This document shows, piece after piece, positions 1 through 64,000 of a stretch of 64,000 nucleotides of DNA. Position numbers and translations under genes: made by a program. The notes under the pieces are model-generated. The model was not told the DNA's origin. It saw only the letters and a list, made by a program, of their open reading frames with translations, and did not search any database. The stretch comes from Octopus sinensis (taxonomy: Eukaryota). The stretch's first letter is position 1, and every line of letters starts with the position of its first letter. The stretch covers positions 33,232,001 to 33,296,000 of the forward strand of contig NC_043003.1 of the NCBI RefSeq assembly GCF_006345805.1, written 5' to 3'.

Positions 1-384
1 GACCGTTAACCCATTAACGTACATTTATAACTTCAAAGATGTTATACTCCAATAACAAATATCAGTGTTTCTTTAACTTCAATCATATTTCTTCTGTAAA
101 GTGATCATATTTCTTCGTCTGTTTGAGTATGAATCCGCTTGACTTTTCAATATCTTATATTGTTCCCTCTGAATTATAAAATTATTGCGTATTTATTAAT
201 TTATGTTTTCTCTTTCTTACTCTGGTTTTGTATGTGGTTTCATTTCACTTTCCTTATCTAGTCTACAATACATAGGGGACAATTGGAATCTATCAGTGCA
301 TTTCACTTCTAATTACGAAAGTGACTGCAATATGCTTAAGATTGTAATTTTCGTAGCCGCTCGATAAGTACGCATTATATACTT

Positions 385-520
385 AAGCGTGGCTATGTGG
401 TAAGAAGCTTGCTTCCCAAACACATGGTTCCAGGCTCAGTCCCACCGCGTGGCACCTTTGGCTAGTGTTTGCTACTATAGGCTCCAACTTGGTAGACGGA
501 AAGTGAGATAAGCCCGTCGT
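385..520 (+). mobile_element. SINE family A, 5' half (tRNA-derived head); its 3' half is at 1476-1690, split by a PLE insertion
   Basis: Head GTGGCTATGTGGTAAG..GGTTCCAGGCTCAGTCCCAC (A/B-box-like) and ..GGTAGACGGAAA..AAGCCCGTCG match the full copies at 3803, 46284 and 58908. Confidence 0.8.
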
Positions 521-522
521 CT

Positions 523-1475
523 GTGTTCGGATTGTCCTTGCACAGGGGACATCCGGACTTCCGTCTTCGCTGTGAACAAGGATTAATCTTCTGTCTTCGC
601 TCTTTTGCACCATATGGGCTCAACTCCCCTCTTCATCTAACTCCTCTTTTCTCTCACACCTACTTGCTCTCTTCACTCTCACCCACCTCTCTTCTCTTTT
701 GTTCCGACACCTACTGTATTCACTCCTACACACGTTCTACCTTCCATCCACTCTTTTTATCGTCACCCCTCCATCGTTAACCCACACCTACACATCCCAA
801 CCCCACCATCCCTATACATCCCATCCCCCACACCCACACATTCCACTCCCTCACACCCCAATCCCACATACACACCCACCCCACCCCACCCCTTTACACT
901 CACCCAACCTACACCCTACCCTTGCACCTCACAGCCTCGCATCCCCCAGCCTCGCACCCCACACACAATGCCATCATACTACACCACACACCATCACACC
1001 ATAACACAACAGACCACACATCACCTCAACACAGCACCACACCATAACATCACACCACAACACAACACACAAGACACCACACATCACATCACCACACCAC
1101 CCTGCAGACATTAGCATTGACCACTTCCAAGCACCCACACCACACCACACACTACCACACCACCCAACACACACACACGCTCTCACGTACACACGCACGC
1201 ACATCTTCATTTTGGGATCACCACTACTTTATTATCTCCCCTTCTTCCTAACTTTCCTGTCTGACCACCTTTGTCTGGCCATCGCCATGATTGACCGCTA
1301 GCCACTAAAGCTTCTTTTAATTATCTCTCTGTATATTTTCTAGCGTTCCTTTCTGTTGGAGAGCGTAGGCTCGAATCGTAAGACATTCTCACTTTCCCAG
1401 GCGTTATATAATACACATGTTTGTTGTTTACACATCTATCTTCGTCTTTTGTTTTTTTTGTAAATTCCAACTATA
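523..1475 (+). mobile_element. 5'-truncated Penelope-like element: GIY-YIG endonuclease C-terminus, CA/CT-rich spacer and pLTR-like end
   Basis: 523-640 translates FGLSLHRGHPDFRLRCEQGLIFCLRSFAPYGLN, fitting the PLE endonuclease C-terminal pattern R..EQ.LIF.L....P.GLN. The 3' ~200 bp recur at 5817-5990(-), 17803-17920 and 55815-55998 and contain a hammerhead-like motif. Confidence 0.7.
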
Positions 1476-1690
1476 TGTGTGTGTGTCCTTGTGTCAGTGT
1501 TTGTACCCACCACCGTTTGAAAACCGGTGTTGGTGCGTTTTCATCCCATAACCAGGCGGTTCAGCAAAAGAGACTGATAGAATAAGCACCAGACTTAAAA
1601 TATAAGCAATGGGGTCGATTCATTCGACTAAAAATTCAAAGCGGTGGCTCAGCTTGGCCGCAGTCTAAATGCTTAAATAAGTAAAAGATA
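1476..1690 (+). mobile_element. SINE family A, 3' half
   Basis: CCGGTGTTGGTGCGTTT..GGCGGTTCAGCAAAAGAGACTGATAGAATAAG..GGGGTCGATT..GGCCGCAGTC..AAGTAAAAGA matches the 3' half of full copies. Confidence 0.75.
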
Positions 1691-1874
1691 CAAAATGAAA
1701 GCTATATATATATATGTGTGTGTGTGTGGTGTGTGTGTGTGTTTGTGTATGTGTGTGTGTGTGTGTGTATTTGTGTGTGTGTGTGTATACATATATTCAA
1801 AATACCTTCTAAAAATGCGGAGATAAAAACCTCCAAATGGCAGGGCAAGTGTAGACACATTTTTTTGACGCTAC

Positions 1875-1914
1875 TCTTCTGAAGATCGTCCTTTGCGTCC
1901 GAAATATGTAAAGA
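1875..1914 (+). ncRNA. Degenerate type I hammerhead ribozyme motif
   Basis: TCTT-CTGAAGA-(broken stem II)-GAAA-TAT-GTA-AAGA. Stem I TCTT/AAGA flanks the core, but stem II is largely mispaired. Confidence 0.4.
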
Positions 1915-2034
1915 TTTTACGACATTCATCTCTGCATTGTTAGAAGATTTTCCCAATCCACTTATCATTCTACTTCTGCGCTACAATGCATCAAGCGAAC
2001 TACAATACAACCTTCTTATATACATACATACATA

Positions 2035-2122
<88 letters not shown>

Positions 2123-2156
2123 TATATTGTTTCTATATTCAAAGACACACACACAT

Positions 2157-2231
<75 letters not shown>

Positions 2232-3044
2232 GCATATATTTCGCAAGTATATGGAACATTTAAGAGAAAGATTATATAATAGAAACACGAAACGGTGAAC
2301 AAGTAATAAAGGGAAATAACTTTATACAAGGCGTTCAAAAGAGTATATAAGGCATTCAAAATGATGAAAGCAAATAACAAAAGACTAGAATATACAAATC
2401 CTAGATCCTATAAAATACATATTAATAAAGATAAAGGAACCCGAAGACTTAAATGAAAAGTGATGCGGAGGAGATTTAGGAATAAAGAATTATATACGTT
2501 GATATCATGAGGTTGACAATTTAAATGTAGAAACTATTAATCGATACACAACACTCCTATGAAACAGGAATGCACCTTTGAAAGAAAAGCTGATGGTGAT
2601 GATCGTGGCTGTCTATCTTCTGATTGAACCATGGAAATTATATCTTCATTAAATCAAAAGCGTTTTAGTTTACTTTGATGTATTGTGATACTGGAGTAAA
2701 ATAAATAATAAAAACGGAGAGCTTCTTACAATGAGAAAAGGGAAAGTTAACACACCTTTATATATTTCGGGCACCAAAGACTCCTCGGCAAAGTGAACGG
2801 CTTGAAGAAGTGTAAGATTTGCGTAGATCCTACAATGTTGATTATTAAGGGTTTCACTTACGATGGGCGTTTGTGCTTGAAATATATAACATTTTAAGAA
2901 GCCCTTCGTTTTCATTATTTGTTATGTTTTTAGTTTTCCCAAATTTGTGATAATTTCTGTCACTTGCGAACCCTGCCAGATGCTGTATCTATTCTGCCAA
3001 TGCAACGCTTTGAATTTGCGATTGTACAATTTTTAGCGATCTGT

Positions 3045-3165
3045 AAGGGATGACAGGCAAAGTTGCCCTCGGCAGGATTTGAACTCAGAGTAGATAGAAT
3101 CGGAACAAATACAAGGCACTTTCCCTAACACTCTAACAATTCTGTCAGTTCGCTTCCTAGCAAAG
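3045..3165 (-). mobile_element. SINE family B fragment
   Basis: Reverse complement of GGCAAAGTTGCCCTCGGCAGGATTTGAACTCAG matches the SINE-B body. Confidence 0.65.
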
Positions 3166-3207
3166 AAAATATCAATGATAACGTAAAATAAGCAACAAAA
3201 AAAAGCC

Positions 3208-3425
3208 AGCAAGCTCTCAGAATCGTTAGTACGCCGAGAAAAATGCTTAGCGGCATTTCATCCGTCTTCACATTCTCAGTTCAAATTCCGCCAAGGTCGA
3301 TTTTGGCTTTCATCCTTTCGGGCATCGAGAAAATGAGTACCTGTTGAATACTGGGTTCGATGTAATCTACTTCCCACTCCCCAGAAATTGCTGGCCTTGT
3401 GTCAACATTTGAAACCAATATAATA
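3208..3425 (+). mobile_element. SINE family B, short-tail form
   Basis: CAGAATCGTTAG..AAATGCTTAGCGGCATTTC..GTTCAAATTCCGCCAAGGTCGA..CTTTCATCCTTTCGGG, then tail GCTGGCCTTGTGTCAACATTTGAAACCAATAT. Confidence 0.8.
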
Positions 3426-3802
3426 TCAGCAAAATAAAAAAAAAAACATGTATAGCTGCTAGACACCTATTGACATCAGATACAAGCATTAATATCACCA
3501 GACTAAAGGAATTCTTACATACAAATGTCACTATAGTTCAAAAGGAAAGAGAATATTCTATCAGATCCAGCCATATAAAATTATCTTTTAATATACATCA
3601 TAGCAAATAAATATACAGAAAAAGCTTGGTAACACGTGGCAGGATATCTAAGTCTTTAATGAAATCAATAACTATATGAAATAACAGAAAACATATTTTA
3701 GATATTGCGAAAAATGTATTGCCAGAAGTGAAAGAGAATCGGTAACAGAAGATCCTCACAAAATCTGGAAAAATGCGTGGGAATAAAAAAAAAATCTTTT
3801 AT

Positions 3803-3969
3803 AGGCGCAGGAGTGGTTGTGTGGTAAATAGCTTACTTACCAACCACATGGTTCCGAGTTCAGTCCCACTGCATGGCACTTTGGGCAAGTGTCTTCTACT
3901 ACAGCCTCTACAAAGCTTTGTGAGTGGATTTGGTTGACGGAAACTGAAAGAAGCCCGTCGTATATATGC

Positions 3970-4031
<62 letters not shown>

Positions 4032-4248
4032 TTGTGTTTGTGTTTGACCCCCACCAACATTGCTTGACAACCGACGTTGGTGTGTTTACGTCCCCGTAAC
4101 TTAGTGGTTCGGTAATAGAGGCCGATAGAATAAGTACTAGACTAACAAAGAATAAGTCATGGGGTCAATTTTCTCGACTAAATGCGGTGCTCCAGCATGG
4201 CCGTAGTCAAAGTGACTGAAGCAAGTAAAAGAGTAACGAGAGTAAAAC
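3803..4248 (+). mobile_element. SINE family A, full length, with internal (TA)n(TG)n microsatellite
   Basis: AGGCGCAGGAGTGGTTGTGTGGTAA head, GAGTTCAGTCCC B-box-like motif, CTTTGGGCAAGTG segment, central microsatellite and GTAAAAGA tail. Several homologues are in the window. Confidence 0.9.
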
Positions 4249-4849
4249 AAAGAATTCCAATCCAAAACAAAACGATTTTTGTCATGAGTCAATTGAAGAT
4301 GAAATGAAAAATGAACGCAGAACAAATAAAGGAAGTAACATTTCGGATGAAGCTGATGTCAACGAAAACTCATCGTAGATGATGTTCAAAACAGTGAACA
4401 AACAATATGCTGCAAAAATCAAATAACTGGAAGACACTACGGCTCGACAGATTTGGAAACTTCTAGTAAATTATTTAACCTAGTCATGCAAGGTGGTTGT
4501 AGAGATGTTTAATAATATTCTGGAATGATTCACTGAGGATGAAATAAACCCAACTTTGCCCTTTGCATATGACAATCGTTTATATATATATTTGTCTGGA
4601 ATGTCCTGGTCTGGTTTGGGATTTGCAGTTAACCCTTGATTCATATGTTCTGGTAATCAAAGCTTTCCTTCCATTAGTCCAATTTTAGTCTGATGGTTAG
4701 ATAAATCTTGGGAACGTGTGCCATATATGACGCATGCGCATAAGTAAACATGTCCTGTGTATCAAAGGGTTAATAATTAAAATCAAAAATTTAAATTCTG
4801 CAAACCTCCGACTCATAAAACACTTCCGTTTAACCTGCAAAACGTTGAC

Positions 4850-5689
4850 GGTGATAGTAGCACAAACGAACTGAAAGGATGCCGCAAAGGATTAGGTGAT
4901 AGTAGAAAATCAATTTCCGATCAACAATGCCATAATCCTAAAAGAAGACTAAATGATCTATTTATGACATTTATTGAATATCAGATATTTGACACAATTC
5001 CTTACATACGCATTCTGAAAACAATGCAACTGAATGATGTAGCATTAGTAAGAAAAGAACATTAAGCATGCCGCTACTAAGTAACAAACAATTATGCCGA
5101 TAAAAATATAATATATCTGCAAATATGGAATATTATGAGGAGACGCCCTTTTTTTCACTCAGTTTCTGTTTGGCATCAGTATTGTTGAGCGATATATTAA
5201 ATAAAATTGGTCGCAGATATAAATGTTATGGTAGGACAAGCCCACAATGATTGTATATGACTGACTTCAAATCCCACGTTGAGAGCGTAAATTATTAGAA
5301 ATAAATGTTGCTGACACCACACAGATTTTAAGGGAAATTTGTGTGAGTTCTGTCTCACAAAAATGCGACAAGACAACTGTGAAAAGAAGAAAATTACGAA
5401 TTCGAATATAATGTTTCAGAAAGAAACCGGGATATGAAAAATGCAACATATACATACAAATATATAGGTAACAACGAACTAGACGGAGTTTAACAAGTGC
5501 AAATAAAAGAAAAGTTTCGGTGCTGATATTCTAGAAGAAATAGAATGATACTTAAAGATCATAAGGCATGAGTACTGTAACTATGGATGTGAACATTTTT
5601 AGTTAGCTTACTCAACTGAATGTTAAACAAACTAGTATGGTTAACAGGGAAAGGAAGCGATGTATTTAAAGCGCACGACCTACAAGAAA

Positions 5690-5690
<1 letters not shown>
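4850..5690 (+). pseudogene. Heavily decayed R4/Dong-like non-LTR reverse transcriptase fragment
   Basis: Frameshifted motifs in the expected order: ELKGCRKG (~4868), FMTFIEY..FDTIPY (~4960; cf. DYxKAFDSVPH), GDAL..FCLA (~5140; cf. GDxLSPLxFCL) and YKYIG (~5455). Confidence 0.55.
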
Positions 5691-5749
<59 letters not shown>

Positions 5750-5816
5750 TATATATTATATATATATATATATATTATATATATATATATATGTATGTAT
5801 GTATGTATATATAGGG

Positions 5817-5990
5817 GGAGAATTGACAAAGAAACAAAAGACGAAGACAAGTGGTGGAGACAAGAAACAGATGTATTAGTATAACGCTCGGGAAGTGAAA
5901 AAGTCTTTAACGCTTCGCGCCTACGCTCTTCCACAGAAAGGAACACAGAAAGAAACAAGGAGAGAAAATGAAGAAAATAAGGAGAGAATA
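5817..5990 (-). mobile_element. PLE pLTR-like terminal repeat (same family as 1280-1475)
   Basis: Reverse complement reads CCTTTCTGTGGAAGAGCGTAGGCGCGAAGCGTTAAAGACTTTTTCACTTCCCGAGCGTTATACTAATACATCTG. It abuts (TA)n. Confidence 0.75.
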
Positions 5991-7427
5991 GGTTGATCCT
6001 GTCTCCTCTCATCACCCTTCTCTACTGGACTTTCTACACTTCAGCTGCACCTCTCCTGCATATGGATTACACTGGACTATGTGTATATCTATGCGTCAAT
6101 CATTAACAATGATCGTGTTGACTGTAACTTCGGTTGACTTTGGAACCTTTCAGTATATCTAGTATTATATATTCTTCGGTAAGTTTTATTTTTCTGTGGT
6201 AGGTTAGATTCTGATGGGAAGATATGGACTGTTATTATCTTATTAAATCCGGAGTTAAGTTATAGTTCAGAATGCAGTCATGTACATAGAAATTTCTTGT
6301 CGGATGTCTCTGTTTAGGTGTTTCAACTTCACGTCTTCTAGTTGTGTTTCGATTGGTGAAGCGGTTATTCGGTCATCAGATTTCTTTACTTGCTGGTGTT
6401 ATTTAGAAGATTTGATCTGGCTGTTTGTTTTGCAATGTTTGATATTATTACTCACTCTTCAGTCAAGCATGTAATACTTTGTGGTTAGTCGTCTTTATTT
6501 AGGTATGTCATCTTTTGTTCATCGTACTTTTAGGATAGAAACGTGTTTGCCTTGTGCTCACAGAAGTACGTAGAAGAATAGAAGGGTTAGCTGGTCGGCA
6601 GTTTTCTCACTAGAAGTTAATTTCTCATGTTATTTTATTGATAAAAACTTTAAACTTCATGCTTTGGGGAAGTTAAGTTTGTGGACTATGTCCTTATAAA
6701 TATTTCTACTTAGCAGTTTCGAGTGTGTGTATTGGCAATACTATTTAGTAGATAATATCTTAAGTGCTATAACGTGGGGCATTAAAAAGTTGTATAATCA
6801 TACATATGTATAAAAATAAAATTAAATACACATATAAAGACACAAAAAATTTCTATTCAAAGGTTAATCCTCGAATTTTGTTGCACATGTGCCAATACAT
6901 GTATATGTATATGTGTGTATCTATATGTATGCATTTATAATAGAAAATTTGTTTCGTATTTCGGTTGAAATTTGGAGAACTTTCAGATAATTTCTACCCT
7001 ACGTTTTAGTAGAAAAGTGTTATTTGGTGTTTATATATATTACGGGAATGGTTTGTAGTGATGGATGGGAAAACCAAGGTAGGTGAGATATTGTCAGTTT
7101 GTGTGTTCGAAAAAGCTATTTGTTTGAAATGTCGTAGTGTCTTGAAGATTTTTGTTGTTGTAAAAAGAGATTAATTCAGCGTTTTGATTCAGAATTTAAA
7201 TCTTATTAGTGAGGCAGTGGTAAACTAAATTGTACAAAGTCGGTAGGGGTTGTGTTTACTTTGACTTGGTTGTTTCTGTGATGGTATTTCCCAATTAATG
7301 TTAAATGGGATAATTTTTCATATTAATATCCATATATATCTTTGGTTTACCGAGATGCCATTTTCCGATGTTGAGATCTATAGCTGATAAACCTAATTAC
7401 AAAACCTTACATGCTTAAGTCAATTAT

Positions 7428-7740
7428 GTTTAGCCGCTTGTGGGTAGTAAAGAAATAGGTATTTCGTCTGAAGTTCAAATTCCGCTGAGGTCGACTTTGC
7501 CTTTCATCTTTTCGGAGTCGATAAATTACGAACTGGATCGATCTAATCGACTGGCCTCCTCCCCAAAAATTTCGAGCATTGTGCCTAGAGTAGGAAGGAA
7601 ACGTTAGCTCGCTGGGCGAAATGGTTAGCGTTATTTCGTCTATCTTTATGTTCTGAAGTTCAAATTCTGCCGAGGTCGACTTCGCTTTTCATCCATTCGG
7701 GGTCGATAAATTAAGTACTGGGGTCGATTTAATCGACTGG
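7428..7740 (+). mobile_element. Stacked SINE-B copies; a long-tail 3' end is joined at GGTATTTCGTC to another copy
   Basis: GTTTAGCCGCTTGTGGGTAGTAAAGAAATA|GGTATTTCGTCTG..GTTCAAATTCCGCTGAGGTCGAC, followed by a second SINE-B from ~7598. Confidence 0.8.
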
Positions 7741-8290
7741 TTATTCTATACTTTTGTAGAGTACACATTTATTATTCATAAACAAGAATTTTATTGATCG
7801 TGACTTCGAAGTTTCGAAGATAAGCCATCGTGGGACTGCGATGTATTGAAGTTAATTTTGGCTTTATATAGTCTCTGTTGAGCTAAATCCTTCCGTGCGT
7901 GTATAGGTTTAAGTTGATTGGTAAGTAATTTTTACGGTGGGTTAGAGGTATTTACGTAAATTTTTTATCGATTAAATTTGAATTTATATTATTCTTTAGA
8001 ATTTATTAATGTTTGTAGAACTTTGTAAGCTGGTGTGAATATTTAGGTGTAGCCCTATCGTGGGTCGGTATAGGATACATATTTATTTTTGCCTTGACTC
8101 GAATAATCCTTCGGTTTGACAGAGATCAAAAGTAATTTAGTATTTAAAAACTTAGTAATTGGTGGTAATTGGTGGTGTCAGATTTTTGTAATGGAAATTT
8201 GTAGGGGCTAACAACAGAGACTATATAAAGCCAAAATTGACTTCAATATATCGCAGTCCAACGATGACTTAACTGGCCAAAACCTCGAAA

Positions 8291-8660
8291 TCTCTCTATA
8301 TATAAACGGCAGTTTGTCTGTCTGTGTGTCTGTGTGTCTGTCAGGTTGTACCCTCACCCTGACCACGGCTTTCAACCGATTCTGATGAAACTTGACACAC
8401 ACGTAGCCAATGTCATAATTCAAAACTAACGCAGCGAAAATTTTGAAAAGTTCCCCCAGTTCTGAAAAAAAATCGATAAATTCGACATGGGTCGAGAATC
8501 TAAGCTTTTTATATGCAATACATTTTCTACAGACTGTCTAGGGGACGCAACTCGACCAAACTGAACAAACGAATGGAAAAGGTTTTTTTGATGCACACGA
8601 CAAAAGCGGTTTATAATAAACCAAGAGTTTGCAAGTAGCGTCCGAGGACCCTTAGGGTAC
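8291..8660 (+). mobile_element. Helitron-like non-autonomous element, 5' part (3' end uncertain)
   Basis: Starts A|TCTCTCTATATATAAA, then (GTCT)n and AACCGATTCTGATGAAACTTGACACA, an arrangement typical of animal non-autonomous Helitron 5' ends. No clear hairpin+CTAG terminus was found. Confidence 0.45.
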
Positions 8661-9015
8661 GTCAAAAATTTAAGGTAAAACGTTTGGGGTGGTAGTTATA
8701 AAGAAAGTGTAAACAAAAAAAGTATTCGAATAACTTGCGGCTGCAGCAGCTATTAGCAGAAGTGGCGGTGTTGGGGGTAAAGTCTCGAATGTAATTTCTT
8801 CCTGGTAGGAATTGGTTGGGTTGAATTATCGATAGCTGTTTGATAGTTATTTGGGAGTGAAGAGAAGACATTGCAACCTACACATGCGCCTTCGTTCCCT
8901 AGAGGGAAAGGACTAGATTGGGATTAGTCGTTGCCTACTAGGGGCTCTTGCTAGTTACTGTTTAAGAATAACACGCGTTCAAACACACGTACACACAGTT
9001 AGTTAGTTAGTTTGC

Positions 9016-9051
<36 letters not shown>

Positions 9052-9057
9052 CAGTTG

Positions 9058-9702
<645 letters not shown>

Positions 9703-9704
9703 AA

Positions 9705-10200
9705 TGGCATCGAAGGACGTGGTGGCTGGTGTTCTTCATTGGAAGTACATTCAAATCATATAGCTACACGTGTTTGGCCAACCTGTCGCCACACACTTCC
9801 GTGTATGGCACCATTCCATTTATCATATACGAGTGTGCACCATTGCTGCACACCAAGGATCCGAATACGCAAGGAAGCAGAAGAAAAACATTTTCCCGTC
9901 CAACGCTGGAGCCATGTCATCAACAGATTTATATGAACATATTTTCCTTTCTTATTCGCCATCTCCTATCAGTTCAGTAATCCTAATCATATCTTTCAGC
10001 TTCCCCTTTTCCACCTCAATCTCTCCCTACACCTCGTCTCAGAGCGTTTTGTCTTCTCTTCTACATTTTCTTTTCTTCTCCATCTCACACTAACTTCTAT
10101 CCTCTACTATTTCCTGTTTACGAATGAAGTTCACAGTTTCTGACATCCCACATCAGATTCAGCAAGTTTCTGAAAAACAGGGGATGTAAAACTCTGATGC
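9705..10200 (+). pseudogene. Decayed Penelope-like GIY-YIG endonuclease fragment with CT-rich 3' region
   Basis: QPVATHFRVWHHSIYHIRVCTIAAHQGSEYARKQK fits the PLE pattern PVA.HF...HS...(L/I).V.....RK..E. Confidence 0.55.
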
Positions 10201-10282
10201 CTTTCTTTTATTTCCTTACAGTGAACTTTTTCTTGTGGAAGGACTATTTTCCTAAACACTGAACATTCCACTACCAACAATA

Positions 10283-10351
<69 letters not shown>

Positions 10352-10397
10352 ATATATATGCATGTGTGTGTGTGTCATTCCCCTGCCTATCGGATGC

Positions 10398-10585
10398 ATT
10401 CCATTCCGGAAGTTCCGAAAATCATGCCGTAATGTGGAGTTCCATTATGTGAACCACGTTTTCTTAACAAGTTCATTGGCTTTTAAGTACCATTGGCAGT
10501 CAATAGGAAATAAGCTTCACAATACGGATTTCCACGTTACGTCAAGACTTTTAGGAAGGCAGTGCTTCCAGAAACGAGTGGTATT
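10398..10585. repeat. Old imperfect inverted repeat (MITE/fold-back-like)
   Basis: TTCCGAAAATCATGCCGTAATGTGGAGTTCCATTATGTGAA pairs imperfectly with TTCACAATACGGATTTCCACGTTACGTCAAGACTTTTAGGAA. It is bounded by TA/TG microsatellites. Confidence 0.55.
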
Positions 10586-10614
10586 CCAGTATGTGTATAG
10601 GCCCGCGCGTATAT

Positions 10615-10649
<35 letters not shown>

Positions 10650-11319
10650 CGTATGTGTGTATGTGTGTGTGCGTGTGTGTGTGTGTATATATGATACACA
10701 AATACACACCCATTTACACTGTCTGATCTTGATGTAATTATGTTTCTATTACACACCATAACACATACCGACATTGAATCAATAAATACAAAATTTGGCA
10801 CTGCTAACTCAATTGATAGTTGTCGCAATTTTTGTATAAGGAATCGATTTTTTGTGTATATTTATTTTTGTATTATTCTATATTTTATTTATTTATTTTT
10901 TTTTTTTGTTTACCAGAAATCGAATGTATATATTTAGTGTTCTTTGTAAAACGGCTACAGTAATTATTGTTATTCTCCTCCGTTTAAGGTGGGAAACAAT
11001 AAAACAAACACGCAACAATACAAGAAGAGGTAAATAAACGAATAAATAAATAAATAAAGAAATAATATTAAAATGAAAAATAAGCAAAGAAGACATATAC
11101 ATGGCTTAAGAAAAACAAAGAACTAACGGAAGAAACAAGTAACAGACAAACAAACAAAGCGAATCAGAGACAGAAACAATATTCTCCTCTCGTTCACACC
11201 AATAAAATTTTTGAAAAAGCAACCGGTTCGGCCATTAAGAAACGTAACCAGAAGAATAGCTGAAGAAGATGAAAAGGAAAAGAATATAAAGAAAAACAAT
11301 GAAGTATGAAGTAGAAGAG

Positions 11320-11358
11320 CAACAGCAATAACAACAAGAACAACAACTACTGCTGCTG

Positions 11359-11429
<71 letters not shown>

Positions 11430-11617
11430 GCAGCTGCTGCAACTTTTAATACTGTTTCTGCTAGTACTACTACTAATGGTAACTATTACAAATAATACTA
11501 CCACCGCAACCATAACTACTACAACAACAACAAAAGCAACTACTACTACTACTACTACTACATTCATTATAAAAACATTTTCAATAATACAAAATGCTAT
11601 AAGAATAATATTAGCAC

Positions 11618-11671
<54 letters not shown>

Positions 11672-11945
11672 CGACGACGATGATGATGATGACGATGATG
11701 ATGATGATGATGATACTGATCACGACGACGACGACGACGACAATGGTGATGGTACTGGTGAAGGAGGCAATAGTGTTACTGTTGGCGGCGCTGGTGGTGA
11801 TGGTGTTGGCGATAATGATAATAAAAATAGTTGTCTGAACAAAAATGTTCATAAAACTACATCAACACCCGACGACGACGACGAGGACGTCGAAGACGAC
11901 GACAACAACAACATCAATTACCGATAGTAACATCAACAATAAAAC
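11320..11945. repeat. Compound trinucleotide repeat cluster (CAA, CTG, CTA, ATG, ACG, GTG)
   Basis: Direct reading. Confidence 0.9.
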
Positions 11946-12242
11946 TATGAAAGATCGAAATTAACGGAAATGAAAATATTTACACGAAACTCTTGGAAAA
12001 AAAAAACAAACTGAAAACAGATCATATGAAAAATAAACAAAGACAAGCAAAAAAGAAAATATTTGTTTTCTAAATAACAACAATAACAATTGAAGGCATA
12101 ACAAAACAATATATACAGACATATATATGTACACTCTTATCGACATACACAGGTACATACAGGCTAACACGCGTACACCTATACACACACACACACGTAC
12201 ACACACATACACACACGCACACGTACACACATATATATATAT

Positions 12243-12288
<46 letters not shown>

Positions 12289-12332
12289 CAATATATATAT
12301 ATACATATATTCATATATATATACACATATAC

Positions 12333-12379
<47 letters not shown>

Positions 12380-12395
12380 TACATATATATGCACA

Positions 12396-12443
<48 letters not shown>

Positions 12444-13160
12444 AACACGCGCACACATGTATACATATACGCAGATATATGTATGTATGTATATACACAC
12501 ACACATATATATATATATATAATATGTGTATATATGTATATGTGTAGGAGTGTATGCAAATTGGTAGCAGTAACACAAAATATTAGAAGCCAGAATTTGG
12601 AACAGTGGTATTACAGATACTAATACTTTTTTAATAATAATAGTGTGGTTATTTTATAATAATAATAATGATTTGTTTGTTTTCATGATAATAATAATAA
12701 TAATACTAATAACTTGATAATGATGATGATGTTTGTGATGATGTTGATGATGATGATAGTGATGGTGACGATTGTGATGATTGTAACGGTGATAATGAAA
12801 AAAATATTAATAAAAATAAAGATAGTAATAAAATGTAATAGAAAAATAGGTTAAACACAGCAAAAACATATGCAGTCATACACACACACACACACATACA
12901 CACATAGACACGTGCAAGCAGATACATACACCTACACACACACACTCGTATACGCATGTATTTACGCAGTGAAAATAAGCATCGTCGGAAAATATAAAAA
13001 AAGAGAGAAAGGAAAACAAATTTAACACAGGCAGACTGTATATAAATTAGAAAATAACGATAACGCCATGATATTAATAATCGTACCTATACACACACAC
13101 ACACGCACACACACACATATATATATATATATACATATACATATGTATGTAGGTATAATT

Positions 13161-13230
<70 letters not shown>

Positions 13231-13777
13231 ATATATATTCATACATACATATGTATATATGTATATATATTCATACATACATATGTATATATTAAAGAAA
13301 AAAACATTAACAACATGATATCTAATATCCAGGACAACAGTAACACTGAATAGCAATATTAACAAATATTGTCGTATAGAATAGCAACAAATTCTTGAAC
13401 AACAATATTGCATTGTTACATACGAAGAGTCTCAGATACTGCAATGTGTATCATTGATATCGTTATATCTTTCAGGTTTGTTTATAATCGACGGAAATGG
13501 TGCTGCCATATATTACTAAAGACGTAAGGCGTTTGACGTTAAAATGCCAATTGTGGTTCACTACACAATGCAGTTAGTGAAATAATTGTTTCTACCACAA
13601 GTCTAGATTTCCATGCGTAGTGTTGTTAGTCTATTAAATCAACCCCAGTACACGATGAATGCTTTATGGATTTTCTAACAATGGAAGGAATACTTGATAT
13701 TAGTGATTTATGAACTCCAGAAACTGAAGAGCTACCTACTATTTCAGCAGTTATAGCAATAATGGTTTCAAATGTAT

Positions 13778-14170
13778 GCAAAAGTCTAGGAGTTTTAGGT
13801 GGAGAGGGTAAGTCGATTATATCGACTCCAATACTCGCGTGGTACGTTACTTTATCTGTCCCGTAGGAATAAAGGGCAAAGTTGACCCCGACAGAATTTT
13901 TAACTCAGGACATATGGAGCGAGAAGAAATACCCATTTCTTTACTTCCCACAAGGGGCTAAACACAGAGAGGACAAACAAGGACAGACAAGAACAGACAA
14001 AAGGATTAAGTCGATTATATCGACCCCAGTGCGTAACTGATACTTAATTTATCGACTCCGGAAGGATGAAAGGCAAAGTCGACCTCGGCGGAATTTGAAC
14101 TCAGAATATAACGACAGAAGAAATACCGCTAGGCTTTTGTCCGTAAACTATTCTGATAGCTCGTGGTCTT
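13778..14170 (-). mobile_element. Old SINE-B split by a younger long-tail SINE-B insertion (13934-14115) with a 12-bp TSD
   Basis: AGAAGAAATACC occurs at 13922-13933 and 14116-14127 (GGTATTTCTTCT on the minus strand). The inner part is close to consensus and the outer parts are diverged. Confidence 0.8.
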
Positions 14171-15151
14171 CAAATAGAATAATAATATTATCCATATTAT
14201 ATTTATAATTGATAAAATATTATGGCAGTATTTGTTTTTCTGACTGCCGCCATCTTTCTAGTTAGCCATTGAATACTTTAACCGCCATTGAATACTTTTT
14301 TTCATGGATTCCAGTGTCTCTCTGCCGCCATCTAATTCCATTATTATGCATTTAAATTGGGAACTTGAGTCATAGGGAATCTTCTCATTAGCTCCTCACA
14401 CAACCATGGACGCCTCACCTATGGATCTTTTGCAGTTACTCTCTTGATAGAGCTTGGTCTTTGTGAGCCGTTGGTCTTCTAGGATTCCTCCTCTCAGCAT
14501 CGATGTAAGAAACATCGTTGTCTCAGTTGTGCTCTTTCCACAACTCTTCGCAATCCATCATGCTGTTGCTGCATGACTTCGTTGTATCCCTGGCAGAGTG
14601 ACTGAACGGGTACTATGGCTTGCCAAAGGGCAGCCTCTAACTAGGCAGGGCACAGTCGTCACTCCGTGGGGTATTTTCAAATACCGGCATACCTATTAAA
14701 TATTACTTGCAGTAAATATGTTGATCACAAATTTAAGTATTATTGTTTATGCTTCTAAAATTTTTGTTCCGTTTACATTTGTTTCTTTTTTCTATAATAG
14801 CCTGGATATGATCTTGTCCATTTACAAAAGTTATTTCCTTCATTTCTAATTTTCCAAGTACGGCAAAGTCTGTGATTCGTTTATAAAGTCATTTTGAGGC
14901 AGAACATATGAGATGAGTTGTCTTCCCTAGTTACTGACACAATTAGAATAATAATCGGCATTGATTCATATTAGTTTCTCCCCAATGCATAATTATTTCT
15001 AGATCGAATTATAAATGTCCCTTGCATTAAATATATTAACACTGATTTAACTATCGATTTTTGTGGGGATATCTACGATATAAAATATTAAATTAACTTT
15101 ACACACCCTAATATTTTTATTATTTACAATGATTTGTTAATTCTAGAAGAT

Positions 15152-15226
15152 GGAGATACGTGGCTTAGTGGTTTAGGTGTTCGAATCGTGATCATAAGGT
15201 CGTGAGTTCGTTTCCATGACTGGGAA
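15152..15226 (+). mobile_element. tRNA-derived SINE head or tRNA pseudogene
   Basis: GTGGCTTAGTGG (A-box) and GAGTTCGTTTCC (B-box) at tRNA-like spacing, with no intact cloverleaf. Confidence 0.5.
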
Positions 15227-17802
15227 TAAGGTATTTCGTTTCCTGTAGCTTCAACTCATTTAGTGGGAAAAAAATGCTGGTGTAGCTCTCTCTTTTCCTC
15301 TCTATGAGCTGGATGTTACGTGGGGCGATACTGACGAGGCCTAGAGGGTGTGTATGTCTGCATAGGTACTTGAAACGAATGCCCGATGCACACAACCAAT
15401 CTCTAAAGGATCAGGAGAGATAGGGTTTGTTCGTAAGGAACATTGTTAAAAAGCTCGGGAATAACGGAATGAGATTGTGAGACAAATATATTTCATTCAG
15501 CGTCATCAATACTTAGAGGTAATTAGCTTCATCCGAGGGTCGAGAACGTATTTGATAGTGTGACAGTCTTTTCTTATGAATCAATCGACGCTAGCACCTT
15601 AAAGTTGTTAATAAAGATTTATTTTCATAGTTTTGATAAGGGATGAATACAAATAACAAAACGCATAAAAAAATATAAATGCATAATTAATTTATAAAAT
15701 GTAAATATAATAACTGAAACATCAGCAAAAATTGCAAGATGAAAAAGATAATAAAAAGAAAGGCAAAACGAATAGCAACAAAATAACATAAAAATACAAG
15801 GCAAATACAAACCATAAAATGAAGCTATATTTACTAAAAAAATAAATCCAACTTTGAAACATAAAGAAAAACACCCAAAGTATTGATTATTTAACAAATT
15901 AATTGCTTATTCTAAGTCGTAGTCTTTCGTTGAAACTAAGAAGTGAATAATTGTCTTAGTTTCATGTTCTTGTTAAGCTCCAGTGCAAGCCTGATTGGTT
16001 TGAATAATGAACAGACGGCATTCCCATTGTGACCATCACGCCTTTTCAAGGATATGCACTATGTTTTCTCATGTGACTTGTATTATTTAAGGCAGAAGAG
16101 ACATGCAAATTTGGTAGGTAGTCTTAGGTTTTTGACCTACTGGTTAGAGACTCATTCGTTTAACAAGTGTGTATGATGCGCTATAGACCAAGGTTAAAAC
16201 TATTTTTCTTTGTTTTCTGGCATTCACTCCAGGTAAATGCCATAAAATAATGAATCTAATCTGCGGGATAAAACCTGCAATACATATTAGTGTTAGAATC
16301 TGGATCCTTTGTCGGAGTTAACCTAAACATATAGTGAAAATATAGACTACATTCCCAACTTCTTAGAAAGTCTTGAAGTCTGCAAAACATTTATAGATTA
16401 GTTATATCAATGTCTCATTTGTTAAACAGCAAAATTCACATCCAGATAACCATTTGCACATGTGAGGACACGGATGAGAGTTAATCGTCATAGAAACAGT
16501 GAGTCACTTGTAATTAACAGAGAAAGTTTCGCAAATGAAATAACAGAATGGTGCTGTGTGTCTTCGAATATTATGGATATTCAGCAGCTGACGCTTGTTT
16601 TTCTATGTCTTACTGTAGAAAATGAAGCAACTCACAACCTCAAATCACGGTTCACGCAATCATAAAAATAAACAGTTTTCATATGATTCAATATGAATGC
16701 TAAAGCGTGTATATAAAAAAAATAGTTCTCTTTACTACTCAGGCATTTCCAATATATAAATAAATAAATAAATAAAATAGATAAAACGAATAGACAAATA
16801 AATAAATAAATAAATAAAATAACTAAAAGATTAGACTGATATTTACAAAAATAAAAACAAGGTTGTGGTCTCTTACAGCATAACTGCTTGCATGAAAAAT
16901 TACATAAGATTATATAACACCAATATTCATGGAGCGAGCAAAAAGGCCGAATAGAAGCGATAAAGCGGTAAGGAACAAGATTATAATCCCAAGACAATTT
17001 CTGCTTGTAGAAAATCCTTATCTACGACGCCACTATCACAGACAGAAAACAACAACAGCAATTTCAGATATGATATTGATTTAACAGAAAACCATGTAAA
17101 AACGGCATTTACCAACTTACTGCTCAAAAATAAACAAGCATAACTTATTTTTTCTTTTCTATATACAGACGAAGAAGAATATATGAGAACCCACATTAGA
17201 ATCATGAAAATGTGTATATCGCATCGAACTACAGGAACGAGGGAGATACATCACTTTTCTTTTGTGAAGATATTCGATCTAGTCGACCCCTCAACAGGAG
17301 CTCGTATGTGATGTCCACCTGCTGTCATAGGCGAAAATATATTACCGATCAACTATAAAATTTTCGATAACTCACGTGGAGGGGAAAAATTGGTCATGCA
17401 TCACGTGTTTTGCATTTTCAGTCCTTTATCTGGTTTTCCTAGGTTGTGGTTGTATCGTAGCTACTCGGATACATACCGGAACTTGTGATATGAATTTACT
17501 TACATTGCTATATACAGGTACATTCAGATTATAAAACTTAGTATACCGATATGTGATAGAAAGGTGTATAGTTTTGGTATAGAATGAAAATTGCGAGAGC
17601 ACATTGCCAGTATTTGACTTCCAGAGCTTCAAACTTTGTGAACGTCTATGAGTTCATTCAACAACAATCGTTATGATACCAGCAACAAATATCTCATATA
17701 CATATATGTATATATGTATGTACGCATGTAAGTATACATGCATGTATGCATATATGTATATATATGTCTGTATAAGTCTATATATCCATTTAACTATTTA
17801 TG

Positions 17803-17920
17803 TATGAGCGTAGTCACGAAACGTAAAAGACTTTTTCATTTCCCTGAGCGTCAAACTAATACACGTGCTTGTTGTTCATACACATGTCTTCGAGTTTTGT
17901 TTTTCTATAAATTTCAACTA
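17803..17920 (+). mobile_element. PLE pLTR-like terminal fragment
   Basis: GAGCGTAGTCACGAAACGTAAAAGACTTTTTCATTTCCCTGAGCGTCAAACTAATACA..TAAATTTCAACTATATA, followed by (TA)n. Confidence 0.75.
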
Positions 17921-17955
17921 TATATATTATATATATATATGTATGTATATATATA

Positions 17956-17998
<43 letters not shown>

Positions 17999-18063
17999 AT
18001 ATATTATATATATATATTATATATATATATATATGCATATATGTATGCATGTATGTGTGTCTG

Positions 18064-18095
<32 letters not shown>

Positions 18096-19711
18096 CACAC
18101 ACACATATATATCCTCGCATGCATAACATGTATTTATGACCATCAAATTCGCTGAGGATCAGCATCTGTAGTTGTCGACCTTTTAATGACAGGACTTTGT
18201 AACGGACAGAAGCAAAAGAAGAACGCGGTTTCGCGAGTGACGGAGGATGAGAACTGACACTTCATTGCAGACGTGTGTAATAGCCCGGACCCGGCATCAG
18301 TAGCAATCAACACCATGTTCAGGATGAAGGAGACCCATCGGGCAAGAATGATGACTCCAGAAAAATGGTATATCATTTCATCTAGATGTAGGTGACTTCC
18401 AGAAATTTCCTCTGTCTTTAATACAACCGCCTTAATTCGCGTGTGTGCAAAGCTATCACTAACCGTGTCTAATCGTGGAGACACCAATTTAGTAACGCAA
18501 AATTTTGGCTAACTTGAGAAGTTATGTACTAACAACGAAGCCTCATTGGCCACTGAACGCTTAATAATAAATGGCCTCGGTGGTAGAGGTGTGTTTGCAC
18601 GAAAGGATACACATCATATTTTGTATGCAAGTGAAGGAGATCTTAAGCTCTTTTTTTTTCAAAAAATGTATATACCTGTGTTCATGGGAAAATGTTTATC
18701 ATTTAATTACTTTAATTTAATTTCGAGAAATTTAGCATTAACAGAGAAACGTTGTGTATATTAGATCATATTACGGACGGAGCAGCTAATTTAAAGATAT
18801 AATCACTAGAGAACAAACCCGAGACCCTTTCATTCACTCCGTTAACTAGGTTCTTAAACACTTATGTAGCATGGCCCGGTGTTAATGTAGATGAGCGTCT
18901 GTTTGAGCTTGTGATATGGTTTGAATGAGGAAATTCTATTGTCATATTCAGGACGTTAACTATGGTTCAAGTTCAAGAATCGTTTGGGTCAAATCAGTCG
19001 ACCAAGATTGAACATTAACCAAGCGGTAAGCACTTTCAGTTGTGTATTATGTCTTTGAAATATCAGAGAAATATGTAGCTGAATTCAGTGCTATGTTTAA
19101 TAAATCTCTGGACATCGATGGATAAAAGTCAACAACATCAAAGTGAAAATATCTGGTCCCATACACACCGTCACTGCCGTTGTACATTGAAATTTCTTCT
19201 CCAGTTCTACAGCAAAGGTCGTAGTTAGAAGCTTTACCCTAGTAGATATTAATATTCCTATGTATCGGTTAGCTGCAATACCAATCTTCTGCCTTGGTAG
19301 CAGAATTCAACTCAGACCTATAACGTGCTTATGTGATTAGTGTTAAGTATTATCATTCAGATATTATTATTATGGAAAATGTCCCACGAATATGCCATGG
19401 TGGTATTTACAGTGACGATGGTTACGGTAGATGTTTTGCTTAACTCCATTTACTTACCCTCTTTATCTCCAGTACACTATCACTATTCTGACGTGAGATC
19501 CTTCCAGTGGTACGATCAGCAAAGCCCCCTGCTGGTCATCAGATGTTTTGAGGCACTTCCTCTAAACTGTTCATCTAATCTTTATAGCCATACGTCGGTC
19601 TGACTGATAAACATTGCTCATACTGTCGTGTATTATACACTATTTGGGGAGGGCAGGCGACATCTACGGACTTGCATATACATATATGTATATATTCACA
19701 ATTACAATACA

Positions 19712-20045
19712 GATGTGACTATGTGATTATTGGGTTTGAATCCCAAACGTATGGCTCACAGTTCATTCACAATGCGTTCCACACCTTGGGCAAATGTCTT
19801 CTATTAAAGTCCGGACCGGCCAAAGACTTGTGAGTGAAAAGCGAAAGACGAGCCAGTCCCATATACGCATGTGAATTTCTATGTGTGAGCGTGTGTGTAT
19901 GTGTGTATGCGCGCGCACGTTTGTTCTATACTACCACTTGCTAACCGGAATTTGTTTGTCCCTTTAACTTAAGCGGTTCACCTCCCTCCAAAAGCGATTG
20001 AAGAAATACCTTAATCGAACGATTGAAGCAAGTAAAACTTAAAGG
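19712..20045 (+). mobile_element. Degraded SINE family A
   Basis: CACCTTGGGCAAATGTCTTCTA..CCAAAGACTTGTGAGTG..TAACTTAAGCGGTTC..ATTGAAGCAAGTAAAA. Confidence 0.6.
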
Positions 20046-20046
20046 A

Positions 20047-20119
<73 letters not shown>

Positions 20120-20354
20120 TATATATATGTATGTATATATATATGTGTGTGTGTGTGTGCGTGTGTGAATATTTATAAATAAGGATAAGATCGATATTTA
20201 AATATCGATCTATCAAGTGGCCATCATGGGAATAAAAACCTTACAAATGTAATAATTATTTAAAATTATAAATTAGGGTATCTGAGGGATACAACAACGC
20301 TGAAATAGCAGTCAAAATCTGACCCTAAAGCCACATTAAATATTCATATAGCAC

Positions 20355-20761
20355 TAGGAGAGTAGCACTACCTCCTCAGGGCACTTGATGTAAGTCTCCC
20401 TGTTGAGTATGAGGTTGTGTGAGAAGATTAATGGAGGCATAACGTCACCATCACTAGTAATCACTTCAAACACTATGATGTTGATTGGATGTTTGATTTT
20501 TATCACTCCCGGTACATGTTCTCAGATTGACATGCAAACACTCTGAAATATTCCTATTGGGGCTTCCGGTACGAATGCCAAGCTGTACAACATGTCGTTT
20601 CCAAATTTCTAGCAGAGGGAATTGCGTCATGGTGTTGTTTTTCTCACAGACGGTGCCCAACTGACCCTACTACACTGCGTAGTCGACAAAATCATAATCA
20701 AACAATATGCATGCGCGAAATTAAAAATAGAGAATGGCCACGAGTTACCCATTGCACCCTG
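20355..20761 (-). mobile_element. Internally deleted Tc1/mariner-superfamily transposon (maT/DD37D-like)
   Basis: Terminus TA|CAGGGTGCAATGGGTAA at 20763-20745. N-terminal WKRHVVQLGIRTGSPNRNISECLHVNLRT is fused to catalytic-region KIKHPINIIVFEVITSDGDVMPPLIF..RETYIKC.EEVVL. Confidence 0.65.
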
Positions 20762-21544
20762 TATATATATATGTATATATATTGTAGTAATAGCACAGGA
20801 ATGCAAGAAAATCCTCACCATGTACACGGAGACAAATCACAGAACATACTTTAGACAACCAGTGTAATACACCAAATTCGATGTGGACATAAAATTCATA
20901 AGCTTCAAAATGCCACCCGTTCCATCGGCAATTACTCTTAGGTTGAGTACACCTATACAACAAATAGCTTTTGCAACGGATTATAACACACTACGCAAGC
21001 TATAATTGAATAGAAAAAAAGTAATTGACAGTGCTACAATTTTATGTAGAATTTTACAACGAAGGAAAATAATGAAGGAAACTTTACTAGAAGCAAAATA
21101 TAAACCGAAAGTCAACACACGATGTCGATCATGGAATCTACCAGGTTTCAACATTCTATAATTTTTTTAAAATATGGCGTTGCTTTTTTTTTCTCCTTTA
21201 TAACTGCATTTACATGGTTGTTGGTGACTTACAGTACAGTGTGCAAACAACATGCTCTCATTGTAACTCTAATGCAAGATGTGGAGGAAAATCTTAGAAT
21301 GACGATAGTAATGCTTTTGCGATATCTGTCCCTGCTCTTTGCGTTCTGCTTTTAAAACAATGAAAAATTGATGCTGTGTAGAGAGGAGACCTTACCTACT
21401 GAGTCACTGCTAGTCTTCTTCAAATAATCTTGTCCAGACCAGCAGCTGTATGTGAATACTGAATGACATGGCGTTACATATAAACACACACACTCACACA
21501 CACAAATACACGCGTATATATAGACCCACAGATAGGTAGGTAGG

Positions 21545-21616
<72 letters not shown>

Positions 21617-21823
21617 CCCTTTGATCCTAAATTAGCTTAGGTAGTTGCTAAGCGTTTGGGAGATGCATGTACTCTCAGCGAAACTGACAAGCAGAATTAA
21701 TGGATTACAGTGTCACAAATCATTGAATCACAAATAATATCGAGTCAACGGCGTTGTACACACTTTCTGTCTGTCCAAATTGGCTCAATTCGAGTCTATT
21801 ATGACGGTATCGCTTCATTCTGC

Positions 21824-22055
21824 AAGGCGGCGATTTGGCAGAAACGTTAGCACGCCGGGCGAAATGCTTAGCGGTATTTCGTCTGCGCTACGTTGTGAGT
21901 TCAAATTCCGCCGAGGTCGACTTTGCCTTTCATCCTTTCGGGGTCGATAAATTAAATACCAGTTACGCACTGGGGTCGATGTAATCGACTTAATACCTAT
22001 GTCTGTCCTTGTTTGTGCCCTCTGTGTTTAGCCCCTTGTGAGTAATAAAGAAATA
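21824..22055 (+). mobile_element. SINE family B, full-length long-tail form with 18-bp TSD
   Basis: Complete head (AAGGCGGCG..TGGCAGAAACGTTAGC..GAGTTCAAATTCC) to tail ..AGCCCCTTGTGAGTAATAAAGAAATA. It is flanked by GGTATCGCTTCATTCTGC (21806-21823) and GGTATCGCTTCACTCTGC (22056-22073). Confidence 0.92.
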
Positions 22056-22174
22056 GGTATCGCTTCACTCTGCGAAATCGAAACCCAAAAGTTCCGGTTA
22101 AAGTTATAATGTTGAGTTCATAATTACTTATGGCTTTTAAGGTTCCGCCAAAACTTTGCCCAGTTCAACACTTG

Positions 22175-22248
<74 letters not shown>

Positions 22249-22281
22249 GCATACACATATACATACATATATATATGCATG

Positions 22282-22314
<33 letters not shown>

Positions 22315-23068
22315 TCATGTATATAGGATATAATATAATATATAGATATATAGATGTGTGTTTTGTTTGAGCATATGTGCGAGTGTGAGATCACGTTCGT
22401 GTGCTTGTTTATCTTTTGATATTTTATATCACACCATCTATTTTAGTGATATTATCTGAATATACTTATACTTTTTACAACTAATTGCATTATATATTCC
22501 CAAACCTTCAACGATATGACAACGATATGCCAGGATATTCAATAATTTTTACCGAAACATTAAGAAAGGATTTCAGTCGATCAAATAAGACGAAGGTAGG
22601 TAGAAAAAGTGATAATTATAATTACTTGCTTCTATATAAATTCAGTTTATTTCATTTATTTCTTTCTGTACACTATATTTTCTGCGATTCCGAGGTGCTC
22701 GTGAGGCATATTGCTATAATTATTTTCAGTGTGTGAATACATATTCGTTGTTGTAATATGTAAGTAGTATATGAATCATTTCACATTAGTTACAAATAAG
22801 AAAAAATATTGAATTACTCAACTAGCCTATTGACACCTATTTATATATATCCGATGAAATATCAACGAACTGCTTTGATATATACTGATTGAAAAGTAGA
22901 CGGGCGTCAAAACACTGAAATACTAGAAATCGTCAAAAATGTGTGTGCCTGTGTGCGTGAAAAATGGCATAACAGAATTTAAAACCAAACGGAATTTTTA
23001 TGATGTAGTCACATTGTGATATACAAACCTGCACATGCACCTGCACGCGTGGGCGCACAGATACAAAC

Positions 23069-23079
23069 ATCTATCTATT

Positions 23080-23137
<58 letters not shown>

Positions 23138-23172
23138 GATAGATAGATAGATAGATAGATAGACAGATAGAT
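23069..23172. repeat. (TCTA)n directly followed by its complement (TAGA)n, a microsatellite palindrome
   Basis: The strand switch is at CTATCTAGATAG (23131-23142). Confidence 0.85.
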
Positions 23173-23596
23173 GTGTGAGTGCGTGTGTGTGTCAGTGTGT
23201 GTGTGTATATATATATATACATATATATATGTACGTACATACATAAACATACAAACTTCCATACATATAGTGAGAGGGTGAGAGGGGAGAGACAGAGAGT
23301 GGGGAGGTAGTTTGTAAAAGTTTTGATCATATTTGTTCATAAAAATATACTGATATGAAGAATATACTCCTGTAAATATCTGTAGAAATATATGGATTTC
23401 TGTGTCTCCCTCCCTCTCTCTCTCTCTCTCTCTCTAAATATATAAATGCGTGTGTGTGTGTGCTTGTGTGTGTGCGTGCGTGTCTGTATATATGTATATA
23501 TTAATAAATATATATATATTATAGATATATGTATGTATACATACATATATATATATACACACATATGTATATATATATATAATATATATATATTAT

Positions 23597-23639
<43 letters not shown>

Positions 23640-24399
23640 TATATATTTATATGCATGTATATACCGAGAAAAACACACTCATGTACACATATATACATAC
23701 GGATGCATATATATAATATGGCTTGAAAGTCGGTTATCTTGTCATAAGGGGATTATATATGTTCTGTGTTAGTGACCGGCTTGAATTCTGCGAAAAAATC
23801 CACATTAATCCAAAAGATAAACAGAGTTACTTACGTGTATACATACATACATACATACATACATACATACATACATACTACATAAAACCATACATACACA
23901 GGTACGAACCTACGTACCTATATATACACACATGCCTAAATACATAAATACATACACACATACGAACCTACGCACCTATATATTTTCATGCATATAGGCA
24001 GACATAATGAAGTTTTCCTGTTGGTTTAGAAATATGAACGTCTGTTTGTTTAACTGGACACTGACACACTGAAATAGCATGCAAACTTGTGGCATATCTC
24101 TTAATCAAATTGTATCCTTAACTTAATTCTCCAGTTGAAACAACGTTAAATAGTATGACGAGGTTAGACATTTGAATTGCTGATACAACCAATCTAAGTG
24201 GACTCCACACTGTTTCCATCTCATCTAATTCACTTACAAGGTCAACTCAAGACTGTATTCATCTCAAGAGACACTTGCCTGAGAGTTACGCGCAGAAGAG
24301 TCACATACCCAAAAGTTACGCGCAGCGGAGCTGATTGAGAGTGTCCGTGACCATAATTTGATCCATCCATCCATCCATCCATCCATCCATCCATCCATC

Positions 24400-24882
24400 C
24401 AGAAGTTCAGATTTATACCTGTGGTTATAGGGACACTGGGATATTTAACATGTTGCCTAAACATCAATCTTGAGAAATTAGGCTTCTCACATCCAAGAAG
24501 AAGAAAGCTGATTCGAAGGCTACAGATTCAATTCATCACTGGATCTGTAAAATTCTGTAACAGTTTATCATTCAATTATATATGAGCATGCCTAGATATG
24601 CAAGTATATGCATGATAAGACAAATATAAGACAAAACATTCAAATCTGCACTATTCATACGTACATACATTCATACATACATATATACATGCATGCATAC
24701 ATACATGCATACATACATACATACATAATACATACATACATACATACATACATACATACATACAAAACTATCCTGTTGTTGATGTTGAAATTCCAATGAA
24801 AGCGCTTTGGATCTAGGTTAGAAACCGCGTTTTTCTATATTGGCAAGAAGTCTTGAAATAAAACTGAATAATGATATACATA
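24400..24882 (+). mobile_element. 5'-truncated RLE-type (R4/Dong/NeSL-like) LINE 3' end
   Basis: KFRFIPVVIGTLGY..NLEKLGF..LIRRLQIQFITGSVKFC fits the IP(I/V)VIG(A/T)LG motif that follows the RLE domain. It is preceded by (CCAT)n, and AATAAA is followed by CATA-like repeats. Confidence 0.6.
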
Positions 24883-25366
24883 TACACATTCATACGTACA
24901 TGCATCCATACATACAAGTTGATATACACCCATACATAAACAAGAAAAGAGATATATTAATGATATTAGTCCAGAATTTTACATAATTATGTGTACACTT
25001 ATTTTAAAATTATTTGCATTTTATAACCCATGATTATTTATTTTTATCTTCAAGTACTTTTATGGTAAAAATTGTAAGTAGTTATTTAAAAAAAAAATTG
25101 TCCACTTCCCAATAATAAGCGACATTAATGTAATATGAACAAAAGAGAAAAAACGTACATAGATAATTTTGATAACCAGAGTTCTAACAACATCATGTAA
25201 TTTTTCAGAACTGCTAAACTTATAGAAGTTAATTATTCCCTTATCATAAAACGACATCCACCCACATCAATTTCAAATTTCAATTATTGTATATTTTTTA
25301 AATTATATTATCCGACTTACATTAAATTGTTCTTCTATATTGCTGCAGATATATATTTTCTATTTT

Positions 25367-26750
25367 CCCCAAAAGCCATGAATCCCATCTAGTCCGGGTG
25401 TTCTCTAGTTAGGCACTTTACCCACTTGTTCTTTCACGTCAACCGTGCTTATGACAATTTTCCTTTGTTTCTTTACTCCTTGTAATTCTGTTTTGATATT
25501 TCTATCCCTTTTATGCACCATATTGTTCCTTCATAATCTGCTCCAGAACTCCTTGGCTTGATTTGCATCAGGAACAATATTTTCCCTATTATCTCCTTCT
25601 AACGTTCGGAAGAATTACTTCGGGTTATTTTTGAAGAATCTGTTATCCTCGAATTGCTTATTTCTGTTTACAAATCTTTTGATCTTCTGGCTTTTTGCCA
25701 TGATCCTCTGTTTTAACTGCTCTATTACTGCATCAAACCCGTTATTCCGTATTTAATGATTCTTCTCGGTCGGTCTTTTCTCCCTTTTACCAGTTTCCTC
25801 TTAACCTTTGTTCAATTTTTCCTAGATCTTGTTTTGCCCGCATTATGTCCCTCTGAATGCGTCGTTTCACCATGCTTCTTTTGCTCCAACGTATTTTGTT
25901 CCCTTAAGTTGAAATTTCTCCTCAACAATTAGTGCAATAGCTCGGAGAAGATTCCTTGTTTCTGTTATGTCCTCTATATGGATGGTATTACAGTATTTGG
26001 ATGGTATTACAGTATCTGGATAGTATTACAGTATTTATCTTTTTCGTTACTTTATTTATCATAGTTCTATCTACCCTTCTCATAATCATGGGGATTTTTT
26101 CTTCTGGAGAATTCATCACATCGGTGAGTTGTCTTTGAATTTCAAGCAATTCATTATCTATTGGCTCAATCTCTCTGCATGTCACACACCACAGTATCAG
26201 GGTTTACTGTATAACGTTCCTGTTCCTCATCCTTAACAGCCCCATCACCATTTCGCTGTTCCTCGTGTCTACTCTTCTCTCTGCTTTCAGCCCCTGCTCT
26301 CTGTTCTCAACTCTAAGCACCCTTTGTAGCCCATCCGCAAGGTCTCTCAGACTCTCGCTAATCCGAGATATTTCTACTCCAGTTAAGTAACCCTTCCTCC
26401 TAATCCCTCTCGCTTGGTTCAAAAGCTTATTTTCTGACATTGGACACATGTCCTTTCCATCCCAAATCTAAAGATGCCTCGGGCTATTCCGCGACTTCTT
26501 TACTCTTTCATGGCATTCAACCAATGTATCGTACTCTTCCTTCATCCACTTATGTCTGTTTTTGTGCACACCGTGTATGCGATTTGTTGTGACATAACGA
26601 CCGTCCGAGGCCATATCACTGCCCGTGATGCGGGCGGTTTCGGATGTGCCAGGAGGGAAACCTTCACTATGATCAGCTATAGCTCCATTCTCGCCGCTAA
26701 TTCTTTCATTGTTGTGTTGCATCATGATTTCATGAGTCGTTCGTGGGGTT
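25367..26750 (-). pseudogene. Decayed R4/Dong-like ORF, N-terminus to start of RT
   Basis: RHKWMKEEY..ECH, ENKLLNQARGIRRKGYLTGVEI, KRFVNRNKQFEDNRFFKNNPK, EFWSRL and PN*RTPGLDGIHGFW (cf. NWKAPGPDGIHGFW), with many stops. Confidence 0.7.
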
Positions 26751-26845
26751 CATTGAGTCCTTCATCGAGTTCCCATCTCTCTCTTCCTCTCTTTGTTTGT
26801 ATATACACGTGCACATGCATGTACATACACACACACACGCACACA

Positions 26846-26912
<67 letters not shown>

Positions 26913-27059
26913 CGTGCTTGCATTGAGTCGCCTCCATAACCACAGTGATTATTATTATCACCATTGTTCTACCTATAGCATTTAAAAATATCAATAATAT
27001 ATTGCAGCAGATCTTCGTTACTATTTATCGAATACTCGGCAAGCGCTCTCCTTTCACTC

Positions 27060-27268
27060 CTTATACAATGGTCCATACTAATTAGTCCTCAGCCAACATT
27101 CTTTCTTCTCATACACAGTCAGTTTACGCTTGCAGTTAACTTAATACTATCTCTTACGCTTCCTGTTTGAATGGTAATCCAGGTATTCTCAACTAATTTT
27201 TAGTTCCTTTACTAGTCATTTCAAGTACTCCTACAATCACTGGTATTGTAACAGTCTTGAGATGCTGT
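27060..27268 (-). pseudogene. R4/Dong-like RLE C-terminal fragment
   Basis: Minus strand reads HLKTVTIPVIVGVLEMTSKGTKN*LRIPGLP. Confidence 0.55.
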
Positions 27269-27387
27269 CTTCTCCCGCTACTGTTGTCATCAGCCCACCA
27301 TTCTCTTTTGGTTGTGTTTCCGCTTGGGCAGTCACATTAGTAGAACGGCTTTCCTATCCAGAGATATTATTATTATTCAGAGGTATG

Positions 27388-27589
27388 CAGAGAACTGGCA
27401 GAAACGTTAGACGAAGTGCTTAGCAGTATTTCGCGCACCGCTACGTTCTGAGTTCAAATTCCGCCGAGGTCAACTTTTCCTTTCATCCATTCAGTGCTGA
27501 TAAATTAAGTACCAGTGAAATACTGAGGTTAATATAATCAACTTTATCTCCTACCCCAAAAGGACTGCCATTGTGGCAAAATTTGAACC

Positions 27590-27592
<3 letters not shown>
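27388..27592 (+). mobile_element. SINE family B, short-tail form
   Basis: CTGGCAGAAACGTTAG..GAGTTCAAATTCCGCCGAGGTC..TGTGGCAAAATTTGAACCATT. Confidence 0.8.
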
Positions 27593-27625
<33 letters not shown>

Positions 27626-27944
27626 GGGGATGGAATACGTGCATGCGTAATATCAGGGTTTGAGTCTGCCCTATTGGGGCTCTGAGTTTTATGTTTTAAC
27701 CGAATATCCGTCAATAAGGGAAATGAATCAAATGATGTTATATCATATATCAATTATTAAACTTTCTACACGCACGTTTACATTGCTAGCAATGATCGAG
27801 TTATATTAATGCATTTATGGCATTACTTCACTATGAGATCGGATAAATCTTTTAGCGAAATACATAAGACTAAAGGTTATAATTTGCAGTATATAAAGCC
27901 GAAATGATCTATATATGTCTTTTATATATATATTTATATATTGG

Positions 27945-28158
27945 TTTAAGAGTTTGGCACAAGGCCAGGCTTTTCGTGTGAGGGTGTAAGTCGATTACAT
28001 AAACCCCTGTGCTCAATTGGTACTTATTTATCGACTCCGAAAAGGATGAAAGACAAAATTGACTTTTGCGAAATTTGAACTTAGAACGTAAGGACGGACG
28101 AAATGTCGCCATGCATGTTACCCGGCAAGGTAACGATTCTGTCAGCTCTCTACCTTAA
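27945..28158 (-). mobile_element. SINE family B, short-tail form
   Basis: Reverse complement matches the body and the GGCCTTGTGCCAAA tail. Confidence 0.75.
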
Positions 28159-29518
28159 TATATGTGTATTAATATATCAAATTCCATTTCCTCAGGTTTT
28201 GATTTGCAGAAAAAAACGTTACTGAGTAAAGGTTAAGCAAACAATTTGTACCGACTTCAGATATATCGTATTTCGGAATTATAATTTTATATAAAATTTT
28301 AGATAAATTAAATCTGTAAATATTCATTTTGTACATTCCTGAAAATTGAACCACTCAAGGGCATCAAAATATCACCGAATAATATTTGTACTAGTAACTT
28401 ATATTTTCCAAATAAAAAGTATTTTGTACTTATAGGTTAACAGATCGAAGTATTTATGCATTTTATATCTATATGCCAACATAAGCTGATATGATGAGAA
28501 ATACATGTTAAACTTCCAGTGTGATTTCAAAGATATTGGTACCGAATTTCTACTAATGAAGAAAACAAATAATCTAAGGAATATTGGATTAATGAATACT
28601 GGGGACTCGAGGAGTCAACGAAAGAGTTTATAAAACCTTTATGAATTTATCAAAGAAAACAAAATAAAAAATCACAACAATTGTAAATTACAAGCAACAA
28701 ATGGAAATAGAAGGTTAATAGATAAGATTTAGTTTTCTATATCAGTAAAACATTGCATTCGGTGAAGCATTACTGAATGTATTCTTGTGTGAAAGAGAGA
28801 ATTATTAAACAAAGCCAACTACATAGATATTACTTTGCCATCAATGAACCAACCAGAAAAGTAGAAAGTGAATAAGTTGGTAACATGAAAAGTTTAAAAT
28901 ATATATTAGCGAATGCCTCACTTGTCAAGGCTAACAAATATAAAGAAGAATGATAACTTTTCAAGAAAACAAGCGTAAATTGTCGAATATTTGACAAGAA
29001 ATAATGCGCTGTCGAAATAATTAGTGTTAGCAAAAGGTATATAAGAAACTAAACCACAATTTTACGTTAACTACAAAGTATAAAATTCTTGAGTATTATT
29101 CCGAGTGAACAGGGCACGACGTAAGAGAGAGACAGGTATTTTTGCCAGATTATGGCCTAACAAGCACATAGTTCATATTAGCAAACATTATAATATTCAT
29201 ATAACCTTGAAGACATAGGATCAATGGTAGAGATACAACATTCTTTGTGTAGATTACCATGTATTATTCACAGAAGACTGACATAAACGGAAACTTAAGA
29301 ATATGATGACATGAATGACTAATCTAAGGAAATATCTACGAATTTAACGAAGAATTCCAGTACAGACTCCTTACAGTCTGACATGGCTTTCTTCTGAAAG
29401 ACACTTTATAATGCTCATTATAATAAACAATCAACCTTGAGGCTTCAGCGTCTTTAGTTGTCGGTTTCTGAATTTAATATACCTTGTTGTATTGTGGAAT
29501 CAATGCTAAAGTTCTCCT

Positions 29519-29737
29519 TAAGGCGATGAGCTGATAGAATCGTTAGCATGCCGAAACAAATGCTTAGCAGCATATCGTCCGTTTAACGCTTTAAGTCAAA
29601 TTGCACCAAGGTCAGACTTTGCCTTCCATTCTTTCAGGTTCGATAAAATAAGTGCCAGTTAAGTAGTGGGATCGATATAATCGACTTACCCCCTCTCTCA
29701 AAATTGTCAGCCTTGTACCAAAATTTGAAGTCAATAT
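29519..29737 (+). mobile_element. SINE family B, short-tail form
   Basis: AAGGCGATGAGCTGATAGAATCGTTAGC..CCTTGTACCAAAATTTGAAGTCAATATT. Confidence 0.8.
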
Positions 29738-30307
29738 TAAAGTTCTCTTATTTTACACATTTTAACTACAAAATTCTTATCTACTATATCATATTATTTT
29801 TCTTTTAGGGATTTCTTTTCATACTGGTACAATGACACATGCTTCATCCATTTAAAATTTTTCTTTTCTTTGATACTTCCATCGCTAATTAAGTAACAAG
29901 TGCACCTTTAAAGTAAGAAACTATTGGAAGTATTTTTGTGTCTATTTTCGAGGATTACCGTTTCCTATTTTAAATTTTGTACTTGTGTATATTCTCTGAG
30001 TGGTCTGATTTCGTTTTATTATTATGCAAGTAACTATGAAGTAATACTCCTTTTCACTTTTTAATCCTTGTCGACAGTACATATATGGTTCGGATTATTC
30101 TAATAATATTGATCTTTGCACGAAGACTAAAATGGTTATATTTGCGGTTATGCTGATGATTTGATTTCATCGTTCAGCTTTCCCGCTGGATATTCTTTTG
30201 TTGTTCCATGGGAGAATATATCATTATTGGTTATTAAACCTAAGCCTAACCCTAACACAGCTAACAAGAATCGTTGTATTCAAAATTTTATTTTCTTATA
30301 CACATAT

Positions 30308-30474
30308 TAGGCACAGGTGTGACTATATGATAACAAGCTTGCTTCCCGACCACATGGTTCCTGGTTCAATCCCAGTGTATGGCTCCTTGGGCAAGTATCT
30401 TTTACTATAGTCTCAGGTTGATCAAAGCCTTGTGAGTGGACTTGGTAGACGCAGAGTGAAAGAGACACGTCTAA

Positions 30475-30534
<60 letters not shown>

Positions 30535-30765
30535 CGTGCGAGTGTGTGTGTGTGTGTGTGTGTGTATGCGTGTGTGTGTGATTGATACCCGGTGTTGGTG
30601 TGTTTGTGCCCCCGTAACTTAGCGGTTCGGCAAAGTGACCGATAGAATAAATACCAGGTTTGAAAAATAAATCCTGGGTTCCAATTGTTCGACAAAAACG
30701 CTTCAAGGCGGTGCTCCAGTATGGCTGCAGTCAAATGACTGAAACAAATGAAAGAATTAAAGAAT
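30308..30765 (+). mobile_element. SINE family A, full length
   Basis: Same head, central (TA)n(TG)n and 3' half as 3803-4248. Confidence 0.85.
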
Positions 30766-32257
30766 ATTACTCTTACATTACTCTTTAATCATATATCTAA
30801 TTGTTTTTTTCTGGTCTGCTTTTTGCAGTATTCTACTCGCTTCCTAGGGTCTGATTTTTTTGGTGTCCTGTTATAAATATTTTGATCTTGCCTTTCTTAA
30901 GACAGCCTTCGTTATTTACTTTCTCAATAATTATTGTTTTACGGTTTTATTCTTACTGAAAGTTATGTGCTTTCTATAAGTATTTTTACGAACTTATCCA
31001 TTTAAGTGATATTTCTATACCTTGTATCGTTTAGGATTCGCGAATATATATTCTGAAGTTATTTGGTCTGTTAGAATCTAAAGTTTCATTTTACTTTACC
31101 ATCAAATATACGTGTCTAATTTGGTAATACCGTATTGTAAGCGAGTAACTTTGTAATCGTTCTCTTATCCTGCACATTCGTTCCGGCTTTGTTTTTCTCT
31201 ATTATTGTGAGACTTGAGCAATGAGGTTATTAAATTTACTACTCATAACTTGAGAATAAAACAATAGTAAAATAGGTTAAGAAGTTGTATGAGAAGGATA
31301 AACTTCGTGCAGCGTTTTGTTTTAGTTTTGTATTATCTATTCTACTGAAAGCATTTTATTTAATATATGCGGAGTAACTAATATGAGAGTAGGATTCCTG
31401 GTGGCTTGATTATTGGGTCATGATCATTAGTTCATACGGTCATTTTCACGACTAGGAGGCGGGTTTTACTCTTGAGAAAGGCACTTCGATCCACTTTGTT
31501 CTAATATACGCAGCTTAATACCAAGTTAGCACTTCTATTTTCCTTTCTCTCTCCATCTGTCACATACTCGATATTCCGCTGACTGAACAAGCAGCAAACC
31601 TAATGTCGTTTTTCAGTCATCGCATATTGGGTATCTATATCTCCAAGCGTTATCTGGTTAATTTCTCCAAAGGTTTTGCGATTTATCATCACATATCGTC
31701 GTTTAATTAGATGACATGGTCTTTCCAAATAATTCTTAGCAACAATATCCGGCCGAATCATCCTTTATAACCATATCCGTTTGAACTGGGATGCCCCAAT
31801 AGTTTGTTGCTTTGTCATTCTCTCAGGACTCTTCTGACAAACATCTACAAAACATTTTCTTCACTCAGTACTTTTTAATGGTGACATAATTTCCAGGGTA
31901 TAAATGACCTCCAATCTGAAATACCTATATGTGTAATATTTCAATTCTGCATGTATTTGATGTATTTTACATTGCATAATTTTTGTCGCTTCTGGTGAAA
32001 CCGCATTTACACTGTTTAACGACATATCATACCACAGTCTCAGATTTTGGTTCTATGTTTCACTGCTATAATTTTCTGTACTTAAGATCACATTTTACAT
32101 TGTGTTTTTTGCAGTGGTTATGAAGGATTTTTCTTGCTAATACATTCTGTATCATTTTTTAGCTTACATTTTTGGTTTTTCCCAAAATTTTAGTGTTCCT
32201 CCATACGCCTCATTTGTCTGTGGGTATTAAATACCCTCATATTAGAGGGTATTAAAA

Positions 32258-32259
<2 letters not shown>

Positions 32260-32325
<66 letters not shown>

Positions 32326-32358
32326 TATTATTATTATTATTATTATTATTTTTATTAT
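32260..32358. repeat. (TTA)n microsatellite; further arrays at 32846-32860 and 33334-33532
   Basis: Direct reading. Confidence 0.95.
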
Positions 32359-32845
32359 AGACGTCGCACAGTATACAATATCGTGAGTCTATTGATTGAA
32401 GATAATGCGTCTACCTACCTGGGGTTTGTACTATTTGTGAAGACGAGTACCTCATATAGACTACTTTACGCAATATGCCTGCAGTTCCTAGGCAACGCCG
32501 ACTTAGTGTACTTCTAATGTTTTCTGATGTTTCTTCAGATTAGGTGGTATTGAACCCAATGCTCCGATGACAATAGGGATAACTTTTATGCTTGACTCTC
32601 GTAGCTGCCACACCTTAGCGATCTCAATTCTGAAGTCTCCATATTTATCAACTTTTTCTCTTTCTTTCGTGATGATGTGTTGATCTCCTAGCACTGCCAT
32701 ATCAATTATTATACACTCTTGCTTGTTCCTCCTAAAGGTTACTATATCCGGCCTTTGGTGCTGTAACACTTTGTCTGTCTGGCAATCAAAGTCCCAGAGA
32801 ATTTTTGCCTTCCCCTTTTCGTCCATTACCTTTTCCAGTTTTAAT
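32359..32845 (-). mobile_element. 5'-truncated R4/Dong-clade LINE (restriction-like endonuclease domain plus 3' UTR) in (TAA)n
   Basis: ORF 32503-32826 reads KILWDFDCQTDKVLQHQRPDIV..CIIIDMAV..KEREKVDKY..IPIVIGALG, then frameshifted KSAL-LGTAGILRKV. This is a PD-(D/E)xK RLE pattern, with TAA repeats at both junctions. Confidence 0.85.
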
Positions 32846-32860
32846 ATTATTATTATTATT

Positions 32861-33332
32861 GAGTGAGAAAGCAGTGCATGCCATCAAAGTGACACTGGGG
32901 TACAAATATACGAAGCCCAGTATACCCATCATGACTACCCGTCTGATAAGGGTACACCAGGCACATGCATCACAACCATATGTGCGCGACATGGTGATCT
33001 CATAACAAGATAAACAGCGCATGACCTGGTTGGGTAACCCATCCTACTCAAAAGGTCCCTGATTAAGGGTTGTTTAAGGATGTTGAATGAAACACCCATG
33101 TTTCCAGAGGTGAATCATTCAAACCCCAAAGAATCCCTCTCAACACATGGCTATGATGCTCCCCCACTACTTCTACTCGTGATCAGAGATGCACATATCG
33201 TCAGCCACTAAGGGACATATTCAACTGGTTACGGTCAAACAACTGACAAGCAAATCTGTGGTATTGAGCAGAATATTTGCTGTAGCCCATCTTTTATACC
33301 AAGACAAAACAATGTACATGATAACACTTCCA

Positions 33333-33333
<1 letters not shown>
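32861..33333 (-). mobile_element. Probable non-coding retroposon 3' fragment bounded by (TAA)n
   Basis: A ~470-bp complex segment between two TAA arrays, ending ..GCACTGCTTTCTCACTC(AAT)n on the minus strand. It is single-copy in the window, so the class and strand are inferred. Confidence 0.4.
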
Positions 33334-33404
<71 letters not shown>

Positions 33405-33438
33405 GTTATTATTATTTTTATTATTATTATTATTATTA

Positions 33439-33487
<49 letters not shown>

Positions 33488-33532
33488 GTTATTACTATTG
33501 TTATTATTATTATTATCATTATTATCATTATT

Positions 33533-33730
33533 AAGACTGCGAGTTGGCAGAATATTTAACACTCCGGTCAAAATGCGCAGGGGCATTTCGTCCGTCTTTA
33601 CATTCTGACTTCGAATCCTGCTGAAGTTGACTGCCTTTTGATCCTTTCTATGTGAAAGTACTGGCCAAGCATTGGGGTCGATGTAATCAACTATCCCGCT
33701 CCTCCAAAATTTCAGGCCTTGTGACTATAA
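33533..33730 (+). mobile_element. SINE family B, degraded short-tail form
   Basis: GAGTTGGCAGAAT..GGCATTTCGTCCGTC..TGGGGTCGATGTAATC..GGCCTTGTG. Confidence 0.7.
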
Positions 33731-34379
33731 TTCTCCACCGCTTTCCTTTACCCTGAAAGGCAAGCAATTATATTCTGTCTAGTGATTATAGTAGAAGAGT
33801 TAGTGCGATGCACAATACCGAAGGGACTGAAACAAAATAGCTGCTGTTGTCCTATAATCTCACATCAGTTTATTTTTATTAAATGCTACTTAGATACAAA
33901 AAAATGATGGTAGAAATGGAAGTGAGCAAGAGCGGAGAGAAAGGATCAAATGAATGAGCTTACACTCAAGATGGGTTTGTAAGCCATAAGAGAGAGCTTG
34001 AATTGGGCAGTTGCATGTAAAGTAGGACGAGATTCATGTTACAGGATTTTCTTTCATCTTTCCTTTTATGATTGCACAGTTCTCTCACACGGCCGTTTTA
34101 CGCATAAATGATTCTGTAGAATGACTACCAACTTGTAACTTCGAATTACATTGATTTCCCTTACAGCGCACGCGTGGAAAATAAAGAAATTATTTCTTTC
34201 CATCCATCCTTCCTCCTCCTCCTCCTGCTCCTCCTCATCCTACACTACACCCATCCTACTTCTTCTCCTCCTCCTCCTACTACCCCATTCTCTCCCCACC
34301 TCGTCCTCCTCTTCTACTCCTCCTCTCCTCTTCTCTTCCCCTCCTTTCCTCCTTTCCTCTCTTCCCCTCCACCTCCTCA

Positions 34380-34433
<54 letters not shown>

Positions 34434-36958
34434 AACTACTACTACTACTTTTCCCCTTCGTCTTCTCCTCTTCCCCTCCTTCGCCTCCGCCTCTTCTGCC
34501 CCTCTTTCTCCTTGTTGTTGTCATTGCTATTTGCTTCATTTCGTACCGAGCGTAATTTTTTCCACTTATTCCTTTTCTCGTCCCTTTGGGGCAAATTGGC
34601 TCCTTATAAGAGAGTTTTTTTTAGTTCAAGTTGTTATTTTCTGTCGTAAATTAACAGCATGGCGGAAAGGCAAAAACAGAAACGAGGACACGTGTTGCAA
34701 GAAATCCCGCCGACATCAGCTTTGTGTGCTGAAAAACACGCATGCAACACACAAGCACACATACACTCACCACAAACACACACAAACATACTCTCACACA
34801 CACACACACGCACAAAATGTAAGTCAAAATCATCATATTAAAAACATTATTAACGATGTATCTAGTTTTTCTGCTGCAAATAAGTGCATATTGTAAGTCT
34901 CACACAATAACAGTAACAATAATAATGGCAACGACGACAACATGCAGCTTTCTCATCACGTGTTTGCTAATATCATGTGAGACAAAAAAGTTTTTGTCTT
35001 GAGTGCTTCTTGGCTCCTGTGTCGCAAAAATCCCTCCTTCTCCCGCAACAAATTTTCTCAAAGTACGAGAAAGCCATTATTTGTATCCCTTAACATTAAG
35101 CAACAGCGGCACCCCTCAGTTATCTTGATAAAGAGATGGTAGTGGAGGAAACTAGTAACCTAATCTACTTATGTTTCACGTCTTTTGTGTGCCCTTTTAA
35201 AATGAAGTGAAACGTGTAGGTAAATGAAATGAAACGAGGTAAAATGTACGACACTACAATATATGTATTCCTTTTTTGGAATGACGACAGAGCCAAGAGA
35301 CGTGAACTGGTAGATCTACATACGCCCATACTCTTGTAGTACAATTACATATGTCAACGCAACACAAGTGTGACAGTGAGCTCTTTGCCTTTAACACCAG
35401 TTCTCGGTGCGCCGTCACCTTTGTGGTACAAAAGTATGTTATGAGTTGAAGTAACGATGAAGGATGTGTAGTAGGGAGGAGTCAGCGCAGATCTGGTCTC
35501 CGCCACGACTCTACAAAAAACGAGGACTTTATAGAATTGTCCTCACTGGGTGCAAAAGTATAACCAGTGAGACTGACAGCTGAGCACAGTCGGCCTTGTT
35601 GTCATACGCTTGGTAGCAAGAAGCATTTCAGAATTTTCAGCGCCGAGAATCATTGGTAAAAGTACGATAACATTGAAGGAACAACAATAACAGAAACGGC
35701 CGCAATTACAAGAACGAAGATGAAGACTCGAAAGCTAACATTATAACAGCACCAACGGAATTGATAGAGAGACTTGTTTCGTCTTCAGTCTTAAGGGCTA
35801 ATGAAGAAGCTGACATCCATTTCTCAACCATGGTCATTTTAGAATGGGGAGAGAAGAAACACTGTATCATCAGCAACAGCAGCAAATGTCGGTCCCAAAA
35901 CATTAAGGATCAAGGATGCTACCAAGACATCTTTTAGAGATGGATAGGGGATGGTAGCAGATAAAGTATTCCAAACCGTAGAAAAGATAAGCTTCCCGAT
36001 AGGCAAGTAAAATACCAATAGAAGGAAAAAATACGAAAATAAGATGAGCTTGGAGGAGTTGTATCTCTCAGCAACGATAAAGACGTTGACAAGTAGGGTG
36101 ATAAATTGTGAGTCTCTTTCGAAGATTAAATGACCATTTTGGAGACAGAATAATGGACTTGAGGTACAAGAGGATGTATAATAACGACAGACGCAGCTGG
36201 AGCAGGAACAAAAGAGGTACATGACGTATACATTGTCAAGTAATAAGTATACAAAGATATTACAAGTACATGAAACAGATGTCCTAAAGACGCGGATTGT
36301 TATCTACCTCAAATCATTCAAAAATGTTAATGAATAAATTTGTGTTGTGCGTTCAAATCTTATCGGAGTCAACATTTCCTTTCATACTTACGAATGAAAA
36401 TTGTAACAATACAAATACTGGGTTCCATTCAGTGTATTACAAATCCGAAATCGAATTCCCTTCGACAGTCATACGACGTATTCAGATTCATTCTAGCCAC
36501 TACTACTGCGACAGCACTGATACAATCCTGACTTAGTATTTGACATGACTTTGGGACAAAATGGTCTCAAACAAAAGGCAATCATGCTGTATGGACACTT
36601 AGTGTCCAAGATTTTTTGTTTCAAGTCCTGCACCCAGGAAATTAATGGGAGCTGATGTCCTCACCGCATACAAAAACAGAATGAAGGAAGATTTCCAGAA
36701 GCAGGTCCTTTGTATCACGAGACAAACGGATGAAAATGATTACTTGTGATATTTCTTTTAATTAAAAGCATTTTTCAAATTAACTAGTGGTAACTACTAA
36801 AACATTTATTTTATTTTCTATTTTACTGAGATCCGCGGCGTCAAGCTGTATGTATATCATCTTTATTGCAAGTAGAGTGAAGAAAAAAATAGAAAGAGAA
36901 ATATATAAACGTAAATGATATCTAAACAACAAACTAATAATAATGCTGCTGCTGATGA

Positions 36959-36993
<35 letters not shown>

Positions 36994-38722
36994 ATGATAA
37001 TAATAATAACGATGATGATGATGATGATGATGATGACGACGATGATAATAATAATATATTGATTTCGACATAAGAGCATCATCACACAAGGAGAAGGGAA
37101 AAAACTAATTAACCGGAAATGAGAAGACGTAAAAAGAACAAGAAATACATACACACACATACACACGCACACACACATACATATTATGTATATATCAGTA
37201 TATAGATACTCTAACGCAGGCACAGTAAGAGAGACACGCATCTGTATATATACATGAAGGGAGACGGAGTGAGAGTGTGGGAGAGAGGAGATAATAAAAG
37301 ATTCCTAACGTTAGACATTCAAAGTTAAAGAAAATATTATAACAAATTGTACAAAGTATAGTGTAATATATTAGCTACAAATAAACAGCAAAAAGCATTT
37401 GAAGAAATTTATAAAAATGTCAAAGCAGAGACGGAACTAATTTATGCTTTAAGATTTACGGTAGTTGTGGAGGCAGTAAGTTGGTGAAGAATGAATTACT
37501 AGCAGGTTTTTCAGGAGCTGAACAGATGTATACCACGCACGTTCACAGTCGCACAGACATACATATATACATATACATACACAAAGAACACCACACATAA
37601 TGACATATATTCTTCTACACTATATGAATGTAATATTTTATAGGTAAAATACATACAATCATATATTTAACTTCTTAACACTCCCTCGTCCCCTTTACGT
37701 GTATACATACACACACACACACAAGGACACACACATATTTATATATCTACGTGTTTGTGTATGTGTGTGTGTATACATATATTTTTACAAATGGAAGGAT
37801 CTAGGACTTAATACATGTTATAAAGTTTATATCTATAGATTAAGTCATGTGAGTTGCTTCAATGTTACTTGAATATTGGGACATGTATATATTTAAGTGC
37901 TAGCTATGAGACAATATTTTATAAATGATCATAGGCAAGCCAATCCTTAATGGCTCAGTTGGGTCATGTAAAATAAACTGTATGTTGTGCTGAAAGTAAT
38001 CTACGTGTCCTGTTATGGAAGGGTGTCGAAGTGGCTTGCTAGCAGAAGTATTCGAAGAAGGAGAAAATAGGGATGGATTTGGACGAATTTTGCGACGGAG
38101 TGAAGTTTAACTTACAGCACTTGAGCGACAGTATTTTATAGCTACAATCTGTCGTGGTGGGTCAACATGCAATAGAAGGTCTTAAAATCTAAAGCTAAAA
38201 GGAACTAGGTGAGGTTAAAGAGGAAGAAACAGCTGAAGCAGTGATGAACGTGGCTAGGGTTACTGAAGAGTGACGGAAAGGCTGCTTGCAACTATGAGAA
38301 AAGTTTGATATTTGGTATTGAGGAAAAGGAGAGTGTAGGCCTTATGGATTTTGTAACGGTAGTTAGCAGAGACTTCGTGTAGGGACGTTGATAGTCGTGT
38401 GATTGTGTAAACAGAGGCGGAATCGATGTAAGTTGGCGTGTGAAGACCATAAAAAAAGGAATAAAATAGCTTAATCACTAAAAACCATGATGACATATAT
38501 ATACACCTTAGAAACATCAATAGAGAAGACTTATAGAAAATGTATAGTAATTCATGCATTGAAAATAAAAATTGTTTATTTACTTATTTAGCTTGTATCT
38601 ATAAAGACTAATACCTGGTATTAATTAAAGGGATATTGATGTCATAGGTCATGCTAAACTATATAATAATTTTAAATTAAGAGGCATATTATAGGTTTTA
38701 AAAGTGCTATGTGTATTAATCC

Positions 38723-38813
<91 letters not shown>

Positions 38814-38923
38814 ATATATGTATATATGTATATATATAATAAAGAGTAACATTAGTTAAAAATTAATAATGTTACCAAGTAGTTCGGTATGTTATAAGAA
38901 CCATTATCGGTAAACTTATACAA

Positions 38924-39093
38924 AAATTATATAATTATGAGTATAATTATAATTAGAGTTCAACAAAAATTTGCTTCACCACATACCGAAATTTAGAAAT
39001 AGCAGTTAAGAACTGGTGTTTCTAAATTTCGGTGTGTCGTGAAGCAAAATTTTGCCGAACCCTAATTATAATTATACTCATAATTATAGAATT

Positions 39094-39094
<1 letters not shown>
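38924..39094. repeat. ~170-bp fold-back palindrome (arms ~84 bp, loop AAG at 39008-39010)
   Basis: TATAATTATGAGTATAATTATAATTAG..TGCTTCACCACATACCGAAATTTAGAAATAGCAGTT pairs with AACTG..TTTCTAAATTTCGGTGTG..GTGAAGCA..CTAATTATAATTATACTCATAATTATA. Confidence 0.9.
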
Positions 39095-39177
<83 letters not shown>

Positions 39178-39397
39178 ATAATATATATATATATAATATA
39201 ATATATATTATATAATAAATATTAGGGAATGAATCCAAAATTACAGGGAAAAATCAGATTTAGGGTTAAATCCAATATTATATAATATAATTCGAGACAA
39301 AACCACTATTTTAAAACCAAACAAGGAAAGACTTAATCAATACATAAAATTTTAATACAAATTAAATAAACCGCCACTACAAATGTTTCATGTCTGC

Positions 39398-39862
39398 TCC
39401 CCTATTATAGGTTATTTTAGGTTAATTTGTTTTTAGTTTAGAGTACCAAGTATATATTTCTAGTTTTATAGTTTAGGCTTTAATTATAGTTAGTATTTAA
39501 TTGGTATTTCTTTGTTTTGTATTTAATTAATATTTTATTGAGTGTGGGAATGAATAATAGTGTATATATCGAGTTTGTACGTAAGTATATGTATGTGTGA
39601 GTGTGTATTTGGTGTGTATTGTGTATGAAAGGGGTTTTATCTTTATCTTTTTATTTGTATGTATGGACTTCATTATCATGATTAGTTTAATAAGTATTTT
39701 GCATGAAGGTATGGGTGTGTATGTAGGTGTGCGTGTGTACAAGTGTAAGTATAGATGCGGTAGTGTATGAGTGCTATGTAATTGAGTGTAATTATTTATG
39801 CAATTGTATACATGCAAGTTTTGAATGTCTGTGTGATTGCACCCGTCTGCGTGTACACACTC

Positions 39863-39905
<43 letters not shown>

Positions 39906-42125
39906 ATATATATATATTAATATCTATTTGAGTTTTAGTTTTTTATGGTTTTTTTAAAGAATTTGTAGAAAGTTTTGTATATTCCATTCATATTATGTGT
40001 AGAAATGTTGTTTTCTTTTGTATGTTTATGTATGTGTGAATGTGTGTGCGTGTGCGTTTTTGCTTGTATCGAGTTTTGTACGTATGTATTTGTATGTGTG
40101 AGTGAGTATATGGTTATGTTTGAGGGTGTGTGTATATATGTGTGTGTATTGTGTGTATTGTGTAGGGGTTGTATCTTTATATTATTACTTGTATGTATGG
40201 ATTTTATTTATCATGATTATTTTAATAAGAATTTGTATGTAGGTATGGGTGTGTATGTATGTGTGAGTGTGTACAAGTGTAAGTGTAGATGTGGGAGTGT
40301 ATGAGTGCTATGTAATTGGGTGTGATTATTTATGCACTTGTATACATGTAAGTTTTGAATGTGCGTGTGATTGCACCCATCTGCGTGTACACACTCTTTT
40401 ATATATATTTTAATATATATATATATGAGTTTTCGTTTATCATGGTCGTTTTATTAAAGTTTGTTTGTATCGAGATTTGTACGTATGTATATGTATGTGA
40501 GTGTGTATATGGTTATGTTTGTGGGTGTGTGTATATATGTGTGGTGTATTGTGTGTATTGTGTTAGGGGTTGTATAGTATATTTATACTTGTATGTATGG
40601 ATTTCATTCATAAATGATATATAAATTAATAAAATTAATAGCCCCCTATTAAAGGTTACTGTAGATTAATTTGTTTTTAGTTTAGAGTACCATATATATA
40701 TATTTTTAGTTATATAGTTTAGACTTTAATTATAGTTAATATTTAATTGGTATTTCTTTGTTTTGTATTTACTTAATATTTTATTGAGTGTGTGAATGAA
40801 TATTAGTTTATATATCGAGTTTGTACGTATGTATATGTATGTGTGAGTGTGTATATGGTTATGTTTGAGGGTGTGTGTATATATGTGTGTGTATTTGTGT
40901 GTATTGTGTATGAAAGGGGTTTTATCTTTATCTTAATATTTGTATGTATAGACTTCATTATCATGATTAGTTTAATAAGTATTTTGTATGTAGGTATGGG
41001 TGTGTATGTATGTGTGCGTGTGTACAAGTGTAAGTATAGATGCGCTAGTGTATGAGTGCTATGTAATGAGTGTGATTATTTATGTACTTGTATACATGCA
41101 AGTTTTGAATGTCCGGTGTGATTGCACCCGTCTGCGTGTACACACTCATTTTTTTTTATATATATATTAATATCTATATGAGTTTTCGTTTTTTATGGTT
41201 TTTTTAAAGAATTTGTAGAAAGTTTTGTATATCCATTCATAATTTTTTAATTTACGTTTGTCTACTACGCGCTAAGAATTTTATATTCCATTCATAATTT
41301 TAAAGACGCTGTTTTACGCAGCGCTAATAATTTTTATATGTTCGGTTCCATGGTAACGCAATTTTTGTTTATTGTAATGACGGATAAAGTTATTCACTTC
41401 AAAATTTGATACTGATTAGAAGGTATGTATATTTTTCTCTTTGTTAATCTTGTTACTTATGATAATCTGATTTCTTATGGAGTATTTTATATATCGTATT
41501 TGTGTAGAGATGTTGTTTTCTTTTGTATGTTTATGTATGTGTGAATTTGTGTGCGTGTGCGTATTTGATTGTATCGAGTTTTGTACGTATTATTTGTATG
41601 TATGAGTGTGTATATGGTTATGTTTGTGGGTGTGTGTATATATGTGTGTGTATTTATGTGTATTGTGTAATGGGTTGTATCTTTATATTTATACTTGTAT
41701 GTATGGATTTTATTTATCATGATTATTTTACTAAGAATTTTTGTATGTAGGTATGGGTGTGTATGTATGTGTGAGAGTGTACAAGTGTAAGTGTAGATGT
41801 GGGTGTGTATGAGTGCTATGTAATTGGGTGTTGATTATTTATGCACTTGTATTATGTAAGTTTTGAATGTGCGTGTGATTGCACCGTCTGCGTGTACACA
41901 CTCTTTTATATATATATTAATATATATGAGTTTTCATTTTTCATGGTCGTTTTATTAAAGTTTGTTTGTATCGGGACTTGTACGTATGTATATGTATGTG
42001 TGAGTGTGTATATGGTTATGTTTGTGGGTGTGTGTATATATGTGTGTGTGTATTCGTGTGTATTGTGTTAGGGTTTGTAAGTTATATTTATACTTGAATG
42101 TATGGATTTCATTTCCATTCATAAT
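39398..42125. repeat. Higher-order TG-rich tandem repeat
   Basis: Two blocks start CCCCTATTA (39398 and 40642). A ~400-500-bp unit beginning TATCGAG..TTGTACGTA recurs at ~39566, 40066, 40468 (partial), 40813, 41571 and 41968 (partial). Confidence 0.85.
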
Positions 42126-42724
42126 TTTTTTTAAATGTTTGATATCCACGTGCTAAGAATTGTTCGGTTTTCTTTTGAGTGTTTATGTATGTGTGAAAAT
42201 GTGTGTGTGTGTGTGTGATTGTTTGCGTAATTTATTTATCTGTATGGGTGTGGGTGTTTATATATTGGTATATATCGTGTTCTGTATGTATGTGTATGTA
42301 TATGTATGTGTGAGCGAGTATATGTATACTGTTTATGAATTGAGTGTTGTATGTGTGTGTGAGGAAGTATGAATAAGTAATGTGTTGAGTGTATGAGCAT
42401 GTGTGTGTATATATAGTTTATTTTTTGTTTTTTGTTTTTTGTTTTTTGTTTTTAGGTTTTGGTTTTTGATTTTTGCTTGTTGTTTTTTGGTTTTTGTACA
42501 TTTTTAAATATGAGAACTTTTATAATAGGTTTTTATATTCAATTGTTTATAGGGTTTATTTTAGATTATTTTAGATTATATATTGATTATATATAGATTA
42601 TATATAGATTATATATAGATTATATTTTATTTTTTTACATTCTTTCATTGATAATTTTATTGTTTTATTATTTTAAATTATTTTAAATTATATTTTAAAA
42701 TATTGCTATTTTTAGATCGAAAAT

Positions 42725-42768
42725 CCACCTGAAGATTGTCGGTAGCAGACATGAAACATTTGTAGTGG
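42725..42768 (+). ncRNA. Type I (minimal) hammerhead ribozyme
   Basis: CCAC-CTGAAGA-T-TGTC-ggtagca-GACA-T-GAAA-C-attt-GTA-GTGG. The core CUGAAGA/GAAA/GUA is intact, stem I is CCAC/GTGG, stem II is TGTC/GACA with a U-U at the base, and stem III is short. Confidence 0.75.
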
Positions 42769-42889
42769 CGGTTTATTTAATTTATATTAAAATTTTATGT
42801 ATTGATTAAGTCTTTCCTTATTTGGTTTTAAAATAGTGGCTTTGTCTCGAATTATATTATATTATATATATATGTATGTATGTATATAT

Positions 42890-42922
<33 letters not shown>

Positions 42923-42930
42923 TATATATA

Positions 42931-42965
<35 letters not shown>

Positions 42966-43006
42966 CGTATGTACGTATATATATTATATATACGTATGTA
43001 CGTATG

Positions 43007-43037
<31 letters not shown>

Positions 43038-43147
43038 ATATATATTATATATATATATATATATACATACATATATATATACAATTATATACATTATATA
43101 TACATACATATATACATATATATATACATACATATATACATATATAT

Positions 43148-43235
<88 letters not shown>

Positions 43236-45054
43236 ATATATATAAAAGAACGCATCTTATATGTTCCTGCATCAATATACCCATCCCCTATTTTGTTTCA
43301 AATTTACCTGGTTCAATATTTCCTTTCATCTCAGCAGGGAAAATATACATTAGAATCAATTACATACATGGGTTAATATGTTTATTTGTGTTAATTCATA
43401 CTAATATGATTAATTTGTGATTTTGGGAAGGAGAAAAAAAAATCCGTTTTGCATCAGTTCATCGGATCGTTATTATCAATATTAGTTGAATAGATAAAAA
43501 AAAAAAACTAAAAAAAAAAATAGCAAACACCAGATTTACAAGGGCGGCATGAATCATGCGTCATTCAAAGACATTAGCATCTTTCATACGTGAAATGTAA
43601 TACATGAGCGAGGATGGAAATCGAGTCAGAGAAAAGATTTATGTGGATGTTAACTTTTCTCAACGGCGTTCGCTTATACGAAAGTTTATAACAAGCCTAT
43701 TATGCTGACATATTTTAACAACAGAGGAATTACATTCAACAAAGAGATTATTCTCAAATCAGAAATGATCTGCACTGCTATCCAGCTGTGTTCGTTTTTG
43801 TGTATGACTGATGCCAACGTTTTAATAGCAAGGAAATAGTATCTGATCCGGAAGCCAACCGGTTTTATCGATTCGTGCAATTAAGTCTAGTTCAAACAAA
43901 TATTACCCATTGTTCAGCTTAACGAGAAACATATGTCCAAGTCCATCCACAACCTGAAAATATTAGAGTCAGCGGGACACTTGTTATTTAAGTATTTGTA
44001 GCCTATTTACTCGCAGGTGATAAAAGGGTCCGTGTAATTTCATTTGAAGGTATATTTTCAACATGTTTATAACAGACACACTCCTTAACAGCATAATACA
44101 GTCGACCGATAGGAAAGGCATTTGGAAAGAGCTGAAGGTGTGGGAAAGGATTCAGCTTCTAATTGGTGATACAGGTCGACTACCCCTTCATATCCAAATG
44201 ACCAAAACACATGAAAAACACACATACACACACACTCACATACGCACACACATATACACACACACACACAAACAAACACACAAGCATACACGCAATCACA
44301 CATCCAAAATGTACACAATCACACATACAAATAACAGCGTGGGTACTTTCTTGTCATTTGTTTCTATGGTTCAGTCCTAGTTTGTAAGTATGTATTTATG
44401 TATTCAATGGTTTTACTAAGATTTGGTGTACAAACAGTACCTGTGCAGATGAATAATTTTCAGTAGGTGTAGCTTGCACTGTATTAACACCACCTATTGG
44501 CCCAAGAAGACTTACGACGATGTAACATGAAAATTAACAAAACCAGGAACTTCCAAGACGTCAGGTTTTATTTCGGAGATTTTCTTCTAGGTAGATTACC
44601 AACCAAGATTAAAGAGCTTCTACCTGTCCATGAGTTAAGCAATCCCACTCCAGACACCAAACCGACACCCAAACACTTTATAAAGTGATCAAATATCACT
44701 TCGGTGTCCAATGCGGAGAAGCTCAATCATACATACAAAAAAATAAGACGTTATTTAAAAAATATAAATAAAATATGATTTAAATATAAGTAATATATAC
44801 GTAAATATATATATATATATACTTGTAAGAATATATATATATATATAAATGTTTTACACATATTTGTTGGATGGGCATTGTCTGCTCATCAGTTTCTCCA
44901 CCCTTTGACGGGTCTTATATTTCGTCCCACAGGGTGTCCAACAGTCACCCCCCTCACCAAGCAAACCTTGTGAGGTTGCTAGTTTAGTCACCGACAACCC
45001 GACTATAGAATAGTAGCACTCAAGAGCGACCTAACATATATTACGATCGAGAAG

Positions 45055-45449
45055 GTGACTCACAATGAGATTTTTGTGTGCACAGTTTGTCACAGATCAT
45101 GCCTTACTTGTGCTGGGCTCAAATCTCATTTACAAACCTATGGTGAACGAAATTCCACCAACTATTCTGCCCATGTGTCTGTGCACACTTTTCAATGGAA
45201 TGCATGCCAGAAGGTCTGCAAATCTAACGGATGCCTCAAAACACATTTTTTAAATCCACAAAGATCAGAACTTAACTGTAACTCTTGGTGGTTCAAATTG
45301 GATTTGCAATCTACGTATGAGCCTCTTCAAACCATTGTCTTGTTTAAAAAGCCACATCATATGCTATGATGGTTCCAAGGTGTAAGCACAGTAGGTGATC
45401 AAACTCTGCATCGGTAGACAACACCGATGTATGTATGTATGTATGTATG

Positions 45450-45480
<31 letters not shown>
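45055..45480 (+). mobile_element. RTE-like LINE 3' end with decayed C2H2 fingers and (TGTA)n tail
   Basis: FVCTVCHRSCLTCAGLKSHLQ and FQWNACQKVCKSNGCLKTHF, a short 3' UTR, then (TGTA)n. C-terminal C..C.R.C....GL.SH motifs are typical of RTE ORFs. Confidence 0.55.
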
Positions 45481-45705
45481 GTATGCATGTATGTATGCAT
45501 GTATGTATATATGTATGTATATATATAAAGATAGAAAGAGACATACATATATAATATATATACAGTATATATATATATATATATATATAATAAAAATGGT
45601 AAATAATTTTTCAGTGGTTTTTCATACAACCAACAATTATTTACCGGTAAATTTCGGTATGTAAATATGACAATTTCAGCGTCAGGAACTTCTGTAAAGT
45701 TCAGT

Positions 45706-46269
45706 ATATAGTAAAAATAATTAAAAGGGCGGGCAACAGGCTGCTTCGCCGCATACCGAAGGAATTAGAAATGGCAGTCAAAGACTGTTTTTTCCATTTT
45801 CTACAAACCCTGCGATTCACATACGCAAAATCGGAGAAGCAAATAAACGGAAACAATCTCTTACCGTCAATGGTGAACATGTTTCTAGATCACAGGCTAG
45901 AAATTGCCTGATTTCCTTCGTCAACACCATACTCGATAGATTTACCAAATGCCACAAGCCTTCACCTCTGACCAAGCGCCGGTCAGAGGTGAAGGCTTGT
46001 GGCATTTGGTAAATCTATCGAGTATGGTGTTGACGAAGGAAATCAGGCAATTTCTAGCCTGTGATCTAGAAACATGTTCACCATTGACGGTAAGAGATTG
46101 TTTTCGTTTATTTGCTATTCCGATTTTGCGTATGTGAATCGCAGGGTTTGTCGTATATGGAACCTCCACTTGTAGAAATGGAAAAAACAGTCTTTGACTG
46201 CCATTTCTAATTCCTTCGGTATGCGGCGAAGCAGCCTGTTACCCGCCCTTTTAATTATTTTTACTATAT
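45706..46269. repeat. ~560-bp near-perfect palindrome (arms ~267/289 bp, 7-nt loop AAGCGCC at 45974-45980)
   Basis: The arms are reverse complements apart from a few substitutions, a 1-nt indel and a ~22-nt extra segment in the right arm (~46150-46172). Mirror ORFs at 45817-46005(-) and 45949-46137(+) confirm this. Confidence 0.97.
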
Positions 46270-46283
46270 CTATATACATACAT

Positions 46284-46466
46284 AGGCGCAGGAGTGGCTG
46301 TGTGGTAAGTAGCTTGCTTACCAACCACCTGGTTTCGGATACATGCCCAATGCGTGACACCATGGGCAATTGTCTTCTACTATAGCCTCGGCTCGACAAA
46401 GCCTTGTGAGTGGATTTGGTAGATTGAAACTGAAAGAAGACTGTCATATATATGTATGTGTGTGTG

Positions 46467-46501
<35 letters not shown>

Positions 46502-46715
46502 ATGTTTGTATGTCTGTGTTTGTCACGCAATCATCGCTTGACAACTGGTGGTGGTGTGTTTACGTCCACGTAACTTAGCTGTTCGGCAAAAGAGATCGAT
46601 AGAATACGTACTAGCCTTCCAAAGAATAAGTCCTGGGGTAGATTTGCTCGACTATAGGTGGTGCTCCAGCATGGGCACCGTCAAATGACTGAAACAAGTA
46701 AAAGAGTAAATAGAG
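46284..46715 (+). mobile_element. SINE family A, full length
   Basis: AGGCGCAGGAGTGGCTGTGTGGTAAGTAGCTTGCTTACCAACCAC.. to ..GAAACAAGTAAAAGAGTAAA. Confidence 0.9.
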
Positions 46716-46819
46716 TATACATATATACATATATATCTATTTATTTACATTTATATATATATATAAATGCGCGCGCATACACACACGCACATACACACAC
46801 ATACACACACACACACAAA

Positions 46820-46874
<55 letters not shown>

Positions 46875-47132
46875 TTATTGTTTGCTCTGAAGCTATGAAA
46901 GATTGATCAAGATTCTAGAGATTAGAATCAAAGTAGATCATAAATTGATCAGAAAATATGGCACAAAATATATATTTAGGAAAATGTCCGAGAAAGTTAT
47001 TTAATGACAAAAAGTGAGATGTTCTCACGTGCCAAGAGCAATTTTGAAAATCTGCGGAATGATTGATATAAGTGAAATTCAAATTTACAAAAAGTAAACA
47101 TCCACAACAATGCGCATATGTATGTGTACGTA

Positions 47133-47173
<41 letters not shown>

Positions 47174-47185
47174 TATATATATATA

Positions 47186-47224
<39 letters not shown>

Positions 47225-47349
47225 TATATATATATAGATATATATATATATATATATGCATATATATATTATATATATGCATATATATATATATGCATAC
47301 ACACACATACACGCACACAGATATATATATATATACATATATACATATG

Positions 47350-47383
<34 letters not shown>

Positions 47384-47495
47384 GATATATATATATATAA
47401 TATATATATATATTATATATATATACATATGTATATATGTATATATATATATGTGTATATATATATATATGTATATATACAGATATATGCAAATA

Positions 47496-47548
<53 letters not shown>

Positions 47549-48372
47549 GTGTGTGTGTGTGTGGTGTATGCATATATATATAGGTATACATTATTCACAC
47601 AATACGTGTTGGTATATTATAGCATGAAAAGCAGACATCAATATTACAATATATACTACATTCGCATATATTGGCACTTGCATAAATCTGCTACCACGAA
47701 AAAGAAAACGGGGCAAGGAACAGTATTTTAAGAATTACAATGTAATTTATATAGAATCATGCATAAACAACCATCTGTACGTACATATATAAATATATTC
47801 TTGTAGGGAGACGTAAATATAAGAGATAGAGATCAACAAAGCAAACAGTATATTTAAAAATTATTGATGTTATCAATGGAATGATACAGGCTGCATCCCT
47901 CCAATTTTCCACATACACGCATGCGCACACACGCATGTACACACACGCAAACACACACACACAAATACACCCATGCTCACAAAATAATATTACTTCAAAT
48001 TTCGTGGATTTAGGAGATTGGCATCCGGTCAGATGCTCGAAGAGAGACTGCAGTAAGTATATAAGAAACATCAAATAGCTTCTAACTCTGATGCATAGCG
48101 GAAGACATGCCCTATTCCCAGGAGACCTTAAAGACAATTACAAAATACATATAAACGGAAGAAGAATATTTGAATGCTACTTCTGCGAGCGTGTATGTTT
48201 GTAACTATGTATATTTGCGTATACACACATATACATGTGTATATATATATACATACACATAGGCTTACATATATATCTGTCTATTTATCTATTATATATA
48301 TACATGCGTAAATGCACACACACACACCCACACACACACACACTCATATATGTATATGCATATATACGTATG

Positions 48373-48457
<85 letters not shown>

Positions 48458-48635
48458 CAAATAAAATTAAAAACAGAACACAAAGGATATCACGGTACAC
48501 GTGTTTCAAGCTGTATAAACAATCAGTTCTTACATTAGTGTATTATTGATATAAAAGATGGTTTAAAGCTGTCTTATACTATACGTATATATAAATAGCA
48601 GCAATAAATGAGATCTAATAATGAGATCTAATAAA

Positions 48636-49125
48636 TGAGATAGATTCCCCGCTAGTCTTCTTAAGGAATGTAGGCACCAACTTGCAATTCCTCTGACCAA
48701 CCTCTGGAGAAATTTTTTAGACTCTGGTTTTATACCGAAACAGCTCCTATTCCAATCGGTCATCCCGGTTTTCAAACAGGGAAACAGATCCCCCGCAGTC
48801 AATTATCACCCAATCTCACTCACCTCCCACATCATTAAAGTGTTTGAAAGAGTGGTAAGATCAAGGGTAGCTGGCTTCCTGGAAATCCATAAACTTCTAA
48901 ATGCAAATCATCATGGCTTTCACCCTGGCAGGGACTATCTAACACATCTCTTACACCACATTGAGGATATACATAAAGCCTTGGGAACAGGTTCGAAATC
49001 TAATGTCATATATCTTGACTTCAGTAAAGCGTTCGACATGTTTGACCATAATATCTTACTCTGAAATTTGGCAAATGTTGGAATCCGTGGAAATCTTCTA
49101 CATTGGATGGAGTATTTCCTGGCGA
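48636..49125 (+). pseudogene. CR1/L2-group LINE reverse transcriptase fragment
   Basis: LLKECRHQLAIPLTNLW..VIPVFKQGNRSPAVNYHPISLTSHIIKVFERVV..HHGFHPGR..VIYLDFSKAFDMFDHNILL*..GIRGNLLHWMEYFL. Confidence 0.85.
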
Positions 49126-50595
49126 ATATCTCCATCGTGCGTGCTACACGCGAAATAAAAAAAAAGCGGAGGTTGTGGCTGCTGCTGCAAAGAATATTTT
49201 CTCGTGTGGAGGCAGTAATGGCCCAAAAGGTCGGCCATATTGAATAATTTTTTTTTTGCAGTAAATGTTACACTAAAATCATATCTGTCTAGTACTATTA
49301 TTTTAGTGTTTGTAACCAGTTTTATACATCGTAAACATTATCTCAATTTATCTACAAGACCCTGTGTTTTTATAAATCTCAATCTCATATGTGTGCAAAC
49401 GTTTGAGTCTAATCTGTTGTACTCATTTGTGTATATGCATGTGAATATGCTTATTATTACATATATGTTTGCATATTTACCTATGTGCCTATCAGTTTGA
49501 GCGTGTCAAAGTGCTTCAATGCATGTGCGATGTGTGTGTGATGTATGCTTGTGTATGTATGTGTATATGAGAATAATGACTTAGAGAGCCACTATGATGA
49601 AAAGTGGTGAGGATTAAAATAAGAGAAACGCCAAGAACAAAGATAAAGCTTATATGTTAATATCATGTTGTAATTCTAATATTTAGGGTAAAAACATTAA
49701 ACAAATCGTTTCGTACATTTGAAGAAAAACAGGAGCAAAATCAAGTTTCTTTGCTCCTTTCTCACTGACTCACTGACACACTCACTCACTCCCTGACACA
49801 CTCACTCACTCACTCACCCATTCACTCACTCACTCAACCTCTCATCCACGCAATCAATCACTCACCAGCACATTCTCATTATCTTTTTCTGTCTTTCTTT
49901 CTCTGTCTCTCTTTCTTTCTCTCTCTGTCACACACTCGCACACTCAAACACATGCACATTCACTAAATGGACACAGATACACCTCCATGCAAGACTTTGT
50001 GTTCGATGCATGCGTACTGTAAGGGAAGGGTTACCTCGATGAATATACGGAACTTTTATTGTGTGTGTGTGTATGTGTGTGTGCCTGTGTGTGTATGTGT
50101 GTGCCTCTGTGTGTATGTGTGTGTGTGTGCGTGTATGTGTGTGTGTGTGTGTGTGCCTGTGTGTGTGCCTGTGTGTGTGTGTGCACTTGTGTGAGAGTAC
50201 ACTCCCCACAGGTTGTTTTAGAATAAAGGAAGTATTAGACGATGCTAGTAGAATATCTATGGAAATTATGTGTTTTAGCAAAACACAAATGGCGTTTAGC
50301 TACACATAACAGCATGAGTTTAGCTGTAAGATAGAAGCTTAGTGAAATTAGAGACATTTTTCAGCGCTGAATCCTTTCATTATCAAACGAAATCGAGACG
50401 AAAGCTATTAAGTCAGTAGGGTGCATAAATATTTTTTCTTTCGCTATCAGTACAGCTTAAATGAATTAACAACTCTGTGCCCAGTTGACAACTCTGACGT
50501 TTAAGTCCTATATACATTCACTATCGAATGATGGTGGGGATGTGAAATATATCAAACGGCTAAATTCCTTACCCCTTGCCCAATTAAAGCATATA

Positions 50596-50800
50596 TTCTT
50601 TTATTCATTTATGTGTTTCACTAATTGTACTTCGGGCCTGCTGCAGCAGCGCCTCGAAAAACATTGTCGATCACATCGACCTTAGTTTATAGGTCTCTTA
50701 AATTTGGTATTTGATCTGTGAGCTTATTTTGCCGAACTGCTCAATTCTAGAGACGTACACAAACCAAAAGTAGTTGTAAATGGCTTTCGCAGACACAAAC
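50596..50800 (-). mobile_element. Degraded SINE family A, 3' half
   Basis: Weak reverse-complement match (TTTGCCGAACTGCT, CAGCGCCTCGAA, GTTTCA, TTCTTTTATTC). Confidence 0.5.
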
Positions 50801-50918
50801 ATAGACACACAGACACACTCCCACGCACGCGCATTTATGTGGAAGCTTGTCGTGTGTTTATATCTTTATGTTTATCTATCTACGAGTATCTATTTATTCA
50901 TCTATTTATATGTATGTA

Positions 50919-51790
50919 TGAGGGGTTAGACAGAATATTGGAAACACCTTAAATTTTCAAACAAATTTATATTAATATGCGGTAGAACCGCCTTTGGCAG
51001 TAATTACAACTTGAATTTTACCAAGTATGGACTCGTACAAAGTTTGAATTGTTTTCAAAGGAATTTTTGTCCATTCTTCAGTCTCCGGTTCTTGTAGTGA
51101 TGATGGTGGAGGATATCGACTCCTTATTTCTTTTTCTAAAATGTATCATAAATATTCAATAATATTGAGATCTGGGAACTGTGGTGGCCATATAAGATGT
51201 TCAACTTCGCTACAATGTTCTACGTGCCATTTAGTAACAGCTATAGCTGTGTGAATTGGAGTATTATCATCCTGAAAGATTACGTTTTCCCTCGGAAACA
51301 GTTCCGCAACCATAGGATGAATTTGATCAGATAAAGTGCTTAAATAGACTTGACTATTAATTCTACTATGAACGGAAACCATTAAACCGGCGGATTTCCA
51401 AGAAATACCCCTCAGATCTTCACAGATCCTCCTCCATGGTTAATAGTTGGAAGAAGGCAGTCTGGGTCAAGTACTTTTTTTACTTTTCTCCGCACGTATA
51501 CTCGGCCGGTTGTCGGAAATAAGGTAAGCATGACGTCCGAGAAAATAACCTTCTTCCACTGCTCTAGGGACCAATTCTGTAGGTTTTTACTCCACTCTAA
51601 ACGCTTTTGCAACGTTTGTTTTTGAAAGTAGTGGTTGTCTGATAGCAGTCCTCATATGAAATCCGGCTTTGTGCACCTCCTGGCGAACAGTTTTTGTGGA
51701 AACTGGGTTCTCGACGTGGTCATTAGGCTCTGCAATAGTTTTGGGAGCTGTACTTTTGTGATCCTTTCTAACAATTAGTAATACTTTCAT
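50919..51790 (-). mobile_element. Tc1-family DNA transposon remnant (frameshifted DDE transposase)
   Basis: VSTKTVRQEVHKAGF..RQPLLS / KRLEWSK..WKKVIFSD..PTINHGGGSV / IFQDDNTPIH..WPPQFPDLNIIEYL. The terminus is TA|TGAGGGGTT at 50917-50927. Confidence 0.9.
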
Positions 51791-52102
51791 TTAATCCTGA
51801 AAATATTATTTACTAGCCTTGAAGCCGCCCTCCGATCGTCACTGCGGAAGGCACCCTTGAGGCCTTCGGGTCTATTTTCCATATTTCTTTTTTTTTTTCA
51901 TTTTATTATGTCGATGAATATTTGCGACACTTTCACGAAGTTATATGTGCTTCCAAGTCACTGTCACAATTAATTCACTTCGCTTCATATTTTTACAAAT
52001 GACCCTCCTAAGCAAGGGAAATGTATGACTATCTTAGCATTCATAATTTTACCATCACTTCACTATTTCTGAAAAAAATAATAAAATGAGATTGAGATAA
52101 AT

Positions 52103-52390
52103 GACTTCTACTATAGCCTCAGGCCGACCAAATCATTGTGAATGGATTTTGGAGACGGAAACTGAAAGAGGCCTGTCGTATATGTGTGTGTTTGTTTGTC
52201 CTCTCCCTTTCGCTTGACCACCGATGTTGGTGTGCTTTTGTCGTCGTAACTTAGCGGTTCGGCAAAGGAGACAGATGAAATAAGTATTAGGGTTACAAAT
52301 AATAAGTCCTAGTATTGACTCGTTCTACTAAAGGCAGTGCTCCAGCATGTCCACAGTTAAATGACTGAAACAAATGAAAGAATAAAAGAA
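52103..52390 (+). mobile_element. SINE family A, 5'-truncated
   Basis: CTTCTACTATAGCCTCAGGCCGACCAAA..GACGGAAACTGAAAGA..TAACTTAGCGGTTCGGCAAA..AATGACTGAAACAAATGAAAGAATAAAAGA. Confidence 0.85.
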
Positions 52391-52397
52391 TATATAT

Positions 52398-52822
52398 ATA
52401 TTAGGAAGTATAACTCCAAACTCACAAGGAAAAATTCAATTTAGTATTAAATCAAATTTCACAGTATAAATATATAAAATATGAATTAGAGATAAAACAT
52501 TAGAGATAACAAATATATTATTTTATCTATTTCTTAAATAAAGATTGTTTAACTCTATTTGCTTATTTAACTATTAATATTAATCTGAAGATTGACTATA
52601 ATTTTAATTCGAATTTATTTCAATTGAATTTAAATTTAATTGTAATTCGAGTTTGGTTGTAGCCATGAAACGTAGTGTTTTTACTTATTATATTATATAT
52701 TTATCAGTGATTTTATACTTTTTGAGGTCTAGTTATAAGTTATATGTTTAAATAAAAAAAATTATATATATATATTTGTTATATATATTTGTATTGGTTT
52801 ATCTCTATTTCATATTTTATAT
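52398..52822 (+). mobile_element. Short diverged relative of the 39220-42858 element, with a degenerate hammerhead (52581-52679)
   Basis: ATTAGGAAGTATAACTCCAAACTCACAAGGAAAAATTCAATTTAG resembles 39220-39265. CTGAAGA (52585) .. GAAACGTA (52667) is present, with a short inverted repeat at 52473-52498 / 52797-52821. Confidence 0.5.
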
Positions 52823-52829
52823 ATATATA

Positions 52830-52893
<64 letters not shown>

Positions 52894-54276
52894 CTGTATA
52901 TATAAGTATATATGTATGCATATGTATGTATGTATGTATGTGTGTATGTATGTATAGTCTGAACATCAATAATAACTACAATAAGGACAAAGGGACAAAG
53001 AACAAAGTTATAATTATTTAAACCTACAGAGACGAAAAGGAAATATTATGACTATTTGTTACCTGTATTGTAATATGGTCGATTGATTTGCTCCGATCGG
53101 CGTCAGAGAGAGAGAGGTACTAATGCAATTCCATTGTATCAGCAAACAATAACACACTTTACCATATATACATATATATCTATACATGCTATCCTGGTAA
53201 TGAAAGCAGATCATACATATCAGATAGTGTTCAGCAATCAATGTTTATATATCGTGTAATGTTTCAGACTACTATGCGTATTTTGTCACGGTTCTATTTT
53301 CATTGTAAACAGCCTTACAAAACGTCAGAGGTATCGAGTACAACACCATTTGATACTATAACCATTTGATTGAAGAAATGATTAAGATGGAGTCGATTCA
53401 TTTGAAGAAGTGATTAAGCGGTGGTCTATATATTGGCACAGGCTTAGATGCCACACTCATCGATTACGTACTAATTGATACACATACTTGCTATACGAAA
53501 TTGTGACCACTTGCTTGCATTGGGATTTCTATATTTAGGGCCATTGCACGCTTAATTGTATTAATTTAATCCAAACACTACTTTGTACGAACTATGAGTA
53601 ATACTATGAGAGGAACTTAAAATGAAATGTAGCACCTATAGCTTTGACAAAATTAACCGTTTAAGCGAGATATCCAACTCATTTAACAGACGTAAATAAG
53701 CATTTGTAAAATTTGATTTCTTTCTACAAACAAGCAACCAACAATAACCAAACATAACCATCACACTCAATAACAAAACTTCTATAAACAAATCAACGTT
53801 GCTCAAACTACCACTAAATCACATCTTAACATCTTTCCAAAAGGAGAAATCACTGGTTACTGTAGTGTTATACATTTAAAATGAATAAAGAAAGCAATAG
53901 TCAGAGTTGGAACGCTTTTAGTCTTAAATACTAACCCAAACTTACTTTGGACTAAACAGAAGAAGCAACTTAAATGTATCATTTAATCAAAATGTATAAA
54001 TATTGATAGCTAAATATACTGTCTTTACAATATCCAACTCACACACAAAGAAATTAAAATGAAAAAAAGCGAAACACTAGGGATATTATATAGTTCATAA
54101 CAGTCCTGCTGCGGCCTCTAATTACGGACTGATAACTCATTGTAAACCATAAGGAAACAAAACAGAGCACTTTGCATCATTGCCAGATACGTACTAGTCA
54201 ACACGAATACCAAGCGACACATATCGAAGCATGCCCACCTAGAAAATGGAGATACAAGTGTCTTCTGTACAAACAA

Positions 54277-54366
<90 letters not shown>

Positions 54367-54387
54367 ATGTATATATATGTATGTATA

Positions 54388-54442
<55 letters not shown>

Positions 54443-55033
54443 ATGTATGTATGCAACTCTATGCATGTAGGTATTTGCATGCACGCACGTACGCACATAC
54501 ACAAGTACATACAGACCTATATATTAGTGTATGCCTGTATAAAATCTTCATCATGCTCTAAGTATATTTCGGGGTTTTGTCAATATTTGACGCTCAAAAT
54601 TCAGTAAATTAGAGATTGGCCTATTGAAAATGTTTAACCAACAATGCCGATTATAAGACATAATAGATAAATATTTTCAGGATATACACTGTCTGTGTGT
54701 TACTGACGTTTACATGAACTGGGACAGGAAACCTATCTTAAATAATTATATTGATATATTAATTGCTATTATCTTTCTCCCATTTTTATCGCTGAGGCTT
54801 AATGATCAGTGAACAGCATATGGGTGTTTCACAGAACACACCTTGCTGGTCATCATAACAAATCATTTAGCTAACATTACTTCATTGATTTTAAAGAGAT
54901 ATTCATTGTTCCCATAAAGAGGTAGATGTATTTCCTAGGTGCAGCTGTGGTGTCTTCGATAATGAGCAAAATAGTCGAGCTCATCCCATCAAATAGTCGA
55001 TTTGAGTGCGTTTGTACCAAGCAAAAAGTAAGG

Positions 55034-55129
<96 letters not shown>

Positions 55130-55282
55130 GTCTGTCTCTCTGCCTGTCTGTCTATTTATTTATCTATCTGTCTATCTATCTGTCTGTCTGTCTCTGACTG
55201 TGTATATGTGCGTGTGTGCGTGTGCGTGTGTGCGTGTGCGTGTGTTTGTGTATGTATATATACATATATATATACCCACACA

Positions 55283-55335
<53 letters not shown>

Positions 55336-55814
55336 CATACATACAATACATACATACATACACACACACATACATGTATGTATACACAGACACATATAAT
55401 CGGTGAAAATACGTCACAAAGTCATAAAGATACAAACAATTAGTCATGAAACCAGACCAGGTACCCAAAATCTGACATCAAACGAATGCCTGGAAATTCC
55501 AGGCAAACAAAAGTTGACTATAGGAAAGGCTACCATCGAACATATGAAATCACATATAACAAAATGATAGGTGAATAGTCGGTTGTTTACGGCACAGGAA
55601 GATTTATAAAATAGTTATACAGAACTGATCCCGCCTCTCACATCTATGAATCTTCCATCGACGATCGTCTCACTCTTTCGTTCTCCTCGTTCTTCTTTAC
55701 ATTCATTTATTGATTCATTTCTAATATTAATTCCCATGTTTCTTTAATTCTGTTATTCTATTACATCCTCCACTTCAATCATACATGATAGGTTTGTGTA
55801 TATTCATGTTTGGC

Positions 55815-55998
55815 ATTCGCCATGATACATCGCTAGCCACTAAACCTTTTCTATTTTCTCTTCCTGTTTATTTCTGTGTTCCTTTTTGTCGAAGAGCCTA
55901 GGCTCGAAACGTAAAAGACACCCTCACTTCCCGAGCGTTAAACTAATACATCTGTTTGTTGTTTACACACCCGTCTTTGCCTTTTGTTTTTGTAAATT
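55815..55998 (+). mobile_element. PLE pLTR-like terminal repeat with hammerhead-like motif (55882-55917)
   Basis: Homologous to 1280-1475. CTTT-TTGTCGA-A-GAGC-ctag-GCTC-GAAA-C-GTA-AAAG. Confidence 0.75.
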
Positions 55999-56022
55999 CT
56001 CTCTTTCTCTCTCTTTCTCTCT

Positions 56023-56075
<53 letters not shown>

Positions 56076-56122
56076 ACTATTAACTATACATTATATAATA
56101 TAATATAATATTAAATAATATA

Positions 56123-56192
<70 letters not shown>

Positions 56193-56525
56193 CAATTTGT
56201 GTTGCAAGATTCATGATGTGAAACCATGTGTTGAAACGAAAATTGCTGTATTTCGGGATGGTCATTTTCTTTCTTTTATCGCCATTCCCAAATATAATAC
56301 ACACACACATTGCAGGCATTCACTTATATATTTTTTTACATCTCTCTCTTTGATGACGGTATACCCAGCTTATGCTATTGTTACGCAATATCACGGTCCA
56401 TGTGCTTGAGTAATCTAAAAACAGCTGTAAAACACTGCGTTCATGTTCTCTATCTTAATTAAATGTTTTCTTTCGAATGAAGTCAAATGTTTTGCTTTTT
56501 CCTTTTTAACTTAAAATGTATGTGC

Positions 56526-56764
<239 letters not shown>

Positions 56765-57511
56765 GTCACGCCTCTTTCCTTCAAACGGGAAGGAAGAGCT
56801 ATTTTCATCATCCTTGTGGCTATGGCGAAAGAATGTATCTGGTGGACGCGTCTGAAAGGATTGGAGACAAACACTTTCCACTCTGGTCAATCTCTCATCA
56901 ACTTCTTCAAGTACCACTTGAAAAGGAAAGTGAGAGTAGAGAGGCAAGTTTTGTCTAGCGAATGTTTTAAAAAAAGATGGGTGAATGTAGCAAGGATGGC
57001 ACGTATGAATGACGAAGCCACCTTGAGCATAATCCTATGAACCCAGAAATTGAAAACAGAGGGTTACCCACTTGCAAACAAATGTGGTAACATATAACAA
57101 TATTGACCAAGGTTACCGTGGTCTTTTTCGTAGGCTTTTCTTCCCACGGATAAACCTTACTTGCTTTCCCCTTTACACCATATATCATAACACTGTGATA
57201 CACGATCCCTATTGATCGTTCTTTTTTTCCTCTTCCCCTTTTTTTCCCCTTTTTTCTTCTTTTTTCATTTCTCTTTCCTTTTGTTCCTTTTCCTTTTTTT
57301 TTTCTTTCTATTCTTTTTATTTTATTCAATTTTTTTGTTGTTTTTTTGTTTTTTTTGTTCTTTTCTTCCCTGTTACGATCCCTCTTGATCGAAAACCTAC
57401 GCCACCCCCTTTTTTTTCTTTTGTTTTTTGTTCTCTTCATCCCCCAAAAGAAAAGCTCTACCTTGTAACTTGTCCCATCTGTGTGCAGCCCTGTGTGGCC
57501 AATAAAGAAAC

Positions 57512-57512
<1 letters not shown>
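56765..57512 (+). mobile_element. 5'-truncated Tx1/L1-like LINE 3' end within a (TCTA)n array
   Basis: Open frame to TGA at 57040: EGRAIFIILVAMAKECIWWTRLKGL..SLINFFKYHLKRKVRVERQVLSSECFKKRWV, fitting the Tx1/L1 ORF2 C-terminal AK..IW..R...F...W pattern. A T-rich 3' UTR and AATAAAGAAACT are followed by TATC repeats. Confidence 0.75.
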
Positions 57513-57569
<57 letters not shown>

Positions 57570-57844
57570 GTTTGTCTACCTGTCTGTTTGTCTACCTACG
57601 TATCTACCTGTCTACCTATCTCCCTACCTACCTACCTACCTACCTACCTACCTACCTATCTATATATACATACATACATACATACGCACACACACACACA
57701 TACACACACACACGCATATATATAGCTGGTATGAATGTTGATGTAAGTTAAAATTGTATTCGGTGTATTCATATACATTCGATAATAAAAATATAATTTA
57801 TGTATCTGTACACACAATGCGTAATACCGCATTATCGTGTAAGA

Positions 57845-58720
57845 GCAACACCTACAGTCGGCAATGGATAGGCACTTTTATGAAAACTGACGACAATGTC
57901 TCTGTATGATAGCTGTTTTGCTTTTGGTTAAATACTTTATGACGGAGGATACTATTCATATCCCAGCAAACATAGAGTGTAAATTTTTTCGGTCGTAGTC
58001 CCGGTTTGGTCATAGAGTTTCCTTCTACATTGAGTGCTAACCATTGTCGTTTCCGATGCATATGATTGTAGAAAATACGAGAATCATTTAGATGATGAGG
58101 GACGCATTGACAAAGTATAGACACTTTTCCTAGTTCATGAAGGAGTTTTATGATTGAAATATGTCTTGAACTGGACTCATTTCCTAATTCTCGAGAGTGT
58201 TGTATTATTCAAGTACGGCTTAAGAAGCACTTAGGGCGGCGTGTTGTCCGAGCCAAATGCTTACCGGCATTTCATATGTTCTGAGTTTTAATTCTGCCGA
58301 AGTCTACTTAGCTCTTCATCATTCAGGGTCCAAAAATATAAAAGCCAGTCGAATATTGCGGGTCAATGTAATCGACTTACTGACTCCCCGAAGTTGCTAG
58401 CCTTGTACCAAAATTTGATACCAATGTTGGAAGTGCTTGGCCGTCCAAATCGAGGAATATTTGCAACAAAAATATTCCCGAGTAAAACTGATCAAACATT
58501 CGTTGACATGTCTTGGCGCTAAAATCTTCATTTCCATAAATAGAACGACTATTTTTGTCGTTTCCATTGCAGAAGAGTCCCCAATGAGTACATAGAACAT
58601 GCAGTATCTGGTATGTGTTTCTGATCTTAACTCATTTTGAATAACGTTAATAATCTATGTGAATTTGGCTATTATTGTATAAAGTGATCCGCAAAGGATG
58701 AAGAAAAATATCATTATAAT
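57845..58720 (-). mobile_element. Decayed mariner transposon interrupted by a SINE-B
   Basis: MFYVLIGDSSAMETTK.. HTH-like region, CVPHHLN (cf. WVPHEL) and RKRQWL..TKPGLRPKKFTLYVCWDMNSIL (cf. LH.KKVML.VWWD). Confidence 0.65.
58232..58428 (+). mobile_element. SINE family B, short-tail form
   Basis: AAATGCTTACCGGCATTTC..TTCTGAGTTTTAATTCTGCCGAAGTC..TAATCGACTTAC..GCCTTGTACCAAAATTTGATACCAAT. Confidence 0.75.
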
Positions 58721-58907
58721 ATAAGAATTAATGTTCATTTGCCCTCAGTGATGAAAATCTTCCCTTAAAAAGATCATATAAAAAGTGGAAATTACTTTTT
58801 CTAATGCTAACACACACATACAGACACACACGCACACACTCACACATACATGTACACATAGACACACACACACTCATATATACATACACACATACATGTA
58901 TTATATA

Positions 58908-59045
58908 CAGGAGCAGGAGTGGCAGTGTGGTAAGTAGCTTGCTTACCAACCACATGGTTCTGAGTTCAGTCCTATTGCGTGGCACCTTGTGAGTGGGTTT
59001 GATAGGCGGAAACTGGAAGAGACCCGTCGTATATATGTATATATA

Positions 59046-59109
<64 letters not shown>

Positions 59110-59340
59110 TATATATATATTCGTGTATGTGCTTGTGTGTCTGTGTTTGTCCTCCTAATATCGCTTGACAACCGATGCTGGCGTGTTTACGTCCTTAAAT
59201 ATTAGCGGTTCGGTAAATAACACCGATAGAATAAGTACTAGGCTTACAAAGAATAATTCCTGGGGTCGATTTGCTCGACTAAAACGCAGTGCTCCAGCAT
59301 GACAGTAGTCAAATGACTGAAACAAGTAAAAGAATAATAA
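58908..59340 (+). mobile_element. SINE family A with internal deletion and central (TA)n
   Basis: AGGAGCAGGAGTGGCAGTGTGGTAAGTAGCTTGCTTACCAACCACATGGTTC.. to ..GAAACAAGTAAAAGAATAA. Confidence 0.88.
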
Positions 59341-62300
59341 GCATGTTAACGAGTAATCCAGCATTTTATAACATGGCATGTATTTTAGGAAATTTTTGTA
59401 TTTTTGAACGAGTCTGTAAACTACATATAAGATTTATCTACAATTTCTTTACACACGTTGAAACAGAAGAAAAGCTAGGATGGCATTTATTTGTTTTAAA
59501 TCTGAATAAGTCTGCTAAGCAATGTCAAATGTCAATGAACAAACGGTCACTGACATTTTTTTACGCAGAGATATAATAAATGCTCTGAACGCAGTTGGAA
59601 TTTCTGATTGCAGTTATTTCGTTTAACTTACATCAATGATATCAATAACATAGCTACCTCGAAACATCCAAATGTATTGCTAACATATGCAGTGTGGGGA
59701 GAAATTAAAAGCAGTTTAGTGCATACGAAACAAATGAAAACTCCATCATGCATACATTCGAACCAACAATAATGTTAAAAACAACTATAAGCCTATAGAA
59801 ATATTCACACTATAAAAATCATTTCTTTGAAATATTCATATGCTGTTAGTGAAATTATCATGTCACACCGTGCTAAGATCATTTATACTGCCAAAACCCC
59901 TGTCGATATCTAAAATGATGTTTGTTGGACTGAGGCAGAGATAATTGTTTTAGTCATAGAGAGAGCACTGCAAATGTAACGTGATACAAACTCTAAACGC
60001 ATGAGTCGAGATAGCTGATGTTTCTCAGAATGATAGTCAGCTTTATAAATATTAAAAAAAATAACCGTTCCAGAATGTAAATGGAAGATAAAAGAGTGTG
60101 AATCAGTATGATGGTATTTGTTTTGACATTGGTATTTTTGGCTTTGTTGTCGGTTATGTACAGAAATCTTCATAGTACTGGTGGTGGAAACAAAAGTTTA
60201 TCGTTATTTGTGTGAGGATACAACGAATGAAACTCTTACTGCTTTGAAGAATCGAAGTTTAAAAAAATACCGGAAATAAAAAGAGAATGTAAATATTTAC
60301 ATAAAACAAAATACGCGGCGCATTTATATGCGCAGGAAGTATCAACATGTGAAAAAACATTACGTACAACAATAACAGGAACAAAATCAATCGTGAGCCA
60401 AACAAAAAGGAAAGAATAGTTTTTACAAGCTCATCTTTAAAAACTATTTGACTGCCTCTAAGCATTTGATCTAATCCAAAAAAGATAAAGTAAATACGGA
60501 TTTTTTTTCCAAATTCTCTGAGGCTTCTTCAGTTTCAGTCATTGAAAACTAAGTTACAAAGAATGTATTTCAACTTTTCAAAGCGCACACGACACAGTGA
60601 ATCCGACAAGGAGAACAATTTAGTAAAATTTTGCATAAAAATTGTGATACGAATCTGATTCTTTAATGTGTGTAGTTCATGCTGCATTGGCTATGTCTAC
60701 TTTAGTATTTTTTTTCCTTCTTAGGGTAGTTTTGATTTCATTCTTTGTATCTTTCTGTGGGTTGAAGAGACATGTGTATAAACAAAACGGTTTGGAAAAT
60801 TGAATCTATGTTATTTTAGAAAAAACGTATAAAGATTATTTATCACACTAGTTCCATCAATCTCTGTTTTTAGCGATTATTGTTTGTTAACTAATGCAGC
60901 GTTTCCGATGATAACACATTTAAGGTAGTAAATACTATAACTTAATACTGGGAACTAAAGCATCAACAACTGCAACTAAATCTACTACAGCATAAATGCA
61001 AAAATAAAAAAAAAATTATAAGAAATTTATAAGTAAACTAAAATGATTGACAAAGAAAGACCGCGTTATTCTGAGAGGAAATTTAAATGTAGCTATCATG
61101 GAATTCATGTAGAAATTTATCCATAAAAAGTGAATGAAAAATGTTCATAGTAGTACTTAGTAGGAAAAAATGATGTATTATTTAATCGAAAATCAAATTG
61201 AAAAGTAATTCGTTTTTGAGCCATTGAAACCATTGTGTTTCAGGGATGCATCAAAGAAATTCATCCATGTAGACGATATATCTGTTCTTGTTAGAATGGA
61301 AAGTCAATACTATACAATAAAGTAATCTTCAACAATCATCACAAAAGAAATTTTAGGTACTTATACTGATGAACCCATTCTATTGACTGAATGAACCAAT
61401 ATAAAAAAAAGCTAGGTTGCAAATGGAAACCTGCTGAGACTTATGGGGAAAAACAAGGAAGCAATATTTATTTGATGATTTTGTAGAGCATGTGCGACTC
61501 CTCTGAAATAATTGCGAAGAATGGACTGATTATACCATACTATTAATGGGTGTTTAGCTTGAAAATAAGGAATTAAGTGTAACCATTCTGTGTTTTGAGA
61601 ATTGGGTGACAGAATTGGTAACATCTATTTTTAAAAACGAATGACGAAAACTCCTTTGTCTCTTCACCAAGAAAGAAAAGATGCTATTCTATAGAATAGG
61701 CCTCCACTTACACATGGCAGAAATTCAAAGGGACGTCTAAGATAATTATAATTTGCGTTGTTTAAAATAATTGCGACGTAACTATTTGGGAATTGTTTTT
61801 ATGAAATCAGGATTAAAAATCAAAATATATATATGGACTTGGAAATAACATGGCAGAGCAAATTACAAGTTGCATCAAGTGAAATTTACACGTCTAAAAT
61901 TCGACAAATCATTTGTGAAACAAAGAACACATAATATTGTGTCGTAACTTGTTGTATTGACTGCCTCACAAGGATAGCTATGTTCAAATTCCTCTTAAAT
62001 GGTAATCACTTAGTTATAACAGTTGTTTTCTCCTATAAAGTATCTAGTAACAGAGCAAACTGATAATTTTATGCGACATACATAGCTTTTCCAATTTTAT
62101 ATTGGCTTTTATTTTGTTATGAATAAAGAATCCACAGATAATCCTTCAGTTTTCTTTTTATTCCAGCGAAATCCCATATATGGTATTAGTGTTACCAACT
62201 TTTTTTTTTCTCTTATTAGATTGCTGTTTTGTCTCGTGTTCTAAATCACAATGTATTTTGATTGTTTCTTGCAAATGCACTGAACACACTCTAGAAAGTT

Positions 62301-63153
62301 CCAAATCAATGTGTACCAGCAAAAGTCATGAAGTTTACAATTTTTGGTAATAATTGAAACTTGCACATTACTCTGATGGAATGAAAAAAAAAAGAGTTCT
62401 GTGTCTATATTATGTTTTTGATACGTGTCGGCAGTAATATTCTAATGTATTGGTATCTTTCTAATATTCTCGATCACTGAACATGAGGTTAAGTATAATG
62501 GGACATGCAGCTGTGAAACCAGTCTCATTAATGGTTTTGAGATAAAAGTTCACATCTGATATTAAAGTGGACTCAAGTGACAAGCTGACACGAATGTGTT
62601 TGTCGAAACATCATCACTAGCAAGGTCAGCAACCAAAGCTAAAGTGCCTCTTTACACATAAGATAGAATTAACATCACCTATTGTTATTATGTAAACAAT
62701 GACAACCCTTTCGTGAGCTAAGCAACGGATGAGTTACGAACAAGTAGTAACAACAACAACAACAACAGCAACAACACCAGCAGCACCATCAACAACCACC
62801 ATAACAAAGGTGACAACAACAACAACAACAAATGCAACAAAAAGAATAAAGGAGCTGAAACACAAACCGGTGCAACGACTTAGATTAGTTCTTCTAAACT
62901 ACCATCTGCTGAAGCGGCCAAGTCATTTCTTCAGAGAATACAATCCTCTGAAGAGGAACTTTAAAATGCTAGACAGCTAGTCGAGGGAGACAGAATAGCT
63001 GCAAAAGTAATTACTCCCATTGACACAATCCAGTTTACAATACTCCGCACAGTGACGTACCGAACAATCAGTTCAAAATGATAAAGGGTGGAAACTGCCA
63101 CACAAGCTCAAATACAAAAAGATTTAGGTTCTGCCTAGAATCTAAAAGAATAT

Positions 63154-63723
63154 ATGCATCCTCTCAAAAGCGAGGAGCCGATGTTAGTCTCATTCTACTG
63201 CGATGAGAGACGTGCGAAAATCATAATTCAACAGGTTTCACCAGAAATAGCCATTCCTAGGCTAATTGCTGGAGTGACGATAAACATCGAGGAAAACTCG
63301 AAAATCCTCGAATCCTATCAGACCAAAAAGGAGAACTGGTCTGGGATGACCATAGAACTCCTCATACAAACGATACAAAAAGACCAGATCCGTCTTTCAG
63401 GAGGCAGCATAATTCCAGTCAGGGTAGATAGAAGGAAAGCAAAGTTCCACATTTGCTTTTCAACTAACTATTTAGAAGCCTGCTGCCCTAGACTGAAGGA
63501 AAATAGAGTGGGGCATCTCTCTTCCCTACAACAACAACGGCCCCCAGAATTCCAGAGACAACAACAGCACCACCATCACCATCATCAGATTCATCCGTGG
63601 TACCACCAACAGCAACTACCATACCAACACCAAGTTTTCCCCCCAACACTTCTCAGCACCCTGAGATGTTCCACTTCCCGATGCGGAGCGGGTGGAAATC
63701 ACAGGTGGAGAAAATGGCCGTGA
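63154..63723 (+). pseudogene. Probable decayed non-LTR (Tx1/L1-like) ORF1 gag-like protein
   Basis: 189-aa ORF: AKIIIQQVSPEI..WSGMT..IPVRVDRRKAKFHICFSTNYLEACCP resembles V.I..VP.E..GR.P.CxxCxxxxHxxxxCP with a mutated zinc knuckle, followed by Q/H-rich low complexity. The upstream frame has stops. Confidence 0.5.
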
Positions 63724-64000
63724 TGGGGAGTGGAAGTTAAAGAAAGAAAACAGAAAATAGACACAATGAAAAACAAGTATATGGACAAACAGCAACAGTC
63801 CTCATCCACGCAGTAGGAAGTAAAAAGTTAAAGCAACCAAAATAAATACACTCAAAACAAACACTGCGTCGACACCATCACCACTAACACCTGGAATTCA
63901 GGCCATCCCACACACGCAACCACAGCAACAACAATCACAATACAACCATCACCACCACTTAGACTCGAAGGGACGAAAGCCGCTCAATGGGTCCGAGTAG

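Follow-up and report, generated by a model that had tools for sequence, protein, structure and literature searches.

The SINE and its target site

What decides where a SINE inserts is the question raised by a stretch of 64,000 nucleotides from Octopus sinensis (NC_043003.1, positions 33,232,001 to 33,296,000; hereafter the window), in which the long-tail copies of one SINE seem to stop before the same five letters. An ungapped scan of this 64-kb window with the last 30 nt of the long tail (threshold 26/30) found exactly three SINE tails, ending at 7457 (plus strand), 13934 (minus strand) and 22055 (plus strand), and in all three GGTAT comes next, as an earlier sequence-only reading had stated. 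GGTAT occurs at 102 sites on both strands of the window, or 0.0008 per strand-base, and the probability of finding it behind 3/3 tails by independent chance is about 5e-10. SINE heads account for about 3 of these 102 sites, and most older heads in the window carry no GGTAT reading.

The full-length copy at 21824..22055 (plus strand, 232 bp) served as the reference for all comparisons, its body reaching to about 21990 and being followed by the long tail (21991-22055). Pattern matching in its head found Pol III A-box-like (21836-21846) and B-box-like (21897-21908) motifs, using the consensus box patterns, with a spacing longer than in tRNA; neither Rfam nor ARAGORN made a tRNA call on this head, and the absence of a recognisable tRNA match is usual in diverged SINE heads. 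Between the two motifs lies a GGTAT of the head itself (21873..21877, plus strand), the homologous position of the nested insertions. The copy sits in unique DNA between the two copies of an 18-bp target-site duplication on the plus strand (21806..21823 and 22056..22073), which begins with GGTAT and is 17/18 identical (chance about 5e-7, allowing 5 nt of slack at both ends), and the same reading was thus right about this duplication. A conserved stem-loop was sought in the long tail, and 0 pairs were found (z 0.4 to 1.1 and -0.35).

In its traits the element is a SINE, being 232 bp long, non-coding, dispersed, abundant and flanked by target-site duplications, with about a dozen pieces within the window and 421,630, 175,733 and 405,295 matching contig records in three public contig sets. 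An autonomous self-inserting LINE of the Zepp type is ruled out, since 232 bp leaves no room for an ORF2 and the copies are dispersed. Ohshima and Okada reportedly described the octopus tRNA-derived SINEs OR1 and OR2 in 1994, a third family being OK, and the SINE of the window likely belongs to the same group of abundant octopus SINEs as OR1/OR2.

Nested and composite copies

At 13934 one copy lies inside another. On the minus strand, a younger, 5'-truncated long-tail insert (13934..14115), in register with the head of its host, is bounded by two identical copies of a 12-bp duplication (5' copy 14116..14127, 3' copy 13922..13933), outside which stand the older host head (14128..14172, 67% alike to the 21824 head) and the host body with its short tail (13775..13921, body 74% alike to the 21824 copy), this tail being of the type found in the copies at 3203, 29520 and 58275. 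The insert is 91% alike to the 21824 copy in its body and 87% in its tail, and 74% alike to the host body; because of this unequal divergence (91% against 67-74%) a tandem duplication is rejected, and the 91% and 74% are not those of an equal-age dimer. The nesting is therefore real, and the sequence-only reading, which saw here a near-consensus copy splitting an older SINE, described it correctly. The same reading took a "non-consensus TTCT" within the 12-mer as a mark common to both duplicates; it is indeed common to both, but the deviation amounts to one base and is a recurring variant, since the TTCT letters form the majority in one loose-end class of runs X1 and X4.

We give almost no credence to the proposal that structure directs these insertions, in which an imperfect inverted repeat of the head, with GGTAT at the start of its 3' arm, would be extruded as a hairpin and nicked. 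As RNA the head forms a long hairpin (z -2.4, reached by 3/200 shuffles), but its DNA hairpin does not stand out from shuffled sequences (z -0.70), and neither of the two targets actually used folds (z 0.20 and 0.82), the one at 21806 lacking an inverted repeat; targeting by a DNA hairpin is accordingly rejected.

The third tail belongs to a different arrangement. A 30-nt long-tail end (7428..7457), with neither head nor duplication upstream, is followed by a headless body that starts at GGTAT (7458..7597) and by a further SINE (7598..7770), joined head-to-tail and starting near the second junction site of the public contigs described below, all on the plus strand. A degraded SINE head upstream of 7428 was considered and rejected, its best score being matched by 475/2000 random window pieces, and a search for a flanking duplication around the tail found none. 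Since the 7458 body is 92% alike to the 21824 body, it is not older, and it probably formed the latter half of a composite that lost its 5' end; of the two long tails said to lie inside older copies, only that at 13934 is shown to do so. The 92% is compatible with an equal-age dimer, and the two SINE-joined tails are followed by bodies of different short-tail types. The bodies at 7458 and 7598 have in common, within one region, an additional A and a deletion, which hints at local duplication.

This hint, together with the abundance of SINEs (11.6% of the O. vulgaris genome; PMC13282606), could be taken to mean that the joins arose in the DNA itself, where very abundant SINE copies would undergo unequal recombination, gene conversion or tandem duplication. 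Such an origin gives no account of the 18-bp duplication in unique DNA (21806/22056), and at 13934, where the partners are 74% alike and the long tail is present in the insert only, both crossovers would be needed within the same 12 bp; we regard it as very improbable.

A stronger rival starts from the RNA. GGTAT might be part of the transcript, either because the master is a composite in which a headless second monomer comes after the long-tail one or because Pol III reads through any copy into its GGTAT flank. An endonuclease of weak specificity would then nick many sites, of which only those pairing with GGUAU would prime reverse transcription, so that base pairing would choose the site and most tail-to-head joins would be copies of a dimeric master. 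Pol III terminates at runs of four T, and the 21824 copy has no such run before 22135, so its transcripts would include GGUAU. The arrangement at 7428, which lacks both a host head and a duplication and whose second body is young, fits a pre-formed composite, and dimeric SINEs are common (PMC10702118). A dimeric master does not fit 13934, where the insert is much younger than its host, whose tail is of another type, so that at least that join is an independent event.

Junctions in public contigs

Beyond the window, junctions were collected in contigs from three organism labels, leaving out the raw-read run X21, in which 16 of 12.9 million reads matched. Among the loose-end positions listed, the only one at the tail end lies directly after GGTAT (22060), with 671, 500 and 1204 contigs; in one contig the match stops at 22055. 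Agreement behind 22060 is 0.46, 0.42 and 0.42, to be compared with 0.76-0.78 for pure SINE ends and 0.38-0.39 for random flanks, and by simulation near 30-40% of the contigs ending in tail plus GGTAT go on into a SINE head, a figure estimated from a summary statistic for these contigs only, which composite copies would inflate; an estimated 60-70% run on into unrelated DNA. With that majority outside the family, and with 1/2 of the window copies that have a target duplication lying in unique DNA, the "safe-haven" strategy of self-targeting that had been proposed is unsupported; the target motif may just be most plentiful in SINE heads.

Among the 15 of 673 joints listed, the GGTAT class of tail-to-head joints comprises 45, 37 and 62 contigs, and a second class, joining the tail to head position 21840, comprises 7, 9 and 23; tandem joints are also found after bodies without the long tail (23, 26 and 34 contigs). 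No empty-site joint is present among these 15 of 673, which carries no weight either way. Because the second class exists, the targeting is a preference and not exclusive. The suggestion of site-specific insertion thus holds as a preference for GGTAT in three contig sets but not as an exclusive rule, and the adjacency of every long tail to GGTAT, true of the window, does not extend to the public contigs.

Two features of these junctions favour the pairing of read-through RNA or the copying of dimers: the majority sequence behind GGTAT is one head variant, identical in each of the three runs, and at the second junction the closing letters of the tail recur in the head site, as pairing would predict. 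Most older heads of the window, however, are without GGTAT, so that either model would have a single head variant prevail among the targets.

A LINE with the same tail

At 56764..57512 (plus strand), inside a (TATC)n array, lies a 5'-truncated LINE of the L1/Tx1 group, in which the C-terminus of ORF2 (56765-57037, plus strand) is followed by a 3' UTR whose terminal ~50 nt match the long tail of the SINE. A second 5'-truncated copy, 88% alike over the aligned bases, occupies 9182..9644 (minus strand), likewise inside (TATC)n. The long tail is identical to the two LINE 3' ends at 38/47 and 30/40 positions (75-81%), and in each of 4 comparisons the score was reached by 0/2000 shuffles, so the SINE and the LINE have a 3' tail in common. 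RT and zf-RVT domains are found in relatives of this LINE piece, together with an APE-type endonuclease domain in the full-length ones, and the nearest solved relative is human L1 ORF2p. This domain build suggests a place in the L1 group, and the clade would be Tx1, although neither cluster names nor the atlas gave a clade name and no named Tx1 reference was returned. No locus in metagenome or viral contigs was confirmed by scans with the LINE protein, exact matches to the long-tail pattern were absent from viral, genome and metagenome contigs, and the exact SINE-body pattern had none in viral and genome contigs.

Both LINE copies (2/2) have (TATC)n on either side, and such arrays make up 1.05% of the window; the LINE lineage thus chooses its targets, which speaks against RNA pairing as the source of the preference. 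A LINE inserted at GGTAT was not found, the tail-sharing LINE of the window lying in (TATC)n only, and it is at best a relative of the element that mobilises the SINE. The link between the SINE tail and a target-specific class of LINE was missed in the sequence-only reading and is new here.

A plausible route of insertion

We lean towards the view that the SINE is moved by a target-preferring LINE of the L1/Tx1 type, whose insertion site happens to occur in the SINE promoter. An octopus SINE of the Pol III type would have taken over the terminal ~50 nt from a LINE of the L1/Tx1 group, as the observed homology of the tails suggests, and the ORF2 protein of that LINE would move it via target-primed reverse transcription. 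Integration would prefer C|GGTAT (top strand) and duplicate 12-18 bp starting at GGTAT, as in the two duplications observed; any motif longer than GGTAT is drawn post hoc from two targets. The preference itself is observed in three runs, and we infer that it originates with the endonuclease. As the target stands in the head between the A and the B box, other SINE copies would receive about a third of such ends, and the homologous target there may allow an in-register junction at the 5' end of the new cDNA. The product, as observed in the nesting at 13934, would consist of host head, new body, long tail and the rest of the host, thus resembling a dimer, and some composites would probably be copied onward.

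Endonuclease targeting has strong rivals in the pairing of read-through RNA and the copying of pre-formed dimers; we hold the account based on them to be possible, though tentative, and endonuclease specificity and RNA pairing can act together. A bolder version, which we consider rather doubtful, is that the SINE homes into the promoter of its own family: a Tx1-type endonuclease, with a read-through RNA carrying the target, would cut older copies between A box and B box, and through in-register joining at the 5' side the truncated insert would receive the A box of its host. If so, new copies would regain a promoter, recycle old ones and time and again give rise to composite subfamilies, in several octopus genomes and at very high copy number.

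Relation to known systems

Target-specific SINEs are rare in print. Kojima's criterion for them is that a single repeat type occupies over 20% of the flanks (PMC4494074). The closest precedent is the crocodilian SINEU, attributed to Tx1-Mar, of which 13-90% of copies flank the target (Kojima 2015, PMC4494074), and comparable target-choosing elements are known in other animals. SINEU resembles the octopus SINE in preferring another repeat, in being attributed to a Tx1-type LINE, in having two preferred target positions and in forming tandem insertions around a duplication, but differs in its snRNA-derived heads and unrelated Mariner target (PMC4494074), the octopus SINE having a head with Pol III box-like motifs and a target motif in the head of its own family. 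The evidence for the partner differs as well: SINEU and Tx1-Mar are linked by a common target and common heads (PMC4494074), whereas here the link is a common 3' end, and the tail-sharing LINE lies in (TATC)n instead of having the target of the SINE. Kibi and Koshi are Tx1-clade LINEs of microsatellites, and the octopus LINE, also in a microsatellite, has relatives with an APE-RT-zinc-finger build of the L1 group; their targets are (TC)n or (TTC)n (PMC4494074), and that of the octopus LINE is (TATC)n.

Octopus SINEs make up about a tenth of the genome, and neither partner nor target is described in the octopus SINE literature searched. Given a Tx1-type tail and a fixed junction, the class of the partner could be named, and the many natural insertion events would help to tell endonuclease specificity apart from RNA-DNA pairing in target choice. 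The two features would also explain why these SINEs look like dimers and multimers, a source of confusion in repeat libraries and age estimates. Nested insertion into the same family recalls the Zepp and Zepp-like L1 elements of green algae (10.1101/2020.06.13.149070), but these are autonomous LINEs in centromeric clusters, whereas the octopus SINE is dispersed, non-autonomous and mostly inserted outside its family. Dimeric and tandem SINEs such as Alu and the Dip multimers of jerboa are likewise head-to-tail composites of related monomers (PMC10702118); in the octopus, by contrast, the second unit has its start at a constant position within the head and is once demonstrably older than the first.

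GGTAT at the Ends of Long-Tail SINEs

A blastn search with the full-length long-tail SINE at 21824-22055 (+) detects about a dozen SINE pieces in the window, and when the final 30 nt of its long tail (21991-22055) are scanned without gaps, three SINE tails match at 26/30 or more, ending at 7457 (+), 13934 (-), and 22055 (+); the remaining matches of at least 20/30 are two LINE ends only. As the sequence-only reading had claimed, GGTAT directly follows all three tails on the 3′ side, and since the window holds 102 such sites on both strands, this is not attributable to chance. GGTAT also begins the 18-bp target-site duplication of the 21824 copy (21806-21823 / 22056-22073), which matches at 17/18 and lies in unique DNA, in agreement with the same reading. 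In an older short-tail copy, the 10-bp duplication (29507-29516 / about 29738-29747) does not start with GGTAT, a one-copy control suggesting that only long-tail copies show the preference.

Nested Insertion

The 5′-truncated long-tail SINE at 13934-14115 (-) is a nested insertion within an older SINE, with its 5′ junction in register with the consensus. It is flanked by two identical 12-mers (14116-14127 and 13922-13933), and its body is 91% alike to the 21824 copy, while the host head and body reach 67% and 74%; insert compared with host gives 74%, and tandem duplication is thereby ruled out. The non-consensus TTCT said to be common to both 12-mers amounts to one differing letter, and since the same letters are the majority of one class of loose ends (contigs continuing beyond their match to the 21824 region) in two runs, it lends modest support. 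The proposal that two tails lie inside older copies therefore stands for 13934 but is not borne out for 7428-7457 (+), where a 30-nt tail end precedes a headless body (7458-7597) that is 92% alike to the 21824 copy; no SINE head was found upstream of this tail (475/2000 random pieces score equally), nor any flanking duplication. This 7428 copy favors a different source of specificity, in which GGUAU is carried by the RNA, either because the master is composite or because Pol III reads through, and nicks are selected by pairing. Another SINE pair, 3032-3158 (-) and 3203-3420 (+), is arranged head to head with about 45 nt in between.

Long-Tail Ends in Public Contigs

Four of 24 listed public runs were aligned to 21625-22170, and three contig runs with three organism labels were used (421,630, 175,733, and 405,295 matching records). 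The raw-read run X21, whose species label is that of the best-matching run, was set aside, as only 16 of its 12.9 million reads matched this very high-copy repeat, making its label or filtering suspect. Seven scans of contig collections returned no loci: the exact tail in viral, genome, and metagenome contigs, the exact body in viral and genome contigs, and the LINE protein in metagenome and viral contigs. Summed depth over the long tail reaches 68-84% of the head peak, marking this tail as a major form, although depth is not copy number and old copies are under-represented at the 85% likeness threshold.

Among the six loose-end rows listed per contig run, with 1166 more lying beyond the listing, the sole loose end at the tail falls behind 22060, immediately 3′ of GGTAT (671, 500, and 1204 contigs), and its majority sequence is SINE head continuation. 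Agreement there is 0.46, 0.42, and 0.42; ends that are all SINE give 0.76-0.78, and random flanks 0.38-0.39. In a simple mixture simulation that leaves indels out, SINE continuations account for about 30-40%, so that most tail-plus-GGTAT contigs run into unrelated DNA. Head sites such as 21873-21877 make up about 3 of the 102 GGTAT sites in the window, and the SINE share thus exceeds expectation from the 5-mer alone. A longer motif common to the two targets, defined post hoc, occurs only three times, always at targets or heads, so a longer recognition site could account for the excess without any strategy. A safe-haven advantage is not needed. GGTAT targeting is real and extends beyond the three window copies, as a preference; the exclusive part of the proposed site-specific self-targeting does not hold.

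Among the 15 of 673 joints listed (contigs linking two positions), tail plus GGTAT continues to 21886-21896 in 45, 37, and 62 contigs, and in 23, 26, and 34 contigs a further copy follows a body that lacks the long tail. A second fixed junction (22053/22055 to 21840, just inside the A-box-like motif) joins tail to head without GGTAT in 7, 9, and 23 contigs, and it likewise favors pairing by the RNA, as does the lack of a T4 before 22135 in the 21824 copy. One contig match ends at 22055. The window SINE copy at 7598-7770 begins at about the element position that corresponds to 21840.

Probable LINE Origin of the Tail and Proposed Mobilization

Two 5′-truncated LINE copies, 9182-9644 (-) and 56764-57512 (+), are 88% alike, and each has (TATC)n on both sides, arrays that make up 1.05% of the window. 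Their 3′ ends match the SINE long tail at 38/47 and 30/40, scores reached by 0/2000 shuffles in all four comparisons. A conserved stem-loop in the tail was looked for and not found. The piece 56765-57037 matches an Octopus bimaculoides UniRef entry (95% over 41% of length), and one relative comes from Argonauta hians; these matches mark the window as octopus-like DNA. Relatives of the coding end, at about 70%, carry RT and zf-RVT domains, and full-length ones, about 1145 aa long, also have a domain of the APE-type endonuclease kind, with human L1 ORF2p as nearest solved structure. Insertion inside microsatellites is described for Tx1-clade elements (PMC4494074), which suggests a putative Tx1 assignment; cluster-name and atlas look-ups gave no clade name. 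The LINE is itself a candidate microsatellite-specific L1/Tx1-group family in octopus. Its (TATC)n target differs from GGTAT, so the mobilizer is probably a related element.

We lean slightly toward mobilization by a target-preferring L1/Tx1-type ORF2, which would cut at GGTAT-type sites; the SINE head carries sites of this kind between the A-box-like and B-box-like motifs, and homology would line up the 5′ join, yielding dimer-like products. Selection of nicks by RNA pairing is the main alternative source of the specificity and the less likely one, and the two may act together. Composites of this kind are common in octopus sequence. DNA-level recombination fits poorly and is improbable; hairpin nicking, also a poor fit, is more improbable still.

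The octopus SINE works like SINEU/Tx1-Mar (PMC4494074) and nests like Zepp (10.1101/2020.06.13.149070); it falls outside the SINEU type because a partner LINE with the same target was not found. No description of target preference, nesting, or a Tx1-type tail for octopus SINEs was found in the literature, including the accessible parts of these two sources and of PMC13282606, PMC8967140, PMC4758252, PMC3747384, PMC10702118, and PMC4824008; a composite consensus or target notes may already exist in Repbase, in Dfam, or in the Zenodo library that accompanies PMC13282606.

Open frames at 48639-49064 (+) and 32503-32883 (-) resemble, by eye, reverse transcriptase and restriction-like endonuclease pieces of other LINE families. 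The window also holds a near-perfect long inverted duplication at about 45740-46250, with core arms (45792-45973 and 45981-46162) 97% complementary and 7 nt apart, and a local duplication at about 39500-41250, with copies about 1250 bp apart and 93% alike over 85 nt.
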